Position numbers and translations under genes: made by a program
The notes under the pieces: generated by a model
What the model saw: the letters and a program-made list of their open reading frames with translations, nothing else
Databases searched by the model: none
Told to the model about the DNA's origin: nothing
Part shown: positions 1-32,000 of the stretch, piece by piece
Layout: the number at the start of each line of letters is the position of its first letter
How positions within the stretch are numbered: position 1 is the first letter of the stretch
DNA from: Moraxella nasicaprae
Lineage (GTDB): Bacteria > Pseudomonadota > Gammaproteobacteria > Pseudomonadales > Moraxellaceae
Direction: 5' to 3'
DNA: 32,000 bases
Assembly: GCF_025643275.1 (NCBI RefSeq)
Contig: NZ_CP089977.1
Span: forward strand, 1,980,001-2,012,000

Positions 1-108
1 GAAAAAGGCGGTAGTGGTATTTTTGCCATCGATTATGAAGAGTTGATGGAATATCGTGATGAATTTGCCCGCCAAGTAGAGCGAGTGACAGGTGTAGCAT
101 TAGCGTGA
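1..108 (+). CDS. prmB: 3' end of a CDS entering from upstream, probably ribosomal protein L3 glutamine methyltransferase PrmB (partial)
   Basis: Frame 1 is open from the window edge to TGA at 106-108. The tail EKGGSGIFAIDYEELMEYRDEFA resembles the recalled E. coli PrmB C-terminus (..[22 protein letters not shown]). prmB directly upstream of aroC is a conserved gammaproteobacterial arrangement. Confidence 0.5.
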   Translation, partial: EKGGSGIFAIDYEELMEYRDEFARQVERVTGVALA

Positions 109-117
109 GCAAATATG

Positions 118-152
118 ACCGCCTACTGATGGTGAGTTTGGTAGGCGGTTTT
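118..152 (+). terminator. Rho-independent terminator after the prmB-like CDS
   Basis: 9-bp stem ACCGCCTAC (118-126) / GTAGGCGGT (141-149), 14-nt loop, followed by TTTT. Confidence 0.6.
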
Positions 153-181
153 GGTCGTATTTGTGCGATTGGTTATTTGTG

Positions 182-955
182 ATGAGTTCTTTGTCCAGAC
201 ATCAACATTATCAGTTGTTAAATTTGCTTGGTTATGGATTGGCAAAATTTAATCGTGATTTTATCCAGCAGTTCAACTGCACCAATAAAGAGCAATTTTA
301 TCAATATTTTGTAGATTTTGGCATTGTAGAGACCAAAAGTGTGGTTAAAAATCGCCAAGATTTATTTGATCCATATTTTGATAATGGTCGTCAAGGTTGG
401 TGGCAGAAAAAAGAGGTCTATGAGCATAGAAAGATTTTAATTGATGGATTGTTTGGCAATGAAAATGTCATTGGCTATGCCAACATTATTAAACTGATTT
501 TGCAGAATGAGTATCAGATTGATGATTTCTTGATTAAGGAAGATATAGAGCCAATCATACAATCCAAATTCAAAAAGATGCAAGAAACTGGTTTGGAAGC
601 TGAACTTTATTTTATGCAGAATTATCAAAATATTGGGTTATTTAGTAATGGAGTTTTGCAAGACGCACGATTATTTGGCGATGGCTATGATTTTCAAATC
701 AAAACAGGTTCAAATAATTATTTAGCGGAAGTCAAAGGCATTCGCCAAAATCAGGGTAAAATTCGCTTGACTGAAAATGAGTACATCAAAGCCTGCGAGT
801 ATAAAAATGATTATATTCTGACTTTGGTGCTAAACTTAAATGAAATCCCAAGATTTTTGACGATTGAAAATCCAATTCATCAATTAAATTTTAAAGAAGT
901 AATGTTGCAATCCAAACCGATTAAAGAATATCATTTGGAGCGTGAGATATGCTGA
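182..955 (+). CDS. PD-(D/E)xK nuclease-fold protein with a DUF3883-like C-terminal domain and an uncharacterised N-terminal domain
   Basis: ORF 161..955; the first ATG is at 182 (MSSLSRHQ..), and 161 is a TTG. The C-terminal half reads GLEAELYF..GDGYDFQIK..NYLAEVKG..IRLTENEYIKA..YILTLVLN. That fits the D..(E/D)xK restriction-endonuclease-like core and the DUF3883 pattern (GyD..yiEVK..lt.nE..a..Y.ly.V). The N-terminal half has the block KNRQDLFDPYFDNGRQGWW. No clear RBS or promoter precedes it. Composition is visibly more AT-rich than aroC. Confidence 0.6.
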   Translation: MSSLSRHQHYQLLNLLGYGLAKFNRDFIQQFNCTNKEQFYQYFVDFGIVETKSVVKNRQDLFDPYFDNGRQGWWQKKEVYEHRKILIDGLFGNENVIGYANIIKLILQNEYQIDDFLIKEDIEPIIQSKFKKMQETGLEAELYFMQNYQNIGLFSNGVLQDARLFGDGYDFQIKTGSNNYLAEVKGIRQNQGKIRLTENEYIKACEYKNDYILTLVLNLNEIPRFLTIENPIHQLNFKEVMLQSKPIKEYHLEREIC

Positions 956-1197
956 CTTTTGGGCAGAAAAAAGCATTATTCTTTAAATGCTTAAATGATA
1001 AAAATGGTTCTTATGGCGACATCATTCGTGATGAAGTGATGTTTTATTTTGATGATTTGGAAAATGATTTGGGCTTCTTGGATAAATATCAATCACAAGA
1101 AGAGATAGGTCATTTTACCAATATGTTGATTTCAAAAATCATCATGAATGAACATCAAGACAGTTTAGAAAATATCCTTATGTATTATTGTCAGTAA
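949..1197 (+). CDS. Hypothetical small acidic protein (82 aa), translationally coupled to the upstream nuclease-like ORF
   Basis: Its ATG at 949 overlaps the upstream stop (ATGCTGA, stop 953-955). I recognise no family. It may be the N-terminal remnant of a larger gene that continues in another frame (see pseudogene 1152-1505). Confidence 0.4.
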   Translation: MLTFGQKKALFFKCLNDKNGSYGDIIRDEVMFYFDDLENDLGFLDKYQSQEEIGHFTNMLISKIIMNEHQDSLENILMYYCQ

Positions 1198-1505
1198 TTT
1201 TCCACCATGAAAATTCTTTCAAACAAAGATATGTCATTTGGGTTATCACACTAGATGGTCAAATTCTAACTTCAAAAGTTTGTCAAGAGAACGGCAAAGC
1301 CCTAATGACCAACCCAAATTCTGCATTGGCTGATTGGTTGTTACGCCAATGATTGAATTTAAAAGAAGGCGAATTGGCAGGTAATGAACGACTAGAATTG
1401 ATGGATTGTGATAGTGTCATTATTACCAAAATTGATGCAAATAAATATGTAATTAATAAGGCCAAATTTGGTAGTTATGAAACTTTTATTGAACAGTTAA
1501 AGTGA
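1152..1505 (+). pseudogene. Decayed gene fragment with no start codon and an in-frame TGA; possibly a B3-like DNA-binding domain of a restriction-endonuclease-type protein
   Basis: Frame 3 is open from 1152 to TGA 1503-1505 except for one in-frame TGA at 1350-1352. It reads ..[103 protein letters not shown]. There is no ATG in this frame. It overlaps the end of the 82-aa ORF in a different frame, which is consistent with a frameshift. The pattern K-A-L-x-x-P-x-x-L-x-x-W-L..L-x-L-K-E-G-E-L..D-S-V..K-I-D..Y is reminiscent, from memory only, of C-terminal B3-like domains of NgoFVII/BfiI-type enzymes. Confidence 0.35.
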
Positions 1506-1512
1506 GTATATT

Positions 1513-2601
1513 ATGTCAGGCAACACCATTGGAAAATTATTTACCGTAACCACCTGTGGCGAGTCGCACGGTGTGGGTTTGATGGCGATTGTGGACGGTG
1601 TACCGCCCAATTTGCCACTCACCGAAGAAGATTTGCAAATTGAATTGGATAGAAGAAAACCCGGCACTTCCAAATTTGCCACGCAACGAAAAGAAGATGA
1701 TAAGGTAGAAATCATCTCTGGCGTGTTTGAAGGCAAAACGACTGGCACACCCATTGGACTACTTATCCGTAACACCGACCAAAAGTCCAAAGATTATGGC
1801 AACATTGCAACAACCTTTCGCCCCAATCACGCCGATTATGCCTACACGATGAAATATGGCTTTCGGGATTATCGGGGCGGTGGGCGTTCGTCTGCACGAG
1901 AGACGGCAATGCGTGTGGCGGCAGGGGCGATTGCCAAAAAGTATCTTAAAGAACGCTTAGGCATTGTCATTCGTGGCGTTGTTACCCAAATTGGCACGGA
2001 AAAAGCGGAGAAATTGGATTGGGACATTGTAGATACCAACCCATTTTTTTGTGGTGATGAGACCGCAATTCCACGCTTTGAACAGCTCATCACAAGTTTG
2101 CGAGAGCAGGGGACAAGCTGTGGGGCAAGGCTAGAAATCTATGCCGAAAATGTGCCTGTGGGGCTTGGCGAGCCTGTGTTTGACCGCCTTGATGCCGATA
2201 TTGCTTTTGCGATGATGTCTATCAATGCGGTGAAGGGCGTGGAGATTGGCGATGGTTTTGATGTGGCAGGGCAGTTTGGACACCAAGCCCAAGATGAGCT
2301 TACGCCCAATGGCTTTACTGCCAATCACGCAGGCGGGATTTTGGGTGGCATATCAAGCGGTCAGACCATTAAGGTTGCCATTGCCCTAAAACCGACTTCT
2401 AGCATTACAACGGCTGGCAAATCCATTGACCTAGATGGCAATCCTGTTGATGTCATCACCAAAGGTCGCCACGACCCTTGTGTGGGGGTGCGAGCTGTAC
2501 CGATTGCTGAGAGTATGCTGGCGATTGTTCTCTTAGACCATTATTTACGCCATCGGGGGCAAAATAGCGATGTGGTACAGCCGTTAAAACCGATAGAGTG
2601 A
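1513..2601 (+). CDS. aroC: Chorismate synthase
   Basis: 362 aa. N-terminus [32 protein letters not shown], plus [26 protein letters not shown] and KGRHDPCVG, which are typical AroC signatures along the full length. Confidence 0.95.
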
Positions 2602-2628
2602 TTTTGGACAAGGTACTAAGGATTTACT

Positions 2629-3198
2629 ATGCTATCCAATATAAAACGCAAATTTTTACCAATAATGTGTTTGGGGTTATTGTCTTTTGGGCAATCAAGT
2701 TTTGCTAATGAACCAACTGAACCAGCTTTAATGGATTGGTACAAAATGGTTGCTCCCAATTATATTCAATTTCAACAAATATATGACGAAAAATTGGACG
2801 GTACAGTATTTTCACAAATGCTTCGCCCAAGCCGTGAGCAGATTTTTTCAGACCAAAAACTAAGTTCCGAGCAAATACAACTGGGAGCCAAGTTGTCCGA
2901 GCAAGCCTATTATCATTGTATGGTTTGGGGGTATGACCATTTGACAGCGATGTTTGGCGATGATGATAAGATTGCTGATGGTATTTTTGCATTATGCCAA
3001 GACCATGAAGACATCTATGATATTTATAATATTTTGCTGGCGTCCGACCATTACGGCTTTGAAATGACCGAATATAAGGCGTGGCAACGCATTCAAGAAA
3101 ATAAACAAAAAGGCATAAGAGACAATAGCGATTTTCGTCAGGCGGTCAAAAAACAACTCGCTCAACTAAACGAGGCGTCAAGTACCATCAATGAATAA
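2629..3198 (+). CDS. Secreted or periplasmic hypothetical protein
   Basis: 189 aa. RBS AAGGA lies 7 nt upstream. N-terminal signal peptide MLSNIKRKFLPIMCLGLLSFGQSSFA|NEP. I recognise no family. Confidence 0.6.
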   Translation: MLSNIKRKFLPIMCLGLLSFGQSSFANEPTEPALMDWYKMVAPNYIQFQQIYDEKLDGTVFSQMLRPSREQIFSDQKLSSEQIQLGAKLSEQAYYHCMVWGYDHLTAMFGDDDKIADGIFALCQDHEDIYDIYNILLASDHYGFEMTEYKAWQRIQENKQKGIRDNSDFRQAVKKQLAQLNEASSTINE

Positions 3199-3269
3199 TC
3201 CGATGATGAACTGCTTATTTGGATTGAATGATTGGTGTCTTTGATGAGTCATTAAGCAAGGATTATATC

Positions 3270-3932
3270 ATGAACGGACAAAGCAAAGACAAAGCACCTA
3301 AACTGTACTTATTAACTAACGATGATGAGATAGATACCCTGCTTGATAAACTACAACGAGCCTTTGAGACAGGAGCGGTGTCGTTATTGCAAATTCGCCG
3401 TAAAGCCACTTTAAAACAATATGACCTTGCCACCGTGTACAGGGAGGCGGAGCTAATCATCAGCCTTGCCAATGATTATGATGTTGGCGTGGTCATCAAT
3501 GAAGATTTGGAGTTGGCATCACATTTTGGCACAGGATTGCATTTGGGCAAACGAGATGGCAATGTGCGTGTTGCAAGAGAGATTTTGGGCGATGATGCCA
3601 TTATTGGCACAAGCTGTTATGCAGATATTGCATTGTTTAAAGAGGCTAAACGAGAAGGGGCAAGCTATGGCTCTATGGGGACGATTTTTGCGTCCATCAC
3701 CAAGCCTCGTGCCAGCATCATTCCAAGAGCAATTTTAAATCGTGCTACGCAGGTGGCGTTACCACTTTGTGCCATTGGCGGGATTGCCTTGGATAACATC
3801 TACCAGCTTAGAGATGATTTGAATGGACATGCCATCGAGTATATTGCGGTCAGTTCAGACATCATGGGGCATTCATCAGACAGCATTGCCAGTAAATGCC
3901 AAGCGTGGCGAAACAAACTAGAAAATTGGTAA
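3270..3932 (+). CDS. thiE: Thiamine-phosphate synthase
   Basis: The ORF opens at 3228, but ATG 3270 (MNGQSKDKAPKLYLLTND) is the likelier start. It is colinear with E. coli ThiE: LLQIRRK, VVINEDLELA, GLHLGKRD, IIGTSCY, PLCAIGGI, AVSSDI. Confidence 0.85.
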   Translation: MNGQSKDKAPKLYLLTNDDEIDTLLDKLQRAFETGAVSLLQIRRKATLKQYDLATVYREAELIISLANDYDVGVVINEDLELASHFGTGLHLGKRDGNVRVAREILGDDAIIGTSCYADIALFKEAKREGASYGSMGTIFASITKPRASIIPRAILNRATQVALPLCAIGGIALDNIYQLRDDLNGHAIEYIAVSSDIMGHSSDSIASKCQAWRNKLENW

Positions 3933-3958
3933 ATTTATTTTAATTATTCTAATCAATC

Positions 3959-6900
3959 ATGACAAACCATCAGCACATATTTCCATCACTTACCCCCATT
4001 GAGACCACCAAAGCTGGCTACAAAACCACCATCGCCAAGCCCAAAGATGCGGCATTAAGTTATTATTTAGCGGCATTATCCCACCAGCAAAATCGTCTGA
4101 TTGTGATGGTGGCAAATTCATCGCATGAGGTCAATCGACTAGAAACGGAGCTGGCATTTTTTGGGGCAAAAGTGCAGGTTTTTGCTGATTGGGAGATTTT
4201 GGCTTATGACCAGTTGTCAGTGCATCAAGACATTGTTTCAGAACGCATTGAGACTTTGACTCACATGCCCACGCAGGGTATTTTGTTGGTCAATGCACAG
4301 ACGCTGTCGCAACGCATCGCTCCGCCATCGTGGCTTTTGGGTCAGCATTTTGACCTTAAAGTGGGCGATGTCTTTGACCTAGATACCCAAAAAGCACGAC
4401 TGACCAAAGCAGGTTATGCGTTGGTGGATAGTGTGTTCGAGCCTGGTGAGTTTGCGGTGCGTGGCAGTATCATTGATGTGTTTGCCATCGGTCAGGTGTT
4501 GCCGTTTCGATTGGATTTGTTTGATGATGAAATCGAGAGCATTCGCTTTTTTGACCCAGAAAGCCAGCGAACCATCAGTGATGATGAGCTTGCCAAGATG
4601 GCCAAAGATGGTTTGTCTGGTCTGAATAATATCAACAGTCATAAACTGCCCAAAACTGCCAAGATTAATCAGTTTAGCCTACTGCCTGCCAAAGAATTTC
4701 CCTTTGAAGAGGCCAAAGAGCAATTTCGACAAAATTTTGCCAGTTTGTTCATCAATACCAGTGCCAGACGGGTTGATTTTTATCAAGAGGTGATGTCAGG
4801 AATTGCACCGCAGGGCATCGAATTTTATGCACCGCTGTTTTTTGAATTTGAATCATGGTTTACCCAAGGTCATTTATTTGCTTACCTACCCAAAAATGCT
4901 GTGGTTGTGCGGCACAATAATCTGACGGCAGTACATGATGAGCATTGGCAACAGGTGCTTTCTCGTCATCAGGCACGAGCCCATGACAAAGATGTGCCTG
5001 TGATGCCTCCTGATTATCTGTTTTTGCCAAGCAATGAGTTTCATCAGCTTCTTAATCAATATCCACAAATTGTGCTTGATGATGGTGATGATGAGCTGGG
5101 TAGCAAGTCAGGATTGGTGTTGCCAATCAATCATCAAGCATCAGAACCGTTGGAGGCGTTGCTTGAATTCATCAAAAGCTGTGGCGTACCTGTATTGCTG
5201 GCAGCAGAGACCGCTGGTCGTCGTGAGATTATTTTAGAATTATTAAAAAATAAGCTATCGGTTAGCTTGGTGGCAGACTTTTGGGAATTTATCCAAAGAC
5301 GTGATGAGTTTGATGCACAGCACATTGCTTTGACGGTCGCTCCTTTGGAACAAGGGGCGTATCTGACCCACGAACTTAGGTTTTGTGTCATCAGTGAGCC
5401 ACAGATTTTTGGTCGGCAGGTATTGCAAACTCGCCGCCGCCGTCAATCCAGCATTTCTCAGGCTTTTTTGGTTAAGTCAGTTACTGAGCTTAGTGAAGGG
5501 TCGTTGGTGGTGCATTTGGAGCATGGTATCGGTCGTTATCAGGGCTTGATTGTGCTAGATGTGGGCGAGGGTGAGCAAGAATTTATTCATTTAAAATATG
5601 CTGATGATGCCAGCATTTATGTGCCAATCACTCATTTATCTTTGATAGGGCGATATAGCGGTACTGATTCTGAGGCAGTGGCATTATCCAAAATTGGCAG
5701 TGGCAAATGGGAGAAATCCAAACTAAAAGCCTTAGAACAGATTTATGATGTGGCGGCAGAGCTGCTTAATGTTCAGGCTCGTCGCAATGCCAAAGAGGGC
5801 ATCAGTTTTGATATTGACATGGCTCAATATGAACTGTTTGCCAGTCAGTTTGCCTATGAAGAGACGCTTGACCAGATGGTTGCCATCGATGCAGTGTTGC
5901 ATGACATGAAACAATCCAAACCAATGGATAGGCTCATCTGCGGTGATGTGGGTTTTGGTAAGACGGAAGTTGCCATGAGGGCGGCATTTGTGGCGGTGCA
6001 GGCGGGCTATCAGGTGGCGGTGCTTGTACCAACCACACTATTGGCAGGACAGCACGAAGATAGCTTTCGCAGTCGTTTTGCTGATTGGCCGATACGCATT
6101 GAAAGTTTATCTCGATTTGGCAATAAAAAACATCATGACGCTGTGCTTGAAGAGCTGGCATCAGGCAAAGTGGATATTGTCATTGGCACGCATAAATTAT
6201 TGCAAGATGACATCAAATTTGCCAACTTGGGTTTGATGATTGTTGATGAAGAGCATCGTTTTGGGGTGCGTCATAAACAAAAAATCAAGAGTCTGCAAAG
6301 TGATATTGACAGTCTATCAATGACTGCCACGCCAATTCCTAGAACGCTAAACATGGCATTGTCGGGCATGCAGGACATTTCCATCATTGCCACACCTCCT
6401 GCCAGACGATTGGCGGTCAAGACCTTTTTGATGGCAAAATCAGATGAAATCACCAAAGAGGCGATTTTGCGAGAGATTTTGCGTGGTGGTCAAGTATATT
6501 ATTTGCACAATGATGTGGCAAGCATTGAATCAACCGCTGAGCGTTTATCAGAGCTGATTCCTGAGGCACGAGTGGCGGTGGCTCATGGACAAATGGCAGA
6601 AAAAGAGCTATCAGCGGTGATGAGTGACTTTTATCACAAAAAATATCATATTTTAGTGGCAAGCACCATCATCGAAACAGGCATTGATATGCCAAACGCC
6701 AATACCATCATCATCAATCGTGCCGATAAGTTTGGTATTGCTCAGCTTCACCAGCTGCGTGGCAGGGTGGGGCGTAGCCATCATCAGGCTTATTGCTATT
6801 TGTTAGTGCCATCACTCAAAGGGCTAAGCAGTGATGCTAAAAAACGCCTCAATGCCATCACTCGTGCCAATACATTGGGAGCGGGTTTCATGCTTGCCAG

Positions 6901-7525
6901 TGAGGATTTGGAGATTCGTGGTGCTGGCGAGATTTTGGGCAAAGAACAAAGTGGCAATATGCAAACCATTGGCTTTGGGCTGTACATGGACATGCTTGAA
7001 AGAGCCACCAAAGCCATCAAATCAGGCAAAACCCCGAGTTTGGCAACACCACTTGACTTGATGAGTGAGATTGACATTCATGCTTCTGCGTTAATTCCTG
7101 ATGAGTATTTGGGCGATGTTCATGAAAGATTGTTATTTTATAAACGAATCAGCCAAACCGATGACATTGATGAGCTTATCAGCATTCGCACGGAGATGAT
7201 TGACCGTTTTGGGACTTTGCCAACCCCAGCTCACAATCTGTTTGCTGTACATCGCTGTCGTATTCGTGCCAAAGTTTTGGGCATTGCCAAAATTGATGCA
7301 ACTGCTCAGAGTATTGGCATTGAGTTTAAACCAGACACGCCCGTGGACGGACTTGCCATTATTAAACTGATTCAAAGTGGCGATGCTTATCGCATGAATG
7401 GGGCGACTTTTTTAAAATACACCAGCAAAACTTCGATGGATGCCCAGACACGACTTGATAAGATGGCGGAGTTGTTGGCTTATTTTGAGCAAAACACCAT
7501 CAAGCATGATGCTGACGCTGGATAA
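3959..7525 (+). CDS. mfd: Transcription-repair coupling factor
   Basis: 1188 aa. UvrB-homology N-terminal region, RNAP-interacting block VVHLEHGIGRYQGL, superfamily-2 helicase motifs GDVGFGKTEVAMRAAF, MIVDEEHRFG, TATPIPRTL, QLHQLRGRVGRS, and a TRCF C-terminal domain. Confidence 0.97.
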   Translation: MTNHQHIFPSLTPIETTKAGYKTTIAKPKDAALSYYLAALSHQQNRLIVMVANSSHEVNRLETELAFFGAKVQVFADWEILAYDQLSVHQDIVSERIETLTHMPTQGILLVNAQTLSQRIAPPSWLLGQHFDLKVGDVFDLDTQKARLTKAGYALVDSVFEPGEFAVRGSIIDVFAIGQVLPFRLDLFDDEIESIRFFDPESQRTISDDELAKMAKDGLSGLNNINSHKLPKTAKINQFSLLPAKEFPFEEAKEQFRQNFASLFINTSARRVDFYQEVMSGIAPQGIEFYAPLFFEFESWFTQGHLFAYLPKNAVVVRHNNLTAVHDEHWQQVLSRHQARAHDKDVPVMPPDYLFLPSNEFHQLLNQYPQIVLDDGDDELGSKSGLVLPINHQASEPLEALLEFIKSCGVPVLLAAETAGRREIILELLKNKLSVSLVADFWEFIQRRDEFDAQHIALTVAPLEQGAYLTHELRFCVISEPQIFGRQVLQTRRRRQSSISQAFLVKSVTELSEGSLVVHLEHGIGRYQGLIVLDVGEGEQEFIHLKYADDASIYVPITHLSLIGRYSGTDSEAVALSKIGSGKWEKSKLKALEQIYDVAAELLNVQARRNAKEGISFDIDMAQYELFASQFAYEETLDQMVAIDAVLHDMKQSKPMDRLICGDVGFGKTEVAMRAAFVAVQAGYQVAVLVPTTLLAGQHEDSFRSRFADWPIRIESLSRFGNKKHHDAVLEELASGKVDIVIGTHKLLQDDIKFANLGLMIVDEEHRFGVRHKQKIKSLQSDIDSLSMTATPIPRTLNMALSGMQDISIIATPPARRLAVKTFLMAKSDEITKEAILREILRGGQVYYLHNDVASIESTAERLSELIPEARVAVAHGQMAEKELSAVMSDFYHKKYHILVASTIIETGIDMPNANTIIINRADKFGIAQLHQLRGRVGRSHHQAYCYLLVPSLKGLSSDAKKRLNAITRANTLGAGFMLASEDLEIRGAGEILGKEQSGNMQTIGFGLYMDMLERATKAIKSGKTPSLATPLDLMSEIDIHASALIPDEYLGDVHERLLFYKRISQTDDIDELISIRTEMIDRFGTLPTPAHNLFAVHRCRIRAKVLGIAKIDATAQSIGIEFKPDTPVDGLAIIKLIQSGDAYRMNGATFLKYTSKTSMDAQTRLDKMAELLAYFEQNTIKHDADAG

Positions 7526-7574
7526 TAATGCCAAAATTGACCCACAAAAGCACCTGTAATAATGGCAATATTTG

Positions 7575-7583
7575 TGCTACAAT
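7575..7583 (+). promoter_or_regulatory. Candidate extended -10 promoter for the HIT gene
   Basis: TGcTACAAT lies 43 nt upstream of ATG 7626. It sits in the loop and right arm of the palindrome GGCAATATT (7564-7572) / AATATTGCC (7581-7589). Confidence 0.35.
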
Positions 7584-7625
7584 ATTGCCAAGAATGATTT
7601 AATTTAATGACTATAAGAGATAACC

Positions 7626-8063
7626 ATGTTCCAACTACACCCACAGCTTGCTAAGGATACTTTTTTGGTGGGCGATTTTCCTTTGTCCACAGTGCGTTTG
7701 ATGAATGATTGCCAGTTTCCTTGGCTGATTTTAGTGCCACGAGTTTCTGGCATCAAAGAAATTTATGAATTAAGTGCTGCCGATCAGGTGCAATTTTTGC
7801 GTGAATCCAGCTGGGTTTCTAGCCAAATGGCAAAAATTTTTGGTGCTGATAAGATGAATGTGGCTGCATTGGGCAATCAAGTACCACAGCTGCATTTTCA
7901 TCATATTGTCCGTTATCAAAATGATGTGGCTTGGCCAAATCCTGTTTGGGGCAGACCTGCCATTCCATATACGGTCGAAGTTTTGCAGCACATGCAACAA
8001 ACTTTGATGATGGCGTTGCGTGGTCATCATGAGATGCCATTTGATTGGAAGATGAGTGTATAG
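7626..8063 (+). CDS. HIT (histidine triad) family protein
   Basis: 145 aa. The histidine-triad motif is QLHFHHIV, and the preceding block is FPWLILVPR..I.E...L, typical of HIT hydrolases. Confidence 0.8.
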   Translation: MFQLHPQLAKDTFLVGDFPLSTVRLMNDCQFPWLILVPRVSGIKEIYELSAADQVQFLRESSWVSSQMAKIFGADKMNVAALGNQVPQLHFHHIVRYQNDVAWPNPVWGRPAIPYTVEVLQHMQQTLMMALRGHHEMPFDWKMSV

Positions 8064-8120
8064 ATGATAAGTGATTGATTTTCTTGATATTTTTATCAAA
8101 TCAATCCAGAATAATCCAGA

Positions 8121-8150
8121 AACAGCCCGAGTAATATTAGGGCTGTTTTT
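8121..8150 (+). terminator. Rho-independent terminator after the HIT gene
   Basis: Stem AACAGCCC (8121-8128) / GGGCTGTT (8140-8147), followed by TTT. Confidence 0.65.
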
Positions 8151-8576
8151 GCTTTAAGGTGATACTTGTTGCAATCAGTGGACTGATGATGGTCATGCAA
8201 AGCAACATCACGCATTTGTCTTATCGTGGATTAACCCATCACGCAAGCCAAATAATTGGTGTATTTTTGTTTGTGCTAATAAAAATTTCTTTATGGCGAC
8301 TGGCTTGGTCTTAGGTTGCCAATCGTTTGGTGCGTGTCATGCACATCTACTTAACCGCATCATTTGTTCAGCTGTCCGTTTGTTTTGGGCTGATAATCAG
8401 CCAAGAGCTGTGATAAATCTGATTGCACACGAATGAGTGCTTAGGTATAATAAAAAACCTTTTTTCAAGACATCTTTAACGCTTATTCGATGAATTTATG
8501 ATGAAACGATGCGAATCAGCCCACATGATTGACCCAGTCACTTTGTCGCCAACTGATGATAGATTGGGTGCATAAA

Positions 8577-9002
8577 ATGGCGATAAAAACCGTACTATTG
8601 GGATTGGGTAGTAATGTTTGCCAAGATAAATTAAATCAAGGTATTTTGTTGCTTGGTTCATTAGGTTCGTGTGTGGTGTCTGATGTGATTAGTGGACAAG
8701 ATTACACGGCATGTAGCCGACGCACCTATGACAATGTCTGTCTGTTATTGTCATTGACGCACGAAAATGAATTGGTTGATTTATTAGATATATTTAAAAA
8801 AATAGAAATACAATGTGGCAGAGATTCTCGAAAAAAAACCGCTCAATATGACTACGAAGTGGCGATGGATATTGATGTTTTGGCGTGGCAGATTGGCGAT
8901 GATTGGCACGCTGATGGTAGACGCTTACCGCTAAAACCACATGAAAAAATCGCTGCCAAACAAGTGGCAAAACAGTTGCTTGATTGGGGCGTGATTTATT
9001 AG
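8577..9002 (+). CDS. Divergent HPPK-like protein (2-amino-4-hydroxy-6-hydroxymethyldihydropteridine pyrophosphokinase family)
   Basis: The ORF opens at 8529, but ATG 8577 gives MAIKTVLLGLGSN.., matching the HPPK start (..aYIaiGSNl..). Further colinear blocks are YDNVCLLLSL (YLNAAVALET in E. coli FolK), IEIQCGR (IELQQGR) and VAMDIDVLAW (RTLDLDIMLF). The rest is strongly diverged. Confidence 0.5.
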   Translation: MAIKTVLLGLGSNVCQDKLNQGILLLGSLGSCVVSDVISGQDYTACSRRTYDNVCLLLSLTHENELVDLLDIFKKIEIQCGRDSRKKTAQYDYEVAMDIDVLAWQIGDDWHADGRRLPLKPHEKIAAKQVAKQLLDWGVIY

Positions 9003-9060
9003 TTGTGGTACTTGATGGGCGATGCTCAATCGGTATTAATCCTGTGATGGTGAGTTTTTT

Positions 9061-9699
9061 ATGTTTATTCCAAAAGTTTTTGAGCAGACCAATCGCCAGC
9101 AACTCATTGAGTTGATGCAGGCATATCCATTGGCAACGGTGATTTTTAGTGATAACAGCTTACCTGTGGCTTGTCATATTCCTGTGTTGTATATCAATGA
9201 CGAACGAGGCGAGCGATTGATTGGTCATGTACATCGTTGCAATCCTTTGTGGCAACATACAGATAAACCTTGGCTGGTGATTTTTCATGGTGCCAATCAT
9301 TACATCAGTGCAAACTGGTATCCCTCCAAGCAACAAACGCACAAAGAAGTACCCACCTACAACTATCAGGCGGTGCATATCACGGTGCAAGCGACTTTGA
9401 TTGAGGACTTGCCAAGTGTTAAGCAGATATTATCAATCACGACCGATTATTTTGAAGAGCATTTGGCAACCCAAATCCATCATCACCCTTGGAAAATTGA
9501 TGACGCACCCAGCGAATTTATTGATAAAATGTGTCCTGCATTGGTGGCGTTTGAGATGAATATTGTGGACATTCAGGCACAATTTAAACTTAGCCAAAAC
9601 AAAAGCGATGAAAATAGACAAGGCGTGATAGATGGTCTTGGACAACTTGATACTGATGCTGCTCGCCAGATGGCAATGCTTGTCAAGCACGCCAAATAA
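9061..9699 (+). CDS. paiB: PaiB-family FMN-binding negative transcriptional regulator
   Basis: 212 aa. The start is MFIPKVFEQTNRQQLIELMQAYPLATVI, and the end has SQNKSDENRQGVIDGL, typical of PaiB/FMN-binding split-barrel proteins. Confidence 0.8.
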   Translation: MFIPKVFEQTNRQQLIELMQAYPLATVIFSDNSLPVACHIPVLYINDERGERLIGHVHRCNPLWQHTDKPWLVIFHGANHYISANWYPSKQQTHKEVPTYNYQAVHITVQATLIEDLPSVKQILSITTDYFEEHLATQIHHHPWKIDDAPSEFIDKMCPALVAFEMNIVDIQAQFKLSQNKSDENRQGVIDGLGQLDTDAARQMAMLVKHAK

Positions 9700-9701
9700 A
9701 C

Positions 9702-9732
9702 AAAAAATCCATCAATGATTGATGGATTTTTT
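9702..9732. terminator. Bidirectional rho-independent terminator between convergent paiB and the M48 peptidase gene
   Basis: Stem ATCCATCAA (9707-9715) / TTGATGGAT (9719-9727), 3-nt loop, flanked by an A5 tract upstream and a T5 tract downstream. Confidence 0.7.
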
Positions 9733-9741
9733 ATGGGCGAT

Positions 9742-10746
9742 TTATTGGTTTTTGGGCAGGTGCTGATGCACTTGTTTGATTCGTTCTTGGGTGTCAGGGT
9801 GAGTGGAAATCAGTGACCAATGACTGTGTTCATCATGTTCGTCATTGATTTTTTCAAAGAAATTTGCCAGATAAATCGGGGAAATGTTCAGGCGAGTTAA
9901 TTCATCGATGGCAAATTTATCTGCTTGCATTTCAAATTGCTGAGAGTATTGTAAAGTAGCAAAGATGGTCGGAAGTCCTGTGATTAAATCAGAAGTATCG
10001 CCTGTGACCATCACAATAAGTACGCTAATGCCAAGTCCTCTGATGGCCTGTTTGAGGCTGTGTCGATGCACCAAATGACCCTGTTCATGAGCCATCACTG
10101 CCAAAATCTCATTGTCATCATTGCTAAGTTTGATGAGTTCATCGGTCAGAACGATGGTGTTGTTTGGCAAAGCAAAAGCATTGGCATCAAGCTCCTTGCC
10201 TGCTCGAATGATGACTTTGGCGGCAGGATTGCCTTCTAGCTTATCATACAGTTTGATGATTCGTGCTTGATGAGATGCTGGCAGGGTGCTATCGCCTGTC
10301 ATATTCATCACTTGTTCTTCGGCAAGATTGCCAATATCCATCAGAATGTCGGCAGGCAGTCTTTGTGCAATGTGATCGCTAACCATAGGAATGCCATAGC
10401 GGTACATACCGACGATAAAAACCACCATAACCAGCAAGCCGACCAGCACCCACCGCCATGATTGCTCCATCAAGCTGATGTTTACCAGCAATCGTTGTTG
10501 CTTGGGCAGAGTGAGCCAGTCGGGCAAGTAGGGCAGCTGAGCTCTTGCACCATCGCAAAACTCTATCGCATGCCCCACATTGCCCACCGCAGGCAGATAA
10601 ACATAATCTTGCTGGTCATAATATCGCTCCTGCCCTTGCCAACGAACGACCAACTGCCCTAGATGGTTTTTTGACAGCACCCCTGCATGAGCGGTGCTGA
10701 TGTTGCCATCAAAAAATTGAACACAAATGGATTGATGATTGGGCAT
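9742..10746 (-). CDS. M48-family zinc metallopeptidase, membrane-anchored
   Basis: The ORF extends to a TTG at 10758, but the first ATG is at 10746 (MPNHQSICVQFFDG). It has the HExxH motif HEQGHLVHRH, a TM segment WRWVLVGLLVMVVFIVGMY, and a downstream E (FEMQADKFA). Its start lies 5 nt downstream of the yjgN stop. Confidence 0.85.
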   Translation of the reverse strand: MPNHQSICVQFFDGNISTAHAGVLSKNHLGQLVVRWQGQERYYDQQDYVYLPAVGNVGHAIEFCDGARAQLPYLPDWLTLPKQQRLLVNISLMEQSWRWVLVGLLVMVVFIVGMYRYGIPMVSDHIAQRLPADILMDIGNLAEEQVMNMTGDSTLPASHQARIIKLYDKLEGNPAAKVIIRAGKELDANAFALPNNTIVLTDELIKLSNDDNEILAVMAHEQGHLVHRHSLKQAIRGLGISVLIVMVTGDTSDLITGLPTIFATLQYSQQFEMQADKFAIDELTRLNISPIYLANFFEKINDEHDEHSHWSLISTHPDTQERIKQVHQHLPKNQ

Positions 10747-10751
10747 ATCAA

Positions 10752-11831
10752 TTACCAAGAAATATCAAAATCAAACACATCGCTAATCTCCTCGCCAATG
10801 GCAGAAATCTCTTCGCCTTGTGGTGTGGTCAGGTTATTTAGGTCATCAACCGCCACCAAACTTAGCGTCTGCATTTTGTAGCGATGTGCTCTGATGGCTG
10901 CCCATGCACTTAATAGACCTAAGCTGACGATGATGGCAAAATAATTACTGACGATAATCAATGCCAATTTTAATGGGCTAAAATTGACTAATTTGAGGGT
11001 ATTATTACCAATCGTCATACCATCATAAGTGGCTTGATAAATATAGGCGGTCATGAGTGGCATTACCAACAAAGAAAGCAGATATAAAAAGACAATACTA
11101 CCCACCATCAGTGCGTCGGCTGACGCATCAATGACATCAGCTATGCCAAAATTAAAGAAAATCACACCAATGATGGTCAAAATCATCAATAATATTGGCA
11201 AAACCGCTGCCTTATAAAAGTCGGTGATGGTTGCTTTGAAGTCAAATTTTAAATTGCCAAAATACAGATTGTTAAATTGATAGCCTCTGATTAGCCATAG
11301 TACAACAGGAAGCAGTAAACCAAAACTGACAATACTGATAAGGCTTGTTAATAAAAATAAGCCATATGTTTGACCCAAGCTGCCCTTGAAGGCAAATTTG
11401 ACATTGTTATACTGGCTGTGTCTGGCATGAAATTTGAGCGTGGAGCGAAACAGCCAAGGCAGGGCGATGAATAATAAAATCGGAGTGGCAATCGCAATTT
11501 CCCAAGATAATTCTCCGCCAATCATGATTAAAGCATACAATGCGATGGCAATCAGCCGTCCAATAAGAATTTTCTTGGGATTGGCAGTGAAGTCAAATGA
11601 ACGATTGTCAAGCTGTGTATTGCCATAAAAATATCGCAATCGACGCACTTTTGCCCAAGGCGAATAAATGCCAAGCGTGATGATGGTTAAAAATAAATTA
11701 ACAATCCAAATCTTAAAATATTCGCCAGCATTGCCTGTGAACTTAAATTGGTGCACTGTTTGATTGGGCGGGGTAGGTGTGCCAATGTTGTCATGTTGTG
11801 TTGAGGGTGCTTGGGGTGTGAATTGTGTCAT
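10752..11831 (-). CDS. yjgN: YjgN-family (DUF898) polytopic inner membrane protein
   Basis: 359 aa with about 8 predicted TM helices. It contains the characteristic FxGxxGEYFKIWIVNxxLTIxTLGIYxPWAKVRxxRYFYxNT block, and a second internal copy of the motif (LGLLSAWAAIRAHRY). GGAG lies 11 nt upstream of the ATG. Confidence 0.8.
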   Translation of the reverse strand: MTQFTPQAPSTQHDNIGTPTPPNQTVHQFKFTGNAGEYFKIWIVNLFLTIITLGIYSPWAKVRRLRYFYGNTQLDNRSFDFTANPKKILIGRLIAIALYALIMIGGELSWEIAIATPILLFIALPWLFRSTLKFHARHSQYNNVKFAFKGSLGQTYGLFLLTSLISIVSFGLLLPVVLWLIRGYQFNNLYFGNLKFDFKATITDFYKAAVLPILLMILTIIGVIFFNFGIADVIDASADALMVGSIVFLYLLSLLVMPLMTAYIYQATYDGMTIGNNTLKLVNFSPLKLALIIVSNYFAIIVSLGLLSAWAAIRAHRYKMQTLSLVAVDDLNNLTTPQGEEISAIGEEISDVFDFDISW

Positions 11832-11891
11832 TAAAATTTACTCCATTAAATATGCACGGTTATTGTAACAATATTTCTTTAAAAATAAAAT

Positions 11892-11929
11892 AAAAAAATC
11901 CAACCCTTTGCTAGATAAGGATTGGATTT
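11892..11929 (-). terminator. Rho-independent terminator after lpxL
   Basis: Plus strand reads A7-TCCAA-c-CCTT..AAGG-a-TTGGATTT. On the minus strand the hairpin is followed by a T7 tract. It lies 18 nt downstream of the lpxL stop. Confidence 0.6.
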
Positions 11930-11946
11930 GGGCTGTTTGGTGTAAC

Positions 11947-12987
11947 TTATTTGCGATAATAATTTTTACCATCTGCCTGATTTTTGAAACGACGATGAAA
12001 CCACATCCATTGAGCGACATCTTTTTGGATATTTTGTTCAATAAGATGATTGATACGCTGAGCATCTGCTACTTCATCATCGCTTGGATAGTTTTCTAGT
12101 ACAGGGCTTAGCGTGATGTGATAATGTGGTCTGCGACCTTTGGGAATATAATCTGGGGTCTGACGCACCATGTCCATCATCATCACGGCAGGGGGATTTT
12201 TTTTGTCCATCAAAGCCAGTCGTCTTTGGGCGGTGATGGTGGCGGCAGGCACACCAAAAAAAGTCGCCATCACGCCATGTTCCAGGCCAAAGTCTTGGTC
12301 AGGAGAGTACCAAATGACCTTGCCAGCCTTAATGCGAGTGATGAGTTTTTTCATGTCCTTGCTGGAAATTTGTTCATCAAAAATATGACGACGGGCATTA
12401 TAAATGAACCATTCTAACAAAGGGTTGTTTTGTGGGCGATACACACAGTCTGCGGCAAAAAATTGTGTACAAAGCCGTCCGCCCAAATCCAGCGTGGTAT
12501 AATGACCGCCCAGCAAGATGACTGATTTGGCTTGTTTTTGGGCATTGACCAGATGGTGTAGTCCGCTGATGCTGAATGTTTTGACAAAATGATTGGGACG
12601 AAACCATGCACACAGACTTTCAAAGATGCCAATGCCTTGATTGATGAATACTTGTCTTGCAATTTGTTCTCTTTCTTGCGAACTTTTATTTGGAAAAGCT
12701 AGGCTTAGATTGGTTAAGGTGTCTTGTACCCGTGTTTTGGCAAGGCGATGAACCAATTTGCCAATCTGTTTGCCCAACCAAAATTGCCAACGAAGTGGTA
12801 AATAAATCAAGGGTAAAATCAATGCCATCAGCAACCAAATACCCCAATATTTGGGGTGTAAAAATTGCCATTGAAAGGCTTTTTTGTCGGCTTGATGGTT
12901 TTGTTTGTGATTGTCGGTTAAAAGTGGTGTACCTTTGGTGCTGGTTGTGGTTGGTGTGCCACAGCCACAGTTATTTTGGCAGCTCAT
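11947..12987 (-). CDS. lpxL: Lipid A biosynthesis lauroyl (Kdo2-lipid IVA) acyltransferase, LpxL/HtrB family
   Basis: Colinear with E. coli LpxL: FLHPKYWGIWL (LLHPRYWLTWL), LLGGHYTTLDLGG (HX4D-type box), VYRPQNNPLLEW, GKVIWYSPDQD, QWMWFHRRFK. The ATG at 12987 overlaps the uup stop (ATGA). It carries about 35 extra N-terminal residues (MSCQNNCGCGTPTTTS..). Confidence 0.88.
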   Translation of the reverse strand: MSCQNNCGCGTPTTTSTKGTPLLTDNHKQNHQADKKAFQWQFLHPKYWGIWLLMALILPLIYLPLRWQFWLGKQIGKLVHRLAKTRVQDTLTNLSLAFPNKSSQEREQIARQVFINQGIGIFESLCAWFRPNHFVKTFSISGLHHLVNAQKQAKSVILLGGHYTTLDLGGRLCTQFFAADCVYRPQNNPLLEWFIYNARRHIFDEQISSKDMKKLITRIKAGKVIWYSPDQDFGLEHGVMATFFGVPAATITAQRRLALMDKKNPPAVMMMDMVRQTPDYIPKGRRPHYHITLSPVLENYPSDDEVADAQRINHLIEQNIQKDVAQWMWFHRRFKNQADGKNYYRK

Positions 12988-14939
12988 TTTGTAACACTCT
13001 CCAACTCGTCCCAGCGTTCCAATTTTTCTAGCAGTAGTTCATCAATCTGTGCCAAGCGTTCGCTGGCGGCAGTGGCGGCGGTCAAATCTTCAATGAACCA
13101 AGAACCGTCTTCCAGTTTGGCGGAGAGTTGGCGTTGCTCCTCTTCAAGGTTGGCAATCTCATCAGGCAGGGCTTCAAGCTCTCGTTGTTCTTTGTAGCTT
13201 AACTTGCGTTTTTGTTCTTTGGGTGCGTCAGTCTTTTTGCTTTCCGTTTGGATAGGCTTATCAGCAGATTTGTCTGCCGCTTTTTCGGACTTAGACTTGG
13301 GATTGTTTGATAAAAATCTGGCGTGCTGAACCAAGTAATCTTCATAGCCGCCCACATATTCTCGCACCACACCATCGCCAGCATTATCGGCGTCAAATAC
13401 CCAAGTTTGGGTCACGACATTATCCATGAATGCTCGGTCGTGACTGATGAGTAGTACCGTACCCTCAAAATTGACCACAAACTCCTCCAATAGCTCCAAA
13501 GTTGCCATATCAAGGTCGTTGGTGGGTTCGTCTAATACCAGCACATTGGCAGGTTGCAGGAGTAGTTTGGCAAGCAGCACCCGAGCTTTTTCACCACCAG
13601 ATAGGGCTTTTACAGGTGTTCTGGCACGATTTGGGGTGAATAAAAAATCTTGCAAGTACCCCAAAATGTGTGTTTTTCTTGTGCCAATCTCCACATGGTC
13701 GGAGCCTTCGGAGACATTGTCCGCCACTGATTTTTCAGGGTCTAAGTCGTCTTTGAGTTGGTCAAAAAACGCAATGTTTAGATTGGTGCCAAGTCGGACT
13801 TTGCCTGCCTTGATGGCGGTATCATCAAGCCCCAAGATGGTTTTGATGAGTGTGGTTTTGCCCACGCCATTTTGTCCAATGATGCCAATTTTGTCGCCAC
13901 GCAATAATAGCGTGCTAAACTCTTTGACTAGGATTTTTTGGTCATATTCTAGCGTCAGATGATTGACTTCACAGACGATTTTGCCTGATTTTTCGGCAGT
14001 ATTTTGACGAAGCTCAACATTGCCCACTACATCACGGCGAGCTGCTCGCTCCACACGCATTGCTTTTAAAGCTCGTACACGCCCTTCATTACGAGTACGT
14101 CTGGCTTTAATGCCTTGTCTAATCCATGCTTCTTCTTGTGCGAGTTTTTTGTCAAACTCGGCAAAAGTTTTTTGCTCGCTGGCAAGCTCCATCTCTTTGA
14201 TTTCTTGATAGCGAGCATAACCGCCAACACCCTGAGAAACATCGTAGCTGGACAGTTGCCCACGGTCAAGCTCAATGATGCGAGTGGCAAGTTTATCGAC
14301 AAATCTTCTATCGTGTGTGATGAACAGTACCGTCAGGCGTTCATTGAGCAAGAAATTTTCTAGCCAATCAATGCTTTGAATATCCAGATGGTTGGTTGGT
14401 TCGTCCAGTAGTAGGACATCAGGCTGGATAACCAAGGCACGAGCCAGTAGCACTCGGCGTTTGCGACCGCCCGACAGATTGTCTAGTTTGTCATCGGCAT
14501 TTAGACCCATGCTATCAATCAACGCACGGGCTTTTCTTTCAAAATCCCAACCGCCCAAAGTATCCAGTTCGTGTTGCAGTACCCCCATTGTTTGACAAGC
14601 CTGCTCATCGCCTGATACACACGCTTGGCTGGCTTGATGATAGGCGTGCAATGTCTTAGCGATGGCTGGACTGCCGCCCATCACGACATCTAGGACGCTA
14701 TCAGAGCCATTTGGTACATCTTGGGCCAACATACTGACGGTTAAGCCATCTTTAATCAGCACTTCACCATCATCAGGCAGTATTTGTCTGCTGATGAGTT
14801 TAAATAGGGTGGATTTGCCCTCGCCATTGCGTCCAATCAAGCAGACTCGCTCGCCTGCTTCTAGGCTAAAATTAACGCCGTCTAGAATCGGAGCGACCCC
14901 AAATGCCAAATGAATGTTTTTTAATTGAATCAAAGCCAT
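12984..14939 (-). CDS. uup: ABC-F family ATPase Uup
   Basis: The ORF extends to 14984, but ATG 14939 (MALIQLKNIHLAFG) matches the Uup N-terminus. It has two ABC cassettes (GRNGEGKST / LSGGRKRRV / LLLDEPTNHLD, and GQNGVGKTT / LSGGEKARV / LVLDEPTNDLD), the linker QEEAWIRQGIKARRTRNEGRVRALKAMR that is nearly identical to E. coli Uup, and a C-terminal coiled coil. Confidence 0.93.
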   Translation of the reverse strand: MALIQLKNIHLAFGVAPILDGVNFSLEAGERVCLIGRNGEGKSTLFKLISRQILPDDGEVLIKDGLTVSMLAQDVPNGSDSVLDVVMGGSPAIAKTLHAYHQASQACVSGDEQACQTMGVLQHELDTLGGWDFERKARALIDSMGLNADDKLDNLSGGRKRRVLLARALVIQPDVLLLDEPTNHLDIQSIDWLENFLLNERLTVLFITHDRRFVDKLATRIIELDRGQLSSYDVSQGVGGYARYQEIKEMELASEQKTFAEFDKKLAQEEAWIRQGIKARRTRNEGRVRALKAMRVERAARRDVVGNVELRQNTAEKSGKIVCEVNHLTLEYDQKILVKEFSTLLLRGDKIGIIGQNGVGKTTLIKTILGLDDTAIKAGKVRLGTNLNIAFFDQLKDDLDPEKSVADNVSEGSDHVEIGTRKTHILGYLQDFLFTPNRARTPVKALSGGEKARVLLAKLLLQPANVLVLDEPTNDLDMATLELLEEFVVNFEGTVLLISHDRAFMDNVVTQTWVFDADNAGDGVVREYVGGYEDYLVQHARFLSNNPKSKSEKAADKSADKPIQTESKKTDAPKEQKRKLSYKEQRELEALPDEIANLEEEQRQLSAKLEDGSWFIEDLTAATAASERLAQIDELLLEKLERWDELESVTK

Positions 14940-15110
14940 AATAATCGTTTGCTTATATTGATGATGCTTGATGAAATATAACAAAAAATCAACCCAGACA
15001 ATCGTCTTGGCATCATGATTGTTATGATAAAATTCAAGTCGGTAAATCCTGCTATCATACCAAAATTTTTATTCAAAATGGGCAGAAAATATCGCAAAAT
15101 TCATAAATTA

Positions 15111-15119
15111 TGCTAAAAT
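15111..15119 (+). promoter_or_regulatory. Candidate extended -10 promoter for slyX
   Basis: TGcTAAAAT lies 32 nt upstream of ATG 15151, in the divergent uup/slyX intergenic region. Confidence 0.4.
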
Positions 15120-15150
15120 TTTTCATTGAAATCATCGATGGTGGTAGGTT

Positions 15151-15369
15151 ATGACCGACAAAACACAAGCACAGCTCATCGAGCTACAAACCAGAATTAG
15201 TTTTTTAGAAGACACAGTAGATCAATTAAGCGATGTCATTGCCACGCAAGACAGGCAGTTGATGGATTTACAAGACCAGCTTCGCATTATTTATCAGCAA
15301 GTCACCAGCAAAGATGAGGCACAAATCGCCCCATTTGATTTGTTGGCAGACAGACCGCCACATTACTAA
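15151..15369 (+). CDS. slyX: SlyX-family protein
   Basis: 72 aa coiled-coil protein. LQTRISFLEDTVDQLSDVIATQDRQLMDLQDQLR and the C-terminal RPPHY are typical SlyX features. Confidence 0.85.
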   Translation: MTDKTQAQLIELQTRISFLEDTVDQLSDVIATQDRQLMDLQDQLRIIYQQVTSKDEAQIAPFDLLADRPPHY

Positions 15370-15530
15370 GTTAGCCATACAAATTGCACAAATTGCACCA
15401 AGCTAAGTAAGATTTCTTTGCATAAAATTACAAACTTGTTTTATTATTTTTGAAATTTGTTAAATTTTTACTTGTTTTTTGCCATAAATTGAATTAGGAT
15501 ACACTTGTACAAAACATGTGTTTACCAAAT

Positions 15531-15553
15531 AATCGACCGATTTTTGGTCGATT
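15531..15553 (+). promoter_or_regulatory. Hairpin in the 5' leader of the OMP gene
   Basis: AATCGACC (15531-15538) / GGTCGATT (15546-15553), 7-nt loop, 11 nt upstream of the GGAG RBS. It could be a leader-stabilising or regulatory stem-loop. Confidence 0.3.
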
Positions 15554-15576
15554 TAGGGATTTTTGGAGAAAGAGAA

Positions 15577-17064
15577 ATGAAAGCAAATGTTCAAAAGCTA
15601 AGCCTAGCGATTGCCTCTATTTTGGCGGCAGGCACTGTTCAAGCGGCAGGCTTGGATCGTTCTGGTCAAGATGTGACGGCATTTTTGCAAGATGGCACTT
15701 ATGCTGAATTTGTTTATACTTATGTCGATGCTGATGTTGCAGGTCATGACAATGGCGTGCCAGCAGGTGCGGCGACCAACAACTATGTGCAGGGCAAGGC
15801 AACTGGTAAAGTAACCGAAGATTATGACTTTTTCCGTTTTGGTGTCAAAACTGATGTTAATGACCGATTTAGCGTAGGTGTCTTATATGACGAGCCGTTT
15901 GGGGCATCTGTTCATTATCAAGGCGACAGCAATTTTGTTTCGGCAGGTGGTGATGCGACCATTGCGGCATTGACTTCTGGCACAGCCTTAGAGGCGATTC
16001 AAGATACAGCAACCGCACAAGCATTTGCTCAATCAACTGCAAGCCTAATTCCAACTTTGACCGCAGGTGTTGGCAGATTGCAACAAGCCATTGCAGCAAC
16101 CGAAGCGGCTGGTGGTGACGCAACCGCTCTAAAAACTCAGCTTGCGACTGTACAAGGTCAATTAGTTCAAGCAAGCACAGCCGCCACTCGTTTGGGTGCA
16201 GCAGCGAACATAGCCAAAGTCACAGAATCTCAAAAGGGTGAAGGCACCAATGTTGAGATTCGTACCAACAATGTTACTACACTATTGGGCGTAAAATTTG
16301 GCGAAAATCGCAACTTCCAAGTGTATGCAGGTCCAGCGGCACAACGCCTAAATGGTGAAGTACATTTGCGTGGTATTGCCTATCAAGGGGCACAGGGCTA
16401 TGATGCCAAAATCAGCACCGATACCCAAGTAGGCTGGGTGGCTGGCGTGGCATATTCCAAGCCAGAAATTGCTCTAAAAGCCGCCTTGACTTATCGTTCA
16501 GAGATTGAACATGAAAGCGAAATCTCTGAATCTTTCCCAGCACTAGGTGCAGCAGGCATTACCACTCGTGACTTTAAAGTTACTCTACCAAAATCATTTA
16601 ACTTTGATTTTCAAACTGGCGTAAATCCAACCACGCTATTGACTGCCAAAGTGCGTTATGTGCCTTGGGCTGATTTTGACATTCGTCCACCAACTTATGG
16701 CGATGCAACTGCCATAACCAATAATGGCAATCCGCTTGCCATCATCAGCTACTCAAAAGACCAATGGTCTGGCGAGCTTGGCTTGGGCAAAAAACTAAAT
16801 GATAAAGTTTCTGTTTCTGGCACAGTAGGTTATGACAGTGGTGCAGGCAATCCAGCCAGCTCACTAGGTCCTATCAAGGGTTATTATAGCGTTGGTTTGG
16901 GTGCTAAGTACAACATCACACCAGAGTGGTCTATTTCTGCTGGCGGTAAGTACCTAAAATTTGGCGATGCTGATGCCAACCTACCAAACGGCATGACGGC
17001 TGGTCGTTTTGAGAAAAATGACGGCTATATTGCAGGCGTGAAGCTGGCTTATCAAGCCAAATAA
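15577..17064 (+). CDS. Outer membrane transport protein, OmpP1/FadL/TodX family (Moraxella OMP-E-like)
   Basis: The ORF opens at 15505, but ATG 15577 follows GGAGAAAGAGAA and gives the signal peptide MKANVQKLSLAIASILAAGTVQA|AGLDRSGQ. The AGLDRSGQ start, alternating beta-strand pattern and terminal ..GVKLAYQAK are consistent with a FadL-type barrel. It contains a long Ala/Thr/Gln-rich insert. Confidence 0.65.
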   Translation: MKANVQKLSLAIASILAAGTVQAAGLDRSGQDVTAFLQDGTYAEFVYTYVDADVAGHDNGVPAGAATNNYVQGKATGKVTEDYDFFRFGVKTDVNDRFSVGVLYDEPFGASVHYQGDSNFVSAGGDATIAALTSGTALEAIQDTATAQAFAQSTASLIPTLTAGVGRLQQAIAATEAAGGDATALKTQLATVQGQLVQASTAATRLGAAANIAKVTESQKGEGTNVEIRTNNVTTLLGVKFGENRNFQVYAGPAAQRLNGEVHLRGIAYQGAQGYDAKISTDTQVGWVAGVAYSKPEIALKAALTYRSEIEHESEISESFPALGAAGITTRDFKVTLPKSFNFDFQTGVNPTTLLTAKVRYVPWADFDIRPPTYGDATAITNNGNPLAIISYSKDQWSGELGLGKKLNDKVSVSGTVGYDSGAGNPASSLGPIKGYYSVGLGAKYNITPEWSISAGGKYLKFGDADANLPNGMTAGRFEKNDGYIAGVKLAYQAK

Positions 17065-17084
17065 ATTGATGGCATTTGCCACAA

Positions 17085-17120
17085 AAAACGGTTTGGATAA
17101 ATTCCAAGCCGTTTTGCTTT
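17085..17120 (+). terminator. Rho-independent terminator after the OMP gene
   Basis: AAAACGGTTTGGA / TCCAAGCCGTTTT stem with one G-T wobble, followed by TTTTGCTTT. Confidence 0.7.
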
Positions 17121-17137
17121 ATGTTTGGCATAAATTT

Positions 17138-17146
17138 TGGTATGAT
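17138..17146 (+). promoter_or_regulatory. Candidate extended -10 promoter for the rpe operon
   Basis: TGgTATGAT lies about 170 nt upstream of rpe. Confidence 0.3.
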
Positions 17147-17313
17147 GGGCTATTATTTCGGCTATGGTTGAAAAAAGCCCATCACACCAGTTGTTTGCTT
17201 ATTGGGCAAAGCAGTGGGCGGATGGTCTGATTATTTCATCACAAATTCATCACAAAGATTTGCTTGGTGGGATTTTTTAACCTTTGCCATGATGTTCATA
17301 AAGATTTGAGGTT

Positions 17314-17994
17314 ATGATGACAAAGCCATATTTGATTGCACCATCTATTTTGTCGGCAGACTTTGCCAGACTTGGCGATGATGTCCAAAAAGTGCTGGAC
17401 GCTGGGGCTGATGTGGTGCATTTTGATGTGATGGATAATCACTATGTGCCAAACTTAACTTTTGGAGCGATGGTATGTAAAGCTCTAAAAGATTATGGCA
17501 TCAAAGCACCCATCGATGTGCATTTGATGGTGTCGCCTGTGGATAGAATGATTGAAGATTTCCTAAAAGCAGGGGCTGACATCATTACTTTTCACCCAGA
17601 GGCAAGCGACCATATTGATAGAAGTTTGCAGCTCATCAAAGATGGTGGTGCTAAGTGCGGTTTGGTATTTAATCCTGCCACGCCATTGCATTACTTAGAT
17701 TATACAATAGATAAAATCGACCAAATTTTATTGATGAGTGTCAATCCAGGATTTGGCGGTCAAAAGTTCATCGATGGCACACTAGACAAATTGCGTGCGG
17801 TCAGACAACGCATCGATGATAGCGGTAGAGATATTCGTCTGGAAGTTGATGGCGGTGTGAATGTACAAAATATTCGTGCCATTGCCGAAGCTGGGGCGGA
17901 TATGTTTGTAGCAGGTTCAGCGATTTTTAGCCAACCTGATTATAAGACCGTCATCGATGCGATGCGTGATGAATTAAGCAAGGTGTCAAAGTGA
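17314..17994 (+). CDS. rpe: Ribulose-phosphate 3-epimerase
   Basis: 226 aa. [59 protein letters not shown]. Confidence 0.95.
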
Positions 17995-18290
17995 GTAAAA
18001 CTGCGGTTGTGCCAACGGTATTCACCGCTGGACTATGCCTGTCGTCCATTGTGCTGAGCACGGCAGGCTATGGTTTTCGTCTGATGTTAGGCGAGAGTGT
18101 CAGCGAGGTGCTTAGGCACGCCATCATGGTTGTGCCTGTCTTTGTGGTGGGTGTGCCTGTTTTGGTTTGGCTGGTCAGTATTGTATTGAATAAGTTTGCC
18201 CACACCAACATTCACCCAAAAAACGCCCTAACTTTGGGCTGGCTACTGTCCACAGTGGCGATACTATCCATCATGGGGGTGTATAGCTGA
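17991..18290 (+). CDS. Small hypothetical membrane protein (99 aa, about 3 TM)
   Basis: Its GTG start overlaps the rpe stop (GTGA). Three hydrophobic segments. No family recognised. Confidence 0.5.
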
Positions 18291-18592
18291 TGATTAATCA
18301 CCTGATTCCTGATTGTATCACACCCAGTCAAATTCCTAAGGGTCTAATTTTATTGTTGATGATGGCGTGTTTGCTCATTGGCTTGTCAGGGCTTCGTTAT
18401 GGCGGTATTGAAGGCTGGCTGCATACTGCTGAAAATTGGGTGCTTTGTTTGATTTTGATACCCAGTTTTACCGCCTTAATCGCAATGCCCATCAAGTATC
18501 GAGACCCAAGTTTTGATATTAGGATGGCGTATTATCTGGGTATGTTTGTGGCATTTTTATTCATGATGGCAAAACTTCGCTATTGGCGATGA
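18290..18592 (+). CDS. Small hypothetical membrane protein (100 aa, about 3 TM)
   Basis: Its ATG overlaps the preceding stop by 1 nt (TGATG). Size and TM layout are similar to the preceding ORF. No family recognised. Confidence 0.5.
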   Translation: MINHLIPDCITPSQIPKGLILLLMMACLLIGLSGLRYGGIEGWLHTAENWVLCLILIPSFTALIAMPIKYRDPSFDIRMAYYLGMFVAFLFMMAKLRYWR

Positions 18593-18650
18593 CTTGAAAA
18601 AATGGATGGTAATCCTCATATTTTGTCATCATAACAATAAGGTGGTATCA

Positions 18651-19286
18651 ATGACCAAAAAATCAACAGAACTGCTTAAAGATTGGCAGCACATGGACAC
18701 GGCACAGCGTCTGTCTTTGCTCGAATCTTTGATGGAAAAAGGCGAGTTAAATGAAGAGGTGGTGGCTGCTTTGCACGAATTATTTGTGCAGGAAGTGGCG
18801 TTGATGCAAGAAGAGGTTGTGGCAGGTACAGCAGATGAAACCACCATTGAGATGCTGGGTCATTTGGAGCTTTTAGGTTTAACGCCAGCACCAGCACCAA
18901 AAAAACGCCGCACTCGCAAAAAAATTGTTGAAGCTCAGACGAAAGCAGATGCCTCTTGTGATGATGTTGCATTGACGGAAGAAGCACCAACCGCTCCCAA
19001 AAAACGCCGCACTCGCAAAAAGAAAGAAAAAACCACTCAGTTTGCCCAAGAGACTATGTTAGAATTCATCGAAGATGACAGTGGTACGATGATTTTGCGA
19101 GAATTAAACGATGATGAACCTTTGGTCTCCATCAGTTTTTCTGATAAAGTAAAATCGCTGATGGGCATTGACACCAGAATGGTGGGTCAAGCGATGATTC
19201 ATGCTGCGATTGCCAGTGTATTGCAACGCCAAAGTAATTTTTATCATGCCCATGTTTATGATGAAGAGCCAGTACGATTTAGCTAA
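18651..19286 (+). CDS. Hypothetical acidic protein with two APKKRRTRKK basic motifs
   Basis: The ORF opens at a TTG at 18594, but ATG 18651 follows AAGGTGG with 7-nt spacing (MTKKSTELLKDWQ..). About 211 aa. The flanks are Glu/Asp-rich, the centre holds the duplicated basic motif, and there is a conserved-looking C-terminal domain (..MVGQAMIHAAIASVLQRQSNFYHAHVYDEEPVRFS). Confidence 0.6.
   Translation: MTKKSTELLKDWQHMDTAQRLSLLESLMEKGELNEEVVAALHELFVQEVALMQEEVVAGTADETTIEMLGHLELLGLTPAPAPKKRRTRKKIVEAQTKADASCDDVALTEEAPTAPKKRRTRKKKEKTTQFAQETMLEFIEDDSGTMILRELNDDEPLVSISFSDKVKSLMGIDTRMVGQAMIHAAIASVLQRQSNFYHAHVYDEEPVRFS
18897..19021 (+). repeat. In-frame direct repeat encoding PKKRRTRKK, two copies 99 nt apart
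   Basis: The core AAAAAACGCCGCACTCGCAAAAA occurs at about 18900-18922 and about 18999-19021, and the two copies are identical at nucleotide level. Confidence 0.9.
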
Positions 19287-19340
19287 ATAGATATTGGTAT
19301 TTTTTAAGTTTTATCCAATAGTTTTTTTATAAAAGAGTGA

Positions 19341-20285
19341 ATGATGAGCGAAAAAGAGCAGGGTGGCTGGTTTGCCCGTATGAAAGCAGGGTTATCTAAG
19401 TCGAGTAAAAATCTGACTGAGGGACTGGTGAATGTCTTGGTTGGCGGTAAGGAAATCGACGATGAGCTGTTTGAGGAAGTTGAAGACCAGCTTTTGGTGG
19501 CGGATATTGGGGTCAATGCCACAAACCGCATCATCAAAAATCTGACCGAGCAGACCGCTCGTGGGGATTTGATTTATTCACATTCTTTGTATAAAGCCTT
19601 AAAATCTGAATTAACCCAAATTCTTGCACCAAAAGTTGAACCATTGGTGATTGACACCAATAAAAAGCCCTATGTGATTTTAATGGTGGGTGTCAATGGC
19701 GTGGGCAAAACCACCACCATTGGCAAACTTGCCAAACGCTTACAGGGCGAGGGTAAATCTGTGATGTTGGCGGCTGGCGATACTTTTCGGGCGGCGGCGA
19801 CAGAGCAATTACAAGTTTGGGGCGAAAGAAACGGCATTCCTGTGGTGGCACAAGGGCATGGCTCAGACAGTGCCTCGGTGATTTTTGATGCGATGCAGTC
19901 TGCCAAAGCTAAGGGCATTGATGTGTTGATTGCAGATACCGCAGGACGACTACAAAATAAAACACACCTGATGAATGAGCTTGAAAAAGTGGTGCGTGTG
20001 ATGAAAAAAGCAGACGAAACCGCTCCGCATGAGACGATGATTGTGCTAGATGCTGGCACAGGTCAAAACGCCATCAATCAGGTTCAGGTATTCTCTGAGG
20101 CTGTCAATTTGACAGGCATTAGCATCACCAAATTGGACGGTACAGCCAAAGGCGGTGTGGTGTTTAATATCGCCCAAAATACCGACATTCCTATTCGTTT
20201 TATCGGTGTGGGCGAAGGCATTGATGATTTACAGCCTTTTGAGCCGACCGAATTTGTGGACGCTTTGCTTGACAAAGATGAATGA
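19341..20285 (+). CDS. ftsY: Signal recognition particle receptor FtsY (short form, N+G domains only)
   Basis: 314 aa. GWFARMKAGLSKSSKNL membrane-targeting start, GVNGVGKTTTIGKLA, DTFRAAA, DTAGRLQ, TKLDGTAKGG. Colinear with residues from about 195 to the end of E. coli FtsY. Confidence 0.95.
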   Translation: MMSEKEQGGWFARMKAGLSKSSKNLTEGLVNVLVGGKEIDDELFEEVEDQLLVADIGVNATNRIIKNLTEQTARGDLIYSHSLYKALKSELTQILAPKVEPLVIDTNKKPYVILMVGVNGVGKTTTIGKLAKRLQGEGKSVMLAAGDTFRAAATEQLQVWGERNGIPVVAQGHGSDSASVIFDAMQSAKAKGIDVLIADTAGRLQNKTHLMNELEKVVRVMKKADETAPHETMIVLDAGTGQNAINQVQVFSEAVNLTGISITKLDGTAKGGVVFNIAQNTDIPIRFIGVGEGIDDLQPFEPTEFVDALLDKDE

Positions 20286-20814
20286 TGATATCTCCGCACC
20301 AATGGTGGGTGTGCAGTACACCCCGCCATTATCATTGCCAATGTTGCGATTGGTTGCCAATCAAAACGGACTGATTTGTCTGGCTTGGCAACCAAATTGG
20401 CAACAACCATCTGACTGGCAAGTTCATTGGCAATCTGCAAGCGAATTATCCAGCCAAGATGTTGCCCAGCATATCTTGTTGCAGACCATCAGCCAGTTGA
20501 ATGAATATTTTGCAGGACAGCGACAGCAGTTTGATGTACCGCTTAATCTACAAGTGGGTACGGTTTTTCAACAAACCGTCTGGCAAGTGTTATGCGATAT
20601 TCCTTATGGTCAAACCATCAGCTATGCACGACTTGCTCAGTTGATTGGCAAGCCCACCGCTTATCGAGCCTGTGCCAATGCCAACGGCAAAAATCCTATC
20701 AGTATCATCATACCTTGTCACCGAGTGATTGCCAGTGATGGTGGTATTGGTGGCTATACGGGCGGTCTTGACATTAAGCAAAAACTGTTACAAATTGAAT
20801 GCTCTTTTCCTTAA
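20278..20814 (+). CDS. ogt: Methylated-DNA--protein-cysteine methyltransferase
   Basis: The ORF opens at 20155 inside ftsY. ATG 20278 (MNDDISAP..) overlaps the ftsY end by 8 nt. It has the active-site motif IIPCHRVIASDGGIGGYTGG, plus the TVFQQTVWQVLCDIPYGQTISY helix-turn-wing region. Confidence 0.9.
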   Translation: MNDDISAPMVGVQYTPPLSLPMLRLVANQNGLICLAWQPNWQQPSDWQVHWQSASELSSQDVAQHILLQTISQLNEYFAGQRQQFDVPLNLQVGTVFQQTVWQVLCDIPYGQTISYARLAQLIGKPTAYRACANANGKNPISIIIPCHRVIASDGGIGGYTGGLDIKQKLLQIECSFP

Positions 20815-20863
20815 AATATTATGCCAATAAACCCAAAACTTATGCTAAAATTTAGGCAATTTG

Positions 20864-20872
20864 TGCTATAAT
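20864..20872 (+). promoter_or_regulatory. Candidate extended -10 promoter for pyrD
   Basis: TGcTATAAT lies 40 nt upstream of ATG 20912. A second TGcTAAAAT lies at 20843-20851. Confidence 0.4.
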
Positions 20873-20911
20873 TTACCAAATCAATACACCACCACTTTGG
20901 GGAACGGCTTT

Positions 20912-21931
20912 ATGTCTTATGCGTTACTTCGCCCTATACTGTTCACGATGGATCCCGAACAGGCTCACGAGAAGACGCTAGAAATGCTTGAAAAGGCAAA
21001 TAATGCCAATCTGCTGGGGTTTGCCTATGGTAAGCAGAGCCTGCCAACAACCTGTATGGGCATCAATCTGCTTAATCCAGTAGGCTTGGCGGCAGGTCTG
21101 GATAAAAATGGTGCATATATTGATGCCTTATCCGAGCTTGGATTTGGATTTTTGGAAATCGGTACGGTCACGCCACGACCACAAGCGGGCAATGACAAAC
21201 CACGCCTGTTTCGCATTAAAGAAGCTGGGGCGATTATCAACCGCATGGGTTTTAATAATGATGGCGTTGATGTGATGATTGCCAATATCGAAAAAGCCAA
21301 ATACCAAGGCGTACTTGGGATTAACATCGGCAAAAATGCCATCACGCCTGTGGAGCATGCCTTAGACGATTATGTGTATTGTTTGGAGCGAGTGTATCCT
21401 TACGCCAGCTATATCACCATCAATATTTCAAGCCCCAATACCAAGAATTTACGAGATTTACAAAATGCTGATGCCTTATCAGCATTGCTTGAAGGTATTA
21501 AGACCTGTCATCTTAGACTTGCCAATGACTATGGTTTTTATGTACCGCTTGCCCTAAAAATCGCCCCTGACTTGGATTTGATGCAAGTAGATACCATCTC
21601 TCGCACTGTGTTAAACTTTGACATTGATGGTTTGATTGCGACTAACACGACCTTGTCTCGCACAGGCGTAGAGGGCTATAAGCACGCAGGCGAGGCGGGC
21701 GGTTTGTCTGGTCGTCCTGTCAATCATCAAAGTACGCTGATTTTGTCTGAGTTTGCCTATCGTTTATCGCATCGCATGGATTTGATTGGCGTAGGTGGTA
21801 TTGATGATGGTGAGCTTGCCCTCAAAAAAATCCACGCAGGGGCAAAAGCGGTGCAGCTGTATTCAGGGTTGATTTACAAAGGCCCAGCCTTGATTACTGA
21901 TTGTGTGCAAATGCTGGCGGATTATCGATGA
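20912..21931 (+). CDS. pyrD: Dihydroorotate dehydrogenase (quinone), class 2
   Basis: The ORF opens at 20861, but ATG 20912 gives [20 protein letters not shown] (E. coli [20 protein letters not shown]). Also [46 protein letters not shown]. Confidence 0.93.
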
Positions 21932-21935
21932 GAAA

Positions 21936-22448
21936 ATGACGATGAGCATACTTGATATCATCATTAGTCTTGTGGTGCTGGCTGGGCTGTGGCGTGGCTA
22001 TCAGCACGGCGTTGTCAAAACCTTTGGCTCGCTGATTGCATGGGCGGCTGCTCTTATCATCGCCTCAAAATGGGCAGATGAGTTGTCCATTTTTTTGACG
22101 ATGATAGATAATCGAGTGTTTCAGATTGCTTTGGCGTTTGTGTTGATTGTGTTGGCTGTGCTATTATTGGTGCAGATGATGGCAGGTGCTTTAACCAAAA
22201 CCATCAATGCTTTACACATTGGTTTTTTGAATCGAATTGCTGGTGGATTGCTTGGAGCAATGCTTGGCGTGCTAAAAATTTTGATGGTATTAAGTGTTGC
22301 AGCACCATTATTGGTTCAATTACCCATCTGGAAAGAGTCGATTTTGGCACAAAATTTATTGCCTTATGCACCGATGGCAAGAGTGTTGATTGGCAAGACG
22401 GTTGGTGAGGCTGTCCATCAGCTTGAAAATCCTTACCAGTCATTGTGA
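21936..22448 (+). CDS. cvpA: CvpA-family membrane protein (colicin V production protein)
   Basis: The ORF opens at 21903 inside pyrD. ATG 21936 (MTMSILDIIISLVVLAGLWRGYQHG) matches the CvpA N-terminus. Four TM segments. The conserved cvpA-purF order is present. Confidence 0.85.
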   Translation: MTMSILDIIISLVVLAGLWRGYQHGVVKTFGSLIAWAAALIIASKWADELSIFLTMIDNRVFQIALAFVLIVLAVLLLVQMMAGALTKTINALHIGFLNRIAGGLLGAMLGVLKILMVLSVAAPLLVQLPIWKESILAQNLLPYAPMARVLIGKTVGEAVHQLENPYQSL

Positions 22449-22523
22449 AGATAGACGCCAGCAGCAATTTAGCTGTTGGCTATTTTTATGTTTTTATTTT
22501 GATTTATTCAATTTGGAGTGAAT

Positions 22524-24047
22524 ATGTGCGGTGTAATCGGCATTATGTCCCATGAGCCTGTCAATCAAATGCTATATGATGGTCTGACCATGTTGCAACA
22601 TCGTGGACAAGATGCAGCTGGTATTGTAACTCTCAAAGACAATCGATTGTTTTTACGAAAAGATAATGGCATGGTGCGAGATGTATTTTTGGATAAGCAC
22701 ATGATGCGATTGGTGGGTAATTGTGGTATCGGTCATGTTCGCTATCCAACGGCTGGCACTTCAAGCACTGCCGAAGCTCAGCCTTTGTATGTCAATTCTC
22801 CTTATGGCATCGCATTGGCACACAATGGCAATCTGACCAACGCAGATGTGCTTGCCAAGGAACTGTATGAAGAGGATAGACGACATCTAAACACACAGTC
22901 AGACTCAGAGGTGTTGCTTAATATCTTTGCTCATGAGCTACAAAAAGTAAATAAAAATACTTTGCAAGCTGATGATATTTTTGAATCACTAAAAGCTGTG
23001 TATCATCGATGTCAAGGAGCGTATGCGGTGGTTGCTCTGATTACAGGGCATGGTATGTTGGCATTTCGAGATCCAAACGGTATTCGCCCTTTGGTGTATG
23101 GTCGCCGCTTGACTGATGCAGGGGTGGAATATATGGTGGCGTCAGAATCGGTGGCGTTGCAAGCACTTGGTTTTGAGCTGGTGCGTGATATTGCCCCAGG
23201 CGAGGCGATTTTTATTGACCTTAATCACAATGTCTTTACCCATCAATGTGTGGAAGTGCCAGCAGGACAGTACACACCTTGTATTTTTGAATTTGTTTAT
23301 TTTGCTCGCCCTGATTCTATTATTGATAACATTTCGGTACAAAAAGCTCGTATGCGTATGGGCGAAAGACTGGCTGAGCAAATCCTGCGTGAATGGGGCG
23401 AAAACCACGATATCGATGTTGTTATCCCAATTCCTGATACTTCTCGTAATGCAGCGATTGAGCTGGCATTACGACTGAATGTCAAATATCGAGAGGGCTT
23501 TAACAAAAATCGTTACATTGGACGCACTTTCATCATGCCTGGTCAAAGCCAACGCAAAAAATCGGTGCGTCAAAAGCTCAATGCTGTGCCATTTGAGTTT
23601 AAAAATAAAAATGTGCTGCTGGTTGATGATTCCATTGTGCGTGGCACAACTTGCCGTGAAATCATTCAAATGGCTCGTGATGCAGGGGCGAAAAATGTAT
23701 TTTTTGCGTCTGCCGCACCGCCTGTGTTATTCCCAAATGTCTATGGCATCGATATGCCCGTGCGTTCGGAGTTGATTTCATCTGGACGCAGCGTCGAAGA
23801 GGTGCGAGAAATCATCGGTGCAGACAGACTAATTTTCCAAGAGTTGGACGGCTTGATTGAGGCAGTCAAGGACACAAAGTACAGCAGGGTCGATGGTTTT
23901 GATTGCTCGGTATTTGACGGTTGTTATATTGCTGGTAAGATTGATGAGGAATATTTGGCAATCTTGCAAAACAAACGCAATGATGCCGCCAAATCCGCCC
24001 AAAGTGGCTCATCGCCTGTGGATATGACTGGCGTATCTAGCATCTGA
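22524..24047 (+). CDS. purF: Amidophosphoribosyltransferase
   Basis: ATG 22524 gives MCGVIGI, the N-terminal nucleophile Cys; 22518 is a GTG two codons upstream. Also [29 protein letters not shown], and the PRTase loop [11 protein letters not shown]. Confidence 0.95.
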
Positions 24048-24057
24048 TGATACATCA

Positions 24058-24089
24058 AATCGCTCAATATCAATTGGGCGATTTTTTAT
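24058..24089 (+). terminator. Rho-independent terminator after purF
   Basis: AATCGCTCAAT / ATTGGGCGATT stem with one wobble, followed by TTTTTATTT. Confidence 0.65.
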
Positions 24090-24145
24090 TTATCTAGGAT
24101 AATAAATGACAGTGATGTGTTATTAAGAATTATTCGCAAATTTGC

Positions 24146-24186
24146 TTGCATCTTAATTAGATTATGTTATAATATTTCTATATTGT
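24146..24186 (+). promoter_or_regulatory. ykgO promoter with an overlapping candidate Zur box
   Basis: -35 TTGCAT (24146-24151), 16-nt spacer, and an extended -10 TGtTATAAT (24165-24173). The stretch ATGTTATAATAT matches the left arm and centre of the gammaproteobacterial Zur operator (GAAATGTTATAwTATAACATTTC). The right arm is weak, so the overall match is about 14 of 23. Confidence 0.35.
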
Positions 24187-24209
24187 TAGATTATCCTAAG
24201 GAGGGAATG

Positions 24210-24350
24210 ATGCAAGTACTAAGTTCACTAAAATCTGCCAAAAACCGCCATGAAGACTGTCAAGTGGTGCGTCGTCGTGGTCGTATTTTTGTGATTTGCA
24301 AAAGTAATCCACGCTTTAAAGCGGTGCAAGGCTACAAGAAAAAGCGTTAA
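24210..24350 (+). CDS. ykgO: 50S ribosomal protein L36, type B (zinc-independent paralog)
   Basis: [46 protein letters not shown] is nearly identical in pattern to E. coli YkgO ([46 protein letters not shown]). RBS AAGGAGGG. The 77-aa ORF starting at 24117 is an upstream read-in. Confidence 0.9.
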
Positions 24351-24394
24351 TGTGATTCTAATGGCTTAATGACGATAAAGTCATTTGCTTGAAC

Positions 24395-24426
24395 AACCCC
24401 CGATTTAAATTGGGGGTTTGTTTTTG
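24395..24426 (+). terminator. Rho-independent terminator after ykgO
   Basis: AACCCCC (24395-24401) / GGGGGTT (24412-24418), followed by TGTTTTT. Confidence 0.7.
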
Positions 24427-24471
24427 ATGGATTATCGGTGTATTGTTCACATTGATGTGGCGAAGATGGAT

Positions 24472-24505
24472 AAAAAATAAAAGCACCCCAACTTGGCGTG
24501 CTTTT
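24472..24505 (-). terminator. Rho-independent terminator after the NGT-like gene
   Basis: AAAGCAC (24479-24485) / GTGCTTT (24498-24504). An A-rich tract upstream on the plus strand gives a T tract on the minus strand. It lies 10 nt downstream of the stop at 24515. Confidence 0.55.
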
Positions 24506-24514
24506 ATGGTTGAA

Positions 24515-26554
24515 TTAGGCATCGGTTTTTTTAGGTCTGCCTACCTTCTTTTTTGGTGCTTCATCGGTGGCGACTTTTTTGGGTCTGCCTACCTTCTTTT
24601 TTGGTGTATCTGCTGTCTTGGTGTCAGCTGTTTTTTTGCGAGTGCTTTTTTTGGCTGGCAGTTTAATGTCGCTGACATCAACACCATTTTTATCCGCCCA
24701 AGCGTGTAGTTTTTCAACAAAGGCTCGTCCCATCGGGCTAGGGTCGCCACTAAATAGCGTCTGCAAGCCGTTGTTATCGATGATTTGGCGACGAAGTGCA
24801 AGGCGTTCCTCGTGGTTTTCAGCCAAACGAATCACTCGCTGTACATATTCATCGACTGTATTGGCAATCAGCCATTCTGGCAAGCCCAAACGCTTAAACA
24901 AGCCTTCGTCAATGTGTTCATGAACCTCATCGCCTGTTTTACAAACACCAACCAAGCCCAGCGTGACCATGTCAATGATGCCATTGGTATTGCCAAATGG
25001 GAACGGATTGACCAACAAGTCGCAGTTATGCAAAGTAATGAGGTAATCTTGATAAGGCGAATGTGGGTGAGCTGTGGCAGAATCGCCTAAATAGCTCTTA
25101 ATAAATCGCTCAACATAAGGGTGCGTCACCCCCATTGACTGACCCAAAGCAAAGTGATAATGAATCTTGACTTTGGCGGTGTCACGAATGACACGCAAGG
25201 CATTTAGGAAATAAGGGTTTAGCTTCATGGTGGTGGAAGCAATACCAATGTTCACTACTTCTGGATTTTCACGAAGTTTATAATCAACTTTTGTTGGAGC
25301 AAGTGCTGATGGCACATAAGGTAGTGCATCTTTTGGCAAACGAATCAATTCTTCGCTAAAACATTCTTCTAAGCCAACATAATCATCTTCAACAATCACA
25401 TATTCGATGAATTCAGAATGCGTCGTACCAGGGTGTCCCAGTGCAACTGCTTGGATTGGAGCAAGGCGAGTGTTGCTGGCAAAAATCGTGGTCAAATCCA
25501 TGCCAATGCTTGGCATGTACAAAATGGCAGGTTGTACTTTGTCGCAGACATCACGAATGGCTTGAAGTTTGCTAATCACGCCTTGGTTTGAATCTGGCAA
25601 TTTGTGAAATTCATCAAAAACTTCTCTACCTAAGGCATCAACATACTCACTACCAATGCCAATGATATAAAAATGCTCTCGTGCAGCTATCATTGATGTT
25701 GAATGCGTACGATAGATGGAATGTATGGAATTAAAATGTTCTAATACCACAACCATCACAGGTTTGCCATTGATACGACCAATACTATTAACATTTCTAT
25801 CTTGCCAGTTAAGATGTGTAACAAGATAAGAGCGAATCAGTGCGTTTACGCCTTTTTTGACATCGTGTTTATTTTTGGCAGTGTCATAGCTGCAATGCAT
25901 ATATACATCATGAGTGATGTTTGAAGGAAGATTGGCTAATGAGTCTATTTCTTTTAACTTATTGGGCAGCCATTGCAGAATTGCCGCACGCTTACTGAAT
26001 GCGGCATCAGTCCCGATAAAGCGAGGGGACTGCAGGGCAAAACATAAAGAAGCACAAAGATTTTTATCGACCGCCCACAGGGCATCAAGACTGATTGAAA
26101 TTTCAGATTCTGGCAAATATAAAATACAAAATTTAATCAGCGTTGATTGTTTGTTATCAAGGATAAAATTATTTTTGTCTGATTTGTCAGGATTGATATT
26201 ATAGGTTTGCAAAATGTGGTCAGCATTAACATAAGGTGAGCTGGCAAAAATCAACGAAATCCAACGCTGATGTGCCAAAATACGAACCGCACCTGATTGT
26301 GAAATGATAAGTTCTGGATCGGTGAAAAGCTGAGTGATGGCTACTGCCATGCGAGTACAAAAATATACTGTCTGTTCGTTTGGTAGATTGGTCAGCGATT
26401 CAGGATAATCAATCTTAATGCCTTGAAGATTACCAAAATTGGCATCTAGTTTAATTAAAATATTAAGAAGCTCGCCACAGGCTTCCTCGTATTTTTTTTC
26501 TGCAACCAAAGTTTCAAAATACAATACGCTTGGCATGGTTTGAGGTTCTGACAT
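24515..26554 (-). CDS. HMW1C/NGT-family cytoplasmic protein N-glycosyltransferase (GT41) with a lysine-rich AT-hook-like C-terminal extension
   Basis: 679 aa. RBS AAGGA. Residues from about 10 to 620 are colinear with my recollection of Actinobacillus pleuropneumoniae NGT / Haemophilus HMW1C. Shared blocks include VYFCTRMA, SLIFASSPYVNADHILQTYN, LIKFCILYLPES, CASLCFALQSPRF, DVYMHCSYDT, HSIYRTHSTSMIAAR, YMPSIGMD, RLAPIQAVALGHPGTTHSEFIEYVIVEDDYVG, LRLPKDALPYVPSALAP and NPFPFGNTNGIIDMVTLGLVGVCKTG. The last 55 aa or so (KLPAKKSTRKKTADTKTADTPKKKVGRPKKVATDEAPKKKVGRPKKTDA) are additional. Confidence 0.8.
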   Translation of the reverse strand: MSEPQTMPSVLYFETLVAEKKYEEACGELLNILIKLDANFGNLQGIKIDYPESLTNLPNEQTVYFCTRMAVAITQLFTDPELIISQSGAVRILAHQRWISLIFASSPYVNADHILQTYNINPDKSDKNNFILDNKQSTLIKFCILYLPESEISISLDALWAVDKNLCASLCFALQSPRFIGTDAAFSKRAAILQWLPNKLKEIDSLANLPSNITHDVYMHCSYDTAKNKHDVKKGVNALIRSYLVTHLNWQDRNVNSIGRINGKPVMVVVLEHFNSIHSIYRTHSTSMIAAREHFYIIGIGSEYVDALGREVFDEFHKLPDSNQGVISKLQAIRDVCDKVQPAILYMPSIGMDLTTIFASNTRLAPIQAVALGHPGTTHSEFIEYVIVEDDYVGLEECFSEELIRLPKDALPYVPSALAPTKVDYKLRENPEVVNIGIASTTMKLNPYFLNALRVIRDTAKVKIHYHFALGQSMGVTHPYVERFIKSYLGDSATAHPHSPYQDYLITLHNCDLLVNPFPFGNTNGIIDMVTLGLVGVCKTGDEVHEHIDEGLFKRLGLPEWLIANTVDEYVQRVIRLAENHEERLALRRQIIDNNGLQTLFSGDPSPMGRAFVEKLHAWADKNGVDVSDIKLPAKKSTRKKTADTKTADTPKKKVGRPKKVATDEAPKKKVGRPKKTDA
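24534..24606 (-). repeat. In-frame tandem duplication (48-nt period) encoding PKKKVGRPKK, two copies
   Basis: GGTCTGCCTACCTTCTTTTTTGGTG occurs at 24534-24558 and again at 24582-24606, a 25/25 match on the plus strand. On the coding strand it encodes the GRP-core AT-hook-like motif. Confidence 0.9.
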
Positions 26555-26926
26555 AATATTTCCTTAGAAAATCAGCAAATCAGTGAATGTAAAAATTGGT
26601 CATATTATAAACATTTTTTGTTTGATAAAATAGGGAGGTCTACAAAATTCACTCATAAAAATTACACATTGATAACATTAATTTCAGCAAAATTTAAGGT
26701 TGATATATTAAAATATCATTTCATCAGCATTGTGATACAATGTATTCATTAAAATGCTTTTGTGTTTGGATTGTGATTTTTTTAAAAGCGTGTTGCTAAC
26801 AAGTCCTTGATGGCAAGCCAAGTTGCAAGTTAAGCCAAATTGATATTTGCTTTTTGTCGCCTTAGGATAAATAATTCATTTAATCCAAACCGTCTTATTA
26901 TTGCTTGAATTTTAATCGGAGTTCGT

Positions 26927-27358
26927 ATGAAAAAAATCGCATTAGCGTCAGTAGTCGCTGCTTTGGTTGCAGGCTTGACAGCGTGTAACAATACCCCAGC
27001 AGCCAGCGAAGTGGTACTACCAAAAAGCCAAAACAACACCGCTGTTGTCAATCAACCAGCGGCAAATACTGCCGTCAACTCACATGCAGTTGCCAACCAA
27101 ATCAGCCCAATTTCAAGCCTTGCCAATGCTCGTGATGAAAGCATGGTTCGCTTGCAAGGCAAAGTGGTGCGTGCCTTGCCAGATGAAAAATACGAATTTG
27201 CTGATGCCACAGGCACGGTCATTGTGGAGATTGACCACGAATTATGGATGGGTCGTGCCATCACGCCAAATGATGTGATTACTATTGTTGGCGAGGTTGA
27301 TGTTGAATATCGTCCAACCAAACAAGTCATCATCGATGTTCAAAGCATTGAGTTTTAA
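26927..27358 (+). CDS. YgiW/YdeI-family OB-fold (BOF) stress-tolerance lipoprotein
   Basis: 143 aa. RBS GGAG. Lipoprotein signal MKKIALASVVAALVAGLTA|C. The C-terminal OB-fold block is VRLQGKVVRALPDEKYEFADATGTVIVEIDHELWMGRAITPNDVITIVGEVDVE, which fits the YgiW pattern (V.l.G.i...l..d.Y.F.D.tG.i.veID...w). Confidence 0.8.
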   Translation: MKKIALASVVAALVAGLTACNNTPAASEVVLPKSQNNTAVVNQPAANTAVNSHAVANQISPISSLANARDESMVRLQGKVVRALPDEKYEFADATGTVIVEIDHELWMGRAITPNDVITIVGEVDVEYRPTKQVIIDVQSIEF

Positions 27359-27395
27359 TCAGATGCGTTAAGCACATCGCTCATTAGCAAAATAA

Positions 27396-27437
27396 AAAAG
27401 CACAAGATACGACTTGGTATTTTGTGCTTTTATTTTT
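27396..27437 (+). terminator. Rho-independent terminator after the YgiW-like gene
   Basis: AAAAGCACAAGATAC / GTATTTTGTGCTTTT long stem with one wobble, followed by ATTTTT. Confidence 0.7.
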
Positions 27438-27511
27438 GAGCAAAAATCATTAAAATGATTGATAAAGAGGTAAAAAATCACTGAATCAACCATCAAAAAT
27501 AAGATGACATC

Positions 27512-28231
27512 ATGAAACAAACCAAAGATTTTCTTCCTGCTTGGGTGCTGCTTGGTGCGGTAGTGCTGGCATTTTGTGCAGGGATTTTAAATACAACGGC
27601 TTTGATGGGATTTACGCATGTATCAGCATCACATGTTACAGGCAATGTCAGTGCAATATCGGTGGCGATTTTGTCGGGTGATTGGGCAAATGCTAAGTTA
27701 TTTTTGATGTCGATTTTTTCATTTTGGCTTGGTTCGGTGCTTAGCGGCATGATTATTGGTTCAAGTGAATTAAACATCACACGGCATTATGGCTATGCCA
27801 TGTATCTAGAAGTGGTGCTATTGGGATTAAGTCTTGCTTTATACCTTAATAACAACGAATACGGGCAGATGATGATTGCAATGGCGTGCGGATTGCAAAA
27901 TTCAATGGTGGCGACTTATGGCGGAGCGGTGGTTAGAACGACACACTTGACGGGCACGACATCAGACTTGGGGGCGACGGTGGGTAATTGGCTGGTGGGT
28001 CGAAAGGTTAGTCTAAGCAAGGTGATTTTGCACAGCGGTCTGTGGTGGGCATTTTTCTTTGGCGGGTTTTTGGCGGTGGTGCTATATCGGCAGATGGGTT
28101 ATTTGTCGATGACTGTGCCGATGGGCATTATTTTGGTGGCGGCAATCAGCTATACTCGCATGGATAAATGGTACAATGCCGCCCAAAGAGCGGCACTTCG
28201 CCAGCGACTGTTTCGAAAAAAGCATCGTTAG
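27512..28231 (+). CDS. YoaK-family (DUF1275) inner membrane protein
   Basis: 239 aa with about 6 TM segments. LAFCAGILNTTALMGFTHVSASHVTGNVS and ACGLQNSMVATYGGAVVRTTHLTGTTSDLG are the characteristic DUF1275 blocks. Confidence 0.75.
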   Translation: MKQTKDFLPAWVLLGAVVLAFCAGILNTTALMGFTHVSASHVTGNVSAISVAILSGDWANAKLFLMSIFSFWLGSVLSGMIIGSSELNITRHYGYAMYLEVVLLGLSLALYLNNNEYGQMMIAMACGLQNSMVATYGGAVVRTTHLTGTTSDLGATVGNWLVGRKVSLSKVILHSGLWWAFFFGGFLAVVLYRQMGYLSMTVPMGIILVAAISYTRMDKWYNAAQRAALRQRLFRKKHR

Positions 28232-28241
28232 CTTTGGCTTT

Positions 28242-28847
28242 TTATCCAAAAGCAGGAGAACGCTTTGGAATGGCCTCCAAAAACTCTCGGCGTGCATCGT
28301 GATTTTGGGTAAATTCACCCAGCATACTCACGGTACGAGTGGTGGATTGTTGCTTGCCCACACCTCGCATCATCATGCACATGTGGCTTGCGTCCATCAC
28401 AACCGCCACGCCACGACACCCTGTCAGTTCTTCAATGGCGGTGGCAACCTGTTTGGTTAGGTTTTCTTGGATTTGTAGGCGACGAGCGTACATATCGACA
28501 ATGCGAGCCACTTTGGACAGCCCGAGCACTTTGCCATCAGGCAGATAGCCCACATGAGCCACACCATAAAATGGCAAAAGATGATGCTCGCACAATGAAT
28601 AAAATTCAATATTTTGCACCAAGACCAACTCTGGATTGTCCGAAGCAAACACCGCATCATTGGCAACGGTTTGTAAATCTTGATGATAGCCACGAGTCAG
28701 ATAACCAAAGGCTTTTGCAGCACGCATCGGGGTATCTAGCAGACCTTCACGAGTCAGGTCTTCGCCCACGCCTGCAATGATATTGGCATAATGCTCAGAA
28801 ATGGCTTGAAAATCTGGCGTAAAATGAACGGTATCAGAATTTGACAT
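28242..28847 (-). CDS. folE: GTP cyclohydrolase I (type 1)
   Basis: 201 aa. [48 protein letters not shown]-like [18 protein letters not shown]. Confidence 0.93.
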
Positions 28848-28917
28848 AGTAGTTTAGCAATAAAATCCAAAAGATATAGCTTAACGCAAAATCAAATTTT
28901 GTAAAGAGTTAATCTCG

Positions 28918-28973
28918 AAAAATCGTTGAAATTTTATAAAAACTGGTTGAAATTTTCTCAATCAACGATTTTT
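28918..28973. promoter_or_regulatory. 12-bp perfect inverted repeat enclosing an 11-nt direct repeat in the folE/fabI divergent intergenic region
   Basis: AAAAATCGTTGA (28918-28929) / TCAACGATTTTT (28962-28973). GTTGAAATTTT occurs at 28925-28935 and 28946-28956. This is a candidate operator or structured element. Confidence 0.35.
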
Positions 28974-29025
28974 GATGCAATAAGTTTACATTTGTACTTA
29001 ATTTCTACCGCTTTTAACAAAAGCG

Positions 29026-29034
29026 TGTTATAAT
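29026..29034 (+). promoter_or_regulatory. Candidate extended -10 promoter for fabI
   Basis: TGtTATAAT lies 42 nt upstream of ATG 29076. Confidence 0.45.
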
Positions 29035-29075
29035 GGGGCAAATTTTTCATCATCTATTGATTAAGGAAACAAACC

Positions 29076-29897
29076 ATGCTACTAAAAGGTCAGCGTTTTG
29101 TGGTGACTGGCATTGCCAGTAAGCTATCCATCGCTTGGGCGATTGCTGAAAGTTTACATCGTGAGGGTGCAGAGTTGATTTTAACTTACCCAAATGACAA
29201 GATTAAAAAGCGTGTTGAGATGGCGGCAGAAGCGTTCAATGCCGTGGCGGTGATTGAGTGCGATGTGGCGTCTGACGCTTCTATTGAAGCTTGTTTTACC
29301 CAAGTGTCTAAGCATTGGGGTCAAGGCGAGGATAAAGGTGTTAATGGTATCGTACACGCCATTGGTTTTGCCCCAGCTGACCAGCTTGACGGCGACTTTA
29401 CCAATGCCACCACTCGTGAGGGTAGTCAGATTGCTCATGACATTTCTAGTTATAGTTTTGTGGCACTTGCCAAAGCGGGTCGTGAGCTTCTTGCGGCAAG
29501 ACAAGGTTCGTTATTGACGCTGACTTATGAGGGTAGCATTTCTGTATTGCCAAACTACAATGTGATGGGTATGGCAAAGGCAAGTTTGGAAGCCAGTGTG
29601 CGTTATTTGGCATCATCACTGGGCGGTCAGGGCATTCGTGTGAACGCCATCAGTGCAGGGCCAATTCGTACTTTGGCAGCCAGTGGCATCAAGTCATTCC
29701 GCCGTATGCTTGATGTGAGTGAAAAAATCGCCCCCCTGCAACGCAATGTTAGCCAAGAGGAAGTGGGTAATGCAGCCTTGTTCTTGCTATCTCCTTGGGC
29801 AAGTGGTGTGACGGGCGAGATTTTATTCGTTGATGCTGGCTTTAATACGGTTGCCATCAGCGAGCAGATTATGGCGATGGCAAGTGATGATGAATAA
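29076..29897 (+). CDS. fabI: Enoyl-[acyl-carrier-protein] reductase (NADH) FabI
   Basis: 273 aa. [34 protein letters not shown]..x6..K catalytic pair region ([13 protein letters not shown]), [15 protein letters not shown]. Confidence 0.93.
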
Positions 29898-29912
29898 TTC
29901 ATTTTACTGCCC

Positions 29913-29944
29913 AAAAAAGCACGATGTTTTGTCGTGCTTTTTTG
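29913..29944. terminator. Bidirectional terminator between convergent fabI and sotB
   Basis: AGCACGA (29918-29924) / TCGTGCT (29932-29938), flanked by an A6 tract and a T6 tract. Confidence 0.7.
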
Positions 29945-29959
29945 TTGGATAATGGGGTG

Positions 29960-31117
29960 TTAGATGCTTTTTCGAGCAGTTACGACAAATAGAACTATCG
30001 CACTAAGGACGATGGCGGCTGACACATAACCAATCATGCCCAGCCCCAGATGTGTGATGGTCAATCCGCCAATCATTGCCCCTGCACCGATACCAATATT
30101 AAAAATGCCTGAAAAAATAGACATCGCCACATCGGTTTCACGGCTGGCGTGTGTCAATAGGCGAATTTGTAGAGCCAGACCAGCCCCTGTATTGGCAATG
30201 CCCCAAATCAAGATGACCATCATCCAAGTTGATATTTGACCAGACAATAGAGCAAAGGACGATAAAGCGATAAAGATGGTGAATAGGGCTGTTTGAATGA
30301 ATGTCAAGCCATGTTTGTCATAATACCGCCCAAACAACAGACTGCCAATCACGCCTGCCACGCCAAAAATCAGCAAAGTGCTGGTGGCAACTTGCCCGCC
30401 AAGTTGAGCAAAGGTAATGACAAACGGCTCAATGTAGCTATAAGTGGTAAAATTGGCGGTAACAATCAAAACAATCAATAGATAAATCATCAAAATGGGC
30501 TTGTTCTTGATGACGAATGGCAAGCTGGATAAATCACCTGTGTTCTTGGCGGGCAGTTTGGGTAAATAATACGCCAAAAGTCCAGCAACCAGTAGGCTGA
30601 TGATACCAATGATACCAAAACTACTTCGCCAGCCCAGCCATTGCCCAAGCAGTCGTCCAATCGGCAATCCCAATACCATCGCCAATGCACCACCTGTGGA
30701 CAAATAGCCTAAGGCTTTACTTTGCATGTCTTTTGGAGCAAGGCGTACTACCAAACTGGCAGTAATCGACCAAAAAATAGCATGTGCAATCGCAACCATC
30801 GCTCGTGAGATGAGTAGCATCATAAAACTGCTTGCCAAATACGACACCAGATGACTGATGGCAAACAAGACAAACACAAAGAGTAGTAATTTTTTACGCT
30901 CCATTTTGGCGGTGGCAAGCATCATGGGTAAAGAAAGCAGAGCCACAATCCAAGCATAGATGGTCATCATTACGCCTGTTTGACTGTTATTCATACCAAA
31001 ACTTGTGCCAATATCGCTCAATAGGGCAACGGGAATGAACTCTGTTGTATTAAAAATAAACGCTGACAAGGCTAAGATGATGACAGGAATAAGACCGTTA
31101 TTTTGTGTGTTCGTCAT
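29960..31117 (-). CDS. sotB: MFS sugar efflux transporter SotB-like
   Basis: 385 aa with 12 TM segments. Colinear with E. coli SotB: FIFNTTEFIPVALLSDI, TIYAWIVALLSLP, AHAIFWSITASLVVRLAP, ALAMVLGLPIGR, YSYIEPFV. Confidence 0.8.
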   Translation of the reverse strand: MTNTQNNGLIPVIILALSAFIFNTTEFIPVALLSDIGTSFGMNNSQTGVMMTIYAWIVALLSLPMMLATAKMERKKLLLFVFVLFAISHLVSYLASSFMMLLISRAMVAIAHAIFWSITASLVVRLAPKDMQSKALGYLSTGGALAMVLGLPIGRLLGQWLGWRSSFGIIGIISLLVAGLLAYYLPKLPAKNTGDLSSLPFVIKNKPILMIYLLIVLIVTANFTTYSYIEPFVITFAQLGGQVATSTLLIFGVAGVIGSLLFGRYYDKHGLTFIQTALFTIFIALSSFALLSGQISTWMMVILIWGIANTGAGLALQIRLLTHASRETDVAMSIFSGIFNIGIGAGAMIGGLTITHLGLGMIGYVSAAIVLSAIVLFVVTARKSI

Positions 31118-31182
31118 GATGGCTTGATGAAATGTTTGGTAGGGCTTGGTTTGATGGCGTGTGATTAACTGCCAATGTCAGA

Positions 31183-31214
31183 TAAAAATTCCCCCAAGTG
31201 AAACACTGGGGGAA
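31183..31214 (-). terminator. Rho-independent terminator after ppa
   Basis: TTCCCCCAAGTG / CACTGGGGGAA stem with a 1-nt bulge. The A5 tract upstream on the plus strand gives a T tract on the minus strand. Confidence 0.6.
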
Positions 31215-31235
31215 ATGATGAACCAAAACAGCTGA

Positions 31236-31766
31236 TTATTTGTCATTCCAGCGTTGCTGGCTTTCTTTGATGACTTCTTTGGCGACATCAATACCAAAGA
31301 AACCTTCAACTTTGGTTGTGCCAGCTTTTTTCAAATCTTTGTAGTGGTTGAAATGAAATTCTAGTTGCTTGATGAACTGGGCTGGCAAATCTTCTAGGCT
31401 ATTGTAAGCATTACCATTGTTGCGGTCATCAGCTGGTACAACAATCACTTTGTCGTCCACTTCGCCATCGTCCACAAATTTCATCACGCCAATGACCTTA
31501 GCTTTTAGGAAAATGCCTGTGGTCAAAGGCTGGTCGGTAATGATGAGTGCGTCTAGCTCATCGCCATCTTCGTCCAAAGTTTGTGGGATAAAACCGTAGT
31601 TGCAAGGCTTGGCAAAAGCAATCGGCTCAACACGGTCAAGCTCAAAGCATGCCAATTCACGATTCCACTCAATCTTGTGGTTTGAGCCTGTTGGAATCTC
31701 AACCACGACATTGATGATACCGCTATCAACATCGCCTGCGTCTAGAATTTTGTTAAAGTCTGCCAT
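31236..31766 (-). CDS. ppa: Inorganic pyrophosphatase (family I)
   Basis: 176 aa. VVEIPTGSNHKIEW, NYGFIPQTL..DGD.LD, KVIGVMKFVDDGE.DDKVI. Confidence 0.93.
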   Translation of the reverse strand: MADFNKILDAGDVDSGIINVVVEIPTGSNHKIEWNRELACFELDRVEPIAFAKPCNYGFIPQTLDEDGDELDALIITDQPLTTGIFLKAKVIGVMKFVDDGEVDDKVIVVPADDRNNGNAYNSLEDLPAQFIKQLEFHFNHYKDLKKAGTTKVEGFFGIDVAKEVIKESQQRWNDK

Positions 31767-31816
31767 AATGTACTCCGTTGGAAAATATCGCCATCACTAT
31801 GATGGAACAATAGTGG

Positions 31817-32000
31817 CTATTGTAGCGTATCTATTGGGCGTAGTGCAAGGCGTCCAGCACGGCGGTCAGCAATATTTTTGACAAATTGCTGCACAAAGTC
31901 TGCCATGTCTTGCTCGCTAAACAGACCAAAACTTGCCAATTTTGCCATTGGCATACCTGCATAGCCACAGGGATTGATGGCATTAAAAGCACTCAAATCA
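31817..32000 (-). CDS. lipB: Octanoyltransferase LipB, 3' end (partial, continues beyond the window)
   Basis: The minus-strand frame is open from the window edge to TAG (complement of 31817-31819). It reads DLSAFNAINPCGYAGMPMAKLASFG.., which contains the LipB C-terminal block F..I.PCG. Confidence 0.6.
   Translation of the reverse strand, partial: DLSAFNAINPCGYAGMPMAKLASFGLFSEQDMADFVQQFVKNIADRRAGRLALRPIDTLQ

What the first reader, a model, noticed from the sequence alone, without database searches (positions are those of the whole stretch)
24515..26554. Stand-alone HMW1C/NGT-type cytoplasmic N-glycosyltransferase embedded in a housekeeping block
The 679-aa ORF is colinear over about 600 residues with the GT41 enzymes that attach hexose to Asn in NX(S/T) sequons in the cytoplasm (Haemophilus HMW1C, Actinobacillus pleuropneumoniae NGT, Kingella and Aggregatibacter homologues). 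In Haemophilus the gene sits in hmw1ABC next to its adhesin substrate. In A. pleuropneumoniae it sits beside an alpha-1,6-glucosyltransferase. Here the gene is monocistronic, with its own RBS, its own terminator and a roughly 370-bp very AT-rich upstream region. It is convergent with ykgO and divergent from a small lipoprotein gene, and it lies between purF and folE. No adhesin, two-partner-secretion gene or second glycosyltransferase is in the window. The target proteins, and the role of N-glucosylation in this lineage, therefore cannot be read from synteny and may be uncharacterised.
Basis: partly seen in the sequence, partly recalled or inferred. Interest (0 to 1): 0.7.

Follow-up and report, generated by a model that had tools for sequence, protein, structure and literature searches.

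The report
Stand-alone cytoplasmic N-glucosyltransferase in Moraxella
The gene is a genuine, apparently fully functional copy of a known bacterial enzyme that attaches glucose to asparagine on surface adhesins inside the cell; it is already named as such in RefSeq and its lone arrangement is already documented, so it is largely ordinary apart from its unusual host family, a DNA-hook-like basic tail and a conserved neighbour gene.

Summary
ORF 24515-26554 (-) encodes a 679-aa protein that passes the NCBIfam equivalog model for UDP-glucose:protein N-beta-glucosyltransferase (1164 bits; cut-off 1000). It is 70% identical to ApNGT over about 620 residues and keeps every UDP-Glc-binding and sequon-reading residue I checked. 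It is 100% identical to RefSeq WP_263076277.1 of Moraxella nasicaprae, which already carries that name. It is monocistronic in a housekeeping block. No adhesin, TPS gene, rimO or second glycosyltransferase is in the window. Stand-alone HMW1C homologues acting on distant trimeric autotransporters were shown in 2015 (Kingella, Aggregatibacter), so the arrangement is not new.

- The gene sits inside the Pasteurellaceae/Neisseriaceae NGT radiation, where 70 of 82 loci are rimO-ngt. This implies old inter-family transfer.
- In at least five Moraxella-type lineages it is divergently paired with a YgiW/BOF lipoprotein gene and shares a conserved promoter footprint.
- It has a disordered basic tail (net +12) holding two K-K-K-V-G-R-P-K-K AT-hook-like units. 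One unit is conserved in a relative about 70% identical.

The substrates remain unknown because the rest of the genome could not be searched. Verdict: new member of a known kind, modest interest.

The parts
24515..26554 (-). ngt coding sequence, 679 aa (UDP-glucose:protein N-beta-glucosyltransferase, HMW1C-like, GT41)
25826..26533 (-). N-terminal all-alpha domain (aa 8-243; Pfam HMW1C_N + HMw1_D2), containing the sequon-reading R178 and D216-V-Y-M219
   Evidence: residue roles from PMC10507012 and PMC10466321
24695..25771 (-). GT-B catalytic region (aa 262-620) with H278, S279, R282, H374, T441, K444, Q472, H498, Y504, N524, D528
24518..24688 (-). Disordered basic C-terminal tail (aa 623-679; 19 K+R, net +12, pI 10.3) absent from ApNGT/AaNGT
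   Evidence: (pLDDT below 30 for aa 637-679)
24566..24601 (-). AT-hook-like unit 1, KKKVGRPKKVAT (aa 652-663)
   Evidence: (Pfam AT_hook 16.8 bits, cut-off 17.4)
24518..24553 (-). AT-hook-like unit 2, KKKVGRPKKTDA (aa 668-679)
   Evidence: direct reading
24527..24606 (.). Two 32-nt copies, 97% identical and spaced 48 nt: a tandem duplication that created the second AT-hook-like unit
   Evidence: family D1
24477..24507 (-). Intrinsic terminator hairpin of ngt, followed by a U-run
   Evidence: (I4)
26552..26566 (-). RBS (AAGGA) and ATG start of ngt
26604..26609 (-). TATAAT -10-like hexamer, invariant in five lineages, about 50 nt upstream of the ATG
26624..26644 (-). Conserved upstream block TGTAGACCTCCCTATTTTATC (GTAGA...CT.TTTTATC kept in all five lineages)
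26680..26698 (-). Conserved upstream block CTTAAATTTTGCTGAAATT, identical in window, L001, L087 and L093
26555..26926 (.). 372-bp AT-rich (28% GC) divergent intergenic region shared by ngt and the BOF gene
26927..27358 (+). YgiW/BOF-family OB-fold lipoprotein gene (143 aa; lipobox LTAC followed by sequon NNT), the conserved divergent partner of ngt
27512..28231 (+). DUF1275 membrane protein gene, downstream of BOF in all lineages where that side could be seen
24210..24350 (+). Type-B ribosomal protein L36 paralogue (ykgO-like), convergent with ngt; its own terminator lies at 24395-24418

Best explanation
This is the Moraxella nasicaprae orthologue of the soluble cytoplasmic N-glycosyltransferase NGT (HMW1C-like, GT41). 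It most likely uses UDP-glucose to form a beta-N-glucosyl-asparagine at Asn-X-Ser/Thr sequons of not-yet-exported proteins. By analogy with all characterised cases, these would be type V secreted adhesins, most plausibly trimeric autotransporters, encoded elsewhere in the genome. Shown here: family membership, domain architecture, intact donor- and sequon-binding residues, an independent transcription unit with a conserved promoter region and a terminator, and absence of rimO, agt, an adhesin or a TPS gene at the locus. Inferred: that the enzyme is active, that its donor is UDP-Glc, and that its substrates are distant adhesins. The gene falls within the Pasteurellaceae/Neisseriaceae NGT radiation. 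It was probably acquired by an ancestor of a Moraxella sublineage, landed next to the BOF-DUF1275-folE-fabI block, and has been inherited there since. Its basic tail with conserved K-K-V-G-R-P-K-K unit(s) is a lineage-specific form of the lysine-rich tail common in Pasteurellaceae NGTs. The tail probably tethers the acidic enzyme to a polyanion (nucleic acid or anionic membrane). That step is speculative.
For: Family membership:
- NCBIfam equivalog NF049992 scores 1164.5 bits against a cut-off of 1000, over aa 8-620.
- Pfam finds HMW1C_N, HMw1_D2 and GT41.
- PDB hits ApNGT and AaNGT at E=0 to 1e-302 over the full length.
- The AF2 model's best Foldseek hits are 3q3e, 8p0q and 8j30, at E about 1e-64.

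Functional residues:
- All 24 mapped ApNGT positions carry the wild-type residue. They include K441->K444 (K441A abolishes activity, PMC5303269), the UDP contacts H495, Y501, N521 and D525 (PMC10466321), and the sequon dyad R177/D215 with the DVYM motif (PMC10507012).

Identity and precedent:
- The protein is 100% identical to RefSeq WP_263076277.1, which carries the same name.
- Precedent for a stand-alone gene with distant TAA substrates: PMC4550697.
- TAAs with 17-45 sequons per 1000 aa lie 2-5 kb from ngt in four Pasteurellaceae loci.

Transfer and residence:
- The core is 66-75% identical to Pasteurellaceae and Neisseriaceae NGTs. Pasteurellaceae NGTs are 67-90% identical among themselves.
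- No Moraxellaceae is among the best 80 genome loci.
- rimO lies immediately upstream in 70 of 82 relatives but is not in the window.
- Three other Moraxella species lack ngt after purF.
- L089 has BOF-DUF1275-folE-fabI without ngt.
- The ngt-BOF pairing and the promoter blocks are conserved in L001, L087, L093 and L091.
Against: - No activity, donor or substrate was or could be tested.
- The AF2 model is only of moderate quality (mean pLDDT 68.5, 12-sequence alignment), so it adds little beyond the sequence identity.
- The NJ tree is star-like, so neither donor lineage nor direction of transfer is resolved.
- The AT-hook Pfam score is just below threshold.
Confidence: 0.85

Rival explanations
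1. The divergently transcribed YgiW/BOF lipoprotein is a dedicated local substrate of NGT. Its Asn in the sequon immediately after the lipidated Cys would be glucosylated in the cytoplasm before Sec export, and the two genes would be co-regulated from the shared intergenic region.
For: The divergent ngt-BOF pairing is kept in five lineages while the other flank changes. All seven lipoprotein-type BOF homologues keep an N-x-S/T within four residues of the lipobox Cys although the residues themselves vary: C-NNT, C-NST, C-TNTT, C-NNMS, C-ENVS. The N-terminal linker is low-complexity and probably flexible, which suits NGT. The intergenic region carries conserved blocks.
Against: The two BOF homologues without an adjacent ngt (L089, L090) also keep the sequon. 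Lipoprotein linkers are generally rich in N, S and T, so a sequon there is not rare. There are only two sequons in the window protein, 14 per 1000 aa, against 17-45 per 1000 aa in the sequon-rich TAAs found beside ngt. The lineages are related, so adjacency may simply be inherited. All known NGT substrates are type V adhesins (PMC4550697).
Confidence: 0.1
2. The locus is a decayed remnant of an hmw1ABC/etpBAC-type two-partner-secretion cluster or of the rimO-ngt-agt operon, and the enzyme is an orphan with no remaining role.
For: The gene is detached from rimO, which precedes ngt in 70 of 82 relatives. No partner gene is in the window.
Against: tblastn finds no rimO remnant. No TPS or adhesin fragments are present, and DNA similarity to Pasteurellaceae ends at the ngt core. 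All catalytic residues are intact. The gene, its promoter blocks and its position are conserved across lineages whose NGTs have diverged to about 58-70% identity. That is not expected of a functionless relic.
Confidence: 0.03
3. The basic AT-hook-like tail gives the enzyme a second, nucleic-acid-directed role. It could tether NGT to the nucleoid, to mRNA or to ribosomes so that nascent adhesins are glycosylated co-translationally. It could also bind AT-rich DNA, such as the gene's own 28%-GC upstream region, as a regulator.
For: The tail has net charge +12 on an acidic core of net -16 and is predicted disordered. The unit K-[KR]-K-V-G-R-P-K-K-V is conserved between the window and L087, although the rest of the tails does not align. 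The unit was recently duplicated. Lysine-rich tails occur in about 70 of 82 loci of this clade, which is usually operonic with the ribosomal-protein modifier rimO. They are rare elsewhere in the family, 3 of 150 representatives.
Against: The Pfam AT_hook score is below its cut-off, 16.8 against 17.4. The core is V-G-R-P rather than canonical R-G-R-P. ApNGT and AaNGT work without any tail. Basic tails could equally bind anionic lipids, or merely aid solubility. There are no binding data, and no paper in the searched library mentions such a tail.
Confidence: 0.12

Closest known systems
Actinobacillus pleuropneumoniae NGT (ApNGT; PDB 3q3e, 3q3h, 8j30)
   Same: 70% identical and colinear over about 620 aa. 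Same AAD plus GT-B architecture. All mapped donor- and sequon-binding residues are identical.
   Different: ApNGT is 620 aa with no basic tail. It is transcribed in a rimO-ngt-agt operon with an alpha-1,6-glucosyltransferase (PMC5303269). Here there is no rimO and no agt, the gene has its own promoter and terminator, and the protein has a 57-aa basic tail.
Kingella kingae HMW1C(Kk) and Aggregatibacter aphrophilus HMW1C(Aa)/AaNGT (PDB 8p0o-q)
   Same: Stand-alone HMW1C homologues flanked by unrelated cytoplasmic-protein genes, acting on trimeric autotransporters (Knh, EmaA) encoded far away (PMC4550697). This is the closest model for how the window gene is expected to work. AaNGT is 68% identical to it.
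   Different: The A. aphrophilus gene still follows rimO. AaNGT is 621 aa with no tail. The hosts belong to Neisseriaceae and Pasteurellaceae, not Moraxellaceae. Substrates in Moraxella are unidentified.
Haemophilus influenzae HMW1C (hmw1ABC) and ETEC EtpC (etpBAC)
   Same: Same enzyme family and same chemistry: hexose on Asn in NXS/T, in the cytoplasm.
   Different: Those genes are encoded inside a two-partner-secretion cluster next to their adhesin substrate. No TPS gene is in the window or in the syntenic relatives.
Lysine-rich-tailed NGT orthologues of H. parainfluenzae, H. ducreyi, Rodentibacter, Ursidibacter, Mannheimia and Bibersteinia
   Same: C-terminal extensions of 40-70 aa with 30-38% K+R beyond the ApNGT end.
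   Different: Those tails have no GRP core (0 of about 70), and the genes are mostly rimO-linked. The Moraxella-type tails carry one (L087) or two (window, L001) K-K-V-G-R-P-K-K units.

Membership tests
NGT / HMW1C-like N-glycosyltransferase (CAZy GT41; NCBIfam NF049992) | Full-length match to the curated equivalog model above its cut-off | tested here: met
   1164.5 bits against a cut-off of 1000, aa 8-620 on model positions 2-613 of 614
NGT / HMW1C-like N-glycosyltransferase (CAZy GT41; NCBIfam NF049992) | N-terminal all-alpha domain plus C-terminal GT-B fold | tested here: met
   Pfam HMW1C_N, HMw1_D2 and GT41. The AF2 secondary structure has a helical N-terminus followed by alternating beta/alpha elements. 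Best Foldseek hits are ApNGT and AaNGT at E about 1e-64, TM 0.64-0.69. The model quality is only moderate.
NGT / HMW1C-like N-glycosyltransferase (CAZy GT41; NCBIfam NF049992) | UDP-sugar binding residues (ApNGT K441, T438, H495, Y501, N521, D525, H277/S278) | tested here: met
   K444, T441, H498, Y504, N524, D528, H278 and S279 are all identical.
NGT / HMW1C-like N-glycosyltransferase (CAZy GT41; NCBIfam NF049992) | Sequon (+2 Ser/Thr) recognition dyad Arg177/Asp215 and the DVYM motif | tested here: met
   R178 and D216-V-Y-M219 are present and invariant in 12 orthologues
NGT / HMW1C-like N-glycosyltransferase (CAZy GT41; NCBIfam NF049992) | Soluble cytoplasmic protein (no signal peptide or membrane span) | tested here: met
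   The N-terminus MSEPQTMPSVLYFETLVAEKKYEE is polar and aligns from residue 3 with the soluble ApNGT. This is by direct reading; no dedicated predictor was run.
NGT / HMW1C-like N-glycosyltransferase (CAZy GT41; NCBIfam NF049992) | Transfers hexose from UDP-Glc/Gal to Asn of NXS/T in acceptor proteins | not testable with these tools
   Needs an enzyme assay or glycoproteomics
hmw1ABC / etpBAC-type TPS glycosylation cluster | NGT gene adjacent to TpsA adhesin and TpsB transporter genes | tested here: not met
   No such domains in the 20 window ORFs scanned against Pfam, nor in the syntenic L001
rimO-ngt-agt operon (A. pleuropneumoniae type) | rimO immediately upstream and an alpha-1,6-glucosyltransferase (agt) immediately downstream, co-transcribed | tested here: not met
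   Both flanking genes are on the opposite strand. tblastn finds no rimO similarity in the window. No second GT domain is present. rimO is upstream in 70 of 82 relatives.
Stand-alone HMW1C homologue acting on a distant trimeric autotransporter (K. kingae / A. aphrophilus type) | No acceptor gene at the locus | tested here: met
   Same in L001, L087, L093 and L091.
Stand-alone HMW1C homologue acting on a distant trimeric autotransporter (K. kingae / A. aphrophilus type) | A sequon-rich type V adhesin elsewhere in the genome that depends on the enzyme | not tested
AT-hook DNA-binding motif (Pfam PF02178) | Match above the Pfam gathering score; G-R-P core flanked by basic residues | tested here: inconclusive
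   16.8 bits against a cut-off of 17.4, E = 0.0056, for aa 652-663. The GRP core with K-K-K and K-K flanks is present twice, but the residue before G is V, not R. Binding is not testable here.

The most novel reading that the evidence does not exclude
In a Moraxella sublineage a horizontally acquired NGT has been rewired. It is detached from rimO, placed under its own conserved promoter back-to-back with a YgiW/BOF stress lipoprotein gene, and equipped with a conserved AT-hook-like tail. The most novel reading not excluded is that the tail tethers the enzyme to nucleic acid or ribosomes for co-translational N-glucosylation, and/or that the BOF lipoprotein, which is not a type V adhesin, is a dedicated substrate. 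Either would extend NGT biology beyond adhesins.
Probability: 0.12. Interest if true: 0.65.

Novelty: new member of a known kind. Interest (0 to 1): 0.3.

Why it matters
NGTs are virulence-linked, because adhesin function depends on them, and they are widely used glycoengineering tools. An orthologue in Moraxellaceae extends the family's host range to a genus of animal upper-airway commensals and pathogens, and it points to gene exchange with Pasteurellaceae that share that niche. In practice the gene flags M. nasicaprae as likely to make N-glucosylated surface adhesins. The widespread lysine-rich tail, and its AT-hook-like form here, is a feature I did not find discussed in the papers searched. 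It is absent from the two enzymes with solved structures. If the tail affects localisation or processivity, it would matter both for biology and for enzyme engineering. None of this changes the basic picture. The identification itself is routine and is already in RefSeq.

Tried and rejected
1. A clean 'empty site' for ngt next to purF. Three other Moraxella species keep ftsY-ogt-pyrD-cvpA-purF and then continue with an SLT-type transglycosylase, so synteny simply breaks there. The useful comparator came from the other side instead: L089 has efeUOB next to BOF-DUF1275-folE-fabI.
2. rimO remnants upstream of ngt: none found.
3. Mobile-element boundaries or flanking repeats around ngt: only short chance-level repeats, apart from the 48-nt tail duplication and the terminator hairpin.
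4. Sigma-70 consensus scan for an ngt promoter: no minus-strand hit in the intergenic region. The promoter was inferred from the five-lineage alignment instead. My first alignment had two sequences in the wrong orientation and was discarded.
5. An Rfam scan of 23900-27500 found nothing meaningful.
6. Sequon enrichment among window ORFs as a hint to substrates: none found. The 519-aa protein with a weak OMP beta-barrel Pfam hit has only 2 sequons (3.9 per 1000 aa) and is not an adhesin candidate; my reading of it as FadL-like was not tested.
7. Literature on a lysine-rich NGT tail, on Moraxella NGT, or on HdNGT/MhNGT: nothing relevant in the searchable library.
8. The structure prediction added little. 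The model was mediocre (pLDDT 68.5) because the alignment was shallow.
9. Identifying adhesin substrates in M. nasicaprae was not possible with the capped searches.
Full report
**Observation.** The start is supported by an invariant M1 in an alignment of 12 orthologues and by an AAGGA Shine-Dalgarno sequence 7 nt upstream. The neighbours are as described. On one side, all on the plus strand, lie ftsY, ogt, pyrD, cvpA, purF and a 46-aa type-B L36 paralogue. The minus-strand ORF follows. On the other side lie a 143-aa YgiW/BOF-family lipoprotein gene (+), a DUF1275 gene (+), folE (-), fabI (+) and an MFS transporter (-). Both flanking genes are on the opposite strand, so the ORF must be monocistronic. 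Its stop is followed after 7 nt by a hairpin (24477-24507, -16.7 kcal/mol, z = -4.4 against shuffles) and a U-run. The upstream intergenic region is 372 bp at 28% GC, against 43% for the window. Further upstream the window holds mfd, aroC, thiE, an ABC-F ATPase, a lipid A acyltransferase and a protein with a weak OMP beta-barrel hit. There is no adhesin, two-partner-secretion gene or second glycosyltransferase. No ORF is enriched in N-X-S/T; the window mean is 4.9 per 1000 aa.

**What it is.** The protein scores 1164.5 bits on NCBIfam NF049992, the equivalog model 'UDP-glucose:protein N-beta-glucosyltransferase' (cut-off 1000), over residues 8-620. It carries Pfam HMW1C_N, HMw1_D2 and GT41. 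It aligns end to end with the crystallised A. pleuropneumoniae and A. aphrophilus enzymes at E = 0 to 1e-302. I mapped the residues that published structures and mutagenesis define as functional:
- K441, whose K441A change abolishes activity (PMC5303269).
- The UDP contacts K441, H495, Y501, N521 and D525, and the D215-V-Y-M motif (PMC10466321).
- The Arg177/Asp215 dyad that reads the +2 Ser/Thr, together with His276/Ser277, Arg280, His370, Thr437, Lys440, Asn520 and Asp524 of AaNGT (PMC10507012).

All 24 positions mapped carry the wild-type residue in the window protein, and overall identity to ApNGT is 70%. An AlphaFold model from a shallow alignment was mediocre (mean pLDDT 68.5). It still retrieved ApNGT and AaNGT as best structural matches at E about 1e-64, far ahead of the O-GlcNAc and SPINDLY transferases. 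The family assignment is therefore secure, and nothing suggests an inactive copy.

**Already known.** The sequence is 100% identical to WP_263076277.1 of Moraxella nasicaprae, on a 2.1-Mb contig. RefSeq names it exactly as above. GenBank called it hypothetical and UniProt calls it 'Adhesin'. The organism belongs to Moraxellaceae, Moraxellales. The 'stand-alone' layout that motivated the finding is also documented. Rempe et al. [quoted passage not shown] They noted that all known targets are type V adhesins (PMC4550697). The most likely mechanism here is the same: cytoplasmic transfer of glucose from UDP-Glc to Asn in N-X-S/T of adhesin precursors before export. That step is an inference. I could not search the remaining 2.07 Mb of the genome for adhesins.

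**Comparative context.** A scan of one genome per species found 301 loci encoding relatives. The best 80 were almost all Pasteurellaceae at 62-72% identity, plus one Neisseria and one Conchiformibius MAG, and no Moraxellaceae. In 70 of the 82 loci analysed, rimO sits immediately upstream, either overlapping or no more than 69 bp away. This is the known rimO-ngt(-agt) operon (PMC5303269). The downstream genes vary and are housekeeping by my reading of their sequences (asd, lysA, a low-molecular-weight phosphatase, glmS); these were not scanned against a domain library. In four loci a trimeric autotransporter with 17-45 sequons per 1000 aa lies 2-5 kb from ngt. This agrees with the expected substrate class. 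The window has no rimO, not even a remnant, and DNA similarity to Pasteurellaceae loci stops at the edges of the ngt core, 24649-26565 at about 70%. In an NJ tree the Moraxella protein falls inside the star-like Pasteurellaceae/Neisseriaceae clade. Its identity to those proteins (66-75%) matches the identities among Pasteurellaceae themselves, which range from 67% to 90% with a median of 75%. For an accessory gene in a different order of Gammaproteobacteria, this indicates inter-family transfer. The donor and direction are not resolved.

**Residence in Moraxella.** The gene is not a recent arrival. A Moraxella sp. relative (L001; NGT 87% identical; its cluster includes WP_303119226.1) is fully syntenic over 17 kb. 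Three further uncultured lineages from public read-set assemblies have ngt divergently adjacent to an orthologue of the same BOF lipoprotein gene. These are L087 (NGT 68% identical, BOF 62.5%), L093 (NGT N-terminus 58%, BOF 73%) and L091 (BOF 57%, with a recognisable NGT N-terminus). DUF1275 lies downstream of BOF where the contig extends that far. In L087 the other flank differs from the window. Two more distant BOF homologues lack an adjacent ngt. L089 has efeUOB next to BOF-DUF1275-folE-fabI, which looks like the pre-insertion (or post-loss) state. L090 has a different context. Three named Moraxella species (M. nasovis, M. haemolytica and the GCA_002014855.1 species) keep ftsY-ogt-pyrD-cvpA-purF but then continue with a lytic transglycosylase gene and no ngt. 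So ngt lies at a synteny breakpoint, attached to the BOF side.

**Promoter footprint.** I aligned the ngt-BOF intergenic regions of the five lineages. A first attempt with two sequences mis-oriented was discarded. The corrected alignment shows three conserved elements:
- An invariant TTATAAT, with the TATAAT at 26609-26604, about 50 nt before the ATG.
- A conserved GTAGA-N8-CT.TTTTATC block at 26644-26624.
- A 19-nt block, CTTAAATTTTGCTGAAATT, at 26698-26680, identical in four lineages.

The 19-nt block occurs in none of the other 90 loci held. The consensus promoter scan had found nothing on this strand, and Rfam finds no RNA family here. I read this as a conserved dedicated promoter and regulatory region. 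Its regulator is unknown.

**The tail.** Beyond the end of ApNGT the protein continues for 57 residues: NGVDVSDIKLPAKKSTRKKTADTKTADTPKKKVGRPKKVATDEAPKKKVGRPKKTDA. The tail has 19 K+R, a net charge of +12 and a pI of 10.3, on a core with net charge -16 and pI 5.8. It is predicted disordered, with pLDDT below 30. Pfam's AT_hook model hits residues 652-663 just under its cut-off, at 16.8 against 17.4 bits. An identical KKKVGRPKK follows at residues 668-676, inside the second unit (aa 668-679). It was created by a 48-nt tandem duplication whose two 32-nt copies are 97% identical. Lysine-rich tails of 40-70 residues turn out to be the rule in this clade, occurring in about 70 of 82 loci, including H. 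parainfluenzae, H. ducreyi, Rodentibacter, Ursidibacter, Mannheimia and Bibersteinia. They are rare among the wider family, 3 of 150 representatives at 50% identity. They are absent from both enzymes with solved structures. None of the Pasteurellaceae tails has a GRP core. The Moraxella-type tails do: K-[KR]-K-V-G-R-P-K-K-V is shared by the window and L087, although the rest of their tails cannot be aligned. This suggests selection on the motif. I found no paper in the searchable library that links HMW1C with a lysine-rich tail, and the processivity study of ApNGT and HiNGT does not mention one. What the tail binds, whether nucleic acid, ribosomes or anionic membrane, is open. I rate a nucleic-acid or ribosome-tethering role at about 0.12.

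**The BOF lipoprotein as a possible substrate.** All seven lipoprotein-type homologues carry an N-x-S/T within four residues after the lipobox Cys, although the residues vary: C-NNT, C-NST, C-TNTT, C-NNMS, C-ENVS. This, together with the conserved divergent pairing, makes a local-substrate hypothesis worth recording. However, the two homologues without an adjacent ngt keep the sequon too. Lipoprotein linkers are generally rich in N, S and T. The lineages are related. And every known NGT substrate is a type V adhesin. I give this about 0.1.

**Verdict.** The novelty was overestimated: the enzyme family, its chemistry, the stand-alone arrangement and even this protein's name are already on record. 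It is a new, uncharacterised member of a known kind in an unusual host family. It has three modestly interesting features: old horizontal acquisition with loss of the rimO linkage, a conserved promoter and BOF partnership, and an AT-hook-like version of a clade-wide basic tail. Interest 0.3.

Noticed in passing
window 24518-24688 (-); also loci L004-L083: Lysine-rich disordered C-terminal tails of 40-70 aa (30-38% K+R) are present in about 70 of 82 NGT loci of the Pasteurellaceae/Moraxella clade. They are absent from ApNGT and AaNGT, the only NGTs with solved structures, and from most distant family members (3 of 150). No mention was found in the papers searched.
   Followed up: partly
window 24527-24606: A 48-nt tandem duplication (32-nt copies, 97% identical) inside the tail-coding region doubles the KKKVGRPKK unit. 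The same duplication is present in L001.
   Followed up: yes
window 26624-26698 (-); L001 4779-4797; L087 484-502; L093 338-356: Conserved non-coding blocks upstream of ngt (CTTAAATTTTGCTGAAATT and GTAGA-N8-CT.TTTTATC), kept across lineages whose NGT proteins differ by 30-40%. They are probably a regulator binding site for ngt and/or the divergent BOF gene. The factor is unknown.
   Followed up: partly
window 26927-27358 (+); P0391-P0397: The YgiW/BOF lipoprotein family next to ngt is rare: only 12 homologues at E<=1e-8 among 5.8 billion proteins. Every lipoprotein-type member has an N-x-S/T sequon within four residues after the lipobox Cys.
   Followed up: partly
L008 and L077 (Ursidibacter arcticus): One genome carries two NGT paralogues. 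One is a 701-aa ORF as called (RefSeq lists the U. arcticus enzyme at 689 aa), lysine-tailed and behind rimO. The other is a 622-aa tail-less copy followed 9 bp later by a GT2-family glycosyltransferase, an agt-like arrangement.
   Followed up: partly
L030 6746-9590, L054 3311-7591, L079 1705-5529, L007 11911-16568: Trimeric autotransporter adhesins (ESPR, YadA head/stalk/anchor) with 17-45 N-X-S/T per 1000 aa lie 2-5 kb from ngt in four Pasteurellaceae genomes. They are plausible local substrates there. L079 is labelled A. actinomycetemcomitans, a species reported to lack an HMW1C homologue (PMC4550697), so the label or that statement deserves a check.
   Followed up: partly
window 24210-24350 (+), upstream 24100-24209: A type-B (zinc-independent type) L36 paralogue stands alone, without a ykgM/L31 partner, behind a 27%-GC region containing TGTTATAATAT and a repeated TTAGATTAT. 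In other bacteria such paralogues are Zur-regulated. No Zur box was tested here.
   Followed up: no
window 1-1500: An AT-rich stretch (32-37% GC against 43% for the window) holds a 264-aa ORF (161-955) with a NOV_C (NO VEIN C-terminal) domain. It is possibly foreign or defence-related DNA next to aroC.
   Followed up: no
window 20155-20814 (+) against 19341-20285 (+): The longest ogt ORF (GTG start) overlaps the end of ftsY by 131 bp. The relatives' genes are 174-196 aa, so the true ogt start is probably downstream of the listed one.
   Followed up: no
window 24515-26554 (-): NGT itself contains a single N-X-S/T in 679 residues (1.5 per 1000 aa against a window mean of 4.9). This is possibly avoidance of self-glycosylation. 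It is not statistically tested.
   Followed up: no

What the first reader, a model, noticed from the sequence alone, without database searches (positions are those of the whole stretch)
24515..24700. Duplicated AT-hook-like KKKVGRPKK tail fused to the glycosyltransferase
Beyond the point where, as I recall them, NGT/HMW1C proteins end, this ORF continues for about 55 residues: KLPAKKSTRKKTADTKTADTPKKKVGRPKKVATDEAPKKKVGRPKKTDA. The PKKKVGRPKK unit occurs twice and is encoded by a 25/25-identical nucleotide repeat with a 48-nt period (24534-24558 and 24582-24606), which suggests a recent in-frame duplication. A G-R-P core flanked by K/R is the AT-hook minor-groove DNA-binding motif, and it also resembles a monopartite nuclear localisation signal. 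Fusing a nucleic-acid-binding or polyanion-binding tail to a cytoplasmic protein glycosyltransferase is unusual. The tail could tether the enzyme to the nucleoid, to ribosomes, to RNA or to the membrane. The coding strand also carries A6-A7 lysine-codon runs (T7 at 24631-24637 and 24646-24652 on the plus strand), which could make tail length or frame variable between strains.
Basis: partly seen in the sequence, partly recalled or inferred. Interest (0 to 1): 0.65.

Follow-up and report, generated by a model that had tools for sequence, protein, structure and literature searches.

The report
AT-hook tail on Moraxella N-glycosyltransferase
A Moraxella protein-glycosylating enzyme ends in a real, floppy, positively charged tail with two copies of a DNA-binding-type "AT-hook" motif. 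Most close relatives of the enzyme also have a lysine-rich tail, so only the motif itself is special to this lineage.

Summary
ORF 24515-26554 (-) encodes a 679-aa UDP-glucose:protein N-glucosyltransferase (NGT). Its last ~55 residues are a basic tail containing PKKKVGRPKK twice, made by an in-frame 48-nt duplication (31/32 nt identical).

- **The tail is not unusual for NGTs.** In a sample of bacterial species, 46 of 57 distinct NGT C-termini carry a Lys-rich extension (median 47 aa, net +13.5).
- **Only the G-R-P motif is lineage-specific.** It occurs in this Moraxella species (two copies in all 4 sequences) and in a related species (one copy, conserved inside an otherwise unalignable tail).
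- **AT-hook membership is borderline.** Pfam AT_hook scores 16.8 bits in the full protein and 20.9 for the tail alone, against a cut-off of 17.4. The core is VGRP, not RGRP.
- **The same octapeptide recurs elsewhere.** It appears in metagenomes on a NusG, a sigma-70, a TetR, an integrase and a ClpC-like ATPase.
- **No phase variation was seen.** Neither copy number nor frame varies among the four sequences.

The most likely function, which is inferred and not shown, is a disordered polyanion or nucleic-acid tether that localises the enzyme. This is a modest new variant of a known kind.

The parts
24515..26554 (-). ngt CDS, 679 aa: UDP-glucose:protein N-beta-glucosyltransferase (HMW1C-like), including stop codon TAA at 24515-24517
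   Evidence: ORF list. NCBIfam NF049992 equivalog scores 1164.5 bits against a cut-off of 1000, over residues 8-620. Pfam finds HMW1C_N, HMw1_D2 and GT41. phmmer to ApNGT 3q3e gives 1019 bits over residues 3-622.
24686..26554 (-). Catalytic body, residues 1-623 (all-alpha domain plus GT-B fold). It is acidic: pI 5.8, net charge about -14.5.
   Evidence: Extent of the alignments to the solved NGT structures and to the NGT model. The last predicted helix is 606-623. Charge.
24518..24685 (-). C-terminal tail, residues 624-679. Over residues 626-679 (54 aa) it has 16 K and 3 R, pI 10.3, net charge about +12 and no Asn. It is predicted to be disordered.
   Evidence: Sequence. Composition. AlphaFold pLDDT is 27-32 for residues 637-679, with no secondary structure after residue 623.
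24575..24604 (-). AT-hook-like motif 1, PKKKVGRPKK (residues 651-660). This is the copy that aligns with the single hook of the related species.
   Evidence: Pfam AT_hook hit at residues 652-663. It aligns with KPKRKVGRPKKV of P0006 and L002, with synonymous differences.
24527..24556 (-). AT-hook-like motif 2, PKKKVGRPKK (residues 667-676), the duplicated copy, followed by TDA and the stop codon
   Evidence: Direct repeat 24527-24558 / 24575-24606, 31/32 identical, period 48. In the protein alignment it occupies the position of the terminal basic patch PAKKPATRRKK of P0006.
24526..24652 (-). Three A7 lysine-codon runs (24526-24532, 24631-24637, 24646-24652) and several A6 runs. They follow from AAA/AAG lysine coding. 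No length variation was seen.
   Evidence: Census of runs and simulated +/-1 slips. Run lengths are identical in L001.
24468..24507 (-). Terminator-like hairpin (15-bp arms at 24477-24491 and 24493-24507) followed by a T-run on the coding strand, starting 7 nt after the stop codon
   Evidence: Inverted repeat I1 and the sequence itself. It is conserved in L001. The simple terminator scan did not list it.

Best explanation
**What is shown**
- The tail is a genuine, translated, intrinsically disordered polycationic C-terminal extension of a cytoplasmic N-glucosyltransferase in a Moraxella species.
- It is the local version of an extension that most members of the close NGT clade carry: Lys/Thr/Ala/Pro-rich, about 40-90 aa, net charge around +13. 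The tail-less model enzymes happen to lack it.
- In the Moraxella lineage the tail carries a short conserved motif, P-K-[KR]-K-V-G-R-P-K-K-V. In this species a 48-nt in-frame duplication doubled it, and the duplication is found in every sequence of the species examined.

**What is inferred**
- The tail does not take part in catalysis, because tail-less NGTs are active enzymes.
- It acts as an electrostatic tether to a polyanion, most probably nucleic acid. Lysine runs would give non-specific affinity, and the two G-R-P hooks would insert into the minor groove of AT-rich DNA or into structured RNA.
- This would concentrate the enzyme on the nucleoid, or in the zone where transcription and translation are coupled. 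There the unfolded Asn-x-Ser/Thr sequons of nascent adhesin precursors are accessible before folding and export.
For: **NGT identity and end of the fold:**

**Tail real and terminated:**

**Tail disordered:** pLDDT is 27-32 and no secondary structure is predicted after residue 623.

**Tail widespread:** nearly all of the top 120 homologues are 662-690 aa with Lys-rich ends. In a scan of one genome per species, 46 of 57 distinct NGT C-termini are basic extensions, with median length 47 aa and median net charge +13.5. Tails are essentially absent from distant HMW1C-like proteins below 50% identity.

**Constraint on the motif:**
- A related species keeps KPKRKVGRPKKV. It is syntenic with the window through the BOF-family neighbour gene (79% aa identity).
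- Over the 11 codons of the motif there are three synonymous changes and one K/R change, while the rest of the tail is unalignable.
- Other clades keep short motifs of their own inside their tails: KKSAVKSE and SPLKxAxxKLKK. This argues that the tails are functional.

**AT-hook character:** Pfam AT_hook scores 20.9 bits for the tail alone and 16.8 in the full protein, against a cut-off of 17.4. Exact KKVGRPKK is found in more than 120 metagenome stretches. Among those checked were a NusG (three copies), a sigma-70, the N-arm of a TetR, a NikA-like relaxosome protein and an integrase tail, all of them nucleic-acid-binding proteins.

**Precedents from abstracts listed:** lysine-rich tails modulate DNA binding in mycobacterial Ku (PMC3553676) and actinobacterial TopA (PMC7398561). 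The H1-like protein AlgP is associated with polyphosphate granules (PMC9239181).
Against: - No binding or localisation data exist, and nothing here tests the partner.
- The core is V-G-R-P, not the canonical R-G-R-P. The Pfam score in the context of the whole protein is just under the gathering cut-off.
- Most NGT tails have no G-R-P at all. Whatever the tails do in general cannot depend on an AT-hook and may be purely electrostatic; membrane, polyphosphate or an acidic substrate would all fit.
- The same octapeptide also ends a ClpC-like ATPase, which is not a DNA-binding protein.
- Only two lineages carry the hook, so the conservation argument rests on a single interspecies comparison.
- The AlphaFold model is mediocre (mean pLDDT 68, 12-sequence alignment).
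Confidence: 0.5

Rival explanations
1. Membrane tether. The polybasic tail binds anionic phospholipids of the inner membrane. This places NGT next to the Sec translocon, where adhesin precursors pass through unfolded.
For: NGT substrates are exported adhesins (abstract of PMC10507012, listed). The tails share charge rather than sequence across genera, which suits a non-specific electrostatic target. Several other clades end in SPLKxAxxKLKK, which might form an amphipathic helix (the helix is my inference).
Against: The window tail has almost no hydrophobic or aromatic residues to insert into a bilayer (composition). Conservation of a G-R-P motif, also found on a NusG, a sigma-70 and a TetR, has no obvious role in lipid binding.
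Confidence: 0.15
2. Intramolecular or substrate-directed charge device. The +12 tail balances or folds back on the acidic body for solubility or autoregulation. Alternatively it captures acidic stretches of adhesin substrates and so increases processivity.
For: The body has pI 5.8 and net charge -14.5; the tail is +12, so the whole protein is close to neutral. A preprint reports semi-processive hyperglycosylation by NGTs (bioRxiv 10.1101/2020.09.10.281741, abstract).
Against: Tail-less NGTs (Aggregatibacter, Necropsobacter, H. haemolyticus and ApNGT) have similar bodies and function without a tail. The semi-processive behaviour was described for enzymes that have no tail (which enzymes those were is my recollection, not shown). 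The AlphaFold model shows no docking of the tail, but the model is poor.
Confidence: 0.15
3. Functionally neutral low-complexity extension. The A-rich 3' end drifts and expands by replication slippage, and the AT-hook resemblance is incidental.
For: Tail sequences are extremely divergent and vary in length between genera, and several lineages have lost the tail. The duplication itself is a slippage-type event.
Against: The basic extension persists across many genera with similar length and charge. Short motifs are conserved inside the tails, including the hook between two Moraxella species despite synonymous changes. All four sequences of this species keep frame and length.
Confidence: 0.15
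4. Phase- or length-variable tail. Slippage in the A7 runs switches the tail between a form with hooks and a form without.
For: Three A7 and several A6 runs lie in the tail. Every simulated +/-1 slip leaves the catalytic domain intact and changes or removes the hooks.
Against: Run lengths and frame are identical in the window and L001, and the tail is equally long in all four proteins of the species. From my own knowledge, A7 is shorter than typical phase-variable homopolymer tracts. The runs are what AAA/AAG lysine codons produce in a 43% GC genome.
Confidence: 0.03

Closest known systems
Characterised cytoplasmic N-glycosyltransferases: ApNGT (PDB 3q3e), Aggregatibacter aphrophilus AaNGT (8p0o), H. 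influenzae HMW1C
   Same: About 70% identity across the whole catalytic body. The domain set is the same (HMW1C_N, HMw1_D2, GT41-like GT-B), and the protein scores above the NCBIfam equivalog cut-off.
   Different: These enzymes end at the last helix of the fold. The window protein continues for about 55 basic residues with two AT-hook-like motifs. In Pasteurellaceae ngt sits directly downstream of rimO; in this Moraxella it does not.
Tailed NGT orthologues of H. parainfluenzae, H. ducreyi, Rodentibacter, Ursidibacter, Bibersteinia trehalosi and Mannheimia glucosida
   Same: A disordered-looking, Lys-rich C-terminal extension of similar length and net charge, attached at the same point of the fold.
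   Different: None has a G-R-P core. They carry other short conserved motifs (KKSAVKSE; SPLKxAxxKLKK). The H. ducreyi tail contains four N-x-S/T sequons, whereas the window tail contains no Asn.
AT-hook motif (Pfam PF02178; HMGA-type minor-groove binding motif)
   Same: A G-R-P core flanked by K/R on both sides, in tandem copies within a disordered region. It scores at about the Pfam cut-off. The identical octapeptide occurs on prokaryotic and phage nucleic-acid-binding proteins.
   Different: Val replaces the Arg that precedes Gly in the canonical R-G-R-P. The host protein is a glycosyltransferase, not a chromatin or transcription protein. DNA binding is untested.
Lysine-rich, histone-H1-like tails on bacterial proteins: mycobacterial Ku PAKKA repeats (PMC3553676), actinobacterial TopA lysine repeats (PMC7398561), Pseudomonas AlgP (PMC9239181)
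   Same: A low-complexity polycationic C-terminal appendage on an otherwise globular protein. In those cases it is reported to tune DNA or polyanion association (abstracts listed).
   Different: Those proteins already act on DNA or polyphosphate and use regular PAKKA/KPAA-type repeats. Here the carrier is a protein-modifying enzyme and the tail has no such regular repeat apart from the duplicated hook.

Membership tests
NGT (UDP-glucose:protein N-beta-glucosyltransferase, NCBIfam NF049992; HMW1C-like) | Full-length match to the curated equivalog model above its cut-off | tested here: met
   1164.5 bits against a cut-off of 1000; residues 8-620 match model positions 2-613 of 614.
NGT (UDP-glucose:protein N-beta-glucosyltransferase, NCBIfam NF049992; HMW1C-like) | N-terminal all-alpha domain plus a GT-B (GT41-like) catalytic domain, alignable end to end with solved NGT structures | tested here: met
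   Pfam HMW1C_N (E 3.9e-42), HMw1_D2 (3.2e-42) and Glyco_transf_41. ApNGT 3q3e gives 1019 bits over residues 3-622 and AaNGT 8p0o gives 1008 bits.
NGT (UDP-glucose:protein N-beta-glucosyltransferase, NCBIfam NF049992; HMW1C-like) | Transfers hexose from a UDP-sugar to Asn in N-x-S/T sequons of cytoplasmic substrates | not testable with these tools
   Needs an enzyme assay or glycoproteomics.
AT-hook (Pfam PF02178) | Invariant G-R-P core | tested here: met
   Two copies, at residues 656-658 and 672-674 within PKKKVGRPKK.
AT-hook (Pfam PF02178) | Basic residues flanking the core on both sides | tested here: met
   KKK-V-GRP-KK in both copies.
AT-hook (Pfam PF02178) | Canonical R-G-R-P, that is an Arg immediately before Gly (definition from my own knowledge of HMGA-type hooks) | tested here: not met
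   The residue before Gly is Val in both copies, and also in the related species P0006.
AT-hook (Pfam PF02178) | Score at or above the Pfam gathering cut-off (17.4 bits) | tested here: inconclusive
   16.8 bits (E 0.0056) in the full-length protein. 20.9 bits (E 0.00028) when the 49-aa tail is scanned alone.
AT-hook (Pfam PF02178) | Binds the minor groove of AT-rich DNA | not testable with these tools
   Needs EMSA, footprinting or NMR with the peptide.
Histone-H1-like / PAKKA-type lysine-repeat tails (Ku, HupB, TopA, AlgP) | Regular short Lys/Ala/Pro repeats (PAKKA, KPAA and similar) in tandem | tested here: not met
   The only repeat is the 16-codon duplicated hook unit; Tandem Repeats Finder and the repeat search found nothing else. 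Composition over 54 residues is K 16, T 7, A 6, D 6, P 5.
Histone-H1-like / PAKKA-type lysine-repeat tails (Ku, HupB, TopA, AlgP) | Strongly basic, disordered terminal appendage | tested here: met
   pI 10.3 and net charge +12. pLDDT 27-32 with no secondary structure.
Phase-variable gene (simple-sequence contingency locus) | Repeat tract length differs between isolates and switches the reading frame | tested here: not met
   The A7 and A6 runs and the frame are identical in the window and L001, and the tail is equally long in all four proteins of the species. The sample is small.
Classical monopartite nuclear localisation signal on a secreted effector | K-K/R-x-K/R basic cluster together with a route out of the bacterium into a host cell | not tested
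   PKKK and RPKK fit the basic cluster by eye. No search for secretion signals was run. NGTs are described as soluble cytoplasmic enzymes (abstract of PMC10507012).

The most novel reading that the evidence does not exclude
Polycationic C-terminal tails are an overlooked and widespread functional module of the NGT clade. In Moraxella the tail is sharpened into tandem AT-hooks. The module would dock cytoplasmic N-glycosylation onto the nucleoid, mRNA or ribosome compartment, so that adhesin precursors are glycosylated co-translationally. That would be a bacterial cytoplasmic analogue of the coupling between translation and N-glycosylation at the eukaryotic ER. The model enzymes used for structures and glycoengineering lack the tail and would miss this layer.
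Probability: 0.15. Interest if true: 0.6.

Novelty: new variant of a known kind. Interest (0 to 1): 0.33.

Why it matters
NGTs are studied as adhesin-maturation factors of respiratory and oral pathogens, and as tools for cytoplasmic glycoengineering. All structural work uses tail-less enzymes.

If the basic tails localise the enzyme or recruit substrates, they would help explain how a soluble enzyme finds unfolded sequons before export. They could also be exploited, or would need to be removed, in engineered systems.

I found no mention of these tails in the searchable literature. That is absence of evidence only.

The specific Moraxella feature, two AT-hook-like motifs, is a small lineage-level elaboration of this. 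It is of moderate interest and is not a new kind of system.

Tried and rejected
- **Tail-only protein searches.** The first two attempts failed on input limits. A 40-aa query gave 21 candidates and none with E <= 10. An 83-aa C-terminal query gave only three weak AT-hook proteins and did not even recover the NGTs. These searches say nothing about how common the tail is.
- **Genome-contig scan.** It returned 80 loci, all at 72% identity or less. The window's own species was not among them. The organism was inferred instead from cluster mates named "Moraxella sp.".
- **Terminator scan.** It did not list the hairpin after ngt. The hairpin is visible in the inverted-repeat output and in the sequence.
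- **Link between tail and gene context.** rimO lies directly upstream of ngt in Pasteurellaceae whether or not a tail is present (63 tailed and 8 tail-less loci). There is no correlation.
- **Structure prediction.** The model was poor overall (mean pLDDT 68). I used it only to say that the tail has no predicted structure, and ran no fold search.
- **Phase variation and the "recent, strain-specific duplication" idea.** Both were rejected on the four-sequence comparison.
- **NLS / host-targeting reading.** No supporting evidence was found. It was not pursued.
Full report
**1.

The minus-strand ORF 24515..26554 encodes 679 residues ending ...KLPAKKSTRKKTADTKTADTPKKKVGRPKKVATDEAPKKKVGRPKKTDA. The two PKKKVGRPKK units are encoded by a direct repeat, 24527-24558 and 24575-24606. 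It is 32 nt long, 31/32 identical and has a 48-nt period.

Beyond the 32 nt, the two copies still share ACCGATG once a 6-nt (Val-Ala) gap is allowed for. The duplicated unit is therefore roughly APKKKVGRPKK(VA)TD(E)A.

A 15-bp hairpin (24477-24507) followed by a T-run begins 7 nt after the TAA stop.

**2. The protein is a bona fide NGT and the tail lies outside the fold**

NCBIfam NF049992, the equivalog model for UDP-glucose:protein N-beta-glucosyltransferase, scores 1164.5 bits against a cut-off of 1000 and covers residues 8-620. Pfam finds HMW1C_N, HMw1_D2 and GT41. ApNGT (3q3e) and AaNGT (8p0o) align across residues 3-625 at more than 1000 bits and then end.

An AlphaFold model from a 12-sequence alignment is mediocre (mean pLDDT 68). 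Its last helix is at 606-623, and residues 637-679 have pLDDT 27-32 with no secondary structure.

The body is acidic (pI 5.8, net -14.5). The tail is strongly basic (54 aa, 16 K and 3 R, pI 10.3, net about +12) and contains no Asn.

**3. Organism and population**

The genome is a ~2.1-Mb, 43% GC Moraxella species. Cluster mates of its Mfd and NGT proteins are named "Moraxella sp.".

Three further NGT sequences from the same species exist (P0002/L001, P0279 = WP_303119226.1, and P0280). All have two hooks and the same tail length.

Only L001 was compared at DNA level. Its tail region is 97% identical to the window, with identical homopolymer lengths and the same CCC/CCT difference between the two repeat copies. 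The duplication therefore predates the split of these two strains. It is present in every sequence of the species seen so far, and there is no evidence of copy-number or frame variation.

Simulated +/-1 slips would remove the hooks and spare the enzyme, but no such variant was seen.

**4. The tail as such is not special to this lineage**

Of the 120 best homologues, essentially all are 662-690 aa long and end in Lys-rich sequence. They include H. parainfluenzae, Rodentibacter and Ursidibacter.

A scan of one genome per species gave 80 loci. Among 57 distinct C-termini, 46 have an extension of at least 12 aa with net charge of at least +5. The median length is 47 aa and the median net charge is +13.5.

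Tail-less enzymes are the minority: Aggregatibacter, Necropsobacter, Caviibacterium, H. haemolyticus and a second Ursidibacter copy. ApNGT, in the PDB, is also tail-less.

Tailed orthologues include those of H. ducreyi and Bibersteinia trehalosi. Both species are listed as NGT sources in PMC10507012, which does not mention a tail.

Distant HMW1C-like proteins below 50% identity almost never have a basic tail. The tail is thus a trait of the close NGT clade. It is present regardless of the conserved rimO-ngt linkage in Pasteurellaceae.

**5. What is lineage-specific is the G-R-P motif**

Among all the tails inspected, only the window species (two copies) and P0006/L002 (one copy) have a G-R-P. 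L002 is a related species. Its NGT is 68% identical, and its upstream BOF-family gene is 79% identical to the one at window 26927-27358.

In an alignment of the tails, KPKRKVGRPKKVVDD lines up with PKKKVGRPKKVATDE, while the surrounding tail is unalignable. At the DNA level the 11 shared codons differ by three synonymous changes and one Lys/Arg change.

That pattern suggests purifying selection on the motif, but it rests on one interspecies comparison.

The second hook of the window species sits where P0006 has a plain basic patch, PAKKPATRRKK.

**6. Is it an AT-hook?**

Pfam AT_hook gives 16.8 bits for the full protein, just below the 17.4 cut-off. It gives 20.9 bits for the tail alone. The core is V-G-R-P rather than R-G-R-P. 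Membership is therefore borderline.

Among the 77 complete ORFs of at least 60 aa, the motif lies within 30 residues of the N-terminus in 31 and of the C-terminus in 15.

The host proteins checked by Pfam were:
- a NusG with three copies;
- a sigma-70;
- the N-arm of a TetR;
- a NikA-like relaxosome protein;
- the C-tail of a tyrosine integrase;
- a ClpC-like AAA+ ATPase ending ...KTKKKVGRPKKVATV.

The motif is thus a common, portable terminal arm, found mostly but not only on nucleic-acid-binding proteins.

**7. Mechanism**

Shown: the tail is a real, disordered, polycationic extension. It is widespread in the clade and has lineage-specific conserved short motifs.

Inferred:
- The tail is dispensable for catalysis.
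- It tethers the enzyme electrostatically to a polyanion.
- For the Moraxella form, nucleic acid is the most likely partner because of the conserved hook.
- This would place the enzyme near nascent, unfolded adhesin precursors.

I put about 0.5 on this overall: high for the descriptive part and roughly even for nucleic-acid binding. The rivals are:
- membrane binding near the Sec translocon (0.15);
- charge balancing or substrate capture (0.15);
- neutral low-complexity drift (0.15);
- phase variation (0.03).

**8. Comparison with what is known, and verdict**

The enzyme is an ordinary NGT. Lysine-rich tails that tune DNA or polyanion binding are known on bacterial Ku, TopA and AlgP (abstracts), and AT-hooks are a known motif.

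The combination with a protein N-glycosyltransferase appears not to have been commented on. So does the fact that most close NGT orthologues carry a basic tail that the model enzymes lack. This is absence of evidence only.

I classify the finding as a new variant of a known kind and score its interest at about 0.33.

Noticed in passing
window 25508-26554 (-), compared with L001: The ngt gene is a mosaic between strains of the same species. The first ~1050 nt (codons 1 to ~350: the all-alpha domain and the start of the GT-B fold) are only 70-76% identical to L001. The 3' half, the tail and about 9 kb of flanks are mostly 94-100% identical. P0002, P0279 and P0280 share the other allele. This suggests recombinational replacement or diversifying alleles of the acceptor-facing half of the enzyme.
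   Followed up: partly
window 24210-24350 (+): A 46-aa ribosomal protein L36 (rpmJ-like) gene lies between purF and ngt, convergent with ngt. It has its own terminator-like hairpin at 24395-24418.
   Followed up: no
L003-L082 (Pasteurellaceae) compared with window, L001, L002 and L044: In Pasteurellaceae ngt sits directly downstream of rimO in 71 of 74 such loci (L003-L082 and L203) whose NGT C-terminus could be located. In Moraxella (between a BOF-family gene and rpmJ/purF) and in a Neisseria MAG it is not linked to rimO. Given ~70% protein identity across families, this suggests horizontal acquisition.
   Followed up: partly
L006, L007, L008, L011, L057, L079; L003, L010, L018, L036, L043 and others: The Lys-rich tails of other NGT clades contain conserved short motifs of their own. 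SPLK[DE]A[AV]xKLKK sits at the extreme C-terminus in Actinobacillus indolicus, Ursidibacter, H. parahaemolyticus and H. paracuniculus. KKSAVKSE is shared by H. parainfluenzae and Rodentibacter.
   Followed up: no
L072 ([Haemophilus] ducreyi), NGT tail: The H. ducreyi NGT tail contains four N-x-S/T sequons (VNKT three times, TNKS once). These are potential self-glycosylation sites. Most other tails, including the window's, avoid Asn.
   Followed up: no
L087, L095, L103, L124, L129, L135, L143, L149 and others (metagenome contigs): Of the 120 KKVGRPKK hits, 21 belong to one family of tiny ORFs, MP.GKGTYGKKVGRPKKK..., most of them 22-37 aa. This is an apparently widespread and extremely basic micro-protein.
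   Followed up: no
L144 (metagenome contig JAEEGF011736048.1), 859-aa ORF: A ClpC/ClpB-like AAA+ ATPase (Clp_N, AAA, AAA_2, ClpB_D2-small) ends in an H1-like tail...KKARAKKTPAKKTAEAKTKKKVGRPKKVATV. This nearly matches the window hook plus its following VAT residues. It is a second case of this arm on an enzyme that does not bind DNA.
   Followed up: partly
L066 (Conchiformibius sp. MAG), NGT tail: This NGT has a 79-aa extension that is acidic and Ala/Thr/Glu-rich. It turns basic only in the last ~15 residues (…RRNQKKGGKKRR), unlike the uniformly basic tails elsewhere.
   Followed up: no
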